A stretch of DNA of 64,000 nt from Antedon mediterranea (Eukaryota > Animalia > Echinodermata): positions 18,228,001-18,292,000 of the forward strand of contig NC_092674.1 in NCBI RefSeq assembly GCF_964355755.1, written 5' to 3'. The position numbers and the translations under genes are program-made. The stretch's first letter is position 1; every line of letters starts with the position of its first letter. Below the pieces are notes generated by a model, which did no database searches, was not told the DNA's origin, and saw nothing but the letters and a program-made list of their open reading frames with translations. This document shows positions 1 through 64,000 of this stretch, in pieces.

Positions 1-2605
1 AAGTGACTGTGTGAACTGTAGCGTGACACACTACAACACGGACTGTGGGTGTGAGACGATAGCCAGCTGAACAATGTCAGTCATAATGTGTATCAGCCAC
101 CCTAGGCCTGGACCTATTTCGTATAGCCGTGAGTTTATGCTTTCATTTCATTTCATTCCTGAGCTTACTTAATACCAATACCTCAGAGATAATAAAATCC
201 TCAAACACAAACGTTCTCGAAGAGGAGGAAGGAATATTCGGAGATGTATTGCAACTATAATTTCGCAAAGTCAAAGAAATTACAATAAAAGCGATGATAA
301 TATTGTCCAGGATAGGTTGCCTAAAGTTCTAGTTAAAATAGTGAGAGAAGAGTATGCCTTTAATAAAAGAGAGACTTCCATCAATACTACTCACTAATGC
401 TAACTCACTAGTTAATAAAATGGATGAATTTGAAATTGTAATGAAGAGAGAAAATATAGATATCGCTATTATCACTGAAACTTAGTTTACTATCGATCTA
501 CCTAGTGATTCCGGAAAATTTAAATTATGTGAATATGAAGTATACCGTAAAGATCGGGCAAACAAAAAAGGAGGTGGTGTAGCAGTATACATTCGTAATC
601 ATAGAATCTGCAAGCATTACTGAAGCTGTGATACCCGAAGATCTTGAGGTGGTGTGGATCCAGGTTAAAGTACCATCTTCTATTGGATCAATAGTATGTA
701 TATGCGCTGTGTATTACCCTCCGAGGTGTAACCATGCAATGCTGCTTTCTGACCACATTGTGACAACAGTGGATAAGATTCGAGGAATACATAATAAAGC
801 AGCATTTATTATACTAGGCGACTTCAATGAATTTGATACTGATGAGTTAAAAAACCCTCTCTTACTTAAACAATTCGTTCTTTTCCCAACTCGCAAACAA
901 AATTGCCTGGACAAAATTGTCACTGATGTTGATAATGTCTACGAAACACCCATAAAGTACAGTCCATTGGGCAAGAGTGACCACTGTGTTATCATTTGGA
1001 AGCCTTTAAATCAAATTCGCAAGCCTACCTCAAAAGCCTTGATCACAAGGCCATTCAGAGAATCTTGTATTCGATCGATGGGCCAATGGATAACTCAGGA
1101 ATCATGGGAGGAGGTGTATTTGGCAGAATCAGGAGAGAAAATGGCAGAAATCCTTGAAAATATACTAAAACAAAAATACGAACATTTTCCGCAAAAAGTA
1201 ATTCAACGACGAAATAATGAAAAGCCGTGGATGAACTATCGCATACATAAATTGATTGATGAGCGACAAAAGGCATATAGATCTAATAATATAAATTTAT
1301 GGCGAAGCCTAAGAAAAAAAGTAAAGTATGAAATTAACAAAGCTAAAGAGAAAGATTATAAGGATAATATAGAAGGACTAAAAAATGCACAACTCGGTAA
1401 ATGGAATAAAAAAATTAAAAACATTACAGGATATAACAATAAGTCAGACAATGTTAAATTAAGTAATTATGGTGAATCTGTTGAAGAACAGGCTGAACAA
1501 ATTAATGAACATTTCTCAAGAGTATGTTGCCAGCTTCCACCACTCAGATTGGAAACACTTCCCTCGTACTTGCCTACAAAACCACTCCCCAAAATATACC
1601 ATGGAGAAATTTGGAAGAGTTTAAACAAATTAAACTCCAATAAATCTGGCCACCCAGATGATATTCCGGTGAAACTCATTAAGCTGTTTTCTTTTGAAAT
1701 AGCACAACCCCTATTTTTAATCTTTAATACCTGCCTAAACGAAGGGGTGTTTCCAACTGTTTGGAAGACCGCATCAATTGTACCAGTACCTAAAGTTAAA
1801 AAACCGACAATGGTTGGCCAATTACGACCTATTTCACTAACTAAAATATTGGGTAGAGTATTTGAATCATTCCTAGCGGGATGGTTAAAAACGGATTTCG
1901 AACCAGTATTGGATTGTAAACAGTATGGTAACGTGAGAGGAACTAGTACAACACATTACTTAGTAGATATGTTGAATACAGTTATATCCAATATTGATGT
2001 GCCAGGGACCTACGCCACATTATGTACAGTTGATTTCACAACTGCGTTTGATAGGATAAACCATAATATTGCTATTTCAAAGATGATAGAATCTGGTGTT
2101 AGACCGTCGATAATTCCAACGATTAGCAGTTTTCTGATGAATCGCACCCAGTGTGTGAAATTTAAGGGACATTGTTCTGAACTAAGAACTATAACGTGTG
2201 GGGTCCCCCAGGGTACCAAACTGGGACCCAGCATATTTACCGTTATGGTGAATGATGCGGGTAACACCACTGATAATCGTTGGAAATTTGTGGATGATCT
2301 AACAGTAGGAGAAATAATTAATATAAAAAATAATTGTACATCATCAGAACTTCAATTCCATTTAGATTCCTTGAGTTGTTGGTGTAAACAAAATGACATG
2401 CTACCCAAGCCTTCTAAGTGCCATGTTATTAATATGAATTTTATGAAATCCCAAATAAGCTACCCCCAATTTAATATAAGTGGTGAAAAAATTGATACTG
2501 TACATAACATGAAATTATTAGGTCTTGAGCTACAAGACAACTTAGGTTGGGATATCCAAGTCAAAAGTATTATTTCTAGAGCAAGTAGAAGAATGTTTCT
2601 TCTTA

Positions 2606-4304
2606 GGGGTCATCTACAAATTATTTCAGACCACAGAGACGCGTCTGAAAACTTGCAACCCATCAGACGCGTCTGTCCAATGCTGAACCTCATTAACGAT
2701 CTATTATGAATATTCATGAGCTACCCAATCGCGGCGAAGACGCGTCTGTGTGATTAAAACCCGTCTTCGTTGTTTAGTAGGTAAAACAATAGAAAACGCG
2801 TCTGAGTGATTAAAACCCGTCTGTATTGCTTTTTTTAATTTTATGGTGAAACAACATTGGTATCATTTCACAGAACCAACAAATCTGAGACTAGGCCTAG
2901 GTTATCCTAATTTGGACGGAAATTCGTCTCATCGGGCCTGTGGACTTCAGCTCATGCAGAGAGAAAGAAAGTCTAGGCTAGCCTAGTTTCGGCGGCCTAC
3001 ACTAGGCCTATAAATTATTTAACGCTCCTACCTTGGGTTAGCGAATTATAAAAACAACGACACCTAGGCCTAGGCTAGGATATGAAAAATAAATATATAT
3101 TCCATATTAAGATTTAACATAGGCCTAGGGCCTAGGCCTTTTAAAATGATTACCACATGTGTAAAGAAAAAGGCTCGACCAGAATTTGGAGGGGAAAAAC
3201 ATGTGAGCAGTTTAGAGCTAGAGAGAGAGAGTATTAGGTTTCATGTCATGTGACACAAAATCCAGGTACACGATCTTTACTGTTTTATCGTCGTCAGACG
3301 GCAGCCGCCAGAGTATCGCGTTTCATGCCATGTGACAAAAAAAACTAGGTCTGTATTTATTACGGTCTTCTGTCGGCAGTCTTTTTGAGCGACCGACTGA
3401 AAACGTTCTGATACTATATTTAGAATGAATTGTTTACGATCTTTTTTTCTCGGCATCGTTCTGGATGGACTGGACGTTCGCTATATGTTTATTAGTTGGC
3501 CTGTTCGTTGAGGTTCACCTGTGTTGGATCGCGTGTCTCTACGTTTACATCGTGGGAAATTTATATTTATATTCGCCGTTGAGTAGGTAAACACGCACGA
3601 AGGAAACGATTACGATTAAAAAATATTATATATTTACAACTTGGTCCTCCGCCAGTTAAATTTAACACATTAATTTCACACTTTCTTACTTCACTAAGAA
3701 CATCGTAGGGTTGTTTATTTAGGTTACGAACTCCCTACGAAGTTCAGAACGTAGCTCATTGAAAGTTGTTTATTGAGGTTACGAAGCCAAACAATGGAAC
3801 CTACGAAGCCAACAACGTAGCCTACGAAGCTACTTCGTAGGTAAAGTTGCAGTATTTTCTTTCTGTACAGTAGGTCAATAGTCAATAATGATTCCATGTT
3901 CCAAAAGTTAACTTTAACGTTTTTGCATGTGGTAAATTCACTCTTTAGCACAAGAAAAATAAAATCGCAAAAATAAAAGGTCGCGAATAAATAGAAACGA
4001 AAATTTGCGCTTTACAGTATACTCTGTCGGCGGTAAAAGGGTATACCTGTACTGATTTGTTTGTCTTACTGCCGGTTGTAAATAATAATTTAATATCATT
4101 CACTTGCATGTAGCGCGTTTAACACCAGTACAGAGTATAACAATGTGCAGTCAGCCGTATATAGGGGCGGGGCCATAGTCGAACATGCATATTGGCGTCT
4201 AGACGCAGCCAAATCAGACGGGTTTTGAGACGCGTTTTTGGGTAAACAATAGAAAACGCGTCTGGACGCTGATTTGTGGTCTGAAATAATTTGTAGATGA
4301 CGCC
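2606..4304. mobile_element. PIF/Harbinger-type non-autonomous DNA transposon (1699 bp)
   Basis: 30-bp TIR GG(G/C)GTCATCTACAAATTATTTCAGACCACA. TTA TSD at 2603-2605 and 4305-4307. Removing it restores the RT frame (RRMFLL-N-ALRGY). Confidence 0.92.
3488..3866 (+). repeat. Dispersed repeat; second copy at 57296-57707
   Basis: Colinear high-identity match, including GTTGAGTAGGTAAACACGCACGAAGGAAAC and the CTACGAAG hairpin cluster. Confidence 0.85.
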
Positions 4305-4881
4305 TTAATGCATTGAGAGGCTATAGTGCACCTATTGGTGACATGTTAAGTATTTATCAACTCTATATTCGACCGCTGACTGAGTACAGTATGCTTGTGT
4401 TGTTTGGCACTCTAGCATTACAAAACATCAGACCAATGAAATTGAGAGGTTGCAAAAGCGAGCATGCAAAATTATACTTGGCCAGGACTATGAGAGCTAT
4501 GATACGGCCCTTACTCAACTTAAAATTACCAGCCTTGCTGAACGTAGAGAAAAATTAACATTAAAATTTGTAGAAGGTATCCTTAAGTCAGAGAGACATC
4601 GTAATATGCTGCCTGCTGAAAGACCTAATATATCTAGATTACGTAACCCCAATAGATTTACTTTACCTAAAATAAGAACTAACAGATATAAAAATTCAAC
4701 GATTCCCTATATTATAAACAAATTAAATTCCTCCTGTGAAAAATTAAATTAAAAAAATATATATATATAATGAATGATTGTGCAATTACCGCCTAAAATA
4801 ATTAAATGAAGAGCACTGCAGACAACGTTTAATATTAATATATACTGTAAACTTCTTTTTTTAATTTTCTTTTTTAGTTAG

Positions 4882-5095
4882 TGTAGTGTCTATAGACACG
4901 GCGACCGAGAGGTCAAAGGTTGTTGAGCACATAAAGTGTGTGTGCGGTTTTGTTGTGCTGCGAGCACAAAGTATCGATAATAAATGCACCGTTGTTTGTG
5001 TTAAATAGAGTTAACCCGTCTCGTGTTATTACTACATTGTTATGACGACTAAGAGAGTAAGTGTATAGGAACTTACAGAGGTAACTAACTTTACA
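4882..5095. mobile_element. Solo LTR (214 bp) inside the LINE 3' UTR
   Basis: TGTA...TACA termini, exact 5-bp TSD GTTAG (4877-4881, 5096-5100), internal AATAAA near 4979. Confidence 0.8.
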
Positions 5096-6803
5096 GTTAG
5101 CATTGTATTTGTTTTCCGAAATTTAATATATTTTTGTAGATTTTTAATGTTGTGAATTTTTTAGTGAATAATTGTGCAATATTGCCACCTATACTAAAAG
5201 ATAATAATAATAACCAAATAAAGAACAGTGCAGATAGGTTTTAGTATATAATGTACAATTTTTCTTTTTTTAAATAAAAGTGCAATTGTATTTTCCAAAA
5301 CTTTGTATATATTTTAAGATTCTTAATATTGTAAATTTTAGTGAATAATTGTATTTTGAATAATTGTATTTTCCAAATTTATTATTGTATTTTTATAGAT
5401 TTAATTTCAATATTTTTTATTGTAATATGTACAAACTTTATTAGCTATGTGCTATTGTTTTTGTAATTTTATATATACCGTAATAAATAAAAAAAAATTA
5501 AAAAAAAGATACCATCAGTACTTGATAGAGACTTACTAGATGCAACTTCATTGGAGCCTGCTTTAACAGAAACTTATAATTTCCAGCAATGTTTTAACTG
5601 TATATATGAACTGTTTTATAAGTTGTTTTGTGACTGTACAATTTGGTAATAGTCACTCTCATACTGTACATTTAAAAGTAACACATCCAAGTCAATGGCT
5701 ACCAGATGTCTCTGTGAGATGGTTATTTGAACCAGTACCAGTATCAGTACCAAGATAATTTATGAGCACTGTAATTTCAATTTATATTGGACAATAAATG
5801 AATCTTTATCTGTAAAATAGGTACAATTCAGCACTGTAAACATATTTAATTCATGTCATAGGATGACATAATAATTGTCGACGTTCATATATGTGCATGT
5901 TGCATTTCCGCGGATAACCCGTAATTCGTCAAATTGACGAGTTCAAATCTAGTTACTTTTAATATTGTAATGATACAGTATTTTCCCTTCCAATAGAAGA
6001 GCACCATCTACAATAGTTTGTGATGTGACCTCAAATGGCCAAGAATTTAAAATAAAGTAAATTGTTTTCAAAATCACATATTTTTCAGAAAAAATGTCTT
6101 TCTAACATAGCCAAATAGCAAAAGGAAAATTAAGGTACTCTGACAGCTTAAAATAAATAGAATGAGTATCAGTTATGCGGTTTAGATAGACTGTTAACAT
6201 TTGTGTTATTATTCTTTAATAATTATTATAAAACATGGCATTTCTTCCTTACACATTATCAGTATTACTGTATTTAATAACACCTAAATAAATTCCTGTC
6301 ATTTGATTGGACGATTGTGGGTCACATGGTGTGCAATAGTACGCACTATTAAACGGTCATTTAATAGTACTTTTTATACATTTTTGTGTACGAAAAAAAA
6401 AACATTTTCCGCGAATGAAAAAAAAATCTAGTGTACAAATTACTGTGAAATACAACAGTGCCATCTGTTGTCTTGCCTCTGTTTTGTTTGTAAACATCAC
6501 CAAGATATGCAGCAGCAGCAGATTTTTGTGTACGATTTGGAGATATACTATATTACTGTACTATATATATGTACTAATTTCATTCAAAAAGCCATTTAAA
6601 TTAGCCTTAGATCGTTTTTAGGATTTTGATTAATTAATGGGGACATCCATACAGTACAAGACAGAATCGTTGGAAAAAGCATAATTAGCCTATATGAGTT
6701 CCAGTTGCCTGTCGAAGTTTGGTATTGCTGCACCCTAGCTGGGCCTAGGCCTGTTAGAATTAGGCTAGGCCTAGGCGTTTTAGCCTTGCTGGGCCTAGGA
6801 TTG

Positions 6804-8838
6804 GAGTGTTGACAAAGTGCGAGGCAGCGAGGCAAGCGAGGCATGCCAAATATTTGTGCGAGGCATCATTTTATCATTTCCAAAAGTGCGAGGCATGCGG
6901 GCATATAGTTTACAATTTCAAAAAGGTGCGAGGCATATCTTAACGTGCTATTATGCTATATTATAGGCCTAATAGTCAATCGATACAAGCGTATCTAAAT
7001 AGATTCGTGTATACACTCATCATGTTTATTTTTATGTAACGATTGTTTTTTCATTCAAGTCATATCGTGTCAAATTTTACTTTTACAAAAGTGCCCAAAC
7101 TACGGTTCAAAAATCTGAACGACAGTCTTCAACTTTCGATAAACAATAATTGTTATAGCGACACACTCATCAAATGACTGCAATGTTTGTTGGAATTTCG
7201 AGCGTGTTCACTCACATGTCTCTCGAACATAGCAGAGTGAAAATAATATTTTGTCACACCCCTGCGCCTAGATCCGGTAGACCCGAGAGATGGAAAATCC
7301 CTCTTTACTATTTAGCAGGTAGCGGAATGATTCAGCCCTCAGCTCAGAGGATTGTGGTGCATTCCCCTACTATAGCAGCAACGCACAGACTTCTCTCTGA
7401 GCGGCGTGCCAAAGACATTTTTGACATTCCATTCTCTAGGAACAACACGTGTACCTCTCTCGCAAATAAGGTGAACAGCGATTGCCAGGACAAGTTCAAT
7501 AACTGGCGGTGAATAAAAGGTAACTGATATGCCGATCCAATAACATGCCGCAAAGAAAAAAATTGCGACAGAATTCTGGAGCGCGTGTGAGAAAAGACTT
7601 ACGTCCGACAATTGTAATATATAGGCCTCAAAATTTAACTTTATCTAATAATTTTTAATATGCTTAGCCCTAACCTAGATAAGAGGCCTATGTAGAAAAT
7701 AATTTAATCAATTTTGATATAATAATGATTGGTGTAATATTTAATAATGATACACTATTCCTGTTTTAGTAAGCAGCTAGGTATATTACGAACGATTTTT
7801 ATTTATTGTTGTCCATGTACGTACTAATAAACGTGGCGCTAGTTTCCTTCGCTTGTATTTTTACTCAAAATTTGATAACTAACTTTATCGTGTGAATACC
7901 ACACCTTAGAAGTATACCTCATGAGTACTTTAATGAAAGAATCACATAAAAAGTAACAAATAAATCCTTAAATTAATTATTTTACAGGCGTGTTTCTCGC
8001 ACACTGTTCACGAATTTCACTTATTCAATGTTCAATATTTTTGTTTCTATGGAGCGCCAAAAGAGCAACGATAATAGAGGACTAAAACTCAGTGGAATGC
8101 GTCAATTTCTCATGCATTTATTGGTGAAAAACACGTTTTATTTCAATATATTTGTTAATTTGTCAATAAAAATGTTGTAATATGTTACTGCTGATACTGT
8201 TCTGTTTTCTTCAAAGAATAATAATCGATCCTAAATCAACATCACTACCTAGTCTAGACCTACTGTAGGACATCCTACTAAGGATATTATGATGAATTTT
8301 TCTATTTATTCTTTAAAAGGTTAACGAAACCGTGTACATTATCAACACTAACATTTTTCCTTACTGACAGTGACAAAATCTATTGAAATTGTACTTGATT
8401 TTCACCAAATAATGCGTTAAATATAAATGGATTCCACAGAGTTTTTAGCCCTCTAATTAATTTTGCTCTTTTGGCGTTCCATAGAAACCAAAATATTGAA
8501 CATTGAGTGTGCAAAATGCGAGAAAAACAACGTCTGTAAAATCACCAATTTAATGGATTTATTGTTACTTTTATGTGATTTTTCTTCATTAAAGTAGGCC
8601 TACTAATTCTAAGCTGTGGTATTCAGGATAAAGTTGGTTAAAATACAAGGCAGGTGCAAAAGGAAACTAGCCTAGCGGGCCTAGGCCTAGGCTACTTCAA
8701 TTTCGGTGATTACCTGCCTTGCAATTTTGAGAAATGATAAAATGATGCCTCGCATTTTTTGAAGATGGTAAAACGATGCCTCGCATAAATTCTGACTTGC
8801 CTCGCATGCCTTCCCTGCCTCGCACTTTGTTACTACCC
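6804..8838. mobile_element. Mutator-like non-autonomous element with internal inverted repeat
   Basis: Imperfect long TIRs built of TGCGAGGCA repeats. 9-bp TSD CTAGGATTG (6795-6803, 8839-8847). Internal inverted arms ~7835-8135 / ~8395-8670. Confidence 0.8.
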
Positions 8839-10039
8839 CTAGGATTGTTTGGTCATTTATTGCCCTAATTAACACTATCAGTAGGTGCGTTTATAAATTC
8901 CATATAAATAATAATATTTAATTATTATAATTATTAAAAACCAAATGTTACTGTTTTAATCAATGTGAATCAAATGTAGGCCTTGGCTAGGCCTACCTTA
9001 TATTTGATTCAAATGACAGGAATCTATTTTTAGATATAAAACAAATAATTAATATTTTATATTCGTGTAATGGTACAAATACTGGCATTTGGTGAATGAT
9101 GAAAGGTTATATTTCAACTCGGCTCGCGCCTATAATTTGTATGGGCAAGTATAATAAAAGCGCACTATGATAAAAGTACTTTGACAAATTTTTAAAATAA
9201 AAACAAATTGTGTCAAGAATAAAATTCAGAACTATTTACGGTCATTGATTTTGTTTTACACTATCCATTCATTTTGAAGTATATGTAAGCTAAAAATGAA
9301 AGCAATACTGGATTATGTAACTTTAGATTTACTTTGTGTGCATCAAAAAGTGACAATGTGCATGAGAGGGACGTTGAAGTCTGTCAATCAGTGGGCAGAT
9401 TAAAACATTTTAATAGGAAGTATTGGAATGATAATAAAACTACAGCTGCTTACTGAAGTGTTTTTTTGTTGGTCATTTACATTTTGTTTATTTCGATGGT
9501 TTTTTTTATATTTTCCAAGTTAGGTATCTTTTTTGCTACTTTTGTATACATTATGTTTAGTTTTGATTTTTTGGTTTAAGCGGTGATAATTATTATTGAC
9601 ACATATCGTGGATTCGAACTCGAACGTACTAAGCATTGATATCAATGGTCACGGCGTTTTACTCGCACACTGTTACGAAAGTCATTCTGTTTAAAGGATA
9701 GGTGTAATTAATTAAAACTTCAACGATGCGATCATTCGATATGGTTGACTGGCTGCTGAGACTAAACACTGTTGGCGGCCCTAAATTGTATTTGGCGATC
9801 CGGCCATGGCAGTACACAACAGAGGAGGTTGCGTAGTTGATACATGACGTAACAACTCACGAAACATGTCAAATGTCAATGTTATTTTTTGCCTTTTTTT
9901 TGTGTTTATCCTTAAAATTCAGGAAAGTGATATAGCCTATCGTGTGCAGCCCCTCAATAAACATCAGTGTGCCAAATGTGAGCACGTACCAATCAGCGGC
10001 TTCAGAGGAGATACGTAAAATTACGCAAAAAAATTTAGT

Positions 10040-10460
10040 AGCATTTCACTGGTTGGTATTCATCAGCTTCCTCTTGAGTTGCAGTGCTTGTTGGGGCATA
10101 TACCTGCAAGAGTGTAATGTTCATGGGTCTGCCCTGCAGCCTTACTGACAACACCCTACACCTTATTGGATTATATCCTAGCAAAGATTTAGGTCTTTTC
10201 TGCAAGGTAAATTCCAACACTTCCATAGCCTGATGTCTCCCTTCCTGAACAGATAACCATACCACCTTCCTCTGGTCTAAAATGTCCTTGTCCTGCCCAC
10301 CTGTGTTCTGCTACACCCAAAACACTTCTGTTGTAGAGAGTTGCTTTCATTTCATTTTTCATTACTTATTCACTGATGACTGTGCATAATCTTCCCAGAT
10401 GCCATACTTCTCACATTCCCTGTTGCTATTCGCATCAAGTTTCTTAGTCGAATTTGTTTG
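10040..10460 (-). mobile_element. RTE-clade LINE 5' fragment (degenerate endonuclease)
   Basis: GVAEHRWAGQGHF and LSVRLQGRPMNITLLQVYAPTS are typical RTE endonuclease motifs; frameshifted and 3'-truncated. Confidence 0.85.
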
Positions 10461-12284
10461 GTTTCAAAACTGCCTCCGTCAGGGCATGAGTTTCCCGTAT
10501 GATTTGGCTCATGTCATCTGTAACAGCTCTAATCCCATCCAACGCGACTCTTCGCCAGCTGTGATCCAGTTGCCGCTGTACTGGTAACACCAAGAAGACA
10601 GTTTGTCGGATGCTGCTGTTACTAGATCATCATCCTGCTGCCGATGATATATCCCTAACACCCCCCCCCCCCCCCTACGCTCGGTTTTATGGCGCCGACC
10701 ATACCCGCCAGTCATGGAGTGTTGGTGATATTGGTTTATTGTGTGCATTTTATAGAGGCTAGTTGGGGCTCACTAGCTTCACACACAACCTCAGCCTACT
10801 CCACCGATTATAATATCAAAATTATTAAAAGTATTTCAATGGTTGTTATTTTGTGTAAAATAGCTTTAGATGTATTTGTTTGATTTAAACCATACAGAAA
10901 ATTGATCAAGCTCAAAATTAATAGTATTACCAAGAGCGTGTTTATTTTTGTGAGAAAGGCTGTTGGCGAATAAAATGAATTGCAATAAGTTTGAGATATT
11001 GGGAAGATCATAAACATAAATAAGGAACCCAGAAGAGTCTTATTAGGTATCCAAATGAAAACATTTTAATTATTTCACTTTTTCAGTTACTCAAAAAAAA
11101 CTTAATGAAAATAGCATTTTGTAATTTAAATTATTGACATCCAATTACCCATTCTAAAGTTATGGTTCTTATAAGTTGTAAAAAATGTACGATCTTTGGT
11201 AGAAAATTGTGTTTGTGTGTGTTTTTTGCAGTAGAAATTGGAAGTATTTTTTTATATTTTTTGTTATAACTTTTAATGATGACTTACTGTAAAAGTTTTG
11301 AATTTTGTTAAACCTATCACAGTGTTGTAAAAGTTTTGAATTTTGTTAAACCTATCACAGAGTTCACAACTCTAATTCTTTTGGAGCCTCACAAAACACA
11401 TTTTTAAAATTATTGGTCCGCAAAGGTAGTTGAAAAGCATTTAAAATATATAACATTATAAAATTGTTTTCATTTCATATTTTCCACCGTATGTACAATA
11501 TTAGATTGAAATACGCATCAAGGTTTAGGCCAAGTAACAGTATAATTGATCACCGGTAACTTGCATCAAAGCATTTCGGTCGCAGTAAATGACTTTCAAA
11601 CGCCGTATTACAGAGTCAAATTAACGTTGGTATTCAGTATGTACATGGTTTGAAATTATTTTCGTTTGTTTAAAGTTAAAAATTCACATAAAAATATAAA
11701 ATTGAGTTAAAAAGGTTAAAATTTGATAAAATACAGAATACATACAAGAAAGATTGGTCTGTGTAAGGGTATACTGTAGCATAAAATGATCAACGTTTCC
11801 AAGCTTCATAGTAAACAAGCTCATTAAATTTCTTTGGTAAATTTATACCTAACACGTTTGCATTGTATACTTGCATGATAAATTTTTGGCACATCACACC
11901 AATTAATAAGTAAATTGACGTCTAAAACCAGGCGAGGATTTAGGGGGTGGGGTGGGGCGGTCCGGCGAGTAACGACAGTCAATTATTGAGATGACTCCTG
12001 AGTTACCAGTCGCTGAGAAATATTAATATCTGTCATAATAATCATTTGGTACTGAGTGCCTAGGCAATAGTAAGTGAGTGAATGCTTGCCTAGGACAGAC
12101 ACACACCTCTGGACCTCTTATCAACCTGTTCCAAGAGAACGTATAAACGTGACAGTTGGGATAGATAGAGGTAGCGCCGCAGTAACAAATTTGTCTGATA
12201 ACCGCCAGCCGTTGTCTGAATGAGATCATCCGCCTGTCGATTTACTGTACAAGCCAGAGAATAACAAAGTAGCTTCCTGCCTAA

Positions 12285-13515
12285 AGCCCCTTTCACACAG
12301 AGCTGTAAGACGGTAATATTGCGGTAATTCGCGAACGCCGGCTTATGTGTGAAAGGGTAAAAACCCCTTAATGCCGGCTTCCGTTAGACCGCCTCTGGAC
12401 CTAGTGAAATTGCGGTAATATTACCGTCACGGTCATAAGCCTGATCTGTGTGAAAGAGTCCACGATATATTACGCCTGCTTACGCAGTGAAGCAAGGATA
12501 AATTCGGGACATTTTCCTTGATTGAGAAAGACTGTGGCAATTACTTTAGGCCAAATTATTGAATTGAATTGAATTGAATTGAATTGAAATATATATTTAT
12601 ACTGGGTAACCTCTTCAGTCAAAGACTGGTCTCCCAGAGGGCCCAGTTGGTGATCAGTGGCTGTGATGTACTAATACACCGGGGTAACCCCCTACTCGTC
12701 TCGAAAGATGTACTAGGTTCTTTAAAGTGCACACGAGCTAGATGTGTACACTGGACCTACGGTTTATAGTCCTTATCCGAGAAGACTCGTTCTACCACCA
12801 GAACCATGGAGTGAGTGAGCCTCGAACCCATGCCGATGTTATGGCTACGTAATTGCGGTTCCACTGTCTTAACCGCTCGGCCACTCACCCACTCATTAGA
12901 TTATATCCATTTTATAATATATTTTTAGGTTAGTTTGTAAATAATACAATGGAAGAATACGGCCAATAATAATAAAAATATAACAGATGTTGGTCCAAAG
13001 ATTATTTAACTTGCTGTAACGTATGTAAGCCTAGGCCCTAGTTAGCATAGTTCTAGCAGGAACATCCTCCGGTTCGCGCTCCCGGTGCTAGCTCATAACA
13101 GCTTCTGATAATTAAATTCGCGTCTATTTGTAGGCCTAATAGATTTGTTTCTGTAGAATGGCCATCACGATCGGGCAGTTATTAGCACGGAGTGGTGTTG
13201 GGCGAAAATATAGATTTTATGCATCGTAAATAAAAAAACTAAACGACGGACACACAAAACAACATCAGCAAACATGTGCGCGCATGGCATGTTTTGTCGC
13301 CGGCGGCAGGTGCCCGCCATTTTTTTTTTCTAAAAAAGTGCGACCTCTATTTTATGAAGACAGTAATCTTTAAATATTGCGCCTTTTCACTGTGGCCTTT
13401 CACACAGAAGGCGGTAAAATTACCGTAATATTACCTTCTGTGTGAATGGGTTTAGACCGGCAATAACGCCGGCTTGCTTACCGCAATATTGCCGAAGTTC
13501 TGTGTGAAAAGGCCT
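12285..13515. mobile_element. PIF/Harbinger-type MITE carrying a SINE insertion
   Basis: TIRs AGCCCCTTTCACACAGA / AGGCCTTTTCACACAGA. TAA TSD (12282-12284, 13516-13518). Subterminal TGTGTGAAA repeats. Confidence 0.85.
12558..12894 (-). mobile_element. tRNA-derived SINE with Deu/Nin-like central domain and (TTCAA)n tail
   Basis: Minus strand: A box TGGCCGAGCGG, B box GGTTCGAGGC, then TCGGATAAGGACTATAAACCGTAGGTCC...TTAAAGAACC...GAGTAGGGGGTTACCCCGGTGT, resembling the Deu/Nin core as recalled, then a (TTCAA)5 tail. Confidence 0.85.
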
Positions 13516-13846
13516 TAAGTTACAGCTATCAACCCCTGCTGCCGAGCTGACATGTACTATTAACCCATAGGTGGGCTTATTTACCTTAGGTGGGCCTTTA
13601 TTTTGTTGATAAAAATATATTACAAAATTGCATTGATTTTTAAGGTTTTTTGTTGATTTCTACGTTTTACAACGATTTGCAGCAAGGCAAAATATTGTGC
13701 ACACTAATATGCTAAAAAATAGAGTAAGCAACTTCGTTCTAAAACTGATTATATTACTGATAAAATAGCTGAAATATAAAAGTTTCATTGCTATAATTGT
13801 GTATTGTTAGTTTGTTAGTTTTCCAGTACTGTTGAAAAATGTTTAC

Positions 13847-13954
13847 CTGTTTAGTAACTGTAGGGTGGGCAGTATCAAAAATATCTTGCCTTCTTAGTAC
13901 ATCTGTCATGGCTTGTCGATGTCCAGGTTCCCACATTTTTTGCCGACGCTCCTT
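13847..13954 (-). CDS. TPP2: Tripeptidyl-peptidase II, coding exon 4
   Basis: KERRQKMWEPGHRQAMTDVLRRQDIFDTAHPTVTKQ; ttttag acceptor, gtaaac donor, 108 bp, phase 0. Confidence 0.9.
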
Positions 13955-14669
13955 CTAAAATTAAAAAAAATTTGTGTTATTTAGATAATTTCTACCCATT
14001 AACTTTTTAATTATGAAAAAGAATGTTCTTTTGATTATTGTGGAATAAAAAAAAAAGTTATGCTAGAATACATGTTTTCCAGTGTCACACAGCCGCAACT
14101 ACATATAAATTTCGGACATATAAATTATTTGAACCATTGGTGAAAAAATGGCACAATTGCACAACTCTTAATAATATACAGTAATAAATTCATCACTTTA
14201 GCGATAAAAGATACCAATATTTAATTTCTTAAAATAAAAAAAAACATTCATGTACGTTAAAATATAATGTATGCTAAAATACAAGCGAAAAAGTTTGAAC
14301 TTTTGACGGAGCAGCACATTGTTTCCATTTTGTGCGATTCCTTTATTGAGTAATTGCCAAATAATGGTATGCTGTTCTTTGTACGCCCACCATTTGTCAA
14401 GACGTAATTTATGTTTTCTGTTGCTGTTTAATGTTTTGTTGGCACCCGTTAACTCTGCAATGAAGATATATGCATCTAATTCACGTACTGTACTTCCATT
14501 CGACCGTTTTAAGCTTATGCTATACTATATTATTATACTATACCAGCCAGGGAGTTGATATACTAGCCTGAGTAGGTTATTAAAATAATGCAATAGCTAG
14601 CTTATTTTCACAATGAATGTACCATCTAGTTCTAGGGCCTAGCTAGTGCTAGGCCTATAAGTTACTTTT

Positions 14670-16702
14670 GGATTAGGCCAACTTCGGCCACAGACAATTT
14701 CGGCCTCAGACAATAATACTACCATATCTATGGAACGCCCATAGTGCCATTGATATGGGAACAATGAGACACGACAATGTAATACAGGATTATCGATTTC
14801 ATTGTGTTTTACTTTTGTTTTTTGTTTTTACACAGGAAAACACGGACACAGACAAACTTGGCAATTAATTAATTAATAATAACAATAAAATACGAACACG
14901 TATTTTGTAGCTAGGTGGCATGATGAGATAAGAAATGAAGAATTACGTAGATACCGATATTTCAGAGTACAAAAAATACAATACGGTGAAAAAAGAGATG
15001 AATTGAATGAGGCCTAAGTGATACTAATTGTATGCTTCAGGGTACAATAGAAATGATTTATAATATAAGAAACAAAGATTTACTAAAGTGATAATTAAAT
15101 GTTTCGGTAAAGAATTATTAATGTCATGTACATTTTTCTATAAATATAAAACGAATTGAAGTACGTAGGGATATATACTAATTTTAATGTGTCGAGGTAC
15201 AATAAATATAACTTTGAAGGAATAAGAAACGGAAGAATGAAGTGGTTTAAGAATACGATTTATTTTATCGGAAGAAAAAATTGAGGAAAGTATATAATTA
15301 TTAAGAATTAATATGTTGTAAGATGTAAATGAAACACTGGTAAATAAATGTTAATAGAAATGCGTGCGTTTGTTTTTGTGTGTAAAATTTTACCTAATAA
15401 AATGAACTTGAAATACTGTATTAGTAAAACACCACTCAAGAGGAATTATGCTAAGGCATTGAAGAATTTATTTTTAGATATTTTTCTGAACAGGCTCAGA
15501 ATGAATTTCTGACTGTGTGCGTCATGAGAAGGTACGTGGAAAACCCCGTCATATGGGTCGTTGATTTGTCCGTAGTCATGCATTTTGCCGGGGATTCCTC
15601 ATCATTTAAGTATTTCCGTAGTACCCTATTTATATTCATTTCCCTACGTCCGTAATATTGGGCAGAATTTCCGTAGTAATTACGGGCGTTCCAAACTTTG
15701 AAATAACAGTGTTTGATTGCTTCTTTCTGCAAATTTCTTTCATATTTTCTTTTCTGGAGTGAAGCAACACTGTTGTACATTTTAGTGAATAAATGAAAAT
15801 GAATTTTTTAAATTTTTGTTTTACTGACTTACTTAGCATTTATTAAAAAATAATACAATTCAACGTTTTGCTCAATATATTTATAGCAGCAATTATTAAT
15901 TGATAATAGGCCTACTAATTAGTTTGGGGACTTCCTCTGACGTTCGCATTCGCAACAAATGTTATCCTTAGTCGCATTTTTATCCGAATTATTACTCATT
16001 TTGTTTGTATATTGACATGATATGATATGTTCATTTATTCTGTGCATGTTAAAATATGTTAAATGCATATCACCGCAATACTCAATCATTATTTTTATGT
16101 TGGGTCTGATATGTTTGTTTTATTTATGCACATGTGTTCTTAAGACCTGAGCTCCATGATAAAACATTGAATTACTCCTGTATTGTATTAAAAAACCAAT
16201 CAAATGAAGACGACAAAGTTTTATTAAATTTATTTTTTTTTTATCACTAATTTTCTTCTTGATTCTGCTTGTATTGATGTGTGAGTTCCTGATATTCTTC
16301 TTTGTTCCTTAGGTCACCTATGCAATGGAAGGAAAAACGTTTTAATTAAATTTCTTTTTTTTTCTTAGCATTTCTTTTTTCGTAGCTAAACTATTAATAC
16401 GCCGTCTGTACTAAGAGAGTATTTAACTGTGTCACTGACAGTTGAATTTGTTTTTCGCCAAGACTCCATGATACAACTAAACTGGAATGGAAACAACAAA
16501 TCTAATAAATGCAAATTGTAGTGGAATAACGTTAAGAATGATAACACTGTAATGGTAGTAGTCATAAAAAATGAAGATGCGATAACTAATAGCAAAAACA
16601 ATAGCACGGTCTAATATATGCGTGAATGGTGCACCATAGAAATCTGTTGTGGCCGAAACTGTCTGTGGCCGAAACTGTCTGTGGCCGAAACGGTCATATG
16701 CC
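14670..16702. mobile_element. Mutator-like non-autonomous element (2033 bp)
   Basis: Imperfect TIRs GGATTAGGCCAACTTCGGCCACAGACA / GGCATATGACCGTTTCGGCCACAGACA. Exact 9-bp TSD GTTACTTTT (14661-14669, 16703-16711). Confidence 0.85.
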
Positions 16703-19643
16703 GTTACTTTTTACTAGGCTGGACGGCATATTGTATTCGATCTATGCTAAGGCCTAGCTACTGTAGCTAGAAGCCATCGAATTTACTATACTTTACTGAG
16801 CCTACTGTGTAACTAAACACCATTTTTATTTATTATGGTGCATTAAACAATCGTAGTCTAACATTCATTTTGGTGAATGAGATTCTATAACAACAAACAA
16901 TGATGATTGAAAATCATAATGTCCATGCAATCACACGCACACCATGGATTTTCTCCTCCATGAGCACACACATGTTTTGGACGATTTCTGTTGGATCATT
17001 CCATTATTACTATTAATAGGGAGCAACATGTATTCTAAATTTTTATTAAATAATAATGTATGGGTTTTATACCTCTTCTTGTATTTTAAATTTAATATAC
17101 TGCACAAACTTTTAATTTTATGCTTTTATTTATTTCCAAGTACATTGATATTAAGTAAAGCACTTTCAGATTAATACCAGCACATTTCATGATTCACTCC
17201 AGTAGCGGATCTAGGATCTGATGAGGAGAGGGAAGGAGGGGGGGGGGGGGGGTGCCCTCGCTTAGCACCGAGCGGGGGTGGTGTTGGGAGGTGTTTCCCC
17301 CTCTCGAGCCTCAGAAAAATTGTTGAAAAAGTAGATGCTTACACACTGTTTAATAGACTAGAGCAACTGTTTCCATCACATTTAATAACAAATGTTACAT
17401 AATGTAAATTTAAATAAATCCTTCCTAAATACTGTACAAATCTTTTTCGACGAACTAATAATAGACTTTGATCGAAAAACACTTTTTTCAACGAAATGAA
17501 CATTTGGTGATGCTGTACTCCAAAAATGCCTCGATAGTGCATGTGTTGTATACTGTGTTTTGGTGGTTAACCTCAGATATATACCCTACAGCCGGGTGAA
17601 TAACTCAAAGTAATTTAGTATACAATGATTGCAGTAATCGGCATGTCTATAACACAAATCAATAAAAACACCAAATACGCCACACACTTTTTTTAGGCCG
17701 TGTACATACAAGACATTTCATGTTTATGCCTATGAAATAATAAAAGAACACCATGTTTCTGATTTATTTTTATCGTTTATACTGCATACCATATTATATA
17801 AAAAAGCTATATACGCGAGAAAAAAAGTTCACGATATTACAACTCCACCAGGGGTGTAAATATACCACGCTAATGCTTGCACACACGGACCAAGGCGGTA
17901 ATTAACTGAAATGGAAAATGGTGTATTTTTGGAGAGTGATGACTTCAGCATTCACGCGAGGAGCGAACTAGACAACATGACGCTGGAAGTAGGATAGGAG
18001 TGCGTGTGTTTTGAAAATAACTCAGTTGTGGGTATTTTCCGAAGATTTTAAATCGCGTTTTCTTTTTAAACTCTTGAATTCATAAATAGTAATTTAAACT
18101 CTAAACTCATAGGCCTAGCTACACCCGACCCAGCAGTAGATATTCAACTTGTTGTTGGCTATGTAATATAACAGATATCGCCTTTTATATCGGTAAAATA
18201 GCGCTTCGGGAAATATATATTCGTGGATGTCAAATCTTATATTTAACCTCTAAGCAGTCAATATCTGTATAATACATATTACATACCATACAGTATTACA
18301 CCAAAAAGAAATTACCGGCTCCCCGGAATAAACGCTCGCCTAAAAACCCTTCTGAACAATAAATGCCCATGGCGTTTATTCGGTAAAAATTTGACAAGTT
18401 ACTTCTAGCATTCTGAAAGGAATTGTTGATATTGACGTTTCTATCAAAATGTTTGATCATTATTATAAGCAAAAGTACAATTTTAAACAGTAAAGGATTT
18501 GTTTTAGTTCCTATAATGAAACAATTTAAAGCATCAGTTATTGCATAACATTACTGTCTAAGGATAAGTTGTGAGATATGAGATATTAGAGATATGTTTT
18601 TTGTTTGAAACATTAATAATTAATAGTATTTCTGGTCATCTTTTAACCAAATTTTCTATTAGAATGAATGTAAATATGTATATTTCGAACAACTTGATAC
18701 TAAAAGTTTCTACGACCAGTACGTACAGAGATATGAAGATGCCTTGGTATGTGGGTCAAAGGTCAGAAATGGCATTTATGATCATTTTTGACTAAAATAT
18801 AATAATATAATATCCCCATTAGACTGAATATGAATGAATATTTTTTGTTGAAGAGGCAAGAATTATAATTTGTGGTTTGTAATTTTAAAACATAATTAGA
18901 TTTAATGTACACGTTTTTTTATGCGAGTAGTTTAAAAAACCTATTTCTTTTCAAATTCATTCGTTTGTTTTTTGTGTTGCTGTTCTATTGTTACTCAGCT
19001 TAAGCTATTGTCGCATACACATGCTTGTAGTGAAATTAGTCTAAAGCACACAAATTTTCCGGAGACTAAATCTTATGTAGAAGAATGTTACAGTAGGCGG
19101 AGGTATGCACTCTCAGAGTGGCTTTCTAGTGGTTTTCTGCAAAGTAATAAAATTGTTGACGTTTTTTATATCACAAAAATGCGTGCATGAAGTGAAAAAA
19201 TGGAAATGCTCAAAATGTTCTAAACAATGCTCTTATTTGATTAGAAATTGATTTTGAGCATGATGTTAAAATTTGAAGCATACTTTTTTTTGTGCTTATG
19301 TGTAAATTTAATTGTTATGAAAATATGATTGATGTGGTGATTCACAAAATGGCGGCCTAATGACGTTATGGTAGAGTGACTACACTGAAAAGCTTATTAT
19401 AGTTTTATTATGATACAGATTTTGTAAAAATTAGAAAATCATTGAGATAACACACAACAGGTACACAAAAATCTATACAGAAAGAAATAAAAAGAAGGAA
19501 AAAATAAGATTTTGTACAATAGCAATAGAATAAAATGATCACCTAAAAAAAATATGTTTCAATTTGTTCTAGGTTCACCCAATTTTTATGCTAGAATGAC
19601 TGGATTGTAGTTTCTTCATTATACGTTTCTTTTTAGGGCTCAC

Positions 19644-19739
19644 CTGTATTCGTTCCTTTAATCCTTTTGGATATAATTTATATGCATTCAAGACACCAAT
19701 ATGATAATTTCCAGTTGGATTCTTCCAACTTACTGGGAT
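19644..19739 (-). CDS. TPP2: Tripeptidyl-peptidase II, coding exon 3
   Basis: IPVSWKNPTGNYHIGVLNAYKLYPKGLKERIQ; ttctag acceptor, gtgagc donor, 96 bp. Confidence 0.95.
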
Positions 19740-19795
19740 CTAGAAAAATATAGTCAAAGAAATATCACTTTTAGATTAAGTTATATTTTCAAATA

Positions 19796-20289
19796 GATTG
19801 TTTGCACTGACGTCATATTTTTCCACAGTACTTAGCGAGCCGCCATCTTGGTTGAAAAACATTTGGCTTCGCAACAGCCTATTATTTATAATAGCTGTTC
19901 ACATTAAATAATTGTATATAATAATATAACCCACCTACTCTACAGTTTATTTATTACTCTTTTGAATGGCATATTAAATTTTTTTGAAGTAGCCGACCTC
20001 TGTAAAGGCTAGGCATAGGTTAAAATGTTCTGCCGATCCGGGACAACCTTATTTTCTCTGGTCATACACACAACACACAGTGAAATAATTTTGTTTCAGT
20101 CTGCCATTTCCAACCTTTCTAGGCCTCATACCAGGAGAAGCTGTATTCTACTACAGTTCTTTGAAAAACTACCTATTTTTTGGAACCTCCTATACATCAC
20201 AATGCTCTTACTTTTCATTCTGGTTTTTCTTCCCACAAAAATGGCGAACCATAAATACTGATGGGATGTGACTTCCTGTGCAAACGATC
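19796..20289. mobile_element. MITE with TA TSD in TPP2 intron 2
   Basis: TIR GAT(T/C)GTTTGCAC extending imperfectly for ~60 bp; TA on both sides. Confidence 0.7.
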
Positions 20290-20494
20290 TATGAACCATG
20301 GCATTACTATATATTATAATATTACAGTATAGTAGTACTCAGCAAGCTCATATAATTATAATTACTGATTTTATTATAACATTTTGACAAAATTCAGGGC
20401 CGAAAGGTTCCTGGCCTAAAACATCCCTAATTCAATAAAGTTGTTTTGGCCAAAGATCGGTGATATATCACAATTTAGATTGGTGAAAAAGCAT
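20250..20494 (+). repeat. 245-bp direct repeat, copy 1 (copy 2 at 22050-22294)
   Basis: Copies are 1800 bp apart; only 3 substitutions seen. Confidence 0.95.
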
Positions 20495-20613
20495 GAGATT
20501 TTTGGTGCGTGCCCTAAGAGCTTGAGATTGGGTCAAAAAGTGCAAGTCTCACAATCATATGTGACTTGACACTGTATGACAGAAAAATTAACAATTCAAA
20601 TTTAAAAACTAAC

Positions 20614-20742
20614 CGTTAACTTGCGGCCTGTTAAGCCATTGATTGTATTTTCTTTTGCTTCAACCACAGTCGATGTAACTATATCACCACTACCAGTTGT
20701 GTCAATGATGTCGATAATTTTTGGTTTGCCATTTGTCGTGAC
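20614..20742 (-). CDS. TPP2: Tripeptidyl-peptidase II, coding exon 2
   Basis: [43 protein letters not shown]; ctatag acceptor, gttagt donor, 129 bp. Confidence 0.95.
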
Positions 20743-21720
20743 CTATAGATATAATATAAAGATAGTCAATATTGATGACAAAATGATACTTATTAAAACA
20801 ATCCTTTTTATTACGGGCATTTGGTCCCAGGGGCCTTTAATTATTTTTACCATATTACACCCAAAAAATAAACGCCTCCCTAGAATAAATGCCCTCATAA
20901 AAACCTTCCTGGGCATTTATTTTGTATAAATACGGTACCCCAATAGGGCGAATATATATTTTGTAACAATATGCCTTCTAGTAACACTTAATAGTCCCCA
21001 AAACATCATTCTAAAATGAAATAAAATTTTTAAGTACAAATAATATATCATTTTACAATAAGATAAATTTAAAAACCCAATTTTATCTTAAAGGGCAGGC
21101 GATACACAGTTATTGTATTGATCAAATCTTTAACCCTATAACAACATTTAAAGATTGTCTCCCTGAAAATATAATTCTTACAAATTTTGTTGTTGAATAT
21201 TCCATTTAATGTCACATAATAACCAAAAATTAGATCCAAAAAAATGTATTTAGCTGAAAAAACTTTAATTGAAAGCAAAAAATAGTAAAATAAAAAAATA
21301 GTTTTTGGTTGAATTTAACCATTTATTTTGTCATTTTATAAGTGAAAACATTATTTTTTTCTTTTTTTTTTATCAACTTTATTAAAACTACAAAATAACC
21401 TATTCAAAGTCTGATTTAATTAATCTTCATTTTTCATGTTTTTGGGGGACAATTTAACAGGGATGACTTTGGCTATTTTAAACAGTCAAAGTAAAGCTTG
21501 AAAAAAATTTTGCAGCGAAATTAGCCCCAAAATGGTGCAGACCATTTACTATTGTAAAGCAGTTGTCGTCTGTTACTTTTAAATTGAAAGGTAACAAATA
21601 GGGCAAAATGGTTGTGCATGCGAGTTAACTGAAACCTATCTAAATTAAGCCAGTCCAATTTAGAGGGGGAGGGGTTTGAATGAACTTGTTTTTACAGTTA
21701 CAGTTTTTATTATTATATAG

Positions 21721-22024
21721 TACTGTACATGACATGCGATGGGTCACATATGCTGTACATGACATGCGATGGGTCACATATGCTGTACATGACATGTGAT
21801 GGGTCACATATGCTGTACATGACATGTGATGGGTCACATATGCTGTACATGACATGTGATGGGTCACATATGCTGTACATGACATGCGATGGGTCACATA
21901 TGCTGTACATGACATGCGATGGGTCACATATGCTGTAAATGACATGCGATGGGTCACATATGCTGTACATGACATGCGATGGGTCACATATACTGTACAT
22001 GACATGCGATGGGTCACATATGCT
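21721..22024. repeat. 30-bp minisatellite, 10 copies
   Basis: Unit TGCTGTACATGACATG(C/T)GATGGGTCACATA. Confidence 0.97.
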
Positions 22025-22049
22025 TAAATAAAGCTTTTCAATGACCCAA

Positions 22050-22294
22050 CATAAATACTGATGGGATGTGACTTCCTGTGCAAACGATCTATGAACCATG
22101 GCATTACTATATATTATAATATTACAGTATAGTAGTACTCAGCAAGCTCATATAATAATAATTACTGATTTTATTATAACATTTTGACAAAATTCCGGGC
22201 CGAAAGGTTCCTGGCCTGAAACATCCCTAATTCAATAAAGTTGTTTTGGCCAAAGATCGGTGATATATCACAATTTAGATTGGTGAAAAAGCAT
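22050..22294 (+). repeat. 245-bp direct repeat, copy 2
   Basis: Matches 20250-20494. Confidence 0.95.
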
Positions 22295-25200
22295 TACTAC
22301 TGGCCGTAGTGCCCTAGAATTTTCACAATAAAAACCACCACCGTGGCGAAAATATAAATTCAATTTTCAACAATGAATTAGAGGCAAGATGTTCCACTGG
22401 CGAACTAGCTACACACTAATAAATAAAGTAAAAACTAGACTACCGGTAGGCCTAAAAAAGGATGCCGATAGGATCGTACCGTACAGGTATTTCGTTCTTG
22501 TTTACAGAAATAACAATCGACTTCCGCTCGAGCTGCAAGACCTACTGTGTATTAATAAAAGGGCAAAAAGAAACCACACGTTTTCGAAAACCGGAGGCCA
22601 GCTGGTCTTGACCCTAAAATCCCCAAATTTGAGGGCTGAGGACGTAATTGTAAAACACGGAAAATGGAACTGAACAATGATTGCAATAATATAGTTCAGT
22701 TGAACAAGATAATAACGTAAAGCGTATGTTCTCTTACAGAAATGGATGTTATGTCTTATATTGCCATTATTGGTGGGATTTTTTTTATTTTCAATATTGA
22801 ACCGGATGAGTTTACGATAATCATAAAAATATAAATAATTACAGCTATTAATTTATAATCAAATAATGAAATACAGCAAAAGTGACTTTTAATCATCACT
22901 TTATGGTTTTTAATAACAAATTATTTATTTTATTTATCTATTCAAGATTACTTCCCATAAATAACATAGCCAATGTATATTGTATTCAATATTATATATT
23001 TCACTTCGTCACTGTGCGTCTAGTAGTGGTGAATTCATGATTTCATTTCATTTGTCTCAATAAAATGACAGAGAAACATGATAAACATGTGAAAGGGAAA
23101 ACTTTAAAATCTTTTCAACGTTAAAACTGATTATGTATAGATTAAAATATATTATCCCAGCAAACACAGAACGTCCATAAAACGTTTTGGTTTGGTTTGA
23201 TTCTTTGTTATTTAAAATGTTTTACAAATGCATTTTAAAGACCATATTTAGAGATGTCTTAAAAGAATTTTTTGAATGACGCTTTATGTACGTTTCTATA
23301 GTTTTTGTGATGTGATGCAGGCCTCAATTATTGTTTTAATTAAGGGTTCTAAATAGAGCCCATTAAACCTGTGCTTCACCCACTGTGTAGCCAAAACGTT
23401 TATTTACATCCTTAAATTTATAATCGCGTATTCATTCATTTTACCGACGGTATTCAATTGTTTGACGTTTGGTTCGCCAAATTGTAGAAGATGACAAGAA
23501 ACTCAAATCGCGAAAAATAAAAGGTTGCGAAATAGTTGGAAATGTAAAATCGCGAAAAATTAGGGCAGCGAAAATGTTTGCATGTAAAAGAATAGGAATT
23601 TACAAGATATCCTCCCAAACGATATGGGTCTCTGCACTCGCACTGGCTGATTGCCAAGTCGCCATGGGCAAAAACATTTCCAGATTGGCGAAAGATGAAG
23701 CGGCTGCGATGACATATGATAAAATATATAATCAAATCATCATTTTGGTGAAAGCATGAAGTCCAACTATAAGGTCCACTTGTCGATCTCCAAGCATTTA
23801 TTTTGTTCGTTATCATTTTGTTTAATTCAAGCTCCATTTTTCTCCAACTCGTCTCTTTGTTATTTCAATATGATGGAGGTAGCATAGGTAGACTGACAGA
23901 CGTTACATGACACATGGATGATGAAGTCTGCCCGAACTATCACATGTCGTGGGCTGCACAAACGACAGCCGACGGTCGACTATTTTCCAGGATTGGCTAT
24001 TTTCGATAGAGGTGTATTTTTCAGAATAAAAAAACGTATAGTATCTTCGATGAACGACGTCTTATCAAAATCAAATATTTATGTGTTATGCATTTTAGAC
24101 ACTGCTTATTTATTTATTTCACATTGCTTAAACTTTCCTCATGCGTGCAGTGCGTGAGTAGAGTAAACAAAACAACAATCGGGGAATGGTAGAGTCTATC
24201 TGACGGGGATTAGCTAAACACCAGGGCCAGGCGGCCGGCTGCTGTGTGTGTAATAATAATATTGGGATGTTGATTTCCACTGGCGCGGCGGAAACACTTC
24301 AGCCAAAATGGCGATGGATGGAAAGACGTGGTGCTTTGGCCTAGTCTGTATGTTCAACAACGATACAAGTGTTCATTTGTAACATACGTAATTTTTAGGC
24401 CTATGCCGTTGCTACTGCACTTTCACCCGCTGCACGACAGTGATGGTGAGTGACTATGAAGTCTTATGCCTAGGCCTATATACACGATTTTTGTGGTACG
24501 GAAGCCATCAGAGAGCAGAGATGACAAACGTCATGAGCAGCCAATCAGGGAATTTCAGAAAAAAATTACTGTTAAACAGTCAGGCAGAAGAGTGCTCATT
24601 TAGCCGTTAAAGCCGTTTTAACTGCGCAGATCACTGAGCATCGCCAAGTTACAGTGACTTCCAGTTTGCTGTTCACTTCGCAGCAAGCATTTTGCATGGG
24701 AATACCCTTACAAATCTGCTGCAATTTCCACCATCCCGATTAAATTATGTCTTTCTATATTTGGAAACTGATCTTCCTAATAATGGAAGATTATTCCCGC
24801 CACAAAATGTTGGTATAAATAGCCCAGGAAATGACGACAGAGCTTAATGAAGAAAAAAGTGCAGCTGGAGGTGTGCGTAAGTTACAGGATTTATTTGTTT
24901 GGTTTTGTAGGGAATCCGGCACTTTTCTCATCAACACAAAACCTTAATAAAAACTTGGTGGTTGGTTATTAGATAGTATTAATCTATCTTTTCTGAAAGT
25001 TAAAGCTTGGTTCACCTTGTGAGACGGATTCAAAATCCTTCAAAATCAGTATGTGTAATCAGTTTTTGAACCATTTAATGTAATGTTAATGAGTTTTTCG
25101 CGCCGCAGCTTTAGCCAGCTATATCCCCAAAGGACTACTCATTCAGAAGCTATATTAAGCGGAAAGCTTATTATTTACGGCTGGCATTTTTTTTATTTTG

Positions 25201-26839
25201 TAAACTCGACTAATTGAAAGGTCCAATCTGCTGCTGGACCCAAAAAATGTCTGGGATAAGTCTATAAGGGCTCACGGTTGAACGATTTTGGATTCTCGCC
25301 CTTTGATTGGTTAACACAAAGTGAAGTCACGATGTACTGAGGACTGCATGTCCAACACATAGGAAAATAATGTATTGAAATTCTTTGAATATTAGGTTAC
25401 TTATTATTAATACTATTAATTAATAATATTTGAATATTATCGAACAATATTATTATTATTAGGTCAAATAAACACTCTTTTTTATTTAATAAACATGTTT
25501 AAATGTCAATTGAACAAGAATTTATCAAGCAAAAAGAAAGTATACAATGTTTGTTAGATAGAAATGTACCAAAGAAATTTAATAAGCTTGTTTATGGCAG
25601 CCGATACCAAATAGGGGTTTTCCGTTTTGTGATTCGAGTGTACAGTAGTGTGTGCAGCGATCTTCCCCCGCGATTGAGTGTAAACAAAACAGGACCGCTA
25701 GGCCTGATATGGCCTAGCTTATATTAGCCTAGCTTGGTTATGATAAAAGGTAGGTGGATGGAAAGGAAGGATGGAAAGGAAAGTAGGAAAAAAGCCACCC
25801 CTGTAAAAAGCCACCACTGTTAACATCACATAGTCCTTATACAGGGGTGGCTTTTTTCCGATTTCCGTATGGAAGTCGCCAGACAGGTTGACCATAAAAA
25901 AATTTATACTCGGCCTTTCAAATACAAAATAATGAAATATAATAGTTAATTATATCTCAACCGTAATTGTAATAGTAAATAAATAACGATTATTTACCTG
26001 ACAAAATAATGTATTTTTACGGCACCTACTAATAGATCTACTATCTATTTTAATGGGTGGGCTTATACCTGAGTGCCTCATTTTGCATGAAAATTAGTCA
26101 AAAGTAGGGGGTGGGCTTATACCCGCCCGAGTATGGGCTTATACCCGCGTCAGTACGGTACTAAAAACCGTAATTTTTAAAGTTCATACAATTGCCCACT
26201 GAGCATGCAATTTATTTACTTCGTTCATGGCTAAAAACGATTATTTTCGGCGATGTTTTGGACCCTATATTTTCGAGAACTACAAGTCAGATTTTCATAA
26301 TTCTTTCTTTATTTAATATTGATACAAAATACTAACAGGCAATGTATTAACTTTTAGTGTTGCATCGTTATCCCTAGCTAGGTAGTAGGCCTATATACAT
26401 GTGGGCCGGGTCAAATTAGGGAGTAATTAATCATAATGCTCCTACCATGGACCAATAAATTAGATAGGTCCATGCTCCTACCCTGGAATATGTAGGCCTA
26501 CATATACTGTATTTTGTTTATAATCATATTTTTGTTCTGTACAGTAGACCAGACTATATTTACACAAAATGTTTACTACTGATTGTTAAACAAAAATAAT
26601 TGATATAATAAACCATTATATCTGAAGAAAGAACAATTATTAAAATTGTTCTATAGTCAAAAAGTCAAGCGATATGAGACACATTCTTAATAGTTATCAA
26701 ATTTTTAAAAACCCTCATATTAGGCCAAAAAAAAGATCGACATTCCTTTTTTTTTTTTGTGAGCCAAATAATGAAAAAATGTTGCCTTATTCGCCAAATT
26801 GGCGAATATATTTCACCTCCACCGGACGTGTCAAAAAGA

Positions 26840-27440
26840 TACATGCAAGTGAAATCACACATAAGTCGTAATTTTCAAATTTGAGATTTTCACATACACT
26901 GAAACTACATAATCCAAGATTTAAAATGCTGAAAAAAATATCTTGATACCATGTCTACTTCCGAGATATCACAGTCTAAAGTTTTGGCTGTTAAAATCAG
27001 CAGGAAATGACAAATACAAAAAAATAAACAGGGCGTTTCAGTTTACGCATTAGCAAAAGGGTATACTATTGTTTTATTTCAATGAAACTTCACACCTTCG
27101 TTAATTAACTTTTGTTCTATTATTATGCAAAGTTTTCATTAAAACAACCCACTGGAACGCTTTCAATTTAAGCATAAAACATGATATAGGTATTATGAAA
27201 ATTATACATAATTTACACCATCTTTTTAACCAACATCCACACAAAATGTTAAAATGTATTTATTTGTCTCAAAATAGAAAAGCACCAAGGTAATGTACCG
27301 TAATTAAATACTGTTTGAGCTATCATTTTCTGTAAAAATTTAAATTTTTTTAAAATTTTTCAGCCTTTTATTGTGTTTGGCTTTCTCTACAAATCTACAC
27401 ATGCGACTTATGTCCGATTTCGCTTGCATGTGCCACATAT
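26840..27440. mobile_element. Degenerate MITE
   Basis: Inverted ends ACATGCAAGTGAAATCACACATAAGTCG / CGACTTATGTCCGATTTCGCTTGCATGT; left terminus eroded, no TSD called. Confidence 0.6.
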
Positions 27441-28973
27441 GCGATTATCAAATTTGAGGGGATCCAAGTTTTAACTAAATAAACGCTTTGATTACACAGT
27501 GGTCGAGACACGTTTTTTTACTACACAGTAGTACGATCCGATTACGAATGATTTAAAAGGCATGGATTCGCCAAGCAAGTAGGCCTTTACATTTAATAAA
27601 AATTTACCTAAGATTGTCGTAAGCTTTTTGTTCAAACTTGTTATTTATTTAGCAATAATCCACCCGTTCCGGCATGCACGCTAGGCTGTTATATCTTGAA
27701 TGCCAGTGTACGTATGGATAAAACAATATAAAACTCAATATTTTTCATCTGAAAAAATATGTAAACTCGCGTAATGCAGCATATAACATGGAAATAGTTC
27801 ATTGCGATCTCGATTGTTTTTTGCTTTAAAAATGGTTTAGCTAGGCCTAGGCTAGCAACATATGCCTCAAAAAGCTAGGCCTACGTTTATTTAATAAACT
27901 TTTTAAAAACTTTTGTTGAAACAACATTTGTAGCTAGCGTGAGCCTAGGGTGCTATGAAAAGTGTTTTAAAATATGGTCTTTTTGGTCCGAAAAAAAAAC
28001 AACTTTGCTTTATCGTGATTCCAAGATGGTGGCAATTCAAATTTTGATTTGGTAATAATTCGCAAGCTCATCCACTCTGCTGCCCGACCGTAAAATGTTT
28101 CTTATTAAAAGATTACTGTATGATTTTGATCGTCTAAAATACAACAGAAATTTTCATTTTTTAATCAAAGTAGTGATTTATGCCTAGATAGGCCCTCTAA
28201 TTGCCTTACACAACTTTAGGTACAGGGAAAAGTGTTTAATTGACATGGCTAGAAATTGTCTAAAATGTTTTTACCATTATATTTCATAAACGTTTAATTT
28301 TGGTTAAAGACGGATTCATTTGGCTAAATAACAAAATGTGACTTTAGCCATTTTTGCTACAGATAAACTGATTTGAATCGCCAAATGGCTAAACAAAATG
28401 AAATGTTAGTGCTACCCCAGGGTCTGAGAAGAACTGTAATTTCATAATTGCATGTGCTTTTTTGTCATGACGTAAGTGGGAAATCATATGCAGGTAAAGG
28501 AAAATAAACCAGTTGAGATCTTAAAATATACCTAAATACAGTAAAAAATAAATAAACTGAGAACTTTACAAAATATTAGATAACCTAATATTAATATTAT
28601 AATAATAATAATAATACAGTACTACAATGATGTGCAGGCTACATCGGTGAGAGAGATGCAGACTGCAGCAAACATGTGTATGGCGTACTTGGCATTTCAT
28701 AGATTCTATGGGCAGCTGCTTTGGTCATATATACCCTACTGATTAGCACACAATTACTGAATGACTTTGATTTCTTTGAATATAATAATTATTTTACATA
28801 AACCACAAGAATAGGCCTAGCTAGGCCTAGAGTCACACTAGAGTATATAATAATTGTTAATAATCTGCAAATTTATTTAAAGACTCTACAAACATTTTGC
28901 AATTTGGAGAGGTGCATACGTTCCCCTACCTATATAGTCTGGACTAGTTTCCCGCCTAGTTTACTCACTGTTA

Positions 28974-29675
28974 CGCCCGTATTCTGAAACCGGACTTTAG
29001 TCGTAGTTCGAGCTAAAACTTTATAAATGACGTCATTTTAATTCATAAACCGAACTTCAACTAAATCGCCGACTAATTCAGGCCAACCTCGACTAAATCG
29101 AGACGGATTTTGATCAATTTTTTTAGTCCTGGAGGGGGCAGGCTAAATGGTCGACTAAATGGTTTTTAAACGATGTTCATGAAAAACGTAACAGTCATTG
29201 AGTTGTTATATTGGCCAGATATTGAAGAATGAAATATCTATTTTTTATTAGCTTAATTAAATATACATTGGTATAAGTTATAATAATGAAAATCATCTTT
29301 ATTTACAACCATATACAAATTACATTATTTTCTTCGCGCAAGTCCGACTTGAACTACGTGACGCCATAGCAACAATGGCAGATGCGGAAATTCACCACGT
29401 GATGAAATGTTTAGGGGGCCTAGCGCTTTCTTGTCACGCTATGAAGTGCGTGGTTCGTCGCGATCATACTTTGTTGGGGGCCTAGAAAATATAAAAGTTA
29501 CCGTACCGCCATGGTTCCTAAATATATTTTGAAGATTTTGTTTGTTGTTAATCAAATATAGTTCACTGTTAAATTAATTCTGATATTGTTCTAATAATTA
29601 ACGATTAAAATTATTTTTCATGTATATAGTCCTGATGCCCGTCCTGATGCGTAAAAAGTGTTGTAAAAAAATGTT
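28974..29675 (-). mobile_element. Truncated inverted copy of the MITE at 50466-51364
   Basis: Starts with the TIR CGCCCGTATTCTGAAACCGGACTTTAGTCGTAG and matches the reverse complement of ~50680-51364 closely. Confidence 0.9.
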
Positions 29676-29987
29676 AGTTAGTAATACTTCTAGGCCTAGG
29701 CTATATAAGCATGCAGAGAGATTAAATAATTTGTGTAAATAGTGCTTGCCAACCAAAATATTTGGTCTATTGGTATTAAGGCTTTAACCTATTACACTGG
29801 AGCCCTCGGTTCCAAGTCTTTCAAGAATGTGTTTTTTTTAATAGTTGAGAAAGATTATTTAGAGGGTTAGGTTTAGTTTATTTAAGAAGTAGATCAGCTA
29901 TCTTGCAATTCTTTATAATAGAAAATAATTAAGGTAATGAATTATTCATGATTGCTGCCTTAATTGCATAGGAAAAAAAAATAATGT

Positions 29988-30415
29988 GGCCCAGGACTAT
30001 TCGGCCCGGGACGATTCGGCCCTGAGACGATCCGGCACACTTTTATTTATCGGCTTTAATATGCATTTTATAAGCATAAATAAGCTTTTTACCTCAAACT
30101 TTATTTTCAGAGACTATGGGGTAGTTTTACTAGGGATAAAGATGGGATAAAGATGCAATAAAGCAAACATTTTGAAAACATTGTCGAAAATGATCATTTT
30201 TCAGTCAAGCGAACGATGTTAAACAAGTTACGCCCGCCGGTTTAGAATAAATTGAATATAAAATTACGTTTTTTAATAATTTATATAATATTTATATAAA
30301 CAATATCAATAAAATACGGATTGTTAAACATCTTTATGACTTGATAAGTACCCAAAAAAATGTATATGAATTTAGTCTAAAGTCGAATCGTCTCAGGGCC
30401 GAATCGTACCGGATT
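29988..30415. mobile_element. Small MITE with GATTCGGCCC subterminal repeats (Mutator-like)
   Basis: ACGATTCGGCCCTGAGACGAT on the left and its reverse complement on the right; TSD not resolved. Confidence 0.55.
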
Positions 30416-30419
30416 GGCT

Positions 30420-30750
30420 TTAGTAATAGGCTAGCCTAGCTAGGCCTACCTAGGCCTAGTAGTAGTAGGCTAGTAGGCCTAGTCTAGGCCTAGGCCTAGG
30501 TTAGTAGTGGTTCTGTAGTAGGCCTAGCCTAGGCCTAGTAGTAGTAATAATAGTAGTAGGCCCCCTAGTAGTAGTAATAATAGTAGTCGTAGTAATAATA
30601 GTAGTAGCAGCCTAGGCCTAGTAGTAGTAGGGAGAGTAGTAGTAGGCCTAGGCTAGTATAGTAGTAGGAGGCTAACTAGGCTACCTAGAGGTAGTACAAA
30701 CAATACATCCATAGGCATAGGCCTACCTAGGCCTAGCTTAGTAGGCCCTA
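30420..30750. repeat. Low-complexity TAGGCCTA / TAGTAG cluster at the start of TPP2 intron 1
   Basis: Dense mosaic of TAGGCCTA, TAGCCTA, TAGGCTA and (TAG)n. Confidence 0.9.
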
Positions 30751-30762
30751 TCTATTGCGAAC

Positions 30763-30927
30763 CTGAAGACCTGGTGCACCAGGATCTACACCTGTATCGA
30801 GAATTGCTATTACTACGCCACGTCCATCATAATGGGGATACTTCGATATAAATAGATGAGCACCGGTTTCCTTTTTTGGTAATAGACCATGGAAAGGGTA
30901 TTCATCTTCTTCAAGAACACACGCCAT
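30763..30927 (-). CDS. TPP2: Tripeptidyl-peptidase II, coding exon 1
   Basis: [23 protein letters not shown]...[23 protein letters not shown], including the subtilase catalytic Asp motif ILDTG. ATG in aaaATGG context (another in-frame ATG at 30945). cag|gttcgc donor. Confidence 0.95.
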
Positions 30928-31329
30928 TTTTGGCACTAATACCATAAAAGATAGGCCTAGCTAGGTAGACTAGCCTCTCCTAGCCCTATAGTATCAGATC
31001 TTTGCTAATATACTAAAGAATATTATACATAAAATGAGCAATCCGCGATTTTTGTATTGGAAATTTGTACCTCTTTTAAGGTGCCCGCCCTCATACGAGC
31101 AGATATGTATACAGAATGAGGACGTACGTTCATAAATCACTCTCTCCAAATAAGGCTTTTGAGAAAATTGAAAGAATTGAGATAGGACGATAGTTGGAGA
31201 GATCAGATTTATTGCCGGACTTATAAATAGGAGTAACGCGCGCTATCTTCATTAGTTAAAACAAGATTACAAATATGGGATAATGGAAAGGAGATCAAAT
31301 TGGCGACATATGGCGACATATTTAATGGG

Positions 31330-31830
31330 TTTTGTTTTAAAATCGTCAATTGTTTGTTTCAAAGGATGTGATAATTTTTAGAATTCCGTCTCATCAACTG
31401 GATTAAAGAATAAAAAATCATGAGTTGGGTTTGGCAGAAAGTCTTTAAATGACTTGTTGACATGGGGAATTTTATTAGCAAGGGAGGGACCGATTTCTAC
31501 AAAGTATTTGTTAAAAGCATTACATATTGTATTGGGATCTTTAGTCAGTTCACCGTTACAGTTGATAGAGATATCAGAGTTTCGATTATTTGGGGTTTTG
31601 AGTAGTGAATTGATGGTTTTCCAGGATGCCTTGATATTATTTTTATGTTTAATGAGAGTGTCCTTGTAATGTAATTGTTTAGCCAGTTTTATCAAAGTAT
31701 TTAATTTATTGCGAATTTTTTTGTATGTTTTTTCATTGGCGACAGAAGGACAGGGTGGAGGAATTTAGAATAAAGTTTGTGTTTATATTTAACTGAATTT
31801 AGCAATCCATTAGACATCCATGATTTTTAT
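31330..31830 (-). mobile_element. CR1/L2-group LINE ORF2 fragment (EN-RT linker)
   Basis: WMSNGLLNSV..., SWKTINSLL, ICNAFNKYFVEIGPSLANKI. Confidence 0.85.
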
Positions 31831-33569
31831 TTTTTTATTTTTGTATGAGAAAGTGTTTATTATAAAGTGATTTTAATTTACGAATTAAAAAAGGTTTACT
31901 ATTATAATTTCAATGTAAAATTTAATGACAAAAAGAGAGATCGATGTTTCGGTACCATCATAGAACCATTTTCAAGATCAAGTGAATACAAAACAATAAT
32001 TATTATAATATTAATCATCAATGTTATGTTAATTAATGCGTTTGTAAAGGTGTCGGCAAGTGTAACCGACATAGTTTGTATCACACAAACCACATTGAAA
32101 TGTGTACACAACGCATTGTGAAGTAATGATTCTGGGTTTCATTTCTTTTGGTTTTAAAGGACAGGTGCGGGCAAAAAATGTCTATTGATCATACATTCCA
32201 ATAATTATCGATCTATAGTTTCCCCTATGTTTCTTAATTTTTTGGATTTTATTTGTGTTACATGAGCTTGTTGAACATAAGCACTTTCTTATCAGTGGGG
32301 GGATAGTTCAAATTACACAGTAAAATCTCTATTCTTTTGTACACAAATTTTGTAAATAATGAAGCATTTTAAAAAGCTATGAAAAATAAACAGTGAGGTA
32401 AAAAATGTTATCAGATGACTAAATATAGGTAATATAACTTGAATTTTACATTCTGGTATTTTTATTCAACTTCAGATTTATTTTCATGCTATAGCAAATA
32501 TTATCCACAGTATATCCACCATCTTTTTTCACCTTCTAGGGAGTCACCAGACATGTTATTACATTATGTTAAACTACCTAACTACTGAAAAATTGTCTTC
32601 CTGGTTTTTATGGCAGAATTTTGCCAAATTTTGCATTTGATGATATTAAGGGAAATTCATGTTTTTTTCGTCTTGATTTCTGTTACAAATATTAGATTTA
32701 TGTACAATTAAACAGATATTATATTTAAAATTCATGTGTACCTGAGCTTTAAGGTGTCACCTATCTTACGACTAGTAAATACTGGTAAAATATCATCAAA
32801 CTAAGTTGTTTAAGTTGTTTTTCTAACACGGTTACTAAACAAAAGTATTATAGGCGATCCCTTAAAACAACATGGCATAACTGGTGATATCTCAGAATAC
32901 TAGAGTCTTATCTAAATGTAACAATAAGTTTGATTGCCTAATTAAGGAGATAAGATAAGATAAAGATAAGATAAGATACATTTATTGAACAAACGCTTTT
33001 GTATCAGCGGCACACGTTTATAAGCTAAATTTACAAGGCAATGTAAAAACAAAAAGAAAAGTATCAAAAATAACATTTAAGTCTTAACTAAGAAGCGAAT
33101 TATACAAGTAAAATGAAATAGTAAAAACAAGGTAATCTTACAGATCGAACAATACTTAACCTATATGATGGAGTTAATGTTATTATCTATTTATTATCAG
33201 TGTTATTAATATTTTCAAGTTTAAAGCGAATATATTATCATTATTATTACTAAAAAAAATATATATATGCTGTGGATCAAAGAGTTAAAACCTACATTCA
33301 ATAAACAATCGGATTCCATCAAAGCTAAATTGTTTATCTAACTCAGTAGGAGGAGCTAATTACTTATTTAGCCCTCAACAAAAACCACTTTTGTTGTGAT
33401 GATCGAACTGATTTGTGAAAATGTTGTCAAGCAGAGTAGCAGTGGATATACGGGATGGTTTGTGAATACATGGAAGGTATGGTTACTAAACAGTGAATTT
33501 ATAAAATGGCGGCTTCATTATCAAATTCATATTTGAGAATCGAAAAATCGAGTGTTAGGCCAAATGAGG

Positions 33570-36068
33570 TAATTAACCATTGTAATAAAACTTTGGTATG
33601 TGATCCAAAAGGTATGTGTGACGCTTTTAATGACTTCTTCTCCAACATTGGAAATGAATTAGCAAACAAAATACCAAATGTAAACAATTCTGACTTTAAA
33701 CAATATATGAAAGAGAGTCAATCCCAATCCATATTTTTCAATCCTACGAATGAAGAAGAGGTCATTGAAATAGTTAGTCAAATCAAAAATTCAAATTCAG
33801 AAGGTGTTGATAACTTAAGTAATCGCATTCTAAAACATATTATTGCTGCTGTGGCATCTCCTCTTGCACATATCTTTAACCTCTCTCTTGAGACAGGCAT
33901 GGTCCCTGATAGTATGAAAGTAGCTAGAGTAGTTCCAATTTTTAAATCTGGCAATAAAAGTGACGTCAGTAATTATAGGCCGATCTCTATTCTGCCTACC
34001 GCTTAAAAAATTCTTGAAAAAATTTTTCAAATTAGAGTAAATAATTATATCACAAAGTTTAACATCCTTAATAATGCACAATATGGTTTCAGAAAAAACA
34101 GTTCTACTTTTATGGCCGTTATAGATCTGGTTGAACGAATAACCGATGCGCTTGATAAGAAAAAAAATACCATCGGAATATTTATTGATTTGTCAAAAGC
34201 ATTTGACACCATCAACCATGATATACTTCTAAACAAGAAATATTTCTTACAAAAAACGCTGCTCGCTTATTGAAAAATATTGTTTATTTCAAATGTTTTT
34301 TAATGTGTCATTTTATTGTCACATAATAGTTATTTTACCTGAAAAAAATGTAATTTAAAGCAACAAATACTTAAATTGTCTGTCAGACAATGGTTTTTGG
34401 GTTTCTTTTCTCTTTTTATATGTGAATAAATATTTTTTTTTTTAAATACTCAATTTCTGTCACTTTAGTTAATTTTTTTGCTAATTGCTAAGGTCAAGTC
34501 TGGGGGTCACTTCATCACCCTAGATATTTCAAGTGTGAAGTATCATATTACAAACACAAACTTGAATGGACTGTTTTGATAATAATTCAATGAATATCTG
34601 ACAGTACCAGAAATGCTTTTGGGATTTGTAATTTTAGCATGACATGTCCTAATAGACTCTTTTCCCAGACGTTTTTTGGGTCTACTGTAGCAGCTGGAAT
34701 CAATAAATTATAGTGGAGTTTCCATTTTCGCAAAGCTGTCGTCCTTAGAACTATAACTGCTGCTTGCTTTAGCTTCTGATTGAGTAGTCCTAATGGGACG
34801 TAGCGGGCTAGAGCAGCAGCGTGAAAAATTGGAACACTATGGCATAAAAGGCACGGCCCTTAAATGGTTTAGAAACTATATTAGTGGAAGGAAACAATTT
34901 ACCTCTATTGATAACACAAGTTCGTGTTTGTTGGATATAAATTGCGGTGTACCACAGGGTTCAATTCTGAGGCCTCTACATTTTATTTTGTACATTAACG
35001 ATGTATTTAATTGCTCAAACTCGTTATCTTTTGTTTTATTTGCTGACGACACAAACATATCTGCATCTCACGAAAACTTGGATACGCTCATAGAACTAGT
35101 TAATGGTGAACTAAAATATGTTTCGGATTGGTTCATGTGCAATAAACATCAATCACCGTTAAAAAAACTAATTACATAATTTTCCGCAATCAGCGAAATC
35201 CAAGTAAATTAGAGAATGTAAATATTTATGTCAACAATAAAAGAATAGATAGAGTTAAATCAACTAAATTCCTTGGAGTACATATTGATGAATTTCTCAC
35301 ATATAAGAATCACATCAATGTTACAGCTAGGAAAATATCTCGATATGTAGGCATACTATAAGTAAGACATTTTTTACCAACCTATGCTCTCTGTACAATA
35401 TACAAATCACTCATTGAACCAGTATTAAATTACTGCAACATAATATGGTGTAGTACATTTCCAAGTTATCTAGATGAGTTATTTAAACTCCAGAAAAGGG
35501 CATTACGAGCTATAACATGGTCAAAGTTTAATGATTCAATGACTGAATGTTTCTATAAATTTAAACTTCTTAAAATTGCGGATATCAATAAGTACCAAAT
35601 TGGGCTTTTCATGTATAATGTTACTACTAATCAGGACGTGCGTTTTTCATCGCTCTTTATTAAAAATGATTCTTACCATAATTAACAAGATCTAAAGACA
35701 AAATGAGACTCAGAAAACGTAATCGTACTTCTACTAGTTTTACTGTGTCATGCGTGGGACCCAAATTGTGGAATGACTTGAATTACGAACTACAAAGTAC
35801 CAAATCAATATATATATATATATTTAAATCATTGTTTAAAGAACATTTATTATCATTTTACAAATAATTTTAAAAATAATACTTGTTGCAGGATTTTGCT
35901 TTTTTTTTATTATTTATGTTTTAGTTTTTAGGCTAGTTAGGGACGTAGAGGGGGACACAACTAATCAAGCTCTTTTGAGTTTTTATGTGTTTTCCTTTTC
36001 ATCTTTTTTTATGTTCTCATATATTGTTGTATATTTTCATGATTGATGATGAATAAAGAATATTTGAA
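33570..36068 (+). mobile_element. 5'-truncated CR1/L2-group LINE (RT + 3' UTR), interrupted at ~34237-34825
   Basis: NYRPISILP, QYGFRK, FIDLSKAFDTINHDILLNK | KLEHYGIKG, GVPQGSIL, LFADDT; stops and frameshifts; 3' end near AATAAA at 36052. Confidence 0.9.
34237..34825 (-). repeat. Dispersed repeat family inserted in the LINE; related segments near 25110-25270, 41240-41330 and 61810-62050
   Basis: Shared GGACTACTCA(T/A)TCAGAAGCTA(AAGCAAGCAGCAGTTATAGTTCTA) and AAAGCACGTCTGGGA blocks. Confidence 0.7.
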
Positions 36069-37990
36069 GAGTAAAAAGAATGTCAATATTGAAATCGCCA
36101 AGGATATACACAATCTTGTTTTCTTTGGATAATGTGGAAAGAACAGAATCTAGTTCATCTGAAAATGTGTTTGGGTCAAAAGAGGGGGGGGGGGGGGGGG
36201 TGGGGGGGGGGGCCTATAAACTGTTCCAATAACGATGTTTTTTAAATTTGGTCTGGTAATTTCGATAAAAATTGATTCGCATGTAGAGGGGTGTAGAGTC
36301 AAGTAATTTCTTGTAGACAACTGAAGGCCATCACGAATATACATGGCAACGTCACCACCGGCTTTATGGTCTCTGTGATTTGCAGTAAAATGGTAATTTG
36401 GGAGCTGGGTTATCATATTTAAGCCAAGTTTCACTTACATCAATTACATTTGTTTTTAAGGATACTTCTAGATTTAAAATGAATTGTAGAAAAGCAGTCA
36501 GATTTAGTATTCGGGAATGAGTTGGGATAGTAGTATTGAGATAAGTTTTGGTTGTTAGAGAAAAAATGTTTATCAGGATCAATATTAGTAGTAAAATTAG
36601 AATCATTTAAAAAAGGTGAACACATTAAGTTGGTTAGTCGGTCATGTTGCGAGGTGCTAGAGGCTACATCATTTGCATAGTACATACAAAAACAAAAAAC
36701 GTCAACAGTATATGACTTAACGTATTTAAAAATTAGAGGAGAAAAAAAAGAATACAGATTGCAATTTAACATTTGGTTAAAAGTAAGTTAACTGATATTG
36801 ATAAAATTATGATATGATGAATGAAAACAACAAAGTATAAAAATTAAAAATGATGGAACGTGTATTTATTTTTAAAGTGTTAAATTATTATTATTTTCCA
36901 TTCAAAAAGTATATAAGTTATCTTGATGCTTGGCATTGTTTCCCTGGCTGACCACTTCCTCTTCTCTTCTGTCCACTTTATCTTCTTCATTCCTCTCATC
37001 CGTGATCCACACTCTCACCAGTTTAATAATAAAAACATTGTCAAACAACAGTTAATGATGAAAATAGAAGTAATAATTATGATTATCAAAATAATGATTG
37101 ATAAATAAAATCCAAAATTGATATGATGAATAATATGAAGGAAAAAGAAAATAAAAACGTCTTTTATGAATGTTGTTTTCAGTTATGAGTTAGTGTTATG
37201 TAAGGAGTACTTAGCTGTTCGTTGATCATTCTCAAATGATTCTCATCTCTCGATTCTGACCTCAATCAAAGATGGTTGAGGTCAGAAAGTGATCTGATGA
37301 CGATCTTTTTCTTGTTATTTAGCAGACAGTATACTCTTCCATCTGTGGACCAGGCAGCTTCAACTGATTCATTACGTGTTGCTAGATGTAAGATTTAAGC
37401 GTCTCGATGTTAGGTTCTCAGTAATTGAGTAACCAGATTTTTTTAGTTGTCGTTTATTGCGAAAAACATCAGAGCGAGTGCGATATTAGGTGAATTTGAT
37501 AATTATAGGTCTTGGTTTGGATTTAGATATTGGTAATACATCGGTGCCAGGATTTAGTTTCTTTCTGCCAAAACGATGTGTGTGATCAATATCACAAAGT
37601 TCAACCCCTTTGAGATCCTTGTTGTTATTACGTCTAGTGCCAGTATATCTGTATTTTCCTTAAAAGACTCAGGAACAACATGTAATAGTAGACAGTTACG
37701 TCTGCTATACTGTTCTAATTCATCAAGTATATCCGGGCGCGCCCCCATTGCTCTGTTTTCAGCTAATAAAGTGTCATTCTGTTCACGAAGAAGCCGTTAC
37801 ACCGTTGTCCATGGCAACGCTGTCATAAACACTGTCAGCAACCTGATCAATTATAGATTGGCTGATTTCAGCAATTAGCGTTTTACTATCACATACAGCT
37901 TTAATTATTTTCTGAAAGAGTTCAGGTGACGATAATATATGATTGCTAATGCTTGTTGCCACAATTGAAATTAGTTGAGGATCGTCGGCT
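36069..37990 (-). mobile_element. 5' half of a CR1/L2-group LINE: ORF1 and endonuclease start
   Basis: ORF1 motifs DELEQYSRRNCLLLH.VPE and PRPIIIKF; ORF2 start NIDPDKHFF, VSETWL, IVIGTVYRPP, ILGDFNIDIL; degenerate. Confidence 0.85.
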
Positions 37991-38599
37991 AGAATGCGTT
38001 TGCGTTTATACGCTTAACACGCTGCGTTGCGTATAGTTCTCACGCAGACTCAACACAGGCGTAGTAGTGCGTATTGTGTAGGGCATATCTGATTGGTCAA
38101 TTGCAGCCGCCATCTTGTTGGTTCCCTCTCCATGGAGAATCACTTTTTGAACTGCGATAACATTCGGCTATATAAAATATCATTGGATAGTAGATAGTAA
38201 AGAACTCTCCAGGAATACAGCAATTTCTATAATTATAACTGTAAAGCTACAAACAATATTATAATAATCATGTTAGTGTTTATTTTTTCCAGAACGAATT
38301 GAACGATGTCACACATGTACATGGGACTGTCATCGGATATAGTGCCATAGAAATATCATGACCATCTGGCAAACCTATCATTATGTATACATCACCGGAG
38401 TTGTATAATAGGTAAAACAAACTAGTTGTTATTGATCCTGATGAAATTGAAATTTGTGTCCAGCAATGTGTTTTCAAGAATGAACAAGGCCATATACATG
38501 GCTGCAGTTTCGTGCTCAAGTTAGTGTTTATCTTAATTTAAAACTAAGATATCTTTATTTCCGAATAAATGACAGCTTGGGGCGCCATACTCATGCAAG

Positions 38600-39445
38600 G
38601 AATCAGTAAATGTAATTGACGTTGAATTACTGGAATTCTCTTCATCTTCATGCAGCTTCGTATGTAGGCAATATCATCTTCTTCTTGCTCATGCACATGC
38701 CATGTGTCTCTCTTTTGGAACCATTCAATGAGAGTTAAGTCGACGGATCATATGTCCGAGGATGTTGTACCCTTTTTTCGTTGTTTAAAATGGTTTCTGG
38801 CGAAATATACTCTGGGGTTCCAACTGTATATAAGTGTTGGTTGAAGCTACACTAAAAGATTTCACCTTTGCCAAGCCAAGATCACAATGCTTAGGTAAGA
38901 AATCTTTTCCGATGAGTATATTTGCTGGCTTTATATTTTGGTGAATAATTATAGAGTTCAACACCTTCCAAAACACATTCCGCAACACTGATTTTCTTAT
39001 TTGGCATATCCACCTCGTCATCATGCAAGTAAATCACGTCTTCCATGTTCTCGCCATCAACAAACTCTGTAACAATGAAGATATACGATGTACCAACAAA
39101 TCTAATGATATTCTTATATTCGATGAGTTGATGAACAGCAGCTTCATTGAAGATTAACTTCTCAGGGCATTTTCCTCGTTTCATACGAATTCGCTTAACA
39201 GCTACCACCATTTCCTTTGTACCTTTAAAAACTTTACCAAAGGAGCCATGATTTATTGCATTTGTGAAGTCACAGGATATCGATAAGCCTTCAATCTCTC
39301 CCGTTCCACAATCTAGCTTTTGATTCACTAGGTTTACCGTTTTAACTTCAGTCGGATTGGTACCTGATTTGACAATTTGGATCGTATTTAGTTTTCTGTT
39401 AATTTCCTCTGGCTCACCGTCATCTAATTGTATGATAGTCTTCAA
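38600..39445 (-). pseudogene. Intronless protein kinase pseudogene
   Basis: GSFGKVFKG, VAVK, NEAAVH, FIVTEFVDG, IIHQNIKPANIL, CDLGLAK, GTPEYISPE, SDI*S..LTLIEWF spread over different frames (at least 3 frameshifts, one stop). Confidence 0.88.
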
Positions 39446-39968
39446 AATGCAGTTATAGTAGCCAGGCTTTTTTTATTTTAAGGACACATCCATTTGAATT
39501 GATTGGTTGATTGTCTTTAAACCACTGGTAAGAAATACCTGGGTGGTTATGATTTCGGCAAACTAGTCCTAAAGTCAAATGTCCTTCATCGATGTCCCAA
39601 ACTTCATCAGGATGATTTAAAATGAAGGGTCTGTGCTTTCAACTTCTGATGATGGAAACTCGTATACACTGCAGTCTGTATTATTACACTGGACGAAGAC
39701 TTTGCTTCCTTCAGAGACTTCACCCACGCTGTACCCATCATTCAATGGATCAGGATTCTCGTAAATGCACTCACTTCTCGAAGCAATTTTCCTTCTTATT
39801 TTATCACTGTAAGACGATTGTATGTCTTTAAAGTACCGAATTACAAGAGGCTGTGATGGCATGACTTCCCCATCCAATACAACATACAGTCCACTATCCG
39901 AAAGCGCATTTGAAGGAGGTTTTGTGACTTGCTGTACAGTTTGAATGCCAAAATCAGGTAGGTCTATT

Positions 39969-40562
39969 TGAGGTGAAAGCTGGATCATTAGTTGTCTCAT
40001 CATCTTGTGAGGTGAAAGCTGGATCATGAGTTGTCTCATCATCTTGTGAGATGAAAGCTGGATCATTAGTTGTTTCATCATTATGTGAGGTGAAAGCTGG
40101 ATCATTAGTTGTCTTATAATCCTGTGAGGTGAAAGCTGGATCATTAGTTGTCTCATAATATTGTGAGGTGAAAGCTGGATCATTAGTTGTCTCATAATCT
40201 TGTGAGGTGAAAGCTAGATCATTATTTGTCTCATAATCTTGTGAGGCGAAAGCTAGATCATTAGTTGTCTCATAATTTTTGAGGTGAAAGCTGGATCATT
40301 AGTTGTCTCATCATTTTGTGAGGTGAAAGCTGGATCATTAGTTGTCTCATAATCTTGTGAAGTGAAAGCTGGATCCTTAGTTGTCTCATAATCTTGTGAG
40401 GTGAAAGCTGGATCATTAGTTGTCTCATCATCTTGTGAGGTGAAAGCTGGATCATTAGTTGTCTCATCATTTTGTGAGGTGAAAGCTGGATCATTAGTTG
40501 TCTTATCATCTTGTGAGGTGTAAGCTGGATCATTAGTTGTCTCATAATCATGTGAGGTGAAA
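39969..40562. repeat. 39-bp minisatellite, ~15 copies, upstream of the kinase
   Basis: Unit TGAGGTGAAAGCTGGATCATTAGTTGTCTCATAATCTTG. Confidence 0.97.
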
Positions 40563-41694
40563 ATCTATCAAAATAGTAATTTTAAATAAAATCGGCCTGT
40601 CTTCAACATTATGATGCTGTACTCTAGCTGTTTAACCGGTTTTCAGCTGGCTATTAAAAACAATTATCGTAGAAGGAGATAGGTAAATGCGAAGCATCCT
40701 CGTATTCTTATGTGCGGGTATTTACAGCATCGACATTCATTAGACGGTGTGATCAGAAAACACCCCTATTTGGGGCAAATCGTTGAACCTCAATTCGTTT
40801 TATTTGTCAATAACTAATTATCTAACTCACTTTAATTAGTAAACAGGGTTACATCAGGTGGTTAAAATCAGTACCGAAAGTACGAACCAACTTTATATAC
40901 CATCGAGTAAACATTCTAGAAGTAACGCGCGATTTACCGAATTTTGCCCTAACGTAAATTGATATATATATATATATATATTGTGTATGGCCTGTCGTCA
41001 AAAGACATGGAACCTTTGATCTCAAACTGATGCATATCCTTCTAGTCATCAATCTATGGTATAACCAGTGATAGTTAGCATTATAATGCTTAGTGTAGTG
41101 TACATTTTTTTTCGAGCCGCGCCTTTAGGCAGTTATATTCAAGAGGACGGAAGCATTAAGAAACTGTGTCACGCGGAAGCTTACTGTACTTACTACGGCT
41201 GAAAAAATGGGTATTTGGAAAACTCGTACTGGGTGTATGTGAAAACCCCAAAAGCACGTCTTGGAGAAGAAAATCTAGTCTATAAGAGAGACAGTAGTCT
41301 CTCAGACCTGTTCAATAAACAATGTTTTCGTTTTGGCTTTCAATTTATCCTTGTTAAAACAATCGTTCCTCTATATGGTAAATATTTTTGGTGAATGATG
41401 TGTATAGTAGACTTAAAACAGTATTCTGTTTCATGTTTCAAAGTATATGTGCAATTTTCGGGCATCCAGCAGCGAGAAACTCTCCAATTATTTTATATGC
41501 ATCCAACAGCGAGAAACGCGCCAGTAATACAGGATGGATAAACTATTTTATAATTCAAAGTATAGGTGCAATTTCCAGGCACCTAGCAGCTCTATTTTTC
41601 AAACTTTTCTTAGCTCAGTCCCAACCATGGTAGGGCTGGTCCTGGAGACTTATATATTTGTTTCATATTTCAAAACATAAGTCAATTTCCGGGG

Positions 41695-42240
41695 CACACT
41701 TGAGCACAGTGTATTAGCATACGAAGAGTTATTTCTATTTTATATCACTTTGCTCCAGTGGCGTCAAATTGGATCCACTTGAGCAAAGTGTATTAACATA
41801 CGAAAATATATTAAAATTTAGTGACTTTATTTCTATTTTATATCACTGTGCTCCCCTGGTGCCAAATTGGGTCCACTTGAACACAGTGTATTAACATACG
41901 AAAAGATATTACAATTTAGTGAATTTATTTCTATTTTATATCACTGTGCTCCACTGGTGCCAAATTGGGTCCACTTGAACACAGTGTATTAACATACGAA
42001 AAGATATTACAATTTAGTGAATTTATTTCTATTTTATATCACTGTGCTCCACTGGTGCCAAATTGGGTCCACTTGAACACAGTGTATTAACATACGAAAA
42101 GATATTACAATTTAGTGAATTTATTTCTATTTTATATCACTGTGCTCCACTGGTGCCAAATTGGGTCCACTTGAACACAGTGTATTAACATACGAACATA
42201 TATATTAGAACTTATAAGTGACTTTATTTCTATTTTATAT
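41695..42240. repeat. 98-bp tandem repeat, ~5.5 copies
   Basis: (G/A)TCCACTTGA recurs at 41773, 41871, 41969, 42067 and 42165; central copies nearly identical, edge copies diverged. Confidence 0.95.
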
Positions 42241-43039
42241 ACTAGATGGTTCTCGAATACACAGTAATTTCAGCGTAAAAAATGTACGTACCGCAGAACT
42301 ATAGTACATTATCGTTTACAGAAACGAATAAATAGACACGATGATTTATGTAAAATTAGCAGCCTGAGAATTAGGACTTGTCTTAAAAATGAGTCCAATT
42401 TTTTTATTTGAACTCATTTAAACAAACCCAATTTGTGTTTTGTATATAACATTAGAGTTGAGGGATGGGGAAGAGGATGGAAAGAACAATTTTTAAATAT
42501 ATTCTCTATCCACTCAGTAACGAAATATTGTTTTAAATGTTTTATAGGCCTATCAATAATACACTAAACACAGTAAAACATTTACGATTTATAATACTTT
42601 TTTAAAACTGTCCCTGTTATAGTCGATTGAAATAGCAAAGTACATGTAACGATACACCACTACGACGTTTATATTTTTTATAATCATTAATTAATACAAA
42701 AACGTTGAGAAGCAACTGTCAGTAATCTACCCACAGTCACAGTAATAAATGTTCTTTGTATATTTTGTTTATATATCTAACAGTAACCACATTCACAGTA
42801 AGACAATTTCGATTCAAATGGCGACCAAAAATGGCGCTCCGTAGAGAATGCTCCAGTCGTCAGAATGACACTCTAAATATACCTCCAATAATACGACATG
42901 AGGCGGTTATAAATTGGGTATAAAAGTCCATTTTTAACTTTGGACTGTTACCATGGTTACGGAATCGTGAAAATTTGTTACCTAGCATTTTTGGTATCCT
43001 AGCACCATAATCTAGTGAAATCTCACTTTGGCCATTATA

Positions 43040-45338
43040 GACCGGGCGCCCGGAAGATTTATTCATGTGAAAAGATACAAAAGGTTTGATGATGTAGTTA
43101 GGTGCGTATTAGGGCGAGATGCAATATTCGATATTGCTGCCGGGTCACAGCCTGTACATGGGGCCTGTGGGGATCTTAACATAGGGGGGTAAAAATGCAT
43201 TTATTCATGTTAAGCGATACAAGGATAAACTTTATTGGATATCATTCGCAGTGGGCTACTAATGATTACATCACCAATGACAGCAACATTTTAGGGCCAC
43301 GCCCAAATGAGTTTATTCATGTGAAGCGATACAAGGTTGAATCTATTTTTAATGGCAGCAGTACATATTGGGGATGACAAAAACACCAATGACAGCAACT
43401 TTATCCTGTACATAAGCTCAGACAGCAGTCCTAAAGGTCCGCAGATTCCCCCTATTCGGCTATATACTCGGCGCGTATGTCGTCTTATGGCGTTCAGCTG
43501 AGTTAGAAATACGTCATACGGACTCGGACTGACAATAAATACACAGCAGAATGATAAAACAATAAATAAAGAGAGCAGTTGTTTGCTGTACCAAATCATC
43601 AAACATCAAACTCATAGGAACTCGCCCAAAATGGGTTTATCCATTAAGTATGAATCATTTTTTTCTCTCTTTCTCTCTTTTTTGCTCCATTCGTGATCAA
43701 CAATGTCGATAATACAAACACATTTACGATAACGAGTGACTTTTATTTTATAATTGAAATATATCTTTATTTTGGAATAATAAATAACACCAACAAAAAC
43801 ACTTTAAAAAAACACAAATAACCAACAGCAGATTTGTATTTTAGGGTAACATTTTGAACAATCAATATTATATCAAAATCATTATTTCGATCAAAATAAT
43901 ATAATTTAAGAATATTTTTCAGATAAACTAAATAATTACACTCATAATGATTAATTAAAAGTTTGACTTTGGTTCAGTTAAAGTAAAACAATGTGCAGTA
44001 ATCGATACAGTAGTCGATCCATTATGGACAAGTAACGACGTTTAAAATGTTGGCAGATTAAGTTTTTTGTTGGTTTTTATCAGTCTAATTCACATAAAAA
44101 CGGTTACTTTTTTTTAGTAATAGTGTGCAATCGATAGTCTAATCTATACCTTACCAATTCTCTAAGTGATTATGTTGAATTCGAACTATTATTTACTTTA
44201 CTATTATGTTATGTTATGTAAAAAATGTTGCAAATTTAGATTTCGTTGCCTTTTTTCATATAGACATATCACTAGTGTCTAGCGTGTAATTAAAACAATA
44301 TTTAAATCGAGTTATAATAATAATGCACAATAATCGGTACCGGTGTCGATCATTATGAGTGTAATTATTAATTAGTTTATCTGAAAAATATTCTTAAATT
44401 ATATTATTTTGTGTTGTGAAATAATGATTTTGATATAATATTGATTGTTCAAAATGATACCCTAAAATACAAATCTGCTGTTGGTTATTTTAAGTGTTTT
44501 TGTTGGTGTTATTTATTATTCCAAAATAAAGATACATTTCAATTATAAAATAAAAGTCACTCGTTATCGTGAATGTGTTTGTATTATCAACATTGTTGAT
44601 CACGAATGGAGCCTCGGGCATTAGAGCTGGTGTGTACCGAAAAAAAGTGAAAAAAAAACAACATTTTTTCAAAAATGATTAGGCCTACACACTTCATGGA
44701 TAAACCCATTTTGGGCGAGTTCCTAAGAGTTTGATGATTTGGTACAGGAAACAACTGCTCTCTTTACTTATTGTTTTAGCATTCTACTGTGTATTTATTG
44801 TCAGTCCGAGTCCTTATCACGTATTTCTAACTCAGCTGAACGCCATTAGACGACATACGCGCCGAGTATATAGCCGAATAGGGGGAAACTGCGGACCTTT
44901 AGGGCTGCTGTCTGAGCTTATGTACAGGATAAAGTTGCTGTCATTGGTGTTTTTGTCATCCCCAATATGTACTGCTGCCATTAAAAAAGATTCAACCTTG
45001 TATCGCTTCACATGAATAAACCCATTTGGGCGTGGCCCTAAAATGTTGCTGTTTGGCGCCCCGTACAGGATTAAGTTGCTGTCATTGGTGATGTAATCAT
45101 TAGTAGCCCACTGCGAATGATATCCAAAAAAGTTTATCCTTGTATCGCTTCACATAATATAAATAAATGCATTTTTACCTCCCCCCCCCCCCCCTATGTT
45201 ATGATCCCCACAGGCCCTGTGTACAGGCTGTGACCCGGCAGCAATATCGAATATTGCATCTCGCCCTAATACGCACCTAACTACATCATCAAACCTTTTG
45301 TATCTTTTCACATGAATAAATCTTCCGGGCGCCCGGTC
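43040..45338. mobile_element. Foldback-type element with ~0.9-1.0 kb inverted arms and ~400-bp spacer
   Basis: Arms 43040-43951 and 44349-45338 are reverse complements. Termini GACCGGGCGCCCGG. TA flanks both ends. Confidence 0.92.
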
Positions 45339-45949
45339 TATTAAAATCCTACGGAAATACACGAGGACCCTGACTAATATAGGACCTATGGATGAAATTT
45401 TCTTAGGGTATCAGCCTATTGTAATGGAGGAAACACTGGAAAATCTGACCAAAACAAACCTAAGTTTGTTTTCTCATTTCATTTATTTTATGTTCTCATA
45501 TATTGTTGTATATTTTCATGATTGATGATGGATAAAGAATATTTGAATTTAGTATACCAAAAAAAAAAAAGAAGTTCTTTAGGATTGTTAAATTATTAAT
45601 ATTAATTTTAGTTAAAATCACATATACTGATGTAGTATGATGTTTAAGGTTTACTGTGCAATTTCATAACATGATAAGCTTCTTAATTACTATTAGTTAT
45701 AAATTATTATAGTTAGTGATTCCAACAAAAAGGACGAGTAAATAAACAATCTTCTTTATAACATACAGTAATATATAGTCCTACAATCTTTACTTTGATT
45801 TGTTTTTATTGTTTTAACAGTATACTGTAAAGCAATTGTCCTTCATTTACCAGAGTTATTTAAAATTGTTAAACAGTGATTAGTTTAGATTGTAATTATA
45901 ATATTTATTATATATATAATGATCTTGGTGATGAGAGATTTTACTGTGA

Positions 45950-46950
45950 TGTTATTTATTAGAATGAATAGAATTATGTATCTACTTAGGATTCAGATAC
46001 AAAGTATCCATAGCATATACCATACTCACACAACAGTCACGGAGATATGATGAAAATAAAGGGTTTTTCTAAATACGTGTATGGCCATTTTCTTGACCAC
46101 TATTTTGATATTAAGCAAGACAATATTCGCTAGTTATTAAAAATGTAAGTGTGCTCCACTCAAAAATGTTTGTACCAGCTATAGGTTAAATGTCAAAATA
46201 CTGTAAGGTGTTTTTTAACATTTTGTGTATTTCTGTTGTATTAGAGCAAATATAAATATATATTCTGCAAGTAATTTGAGACTAAAATTATTACTTCTTG
46301 ACTAGAGATATTGATATGGCCATTTTCTTGACCAATGGTCAAAAATAAACTTTCATGGTCATTTTTGGCAAAAGCTGTCCATTAGAGTGAATAGAAATAT
46401 GTATCTTCTGAGTATTTGGACACCAACTACAACCATATCCGGCCAACAATTTTTTTAGATATGAAAAGTGTGCTCTAAGCCAAAAATGTTTGTGCCGGCT
46501 ATATGTCAAAGGTCAAAATTAGAGATTTATTGACAGTTTTATGATTTTTTATTACTTTAGAACAAATATAAACATATACTTTGCGAGTAATTTGAGACCA
46601 CAATTATCATTTTCTGACCGTGGTTGCTGAGATTCATATGGCCAATTTCTTGGCCAGTGGTCAGAAAAGTGGTTTCCATCAACTTTTAGCAAAAGTTGCT
46701 CATTTTAGTGAATAGAAATATGGATCTTCTGATTATTTGTCACAAAAAATATTCCAATACACCCAGTAGTACCAAGTTATGCAAAGTCTTAACTTTGACC
46801 ATATTGACCTTTTGACCCCTGTACTGACCAAGCATCCCAATTTCTTTTCGGTCAACAGCAAAAAATTTATTTGTATTGATATAAGGAAGCAAAAAAATGT
46901 TGTAAACATAGTTTGCTATAGGGTGCAGATAAACCCTTTCTGGCTCCCCA
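45950..46950. repeat. Old, degenerate tandem repeat (irregular period of a few hundred bp)
   Basis: ATGGCCA(T/A)TTTCTTG at ~46081, 46316 and 46638; GAATAGAA.TATG at ~45965, 46389 and 46710. Confidence 0.6.
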
Positions 46951-47389
46951 ACTTTATATTATTTTATTTTAAATGTAAAAATAATAATTCATGAAAATAT
47001 TAAATGTTGGTATTTGATGGCATGCCATTATAAAAATCACAAATTAAAAATAAATATACCGGTAGAAAATATACATTGGACAATTTTTTTGTGAATTGGG
47101 AATTAGTAAAGAAATGTTTTTGATAGATTTAAATAAATATCGACATAAGCCTACTATAGTTTTATTTTACTGTTGCGTCGACATTTAATAAAGTACTACA
47201 CCATCATTCAATACATTGACTCAATTTTTGTTAAAACCTGGTTTATTTTTTAAAGCAGTAATTTACCTGGAATCAGGTGTATATAGTTTATTTTACATTG
47301 ATCATATTTTCCACATATACAAAGTACAACCAACTACTTTAACACAATACTTTTCATAAATGTAAAAATAGATAAAATGTTAAATGTAT

Positions 47390-47690
47390 TTATTCTGGTC
47401 CTCGAGCTTACTGGAAACTGAGGAAATTCGGAATAGGTCCTCCACGGACGTACGACAGCCAGGAGTGCAGCGTCTATGAGATCAGCATACAGGTAGACAA
47501 TCTCCTACTGCTTTTAAATAGTGTACCAATTTCTTTAACGTGCACTATATGTACACGGAACAGCTTTACATCCCATCCAAAGGAGGAGGCAATGAGAGTA
47601 AAGCATCTTGCCTAAGGATGCAATCAGTATGGTACATATAGGCTCAAATCCATGCCTATCACATGCTAGTCCGATATCATTATACCATCA
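47390..47690 (-). mobile_element. Degenerate tRNA-derived SINE with Deu/Nin-like body
   Basis: Minus strand: eroded A/B boxes (TGGTATAATGA, GGATTTGAGCC), TCCTTAGGCAAG, then GTGTACA...GTGCACGTTAAAGAA...AGTAGG, matching the core of the SINE at 12558-12894. Confidence 0.6.
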
Positions 47691-47700
47691 TTCTATGGTA

Positions 47701-47808
47701 TACAGCACCCGTTGATATTCCCAGACAGTCTCCAATTCAGAACGCAACCGGTGCTTAACTTCGGTGATCTGACGAGAACTGGTGTTTCAACGCAGTAAGG
47801 CCATATCC
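47701..47808 (-). pseudogene. 5S rRNA-derived sequence
   Basis: Minus strand GGCCTTACTGCGTTGAAACACCAGTTCTCGTCAGATCACCGAAGTTAAGCA...GGAGACTGTCTGGGAATATCAACGGGTGCTGTA follows the 5S rRNA consensus, with an internal deletion. Confidence 0.85.
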
Positions 47809-48664
47809 AATGCTTTCTTTCTTTGTGCAATGGGGCAAATATTTTCATGAGGTGAAAGATGAAAGGTTTCCTTTGTCACAGTACAGTACAAATATTTTAG
47901 AAAATTTAATTATATCCATCCTATTTTAACATAAAGTTGTCTCCCATACCATGTTCACTTGATTAGTAAATCACTTATAATACTGCACTCTTGCTGTATT
48001 TAATGTAGATTCAGCTGGGACTGGATATCCTTGTGTCAAGATATTACAACTAATTTATGTAATTTTTACTAGTACAGTAGTAAATAATGATGATAAATAA
48101 TAATAAAAACAGTTTATGTGCCATGTTTGCCAGTTTAAAAATTATTCTTTTTAAATAATCCAAAATTACACAAATTATTATTAAGCAGTGCCGGAAACTA
48201 GACATTTTTACAAAATGTACACAAATAACAACAGAAATACATATAATCAATGGATCACCCTGTCACTGTCCGTGATGAACATTTTTATCCAAAAAATCAA
48301 AAGATCTAAAAATGTTATAACAGATTGACAAAAGATAATTATTTTGAAAATATCTATTAAGAAATAGTTTCTGAACAAATAGGTAAATGCAAAGCAGTTT
48401 GTAGATAAAAATGATAAACATGTTTAGAAGGTATTCATAACCTATCAAAATAGTAGTTATACCAAATGTAGGTAGTAGAAAACTTGCAACTTTGAGGGTT
48501 CACAAGTCGGCAAGTACTGAAAATTACAAAAATAATGAAGGGTCACCTTTATAGAATTATTAAATTCATTAATTCTTTTTATCTCTGCAACATCTTGTCT
48601 ATCCCTGATCCACATGGTCATTTCACTACCTTGCTGCCTTCGTACATAGAATAAATAGAGAATG

Positions 48665-48826
48665 TCATGCATTTTTGAAACCAAAAGATACTTTCGGTCG
48701 GGCATTCTTTTTATTTAGGATGGTCTCTTGTTCCTGTTTCTTACGACGTTGTTGTTCTTTTTCGAATGCACGCCGTTCCTCATCCATTTTTCGTTGCTTT
48801 TCAATCATTTCCAGACGCTCCTCCGC
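48665..48826 (-). CDS. ARGLU1: Arginine and glutamate-rich protein 1, last coding exon (exon 4)
   Basis: [53 protein letters not shown]; ttctag acceptor; typical RPK(L/V)SF C-terminus. Confidence 0.93.
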
Positions 48827-49389
48827 CTAGAATGAATAATATTGTAATTAAGAACTTCAAATGTAAATTCCAAATAAATCTCAATGCAGAATCCCTGAAA
48901 TTGCCTTCTTTTCAAGGTTTTATGGAATGCATAGTACAGTACTGTACTATGTTTGTTTATTTCATTTCAATCAAATTGCGAATCATCGCCACTAACACTG
49001 AGTCTATATCTCTAACTTACTCATATTATACATTTCAGTCAATATGATGTAATTTTCAAATGAAATTACACACAAGGTCATTAATGATCTGTTTAGTGTT
49101 AATATTGTTCATGGTTCATAAGAACAATAGAAAGGGTAGTCAATTATATAGAAGATAAGTTGTCAAAAAAAAGGGATTTTTTTGACAAAATCAGTCAAGC
49201 ATTACTTACATTGCGTTTTCACCTGTTATACATGGTATTTGGTAACTGAAAATGCTTTCAATGTGTTCATTGGGTTTTGAAAACATAGGGTTTGCCACAA
49301 AATTGTAATAAATGGATTATTAGTTTAGGAGATATTGTGAAAATATGGGCTTTATAGCTAATTTGCATATTTATGCTCATTTGAATATG

Positions 49390-51997
49390 CAGGGCTCGAT
49401 ATTTCACTAGTCCGGCGTACAATGTCTAGTTAAAACTGCTCTGGGTTAGTCAATCTTCCACCCAACAAGCCCGGGTGTCTAGTGTGTAAATAATTAGGCT
49501 AGAGAATATTTAGGCCTAGACTTTTAAAATGCATTATTAAAATACTCTAGCCACTGGCCTAATTGTTTGTAGTCCATCATTTTTATAGAGCGCCTTCGCA
49601 ATCACGTTCCTCGTTAAAGTTAACGAAGGAGAGAGGAGAGCGTGAGAGCAACTAATCACGCTGGGCTCCTTAAATCAGGTGTCAAGTCACCAATAAGGGG
49701 ATTCCCCTGTCTGCTTTCAAGTGCCAATTTACTTCCATTACACCTCACAGTGTATCCAGTGCGGTGTCAGATAAATGCCTCAACTAGTCTTTTAAGCCAG
49801 AACAAGTACCAACCAAATGGTTGCTTTTATTGAACAAATCAATTTTAATGTATAAAATATAGTTAATAAAAAAAAAATTTAATAGAAGTAGGCCTATTTT
49901 TATTAATTAGAGTAAGATTCTTCACTTCTGTCTTTGGAATTTTAATTAATTTTTTTCTCCGAAAAAAATCAACCAATTTGGTTACCCAAATTTAGTGACA
50001 AAACATGTGCTCTAGTCTCACCATCCCAGCAGCTGGTCTAGCTCTTCTGGGTATAGCAAGCATCGCGTGTGTGACCGCCGTATGTAAACACAGCCAAATA
50101 CCCTTTCCTTAATTACATTTTTAAGATGTAATATTCAAATGATACTTAGTAACTTGTCATTAATATTTTTTTTGTATTACTTTGTGAAATACAGGTACTT
50201 AATTTTTGTTTTTAATTTCTAGGCCTAGTTCTAGGCCTAGCCCTATATTATTTATTATAGGCCTAGGCCTAGGCTAGTAGATTTCTGAAAAAACAGCCTA
50301 GAAAACGAATCAAGAAGCATTTTTGGGTAGAAGCTGGGATCCACTTGATTTAGGATATTTCGACCTTGCTGATTACGAATATGGCGGATCCCAAGCGAAA
50401 TTCGGCCATCTAAGCCTTTAATTTGCATAATTAAAAATGGCGGCCATTTTTTATAATTACCCTTACGCCCGTATTCTTAAACCGGACTTTAGTCGTAGTT
50501 CGAGCTATTACTTCAAATTCGATTCAAAAACGAAGTAGTCGAAGTTTGCAGTTCGACTTAATGAAGTCGAGCTTTTAGTCGAGTTGCACACGTCTGGGTA
50601 ACAAAGGCTATACATTGGCCAATGACAAGAGAGTATTTGAGGAGCAGACGAAATTTTGCGCATTGATATCACTTTACATTTCTTACAACACTTTTTACGC
50701 ATCAGGACTATATACATGAAAAATAATTTTAATCGTTAATTATTAGAACAATATCAGTATTAATTTAACAGTGAAGTATATTTGATTAACAACAAATAAA
50801 ATCTTAAAAATATATTTAGGAACCATGGCGGTACGGTAACTTTTATATTTTCTAGGCCCCCAACAAAATATGATCGCCACGAACCACGCACTTCATAGCG
50901 TGACAAGAAAGCGCTAGGCCCCCTAAACATTCCATCGCGTGGTGAATTGCCGCATCTCCCATTGTCGCTATGGCGTGACGTAGCTCAAGTCGGACTTGCG
51001 CGAAGAAAATAATGTAATTAGTATACAGTTGTAAATAAAGATGATTTTCATTAATATAATTTATACCAATGTATATTTAATTAAGCTAATATAAATATAG
51101 ATATTTCATTCTTCAATATCTGGCCAATATAACAACTCAATGACTGTTACGTTTTTTATAAACATCGTTTAAAAACCATTTAGTCGACCATTTAGTCTTC
51201 CCCCTCCAGGACTAAAAAAATCGATCAAAATCCGTCTCGATTTAGTCGAGGTTGGCCTGATTTAGTCGGTGATTTAGTTGAAGTTCGGTTTATGAATTAA
51301 AATGACGTCATTTTTTTAGTTTTAGCTCGAACTACGACTAAAGTCCGGTTTAAGAATACGGGCGTATATCTCGAGAACCACTTGTCACAGATAATTAATT
51401 TTGGTGTCAAAATGTTTTAAATATATGTTTTTATATTCACTTTAATGACACATTTTCTCAAAAAATGGATGCAAGTCTTATTTCTGGCATTTTGACCTTT
51501 GACCTTGATTTATCGTATCTCAGTAACCAATAATCGGAGAGACACGAAATAGGGCTCAAATTGTTCAGAAACTATACATTCATATTTATTATAATGAAAT
51601 GTTTTTACAAAAAATGACCGATTCTACAACTATTGACCTTTTAACTATTAGTCAAATATAATAATATAATAATAATATAACTTTGAAAATTGTGGTCTTA
51701 TGAATTTTTTTTTCGTTTTAAATTGTTTAAAACATGTGTGTTTCTATCCAGTCTAATGGCACATTTTGTACAAGAATAGCCGATAGTATGGTTATTGACC
51801 TTTAAACTACAGCATAGGCCTACTGTATAAACTAACTAGAACTTACAGTAGTTTAGTTAGTTTTGATTCAGGTGTGCGGTATATACCCAGTAAGATTTAG
51901 TCAATAAGCGGACTAGTGAAACATCCAGTGGGCTAGTGAAACTCACATTGAACAAGCCCAGTGGTCTAGCTAGTAAAATTTCAAAAATCGAGCCCTG
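49390..51997. mobile_element. hAT-like non-autonomous element with apparent 5-bp TSD and nested insertions
   Basis: TIR CAGGGCTCGAT; ATATG at 49385-49389 and 51998-52002; subterminal CTAGT/ACAAGCCC repeats. Confidence 0.7.
50466..51364 (+). mobile_element. Young MITE (899 bp) nested in ARGLU1 intron 3
   Basis: Perfect ~42-bp TIR CGCCCGTATTCTTAAACCGGACTTTAGTCGTAGTTCGAGCTA, flanked by TA; second copy at 28974-29675. Confidence 0.92.
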
Positions 51998-52444
51998 ATA
52001 TGACTGCGGTGGATGACGGAGGGTTGACAGGACAACATACATTCATTTAAAAGCGACAAACCTTTGCCTATAATTTTGTCCTGCTCATATGCTAGATTCA
52101 GTAGCCTAATAAAGCACTTTATAAATCCAGGATATTACATAATAGTATAAGTATTTCGTCCACAAGTTATAAAATTTTATTTATTGATTTTTATATAACT
52201 CTAAGCAATTTCTCAAAGTAAACATGTTAAGGTTTAGTAAATAGCTTTTTTTTTTCCTGATCTTTATTTTTTGGGTAATTGAATATCAAATAACATTATT
52301 GAAAAGTAATGATGCACAAATCTTAATATTTCATGACTACTATACTATTAATCAATTAAAATAATAAAATGTTTTGGATGGACCTTGAGCTAATTTAAAT
52401 GAGTCTGAAAAAACTCACAAATTAACAATTTGTTAAATATTTAA

Positions 52445-53070
52445 AGACCCCTTCCCTGCAATTTTGGACGTTTTTTGGAAAATAATACATATATATCACT
52501 TTAAAAACATTAAACCATGTCTTTCCTTGTCTTAAATGTACGTTTTATGGTAAATTATGATAAAAAGTGAGAAACAATGCACTACCTAAGTAGCTCGCGG
52601 CGATCGACCTCTCGTGGACGGTCTCAGGCCTAGCCTAGCTAGGCTTAGTTTTGTAGGCCTAGCTGGTAAACATCGGTAACGTACGAACATCGTACGCTAG
52701 CTATATACCTAGCCTGACGTTGTATAGTTGCTGCATTAATTATCTTTCTATTTTTGCCAGACTCCGTTGATACAAATTGGGGGAAACCCGGTATTTTCGC
52801 TGAAAAGTTAGGAGTCTTCCATTTGTTTTGGCTTCACGATCGATCGAAAAGTGGGCGAATTACAGGTGAAAAACAACAATATCAATCCGCGCGCAATGCA
52901 TTTTGGGATTTATAGCGGGCCGCTATAATTATTAAAATCGATTTATTTTTCACATTTTTAACCGTTTAAAGACGAAAAAAGTTATCGCAATAGGACCATA
53001 TAGTATTATTTTTACATTAAATATAGTTTGTGATCTTAAATTAGATCTAAAAAACGTAGGGAATGGGGCT
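52445..53070. mobile_element. Kolobok-like MITE next to the ARGLU1 exon 3 donor
   Basis: TTAA TSD (52441-52444, 53071-53074); AG...CT termini; TIR AGACCCCTTCCCTGC / AGCCCCATTCCCTAC. Confidence 0.75.
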
Positions 53071-53095
53071 TTAAGCTTCATAGAATATATCTTAC

Positions 53096-53179
53096 CAATT
53101 TCCTTTGTGCTTCTTCAATTTTGCTCTGGTTTTCTAGCATAATTCGTTCTAGCTCTTCACGTTGCTTTCTCTCTTCTTC
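53096..53179 (-). CDS. ARGLU1: ARGLU1 coding exon 3
   Basis: EEERKQREELERIMLENQSKIEEAQRKL; ttctag acceptor, gtaag donor, 84 bp. Confidence 0.95.
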
Positions 53180-54505
53180 CTAGAAATCAGAAAGAAACAA
53201 AGTAAGTAAAGTTGCATAATTTTTTGGTTAAAAAAAGAATATGAACACTTTAAAAATACTGTAATATTCTTTCTAGTACCTGCACTTCTAAAAATAGAAA
53301 CAGAAGAATGAAAACCTGTAGGAAAAACAATATGGTTAAACATCAAACATACTGTACTGTATAAATTGAGTGTGGTTCACTGCATTGTATTTTATAACCT
53401 TCATCAATATGTTATAATGCAAACAAAAAAGAAAACAAAAACAAAATTCAAATAAACAAAATCTATGTTATAATTATTATCATTGTTTTAACTATATAAA
53501 GTTAATTATTATATTTTTCTTATTGGTAATGGTAGTATTATTTACGAAATTTTATTACAATTTTTAAAATATTGAAAAAGGTAAAAAACAAAACAGTTAC
53601 AAAATGCAAGGGCCTGAAATAACCTAAAACAATAACGGTTGGCTTGAGTGTTATTGTCTTCTTTCTGGTCACGATTTCAGACCCTAGAATAATAATGAAC
53701 ACTTACCTAAAATGTTGCACAGGAAGCCTCCTACTTCAGATTTCACATAAATACACTGCTATCCAGCACACTTTTTATATTTTGTTTTATTAAAACAAAA
53801 ACCACAAGTACTGTTTACAGTACAGCTTATATACCACAAACCATTAAACACTGTTTCACACAAATGAACTACCAATATTACATAGGAACACCATAAATAA
53901 TTATTTGTATACCTACAAATTACTATACCTTTTTATTTACATTTCGACGTATAAACAAAAGTCTTATTCTTGAATGAAAAAAAAAAAAAATCAAATATAG
54001 TTTTGGGATAACTTCTCACATGTAATCCAGATAGTATTACATTGACGAAAGGATGGACAAATGATGCTGCTCATCTATCTTCTAATGTTTTCACCCACTG
54101 AAAAATCTTTCAATATAGGTTTATCCATGTTTTTGATATTTTGTCCAAATCCAAAGTTTCTGTGAAATTAATTTCTTCATTGTTCTTCATTGTACCTTAA
54201 AAACATCTGTACTTGAAATTGTCACTTGTGCATTTCCAATAAATATGCTTGCTTTACTCTGTGCTCCTCCCAGGAAAAAACAGGGAGGAGATACAGAAAC
54301 AACTGATGAGACAAACAGATATGTATGTTAATGTTAAACTAGGCGAAGCCAACCAATGATGGGAAGAAAATTCAATGCTGGTTTTAAGAGCCAAATTTTG
54401 TTTTCCCCTTGTCCATTTAAAATTTATATTCAATAATTCTCTTGTTAATTTGTGTCAATTTTTAAAGCATTTAAAACAACTAGAATAACTACAAACAATT
54501 TATAC

Positions 54506-54598
54506 CAGCATTTTTTACTGCCCTGCACTGGAGCTGCCTAGTGGTCAGCCCTGACCAACTCTTGGGTATTACTTCAGACTAAATATTTAAAACATGAT
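54506..54598 (-). promoter_or_regulatory. Candidate ARGLU1 poison/decoy exon in intron 2
   Basis: Acceptor TTTTTTACAG (alternative TTCTTTCCTACAG 17 nt upstream), weak donor CTG|GTATAA, in-frame stop with each of these acceptors, GC-rich core in an AT-rich intron. Same intron as the vertebrate ARGLU1 ultraconserved poison exon. Confidence 0.6.
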
Positions 54599-56528
54599 CT
54601 GTAAAAAACATAGGACTGTAGGAAAGAACTATATAAAAACTGTTTTGCAGTACAACAAAGGTCTAGTACAAAATAACATCTAAATTTTCCAATTATGTTA
54701 CAGTAATAATGTACAGTACCTAAGAAAGGTATTAAAACTTCAATGTATATAATTATAAGACCTTTACAGTACAGATATTATTATTACTGATGCAACATTT
54801 GAATGCATAGACTTGTAAAATCTTGTAGCACCCACATAGAGCTCTGCCTTAGCAATGTTTGCTACGCGTAGTCTATGACATCGAATTTTAGGAAATTAAT
54901 CCCATTTTCAGTAAATGAAAACAAAATCGAGCCAGTTAAGATGAGCACTGTGGTTGATTATCATTTACAATCATTCTAAGTACCAATGTGTGTGTATGAT
55001 ACGTCTGAACTTTAATGTTTATGTTTTGTTTACTACAATTTAATGAACCATCTAGACTTTATTATGTTTATATGCCAATAGGTATTTAAATTTTTGTCTG
55101 AAAATTACAGACTTGTAAAACATAGAAATTGATTTGCAGACGGCAAACATCAGATAAAAGAATGATGTAGGTTATCATACCGTATTTGGCAAATTGTAAA
55201 TGTAAATATTGATTTTTGGTTTCAAAAGAGTACAGTATGTATGAGTAAGAAACTGCTGAGACAACTATTTTCTTGGGTTGAATTATATATTGGGGTATGG
55301 TTATTATCGCGACGGTGTTGCCGAGTTTTGTGTTAAACATTATTACAGGTCTAACCTAGCCCTATATGAACAAACTGCCAAATAAGACCCCAATGGGTAA
55401 ATACCACCAGCAGCTAGCATCAGCTACAACTAAGCAGCCAGGTAGGGAATAATCTCGATTTATTATACGCTAATTTGATAACCTTAATTTAAAAAGAAAA
55501 ATCATTTAAAATACATACATTACTGTGATTGTTTAATACTGAACACAACTCTTATTAGTATAATGTACACACGGATGTGACCAGCATGTCATGAGTGGTG
55601 GTCGAGCACCCCCCGCCCCTGACAGAGGACCAAGTTGTAAATTACTCGGAAACATTATTAATAGTACATATTATTAATAATTTATTAATTGTTTTCTTCG
55701 TGGTGTTTTTTATCTACTCGACGGCGAATATATAAATAGAAATTGACCACGGTAGAGGCATTATGGCACCACACGGTGAACCTCAATGAACTAGTATGTG
55801 GCTTAGGCCAACTTCTTAAATAAAACGTCCAGTCGATCCAGAAATGATGTCGACAAAAAAAGATTGTTAAGATTCTAAATATAGTATCGGAATATCGTTT
55901 ACCTAGAGTTTGTGTCATGACATAAAACGCAATACTCTCTATAAATTAACTGTTCCCATCCACATGTAGCAAATGTTCTTTTTCACTCAAAATTCTGGGT
56001 TAGCTACAGAATACTAGAGCCATCTTCTTTACAGTGACATGTCGTAATAATTGTATACAGTAATTCGCAAAGCCAAGGTAGGATTAATAGCGTAAGCCTA
56101 GGCCGCCGAAACTAAGACTCCACTCCGATGTCGATTCGGCCTGGCCACGATGTCATCTCGTCCGGCTAAATTAGGCTAACAACCAAAACGTGTCGTCTCC
56201 TAGCCTAGGTAGGATTTTTAGGTGCCGCCGATTTTAATTAGTGAACAGTACATTGTTAATTTGCATTGTCCATGCTTTTCCTAAAGGCGATGACAATGGT
56301 GTTTATTAACCCTACAATCGACGCGTTGACAATTATAATAACAATACATCGTAATAAAAGGTTACGAACAATAGGCTACGACCTACATGCGTAAATATAG
56401 TGGTGTTTGGCGACATAAAAATGGTGGTCGGAAATTCCGAGTGGTGGACGGGGCCGACCATCCCTGGTACATGAAAATAATTTAAGATTGTTTCATTTCT
56501 CCCATCGATTTGGTTTGTCATGATATTA

Positions 56529-59527
56529 GGGGTATTGCTAAACACTGCAAACCCCAGCTAACCTCCAAAAAAGCAAACCTCATCAAACCAACTTAAAAGT
56601 TACTGAATTGTGTAGTGTACTACACACCTAATATGTCAATTTGTTTTGCTAACTACTTATTGTTGGGGTAAAACACAAATTTTGGTTAAAAAGTAATTGC
56701 TGATGGTATCCCAATGAAGCGGATTTTCGCGATTTGAACATGTTCGTGAAATTTCAAAAAGTGACATGTCTTTTGAAGTTTAAAAAATATACTATTTCTT
56801 ACAGTATGTAGCCATGTGAATAAAACTTACTGTATATGTCTAGAAGGATCTTGTTTAAGGGTTTATTTATATATATTTTTTATCTATGCTTATTAAATAT
56901 TTTAATAGAAAACGCGAGTTAAAAAGGAGGTACAAAAGCCGGCGAGCCAAAATCCGCACGCTAAAAATAACTTGGGAAAACACCTACCCATTTTCAAAAC
57001 ACAATCGCACGGTGGCCATAATAGGTGGTGGAGTAATTTTTGTTGCATGTTATCAGGCTTTAAATACTTCTTATTATATGTCAATCGGTTATTATTATTA
57101 TTATGTACATCCGGCTCAAATGTCAATTTTTCCGATAAAAATTAAATTTTTTAGTCTTTCTCATTATCAAAATCTGGCTAATTTAGTATTGAATTGAAGC
57201 GTTAAATTATGGTTGGATACTCCCGCAGTGGACTGTTCCATTTTCGAAACTAGTCTTCCCTGCACGAGATTGACGAGTTCAAATCTAGTTATTATTATTA
57301 TTAGTTGGCCTTGTTCATTGAGGTGCACCTGTGTTGCATCGTATATCTACATTAAATCGTGGGAAATTTCTATTTCAATATTCGCTGTTGAGTAGGTAAA
57401 CACGCACGAAGGAAACAAGTACGATTAAAAAATATTATATATTTTTTAGTAATTTACAACTTGGTCCCCCGCCAGTCAAAATTAACACATTCATTATGAC
57501 ACCTTGTTACTTAACTAAGAACATCGCAGGGTTATTTATTAAGGTTACGAACTTATTTATTGAAGTTCAGAACGTAGCTCATTGAAAGTTGTTTATTGAG
57601 GTTACGAAGCCAAACAATGGAACCTACGAAGCCAACAACGTAGCCTATGTTCTATCTACGAAGCTACTGTACTTCGTAGGAGAAGTTGCAGTATTTTCTT
57701 TCTGTACTGTATGCGTATTTCATTTAAACGGGCATGACGCAATTTTAAAATGAAACATCGTTCATTACATTAGTAAATAAAACATAGTTCAGACAGATCC
57801 ATGCATGATACACACACGTGGGTACAGCAGCTACATGGCGAAAACTGTCGTATCAAGCTGTCACCTCATATATTTATCCCCCGTTTGGAAATACTGTACT
57901 ATTCACAAAGTGACATTAATTCACATTTTCACGCATGCACAGTACATCGTATTTAACGCTTGTACACAGTATAGATTATCATACAGTACTATTTACTAGC
58001 TAGACGTACAGTACCACTTATTTTAAAATTTTGCATTTTTTGGCTTTTATATGAAATAGTAAATAGAGATATTAATACTGTCAAAATATTATATATGAGG
58101 ATACTATAGACCGCCACTCGCTTGCGATCAATTAGGTCTAGCATCAGCTAAATATTATATATGAGGATACTATAGACCGCCACTCGCTTGCGATCAATTA
58201 GGTCTAGCATCAGCTAAATATTATATATGAGGATACTATAGACCGCCACTCGCTTGCGATCAATTAGGTCTAGCATCAGCTAAATATTATATATGAGGAT
58301 ACTATAGACCGCCACTCGCTTGCGATCAATTAGGTCTAGCATCAGCTAAATTTCGGTTATTTTTACAATTTGCTCATGTTTTTTGTTGTGAACTGCTGAT
58401 CGGTCAAACTTTAATATATAATCATTGCGCTAAAAGCCCCAACCCTGTAAATGTTATTTCACTTTCAAATCTACGAAAACCGTTATTAGATGTTTTGGCC
58501 AGGCCTAGTAGTTATTATACAGTGATGTGATGTTGTTTGCTGCGAAAGGGGGTTCCCAGATTTGTTTGCAAGAAAAGTCGGAGATAATAGAAAACGCGAT
58601 GTTTTGTTTGAAGTGGCAAGACAAAGGGGGAAACCGTTTGCATGACACAAACACGCTACAACAACTTTGACTCTGTTTGGAAAGGCGTGTCGGGTTGAAT
58701 TCAGTTTCTCAACGTTTCGATAAATATGCTTTGATCGTCCTCATGAAACTCAACAGTTCTTTTCAGAACTAATATACATGGTGTACCGCAAACTTATATA
58801 AACATTTGATTTAGCCATGCAAACGTTCAAACAATAAATTTAAATAACTTTTTAATTGAAACAAAAAAAACAACAAGAAAACTTCCTTTTTAGTAATATA
58901 TAGTTGCATTATTTGTTTATACCCAATTTCTTGACTTTAAATTCATTGTATGTTTTAAAAACCAATTACATTTATTGCGAGTGACAGTAATTTGAGTGAC
59001 GGAACTTTTGTGTTAAAATGTCAATTATATTTAAAAAACTTAAGTAAGTTGAATTTTTTTATTATCCTATATTGATAAAGTATAGCAATTTTAAGATCCT
59101 TTGATTCAATTATTTTTAGTTTGAGGACACGTCCATGTGGGCGTGACCGTCGTGTGCACGTTCACTCAATCTAAAAGTCCTTATTAAGACAGGAATTATG
59201 AAAATACTGTTTAAAGAAAATTTTCTAAAAGCAAAAACCTAACATAAATCATAAAAAGTACATCTAATAAACATTTACTGTAACTAAAATATTTTAGTAT
59301 TTTTTTTTATTTAAAAAAAATATAGGTAATATTCAAATGTAATGTCCATGACATAAAATCACTGCACTTTCTTTCAATCTTTGACATGAAATAAATATAT
59401 TTCGAAGTACGGTATCAATAATTTTTTTTATTCATATAACTCAATGTATCTATTTTCTGAAAATGTCGGTGTTGAAAACAATTTTTAACATTTTTTAACC
59501 GATGTCGCAATTACTGTGGAATACCCC
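56529..59527. mobile_element. Probable non-autonomous DNA transposon (~3 kb) in ARGLU1 intron 2
   Basis: Short inverted ends GGGGTATT(G/C)C flanked by TA (or ATT); contains a dispersed-repeat copy and a 66-bp array. Confidence 0.45.
58084..58350. repeat. 66-bp tandem repeat, 4 identical copies
   Basis: Unit AAATATTATATATGAGGATACTATAGACCGCCACTCGCTTGCGATCAATTAGGTCTAGCATCAGCT. Confidence 0.97.
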
Positions 59528-59754
59528 TATTGGGCATACTAACTGTACATTTGTTGATATTTAAACATTGCATTATCATGGATCTAACTTGTTTAGGCGA
59601 TGAGTTAATTAAAATGCAACCTGTACGTGCAGACCACTTTACAAAGTTGCAATGCAGTATCTGTACTGTAAAGAAAAAAAGGTTTATTGTAAGGAAGAGT
59701 TAAATAAGGAAGAGTTGGTCAGAGCCGCCAAAAATCCACTGAAAACCTTATTAC

Positions 59755-59980
59755 CTCTTTTTTTTTCTGAGCTGCTAATTCTTCTTGTCGCTTTTTTTCC
59801 ATTTCTTCCATCATTATTCTTTCCATTTCCAGTTTAGCTTCTTCAACCCGCCTTAGAACCTCTGCCTCAATATCATCTTTTCTTTTCTCAAGCTCTTCTT
59901 GTACTCGCTTCTCAACCATTTCCTCAACTCGGCGTGCTACCTCTTCCTCAATTAGTTTTGCTTCCATCTCTTGTTGACGA
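59755..59980 (-). CDS. ARGLU1: ARGLU1 coding exon 2
   Basis: RQQEMEAKLIEEEVARRVEEMVEKRVQEELEKRKDDIEAEVLRRVEEAK...AAQKKKE; ttttaag acceptor, gtaata donor, 226 bp. Confidence 0.95.
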
Positions 59981-60301
59981 CTTAAAATATGAAAAAGCAT
60001 GGGTTTTATTTTAAATAAAAAAAGTTTATTCTTAGAACTGTACCTTACAATAAAAAATAATATATGTACATGTCAGTATACATAATACAGTAATGTAATC
60101 AGAAAATGGACCACCCAAAAAACGAATCACACACTACCAAATGTTATTTTAAAATCTCAGAAACCAAATTCCCTAATACGAATTAATTGATTTAATCCAA
60201 ACATATCACACAAATGTTAAGTTAACAATATGAAATAACAACTTTAATAATAACGTTGTATAGTAGTGTCACAATAATATTAAGTAGCCAAACCATAGTA
60301 T

Positions 60302-61526
60302 CAGGGATGTCACCACGCTGGTCGGCCCCGACCAGCACTCAACATTTCCGACCAGGATTCACAGGCTGCCGACCACCACTATTATTTATTAATAATTACG
60401 ATATTTATATTAGGCCTAGGCCTAACTAAAATTCGTACTAAAACATTTTACCTAGCACATCGTTAATAACAGACAAGCTAGCCTCATATAGATAAGACAA
60501 AAGACTACAGCAAATGTTTCCGTGGTTACGTACGTTACTTTATTTGTAACACAATACCAGGCCTACTCTGCCCTGGTATTCATTGTTACAGCTTGTGAGT
60601 CATGGCGAACAACAACGTGCTACGCAGCTAGCACAGTGTACAAGTTTAAAGTTCACATAGCGACCATTCAAGCGTTTTATTTTGCACAGATTAAAAATAC
60701 AAACAAGTACGCAGTAATTAAAAAAATGTACAACTACATAGACCTAAACAAAATCATTTTTAATTGCTGAATGTTTTGTCACCCTGCTTTAATTATATTA
60801 TGTTACTAGGTAGTTTTACATTTTTGTACTCTACGAACTATTAAAAAAAAATAAAAAAACATGCGCATGGTTCAGCAGTGAGACCGGGCAAGTTCGTTCG
60901 TTTATGATCGCCGAGCATGGTACAATAATTACACGTCCCTGGGATAACTTCAGGTTGCTGAACTTCAGTTAACCCATAAACACGTGTCTGTTCTTGCCGG
61001 CCATGCACTACATGCTTGCCGCACAGTTGTGAAACAAAAAATCCGGAATTCACGAATACGCTCAAAAACTCTCGCGCAAAAGAACACGAACATTATATCG
61101 AGCAACAAGTAGTAAGGTCTAGGCTAATAATTTATCTACAGTATTTGATTGGGGATTAGGCCTAAATAAGGAAGCGCCAGTTTTTGTGGAATTCAGATTT
61201 TGGGGCATCTATCTAAGCCTTGGCTAGGCCTAGTGGTCGTAGTGTCTACAAGGCTAGGCCTAAGCCTGACGCGATCTATTGCTATTCATTTCGTAAGCGT
61301 TTTTTTGTTTTCGCGAATAATAACGGCGACTCCCCGGTGGTACAAGGTTAGGCCTAGACCTGACGCAATTTGTTGTTATTTATTTTCATAATTCTTTATG
61401 TTTCGCTAAAATAACGACAAAACCCCCCCCCCCCCGGGATGAACACCGGGGTACACCCCCGGGGTACACCCCCGGGGGGGGGGTTATTTTAGCGACCGGC
61501 ACTCCAAAAAGCTGGTGACATCCCTG
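60302..61526. mobile_element. hAT-like non-autonomous element with 9-bp TSD
   Basis: 14-bp TIR CAGGGATGTCACCA; exact CCATAGTAT at 60293-60301 and 61527-61535. Confidence 0.85.
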
Positions 61527-64000
61527 CCATAGTATACATTATAATTTATACATACAGCACAGAAAGAAATTACTGCTTACTGCCTATGACTATGAGTAGG
61601 TAGATCGTAGGTGATTGTTCTCTGAACGTAGCCTACAGTATGATATATGAAGTATTGTTCATACAGTACCAGCGAGAATTCAAACGCAGCCGACGAGGCA
61701 TGAATACTTCCATTGAGCGTTGTGAAAGCCTACTGTATTAGGTCTACAAGTTCGAAAATAATATCAATAATTATATTGTATACCCGGAGGGTCAGTATGT
61801 TTTCATGCTGCTGCTTTAGCCAGCTATGTCCCAAAAGGACTACTCATTCAGAAGCTAAAGCAAGCAGCAGTTATAGTTCTAGAGGCAGACGTTTTTGGTA
61901 ATTTGTCAACTAGGACGAGTCATGCTAAAATTACAAACCCTAAAGCACGTCTGGGAGAACAGAGTCTATGAAAAAAATTTGATGATAATACAGTATTATA
62001 ATATAGATGCATGTAGACAGTAATCTGTAAAATCTTGTTCAATAAATAATGACTTTGTTCTTGCTGTCAACATAGGTCAGATTTATAAAAAACAAAAACA
62101 TTATTGGTATTTACAATGAGTTCCATTTGACTGTCAATCTAGACCGATATTATATTAGTTTGTCCGCTAACTCTCCAACTCTGGATTTTTGTTTTTATTT
62201 TTCATGGCCTGACTAGACTAGAATTGAAGCAATTAATGGACTCTCTAAATGATAAACATATATTTAGACCTACTATTAAATATTTTTATAAAGTGCCAAA
62301 TTCAAAATTGCTTCGTTCAATAAAAAAAAAGTAATTTGGTTGGTTATCAAGCCTTACTGTAAAGGAGGTGTTACTCTGATACAGTACCATACTGGATACA
62401 CTATGAGGTAATGAAGTAAATTCCTGCTTGATGAAAGCCAGCAGGCAGGTGAATCCCCTTTTAGGCGACTTGTTGCACGGCTACCATGAAGGAGCAGGGA
62501 ATCATTACTCTCTACTTGGGAAGAGTTTAAATCGACTTGAACTAGAGCAGGGGGATGATCATACTGTAGCTTATCTTGGTCATATAAAATGTAAAGATTT
62601 ATGGAGGTTTTGATTTGTAGGTCGCCAAACATTACAAAATTGTTAGTCGCCTGTTAATATCTAACCCTGTCTAACGTCATCACAAAGTTTCCTGCACATC
62701 TACAGTTTAAGGTCAATCTTCTGACAAAGGTATACGATGTTATGTCCACAAAAATTAGATACACATGCAATTGAATTTAAACCAATTCAAAACCGCATTA
62801 AAAAAGCACTGGTCTAACCACCCGTTAAAATACAGCCCATATAAGAAGAATATGTTCTGGTCACGAGGGGCACAGAAGCAATAATGCTTTAAGTCTCAAA
62901 ATCCAGGTAGATAGGTACAGTAGATAGTTTTACAGCGTTATCCCTATGTTTAGTGTCCTGCCTTTTTCAAACAAGGAAGGAGGAGGCCTTCCACCTCCCC
63001 CCACCCCCAAATATGTTTGTCATGCAATTTTCCCAAGAGACAGATTTGCTTCCGAGATGTACACGATGGATCATCTGTAGTGACTTTTTTTTTGCATAAA
63101 AACGAAAAATTTAATTTGCTAAAGAATTTACAATTTTGCAAAAAAAAATCGTTGACCTTTTGTAAATTTGACCCTAGCGTGGGTAGAGTAGGTACAGTAA
63201 TTAGGCCAAATAAAAAAACATACTTGTTAAGCGTCACCGCCCGCTCCTGATTATCCAGCCGCCTCTCTTCTTTTTTTTTCTCCAAATACGACAAAAAGTA
63301 AGACGGCTCGGCCCAGCCCCAGAGCAGGACTCGAAATTCACGCTAGCAAACTAGCATTTTGCTAGTAGTAGATTCTTCATAATTGCTAGTTGAAAATTTC
63401 AAAACTAGCAAATGCTAGTGTAATTTGTGTAAAAATACGTACTTTTTAGCTTAGCCAAGCTAGCCGCCGATCGCTATGTCGACAACGGCTAATAGGAACC
63501 AATTTGGTGAAAACAATTGTTTCATTTACACGCCGCCGATTTACGTCAAGGAAACGCAAATAGCACCGTAAATCATGTAATGTGGTAGCTTTTTCCCAAC
63601 ACATTAAATCATGTGCATTTAGTACGTCGCTGAGGATTACATCGTCAGTCACGTGATTACAGAATACACTATCTTTTATTTTATTCCATTCAGTAAAGAC
63701 AATACAAACATAACACGTGAAAGTGGAGCACTGAGGAGAGACAAAAGCTGTCAAAGACTACTACCAAAGGGTGTGCCTCTCCAACTCTAACATTCATACA
63801 GATGCACTAAAAACTAATTATTGTATTATATAAAATTGCAGTATAAAAATATTTAAAAAAAAATTATACAATAAATATGAATACAGGATTAATATTATAA
63901 TATACAGCATTTAAAATTACCCACTAATTAATCAAATCACTTTAGATTAAGTTACTACAATCATGAATTTGATTAAGGTGATTACTAAGCTTTCTCTTAA

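What the first reader, a model, noticed from the sequence alone, without database searches (positions are those of the whole stretch)
54546..59727. Long-range 18-bp RNA duplex linking the ARGLU1 exon 2 donor region to a candidate poison exon, competing with a local hairpin
Seen: in the pre-mRNA (minus strand), CGGCUCUGACCAACUCUU (59727-59710, 27-44 nt into intron 2) is complementary to AAGAGUUGGUCAGGGCUG (54563-54546), about 5.1 kb downstream. It forms 16 Watson-Crick pairs (13 contiguous) plus 2 G-U pairs. Both non-canonical positions are G-U only on the sense strand (A-C on the other), as expected for selection on RNA pairing. Neither arm is in a repeat I can recognise. The distal arm can instead fold locally as UGGUCA-GGGC-UGACCA (54558-54543), so the two folds exclude each other. 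The proximal arm also holds a CUGAC branch-point-like motif and the UGA that ends exon 2 read-through. Established: vertebrate ARGLU1 autoregulates through retention of intron 2 and an NMD-linked alternative exon in an ultraconserved element. Inference: a conformational switch that loops out the TE-filled middle of the intron and sets splicing versus retention versus poison-exon use. I know of no description of such a pairing.
Basis: partly seen in the sequence, partly recalled or inferred. Interest (0 to 1): 0.9.

Follow-up and report, generated by a model that had tools for sequence, protein, structure and literature searches.

The report
Ancient RNA stem in ARGLU1 intron
Two short stretches 5 kb apart in the self-regulating intron of the splicing gene ARGLU1 are complementary, and they likely form this animal's version of an RNA stem also predicted at the start of the same intron in vertebrates and some other invertebrates, which would fold the intron and bring its start close to a decoy splice site.

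Summary
The 18-bp complementarity is real (16 Watson-Crick, 2 G-U) and beats 400 of 400 shuffles. In this transposon-rich DNA, though, 28 of 764 real 150-nt segments do as well, so the window alone proves little.

Relatives add weight. A mammal-type and a fish-type locus and three invertebrate loci share a stem with homologous arms: the 5' arm near intron +30 (fish +175), the partner 0.2-0.75 kb downstream, with compensatory changes. The window's helix starts at +28 and aligns in register with the mammal-type stem (5 double changes; P 0.009-0.04 against vertebrates, about 0.55 against the invertebrates).

One RNA-like run shows exon 2 spliced to an alternative acceptor at 54302, 244 nt beyond the distal arm. 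No junction supports an exon at the arm itself. The competing hairpin is weak (-6.5 against -36.5 kcal/mol), so the switch is unsupported.

Best reading (0.55): a conserved donor-proximal stem that loops out the first part of intron 2 and favours the decoy acceptor or retention; function untested. Nine literature searches found no description. The scan noted ARGLU1 intron-2 regulation in other genomes, but not this stem in the lines shown.

The parts
59755..59980 (-). ARGLU1 coding exon equivalent to vertebrate exon 2 (226 nt); donor GAG|GTAATA
   Evidence: its end is joined to exon 3 in runs X1 and X5
53180..59754 (-). Intron equivalent to vertebrate intron 2 (6,575 nt); its 3' part is assembled unspliced, contiguous with exon 3, in both RNA-like runs
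59710..59727 (-). Proximal arm of helix 1 (intron +28 to +45; extends to 59730); holds the read-through stop codon and a CTGAC motif; likely diverged homolog of the 5' arm conserved in other animals
54546..54563 (-). Distal arm of helix 1 (extends to 54542); single-copy by contig depth in the DNA-like runs
59658..59674 (-). Proximal arm of nested helix 2 (17 bp); covers a pyrimidine tract with two YAG candidate acceptors 88 and 93 nt into the intron
54761..54777 (-). Distal arm of nested helix 2
54542..54557 (-). Local 6-bp hairpin overlapping the distal arm (-6.5 kcal/mol); predicted only when the proximal arm is absent
54258..54302 (-). Alternative (decoy) acceptor at 54302 and the sequence after it. 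The first 45 nt fold into a -20.9 kcal/mol hairpin and share a 10-mer with the 58-nt mammal-type alternative exon; first in-frame stop at 54224-54222
   Evidence: (62-nt junction contig in run X1)
53096..53179 (-). ARGLU1 exon equivalent to vertebrate exon 3 (84 nt)
48665..48826 (-). Last coding exon, to the stop codon
   Evidence: exon 3-4 joint in X1 and X5
55131..58413 (.). Repeat-rich middle of the intron that helix 1 would loop out: dispersed repeats, a 170-bp inverted repeat pair (55619-55794 / 57310-57475) and a 66-bp tandem array (58084-58351)

Best explanation
The two arms are complementary and likely form this animal's diverged version of a conserved stem at the start of ARGLU1 intron 2, which would loop out the first 5.1 kb of the intron and leave the exon 2 donor about 270 nt from a decoy acceptor, and so likely favours decoy use or intron retention. 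Shown: the complementarity; a stem with homologous arms in vertebrate-type and other invertebrate loci; unspliced intron-2 contigs in two runs; one exon 2-to-54302 junction contig in one run. Inferred: that the stems form in cells; that the window's helix descends from the conserved one; that it acts on splice-site choice. In every locus where the alternative exon can be placed, the 3' arm lies upstream of it, so the stem would bridge donor and decoy rather than hide the exon.
For: (1) Fish-type L004 has the 5' arm displaced to +175 and a partner at +715 (-31.7 kcal/mol, 0 of 300 shuffles). I looked for the partner only after spotting the 5' arm. The first 21 nt and the arms are the best matches between L004 and mammal-type L005. 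(2) A profile from these two loci alone (12 positions) ranks both arms first in L006, L007 and L009 (1 of 1,807, 2,029 and 1,736 positions). (3) Over 18 columns and 5 sequences, 76 of 90 cells pair and 10 columns show a double change. Window against L005: 10/18 and 12/18 identity, 5 double changes, both window G-U pairs Watson-Crick in L005, 1 pair broken. (4) The 5' motif is compatible with 32 of 121 distinct exon-2 read-through peptides at intron +21 to +45 (shuffled mean 3.4, maximum 9; 1 of 112, 0 of 90 and 3 of 73 further downstream). (5) The window's arm starts at +28, the others at +30 to +37. (6) Run X1 has the junction to 54302 (contig depth 35, normal junction 124); depths upstream (52) plus junction (35) match downstream (84). 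(7) With the helix closed the intron is 1,393 nt, within the 911-3,134 nt of 23 other complete introns. (8) Vertebrate intron 2 is retained through a decoy exon (PMC5389617; PMC6097662).
Against: The window's kinship to the conserved stem is only moderate and was found post hoc. P is 0.009 and 0.04 against the vertebrate profile, 0.04 and 0.16 against all loci, and 0.54-0.55 against the invertebrate profile; its arms rank 5th to 33rd of about 6,560 under the vertebrate profile. In an unbiased scan of the first 100 nt, only the window (0 of 60) and L005 (1 of 100, for a different G-U-rich duplex) were significant; L007 gave 19 of 100 and L009 35 of 100. The homologous stem was found in 5 of 26 intron-bearing loci. 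An eight-locus clade gave inconclusive results (4 of 300, not distinct), and L025 gave a significant but loose duplex that its clade does not share. The conserved core is a CATG palindrome, which inflates complementarity. Both arms resemble a transposon end nearby. The alternative junction is one contig in 1 of 2 RNA-like runs and carries an unexplained extra A. In L005 the 3' arm is about 1.6 kb upstream of the alternative exon, so close bridging is not general.
Confidence: 0.55

Rival explanations
1. The helix is selected but serves ordinary splicing rather than feedback. It compacts an expanded intron and, with helix 2, masks cryptic signals in the first 100 nt (two YAG acceptors at +88/+93, an AATAAA at +67, a CTGAC at +33), so breaking it would lower productive splicing.
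For: Helix 2 covers both YAGs, whose pyrimidine counts (14 and 15 of 20) are reached by only 12 and 5 of 179 YAGs in the intron. The two-segment fold also pairs the AATAAA. The closed intron has a typical length. Conserved complementary regions tend to obstruct cryptic sites (PMC8052449 passages), and yeast zipper stems can aid splicing (PMC12350175 passages).
Against: The stem exists in loci whose introns are short and whose arms are only 0.2-0.75 kb apart. Its sequence, not just its pairing, is kept between vertebrates and invertebrates, more than compaction needs. AATAAA is common in such AT-rich DNA (13 in the looped part). Use of the proximal cryptic sites was not examined.
Confidence: 0.2
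2. The two arms are neutral relics of a DNA transposon end or an old inverted duplication, or a chance match, and the resemblance to the stem of other animals is coincidence.
For: Inverted repeats of this strength are common here (28 of 764 segments). The distal arm is the best hit, other than the two training copies, of a profile of a terminal-repeat element found at 60302-61526 and 56389-56465 (E 0.16). Two CpG-type transitions separate that element's hairpin from the distal hairpin. A repeat-derived helix in the intron shows the same G-U asymmetry.
Against: The match is not significant (4 of 25 shuffled queries score as high). The distal region is single-copy in DNA-like runs (contig depth 282-293 over 53576-54819) while neighbouring elements reach thousands to over a million. 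I saw no target-site duplication by eye, and the arms do not align continuously. It does not explain the position and register shared with the vertebrate stem.
Confidence: 0.17
3. One reading: the distal arm lies in a poison exon and toggles between a local hairpin and the long-range duplex, setting splicing, retention or poison-exon use.
For: The two folds do exclude each other. The hairpin has probability about 0.4 when the distal region folds alone. Acceptor-like sites (54615, 54598, 54578) and donor-like sites (54518, 54505) flank the arm, and the first two acceptors would bring in-frame stops. The proximal arm also has an alternative partner in intron 1 (-32.2 kcal/mol).
Against: The hairpin is -6.5 against -36.5 kcal/mol; the net gain from long-range pairing is about 22 kcal/mol, or 16 after a loop penalty of 5.5. 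The junction actually seen is at 54302, and the sequence there shares a 10-mer with the mammal-type alternative exon (5 of 2,558 control segments do as well). Resemblances between the distal region and other species' conserved blocks were not significant.
Confidence: 0.08

Closest known systems
Vertebrate ARGLU1 intron 2: ultraconserved element, detained intron and 58-nt NMD/decoy exon (PMC5389617; PMC6097662)
   Same: Same gene and intron position, same exon sizes as locus L005; unspliced intron-2 contigs; an internal alternative acceptor leading to a premature stop; a shared 10-mer after that acceptor.
   Different: The sections read describe the element and splice-site competition, not an RNA stem near the exon 2 donor, and the deletions reported cover the element and one control region. 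Here the isoform seen runs from the alternative acceptor straight into exon 3; no alternative donor was seen.
Pairs of conserved complementary regions and RNA bridges (PMC8052449), including those controlling poison exons in BRD2/BRD3 (PMC10789245)
   Same: Long-range intronic helix near a splice site, with a nested second helix, in a gene controlled by unproductive splicing.
   Different: The BRD2 pair lies in the introns flanking the poison exon; this stem lies wholly upstream of the alternative acceptor. Those catalogues rest on human and vertebrate conservation, whereas this stem is traced across vertebrates and invertebrates. Nothing here is experimentally tested.
[quoted passage not shown]
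   Same: A stem starting more than 10 nt after the donor and shortening the path to a downstream acceptor.
   Different: The remaining linker is about 240 nt to the likely decoy branch region, well over the 85-nt limit of that definition; the loop is 5 kb.
Drosophila Arglu1 stable intronic RNA (Chan and Pek 2022, PMC9900350; title seen in a reference list only, content recalled)
   Same: Regulation through the orthologous intron in an invertebrate (recalled).
   Different: As recalled, it arises by premature cleavage within the intron; not tested here.

Membership tests
ARGLU1 intron-2 autoregulatory cassette | Orthologous gene and intron position | tested here: met
   PF15346; exon boundaries match L005, whose splice sites match Table 1 of PMC5389617
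ARGLU1 intron-2 autoregulatory cassette | Intron retained in transcripts | tested here: met
   Contigs run unspliced from the intron into exon 3 in 2 of 2 RNA-like runs, at far higher contig depth than the unique parts of intron 3. Contigs only; depth is a rough measure and nuclear detention was not tested.
ARGLU1 intron-2 autoregulatory cassette | Internal alternative exon introducing a premature stop | tested here: inconclusive
   Acceptor 54302 seen in 1 of 2 RNA-like runs, stop after 26 codons; no downstream donor junction seen
ARGLU1 intron-2 autoregulatory cassette | Ultraconserved sequence around the alternative exon | tested here: inconclusive
   No close relative available; no significant alignment to distant loci beyond one 10-mer
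ARGLU1 intron-2 autoregulatory cassette | Splicing responds to ARGLU1 protein level and to NMD | not testable with these tools
   needs perturbation experiments
Conserved long-range intronic pairing (PCCR / RNA bridge) | Stable complementarity between distant intronic regions | tested here: met
   18 bp, -30.7 kcal/mol, 5.1 kb apart
Conserved long-range intronic pairing (PCCR / RNA bridge) | Both arms conserved, with compensatory changes | tested here: inconclusive
   Met among L004, L005, L006, L007 and L009; for the window's own arms homology is moderate (P 0.009-0.55 by profile)
Conserved long-range intronic pairing (PCCR / RNA bridge) | Pairing shown in cells and splicing rescued by compensatory mutants | not testable with these tools
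   no probing or mutagenesis data available
Exon loop-out (BRD2 type) | Arms flank the regulated exon | tested here: not met
   Both arms are upstream of the acceptor at 54302 and of the 58-nt exon in L005
Zipper stem (PMC12350175 definition) | At most 85 nt linking donor, stem and branch point | tested here: not met
   270 nt remain from donor to the alternative acceptor with the helix closed
DNA transposon terminal inverted repeat | Multi-copy element with a target-site duplication | tested here: not met
   Distal end single-copy by contig depth; no duplication seen by eye.

The most novel reading that the evidence does not exclude
ARGLU1 intron 2 carries an RNA stem next to the exon 2 donor that predates the split of vertebrates from several invertebrate lineages, has been kept through compensatory change while the distance between its arms ranged from 0.2 to 5.1 kb, and is a missing cis-element of ARGLU1 self-regulation, perhaps read beside U1 snRNP. 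It could be tested at once in the existing human exon 2-exon 3 reporter.
Probability: 0.35. Interest if true: 0.82.

Novelty: new member of a known kind. Interest (0 to 1): 0.62.

Why it matters
ARGLU1 is a model for detained introns and decoy exons, and the work read here maps its control to the ultraconserved element alone. A second element, a stem at the start of the intron shared by vertebrates and invertebrates, would be an unusually old long-range intronic structure. It would give a direct test of how a donor is handed to a decoy acceptor, and would offer an antisense target for tuning ARGLU1 levels. The window shows how such a stem could absorb about 5 kb of repeat-rich expansion without changing the effective intron length.

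Tried and rejected
No whole genome is held for the window, so genome-wide copy number rests on contig depth. No RNA holder was listed on record; X1 and X5 were judged RNA-like from splice joints. No joint or loose end was seen at the candidate sites around the distal arm in X1 or X5; contigs drop rare variants, so this is no evidence of absence. X1, from another study, lists no difference in either distal arm, but the whole 2-kb stretch differs little (2 substitutions), so this is uninformative. Rfam gave two chance-level hits. Scans of viral and prokaryote collections found no further loci. Four of 30 loci (L001, L010, L016, L018) were dropped because they have no GT intron after exon 2; L004, L008 and L012 are partial. 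Motif resemblances between the distal region and conserved blocks of other clades were noticed but not significant and were dropped. A pairing of intron +3 to +50 with a conserved block in loci L021-L025 and L028-L030 was inconclusive. Whole-region folding of the L005 intron start was no better than shuffles (z -0.45) and its minimum-energy structure did not form the stem in full. The G-U strand asymmetry was rejected as evidence. PMC9900350 is not held. Supplements of PMC12519161 and PMC10573301 could not be read, and the full PCCR catalogue is hosted outside the five files searched; any of these may list the human pairing.
Full report
Observation. The window's minus strand holds three ARGLU1 coding exons (PF15346): 59980-59755, 53179-53096 and 48826-48665. 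Exon 1 was not located, so exon and intron numbers follow the vertebrate gene. The organism was not identified; the window is 34% G+C without CpG depletion, which suggests an invertebrate (inference). The two arms are as described: 18 pairs, two of them G-U, -30.7 kcal/mol, from intron +28. A second helix of 17 bp nests inside.

Chance. No shuffle of 400 reaches the first helix or the nested pair. Shuffles are too lenient here. The window is full of terminal inverted repeats, and 28 of 764 real 150-nt segments have an equally strong partner within 6.4 kb. The G-U asymmetry is not diagnostic, because a repeat-derived helix in the same intron has three G-U pairs on the same strand. Both arms also resemble the end of a terminal-repeat element nearby, but weakly (E 0.16; 4 of 25 shuffled queries as good). 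Unlike those elements, the distal region is single-copy in the DNA-like runs (contig depth 282-293, against thousands to over a million in repeats).

RNA evidence. Five runs of one organism hold the region. X1 and X5 show the exon 2-3 and exon 3-4 joints and so behave as RNA. In both, a contig runs unspliced from intron 2 into exon 3, and the unique parts of intron 3 have far lower contig depth (X1 2-5 against 52-84; X5 8-17 against about 400). Contig depth is a rough measure, but this fits retention of intron 2. X1 also has a 62-nt contig joining the end of exon 2 to position 54302, after a CAG, at depth 35; upstream 52 plus 35 matches downstream 84. X5 does not show it, and the contig has one extra A in an A-run, unexplained. 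This acceptor is 244 nt beyond the distal arm. Reading on gives a stop after 26 codons. Its first 50 nt share a 10-mer with the 58-nt alternative exon of locus L005; 5 of 2,558 control segments do as well. No junction supports an exon at the arm itself.

Relatives. A metagenome scan gave 30 loci with the exon: 23 with a complete intron, 3 partial, 4 without this intron. L005 is mammal-type, as its splice sites match Table 1 of PMC5389617; L004 is called fish-type from its likeness to a named fish protein. None aligns to the window's intron. L007, L006 and L009 share a helix whose 5' arm lies at +30 to +47 and whose partner is 0.5-0.75 kb downstream. L005 has the same motif at +30, paired to +255 to +275. 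In L004 the motif is displaced to +175, and a partner was then found at +715 (-31.7 kcal/mol, 0 of 300 shuffles). A profile from L004 and L005 alone ranks both arms first in L006, L007 and L009. The 5' motif is compatible with 32 of 121 distinct read-through peptides at +21 to +45, against a shuffled mean of 3.4; these peptides are not phylogenetically independent. L013-L015 have a different 18-19-bp helix from about +45, with changes that keep pairing (4, 0 and 0 of 200 shuffles, chosen post hoc).

Against this: in an unbiased scan of the first 100 nt of 24 other introns, none was significant for this stem by itself (L007 19 of 100, L009 35 of 100; L005 1 of 100 for a different duplex). Eight related loci were inconclusive. 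L002, L003, L011, L012, L017, L019, L020, L026 and L027 showed no clear equivalent. The motif's core is palindromic.

Is the window's helix the same stem? It starts at +28. Against L005 it has 10 of 18 and 12 of 18 identities, five double changes, two single changes (its two G-U pairs) and one broken pair. Shuffling its base pairs gives P 0.009-0.04 against the vertebrate profile, 0.04-0.16 against all loci and about 0.55 against the invertebrate profile; an earlier version without L004 gave 0.004-0.015. The alignment was set with the window in view. I rate homology as likely, not shown.

Mechanism. Predicted pairing probabilities are 0.84-1.0 for helix 1 when both regions are present, and 0 for the hairpin, which is worth only -6.5 kcal/mol. 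A thermodynamic switch is therefore unlikely. Closing helix 1 cuts the donor-to-decoy path from 5,452 to 270 nt and the intron from 6,575 to 1,393 nt. [quoted passage not shown] I infer that the stem presents the donor to the decoy, and that its conserved sequence may be bound by a protein next to U1; the fly ARGLU1 homolog associates with U1-70K (PMC5389617). The direction of effect is untested. The main functional rival is that the helices simply mask cryptic signals in the first 100 nt.

Literature. Nine searches returned no paper whose listing describes an RNA stem in ARGLU1 intron 2. What I saw: PMC5389617, abstract, introduction, passages, section 16 and the first part of the discussion; PMC6097662, passages; PMC8052449, passages and a search of five supplementary files without an ARGLU1 hit; PMC10789245, abstract and outline; PMC12350175, passages; PMC10858910, passages; PMC10691357, one supplementary file without a hit; the rest as listings only. 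Genome-wide pairing catalogues that I could not see may contain the human pair, so the novelty claim is limited to its description and its depth of conservation.

Earlier scan notes report retention or decoy exons in this intron in an insect and a placozoan; I did not test them.

Verdict. Observation confirmed. Interpretation partly supported: likely a selected long-range stem, not a hairpin switch on an exon at the distal arm. New member of a known kind; interest 0.62.

Noticed in passing
window 60302-61526: Element with 14-bp terminal inverted repeats in intron 1; its end can pair with the proximal arm (-32.2 kcal/mol), which would loop out exon 2, but it is itself a palindromic hairpin.
   Followed up: partly
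window 54298-54257 (minus strand): A -20.9 kcal/mol hairpin just after the alternative acceptor buries a pyrimidine tract that could serve a second acceptor near 54260; an earlier scan note reports a helix-masked decoy in an insect ARGLU1.
   Followed up: partly
run X1, junction contig at window 54304: The alternative junction contig has ten A's where the window and the normal junction have nine; slippage or a frameshift allele, unresolved.
   Followed up: no
L021-L025, L028-L030, intron 2: A strongly conserved block of about 600 nt inside the intron in eight related loci, ending in an invariant donor-like site; probably that clade's decoy element.
   Followed up: partly
L004 and L005, intron +1 to +21: The first 21 nt of the intron are identical between the fish-type and mammal-type loci; in L004 a C-rich/G-rich insert that can fold on itself separates them from the 5' arm.
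   Followed up: partly
L005, intron +46 to +88 and +2132 to +2177: A G-U-rich duplex that would enclose the alternative exon (1 of 100 shuffles); one sequence only.
   Followed up: no
L017 and L019, intron about +190 and +750: A 13-14-bp helix kept in both loci with single-side changes; not significant.
   Followed up: partly
window 30748-30960 (minus strand): An exon whose translation looks like the start of tripeptidyl peptidase II (recalled; no Pfam hit).
   Followed up: no
window 43037-45341; 583-2709; 38891-39472: A 2.3-kb near-perfect inverted repeat, a reverse transcriptase frame and a protein kinase fragment.
   Followed up: no
L026: The exon equivalent to exon 2 is split by an extra intron in this locus.
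   Followed up: no
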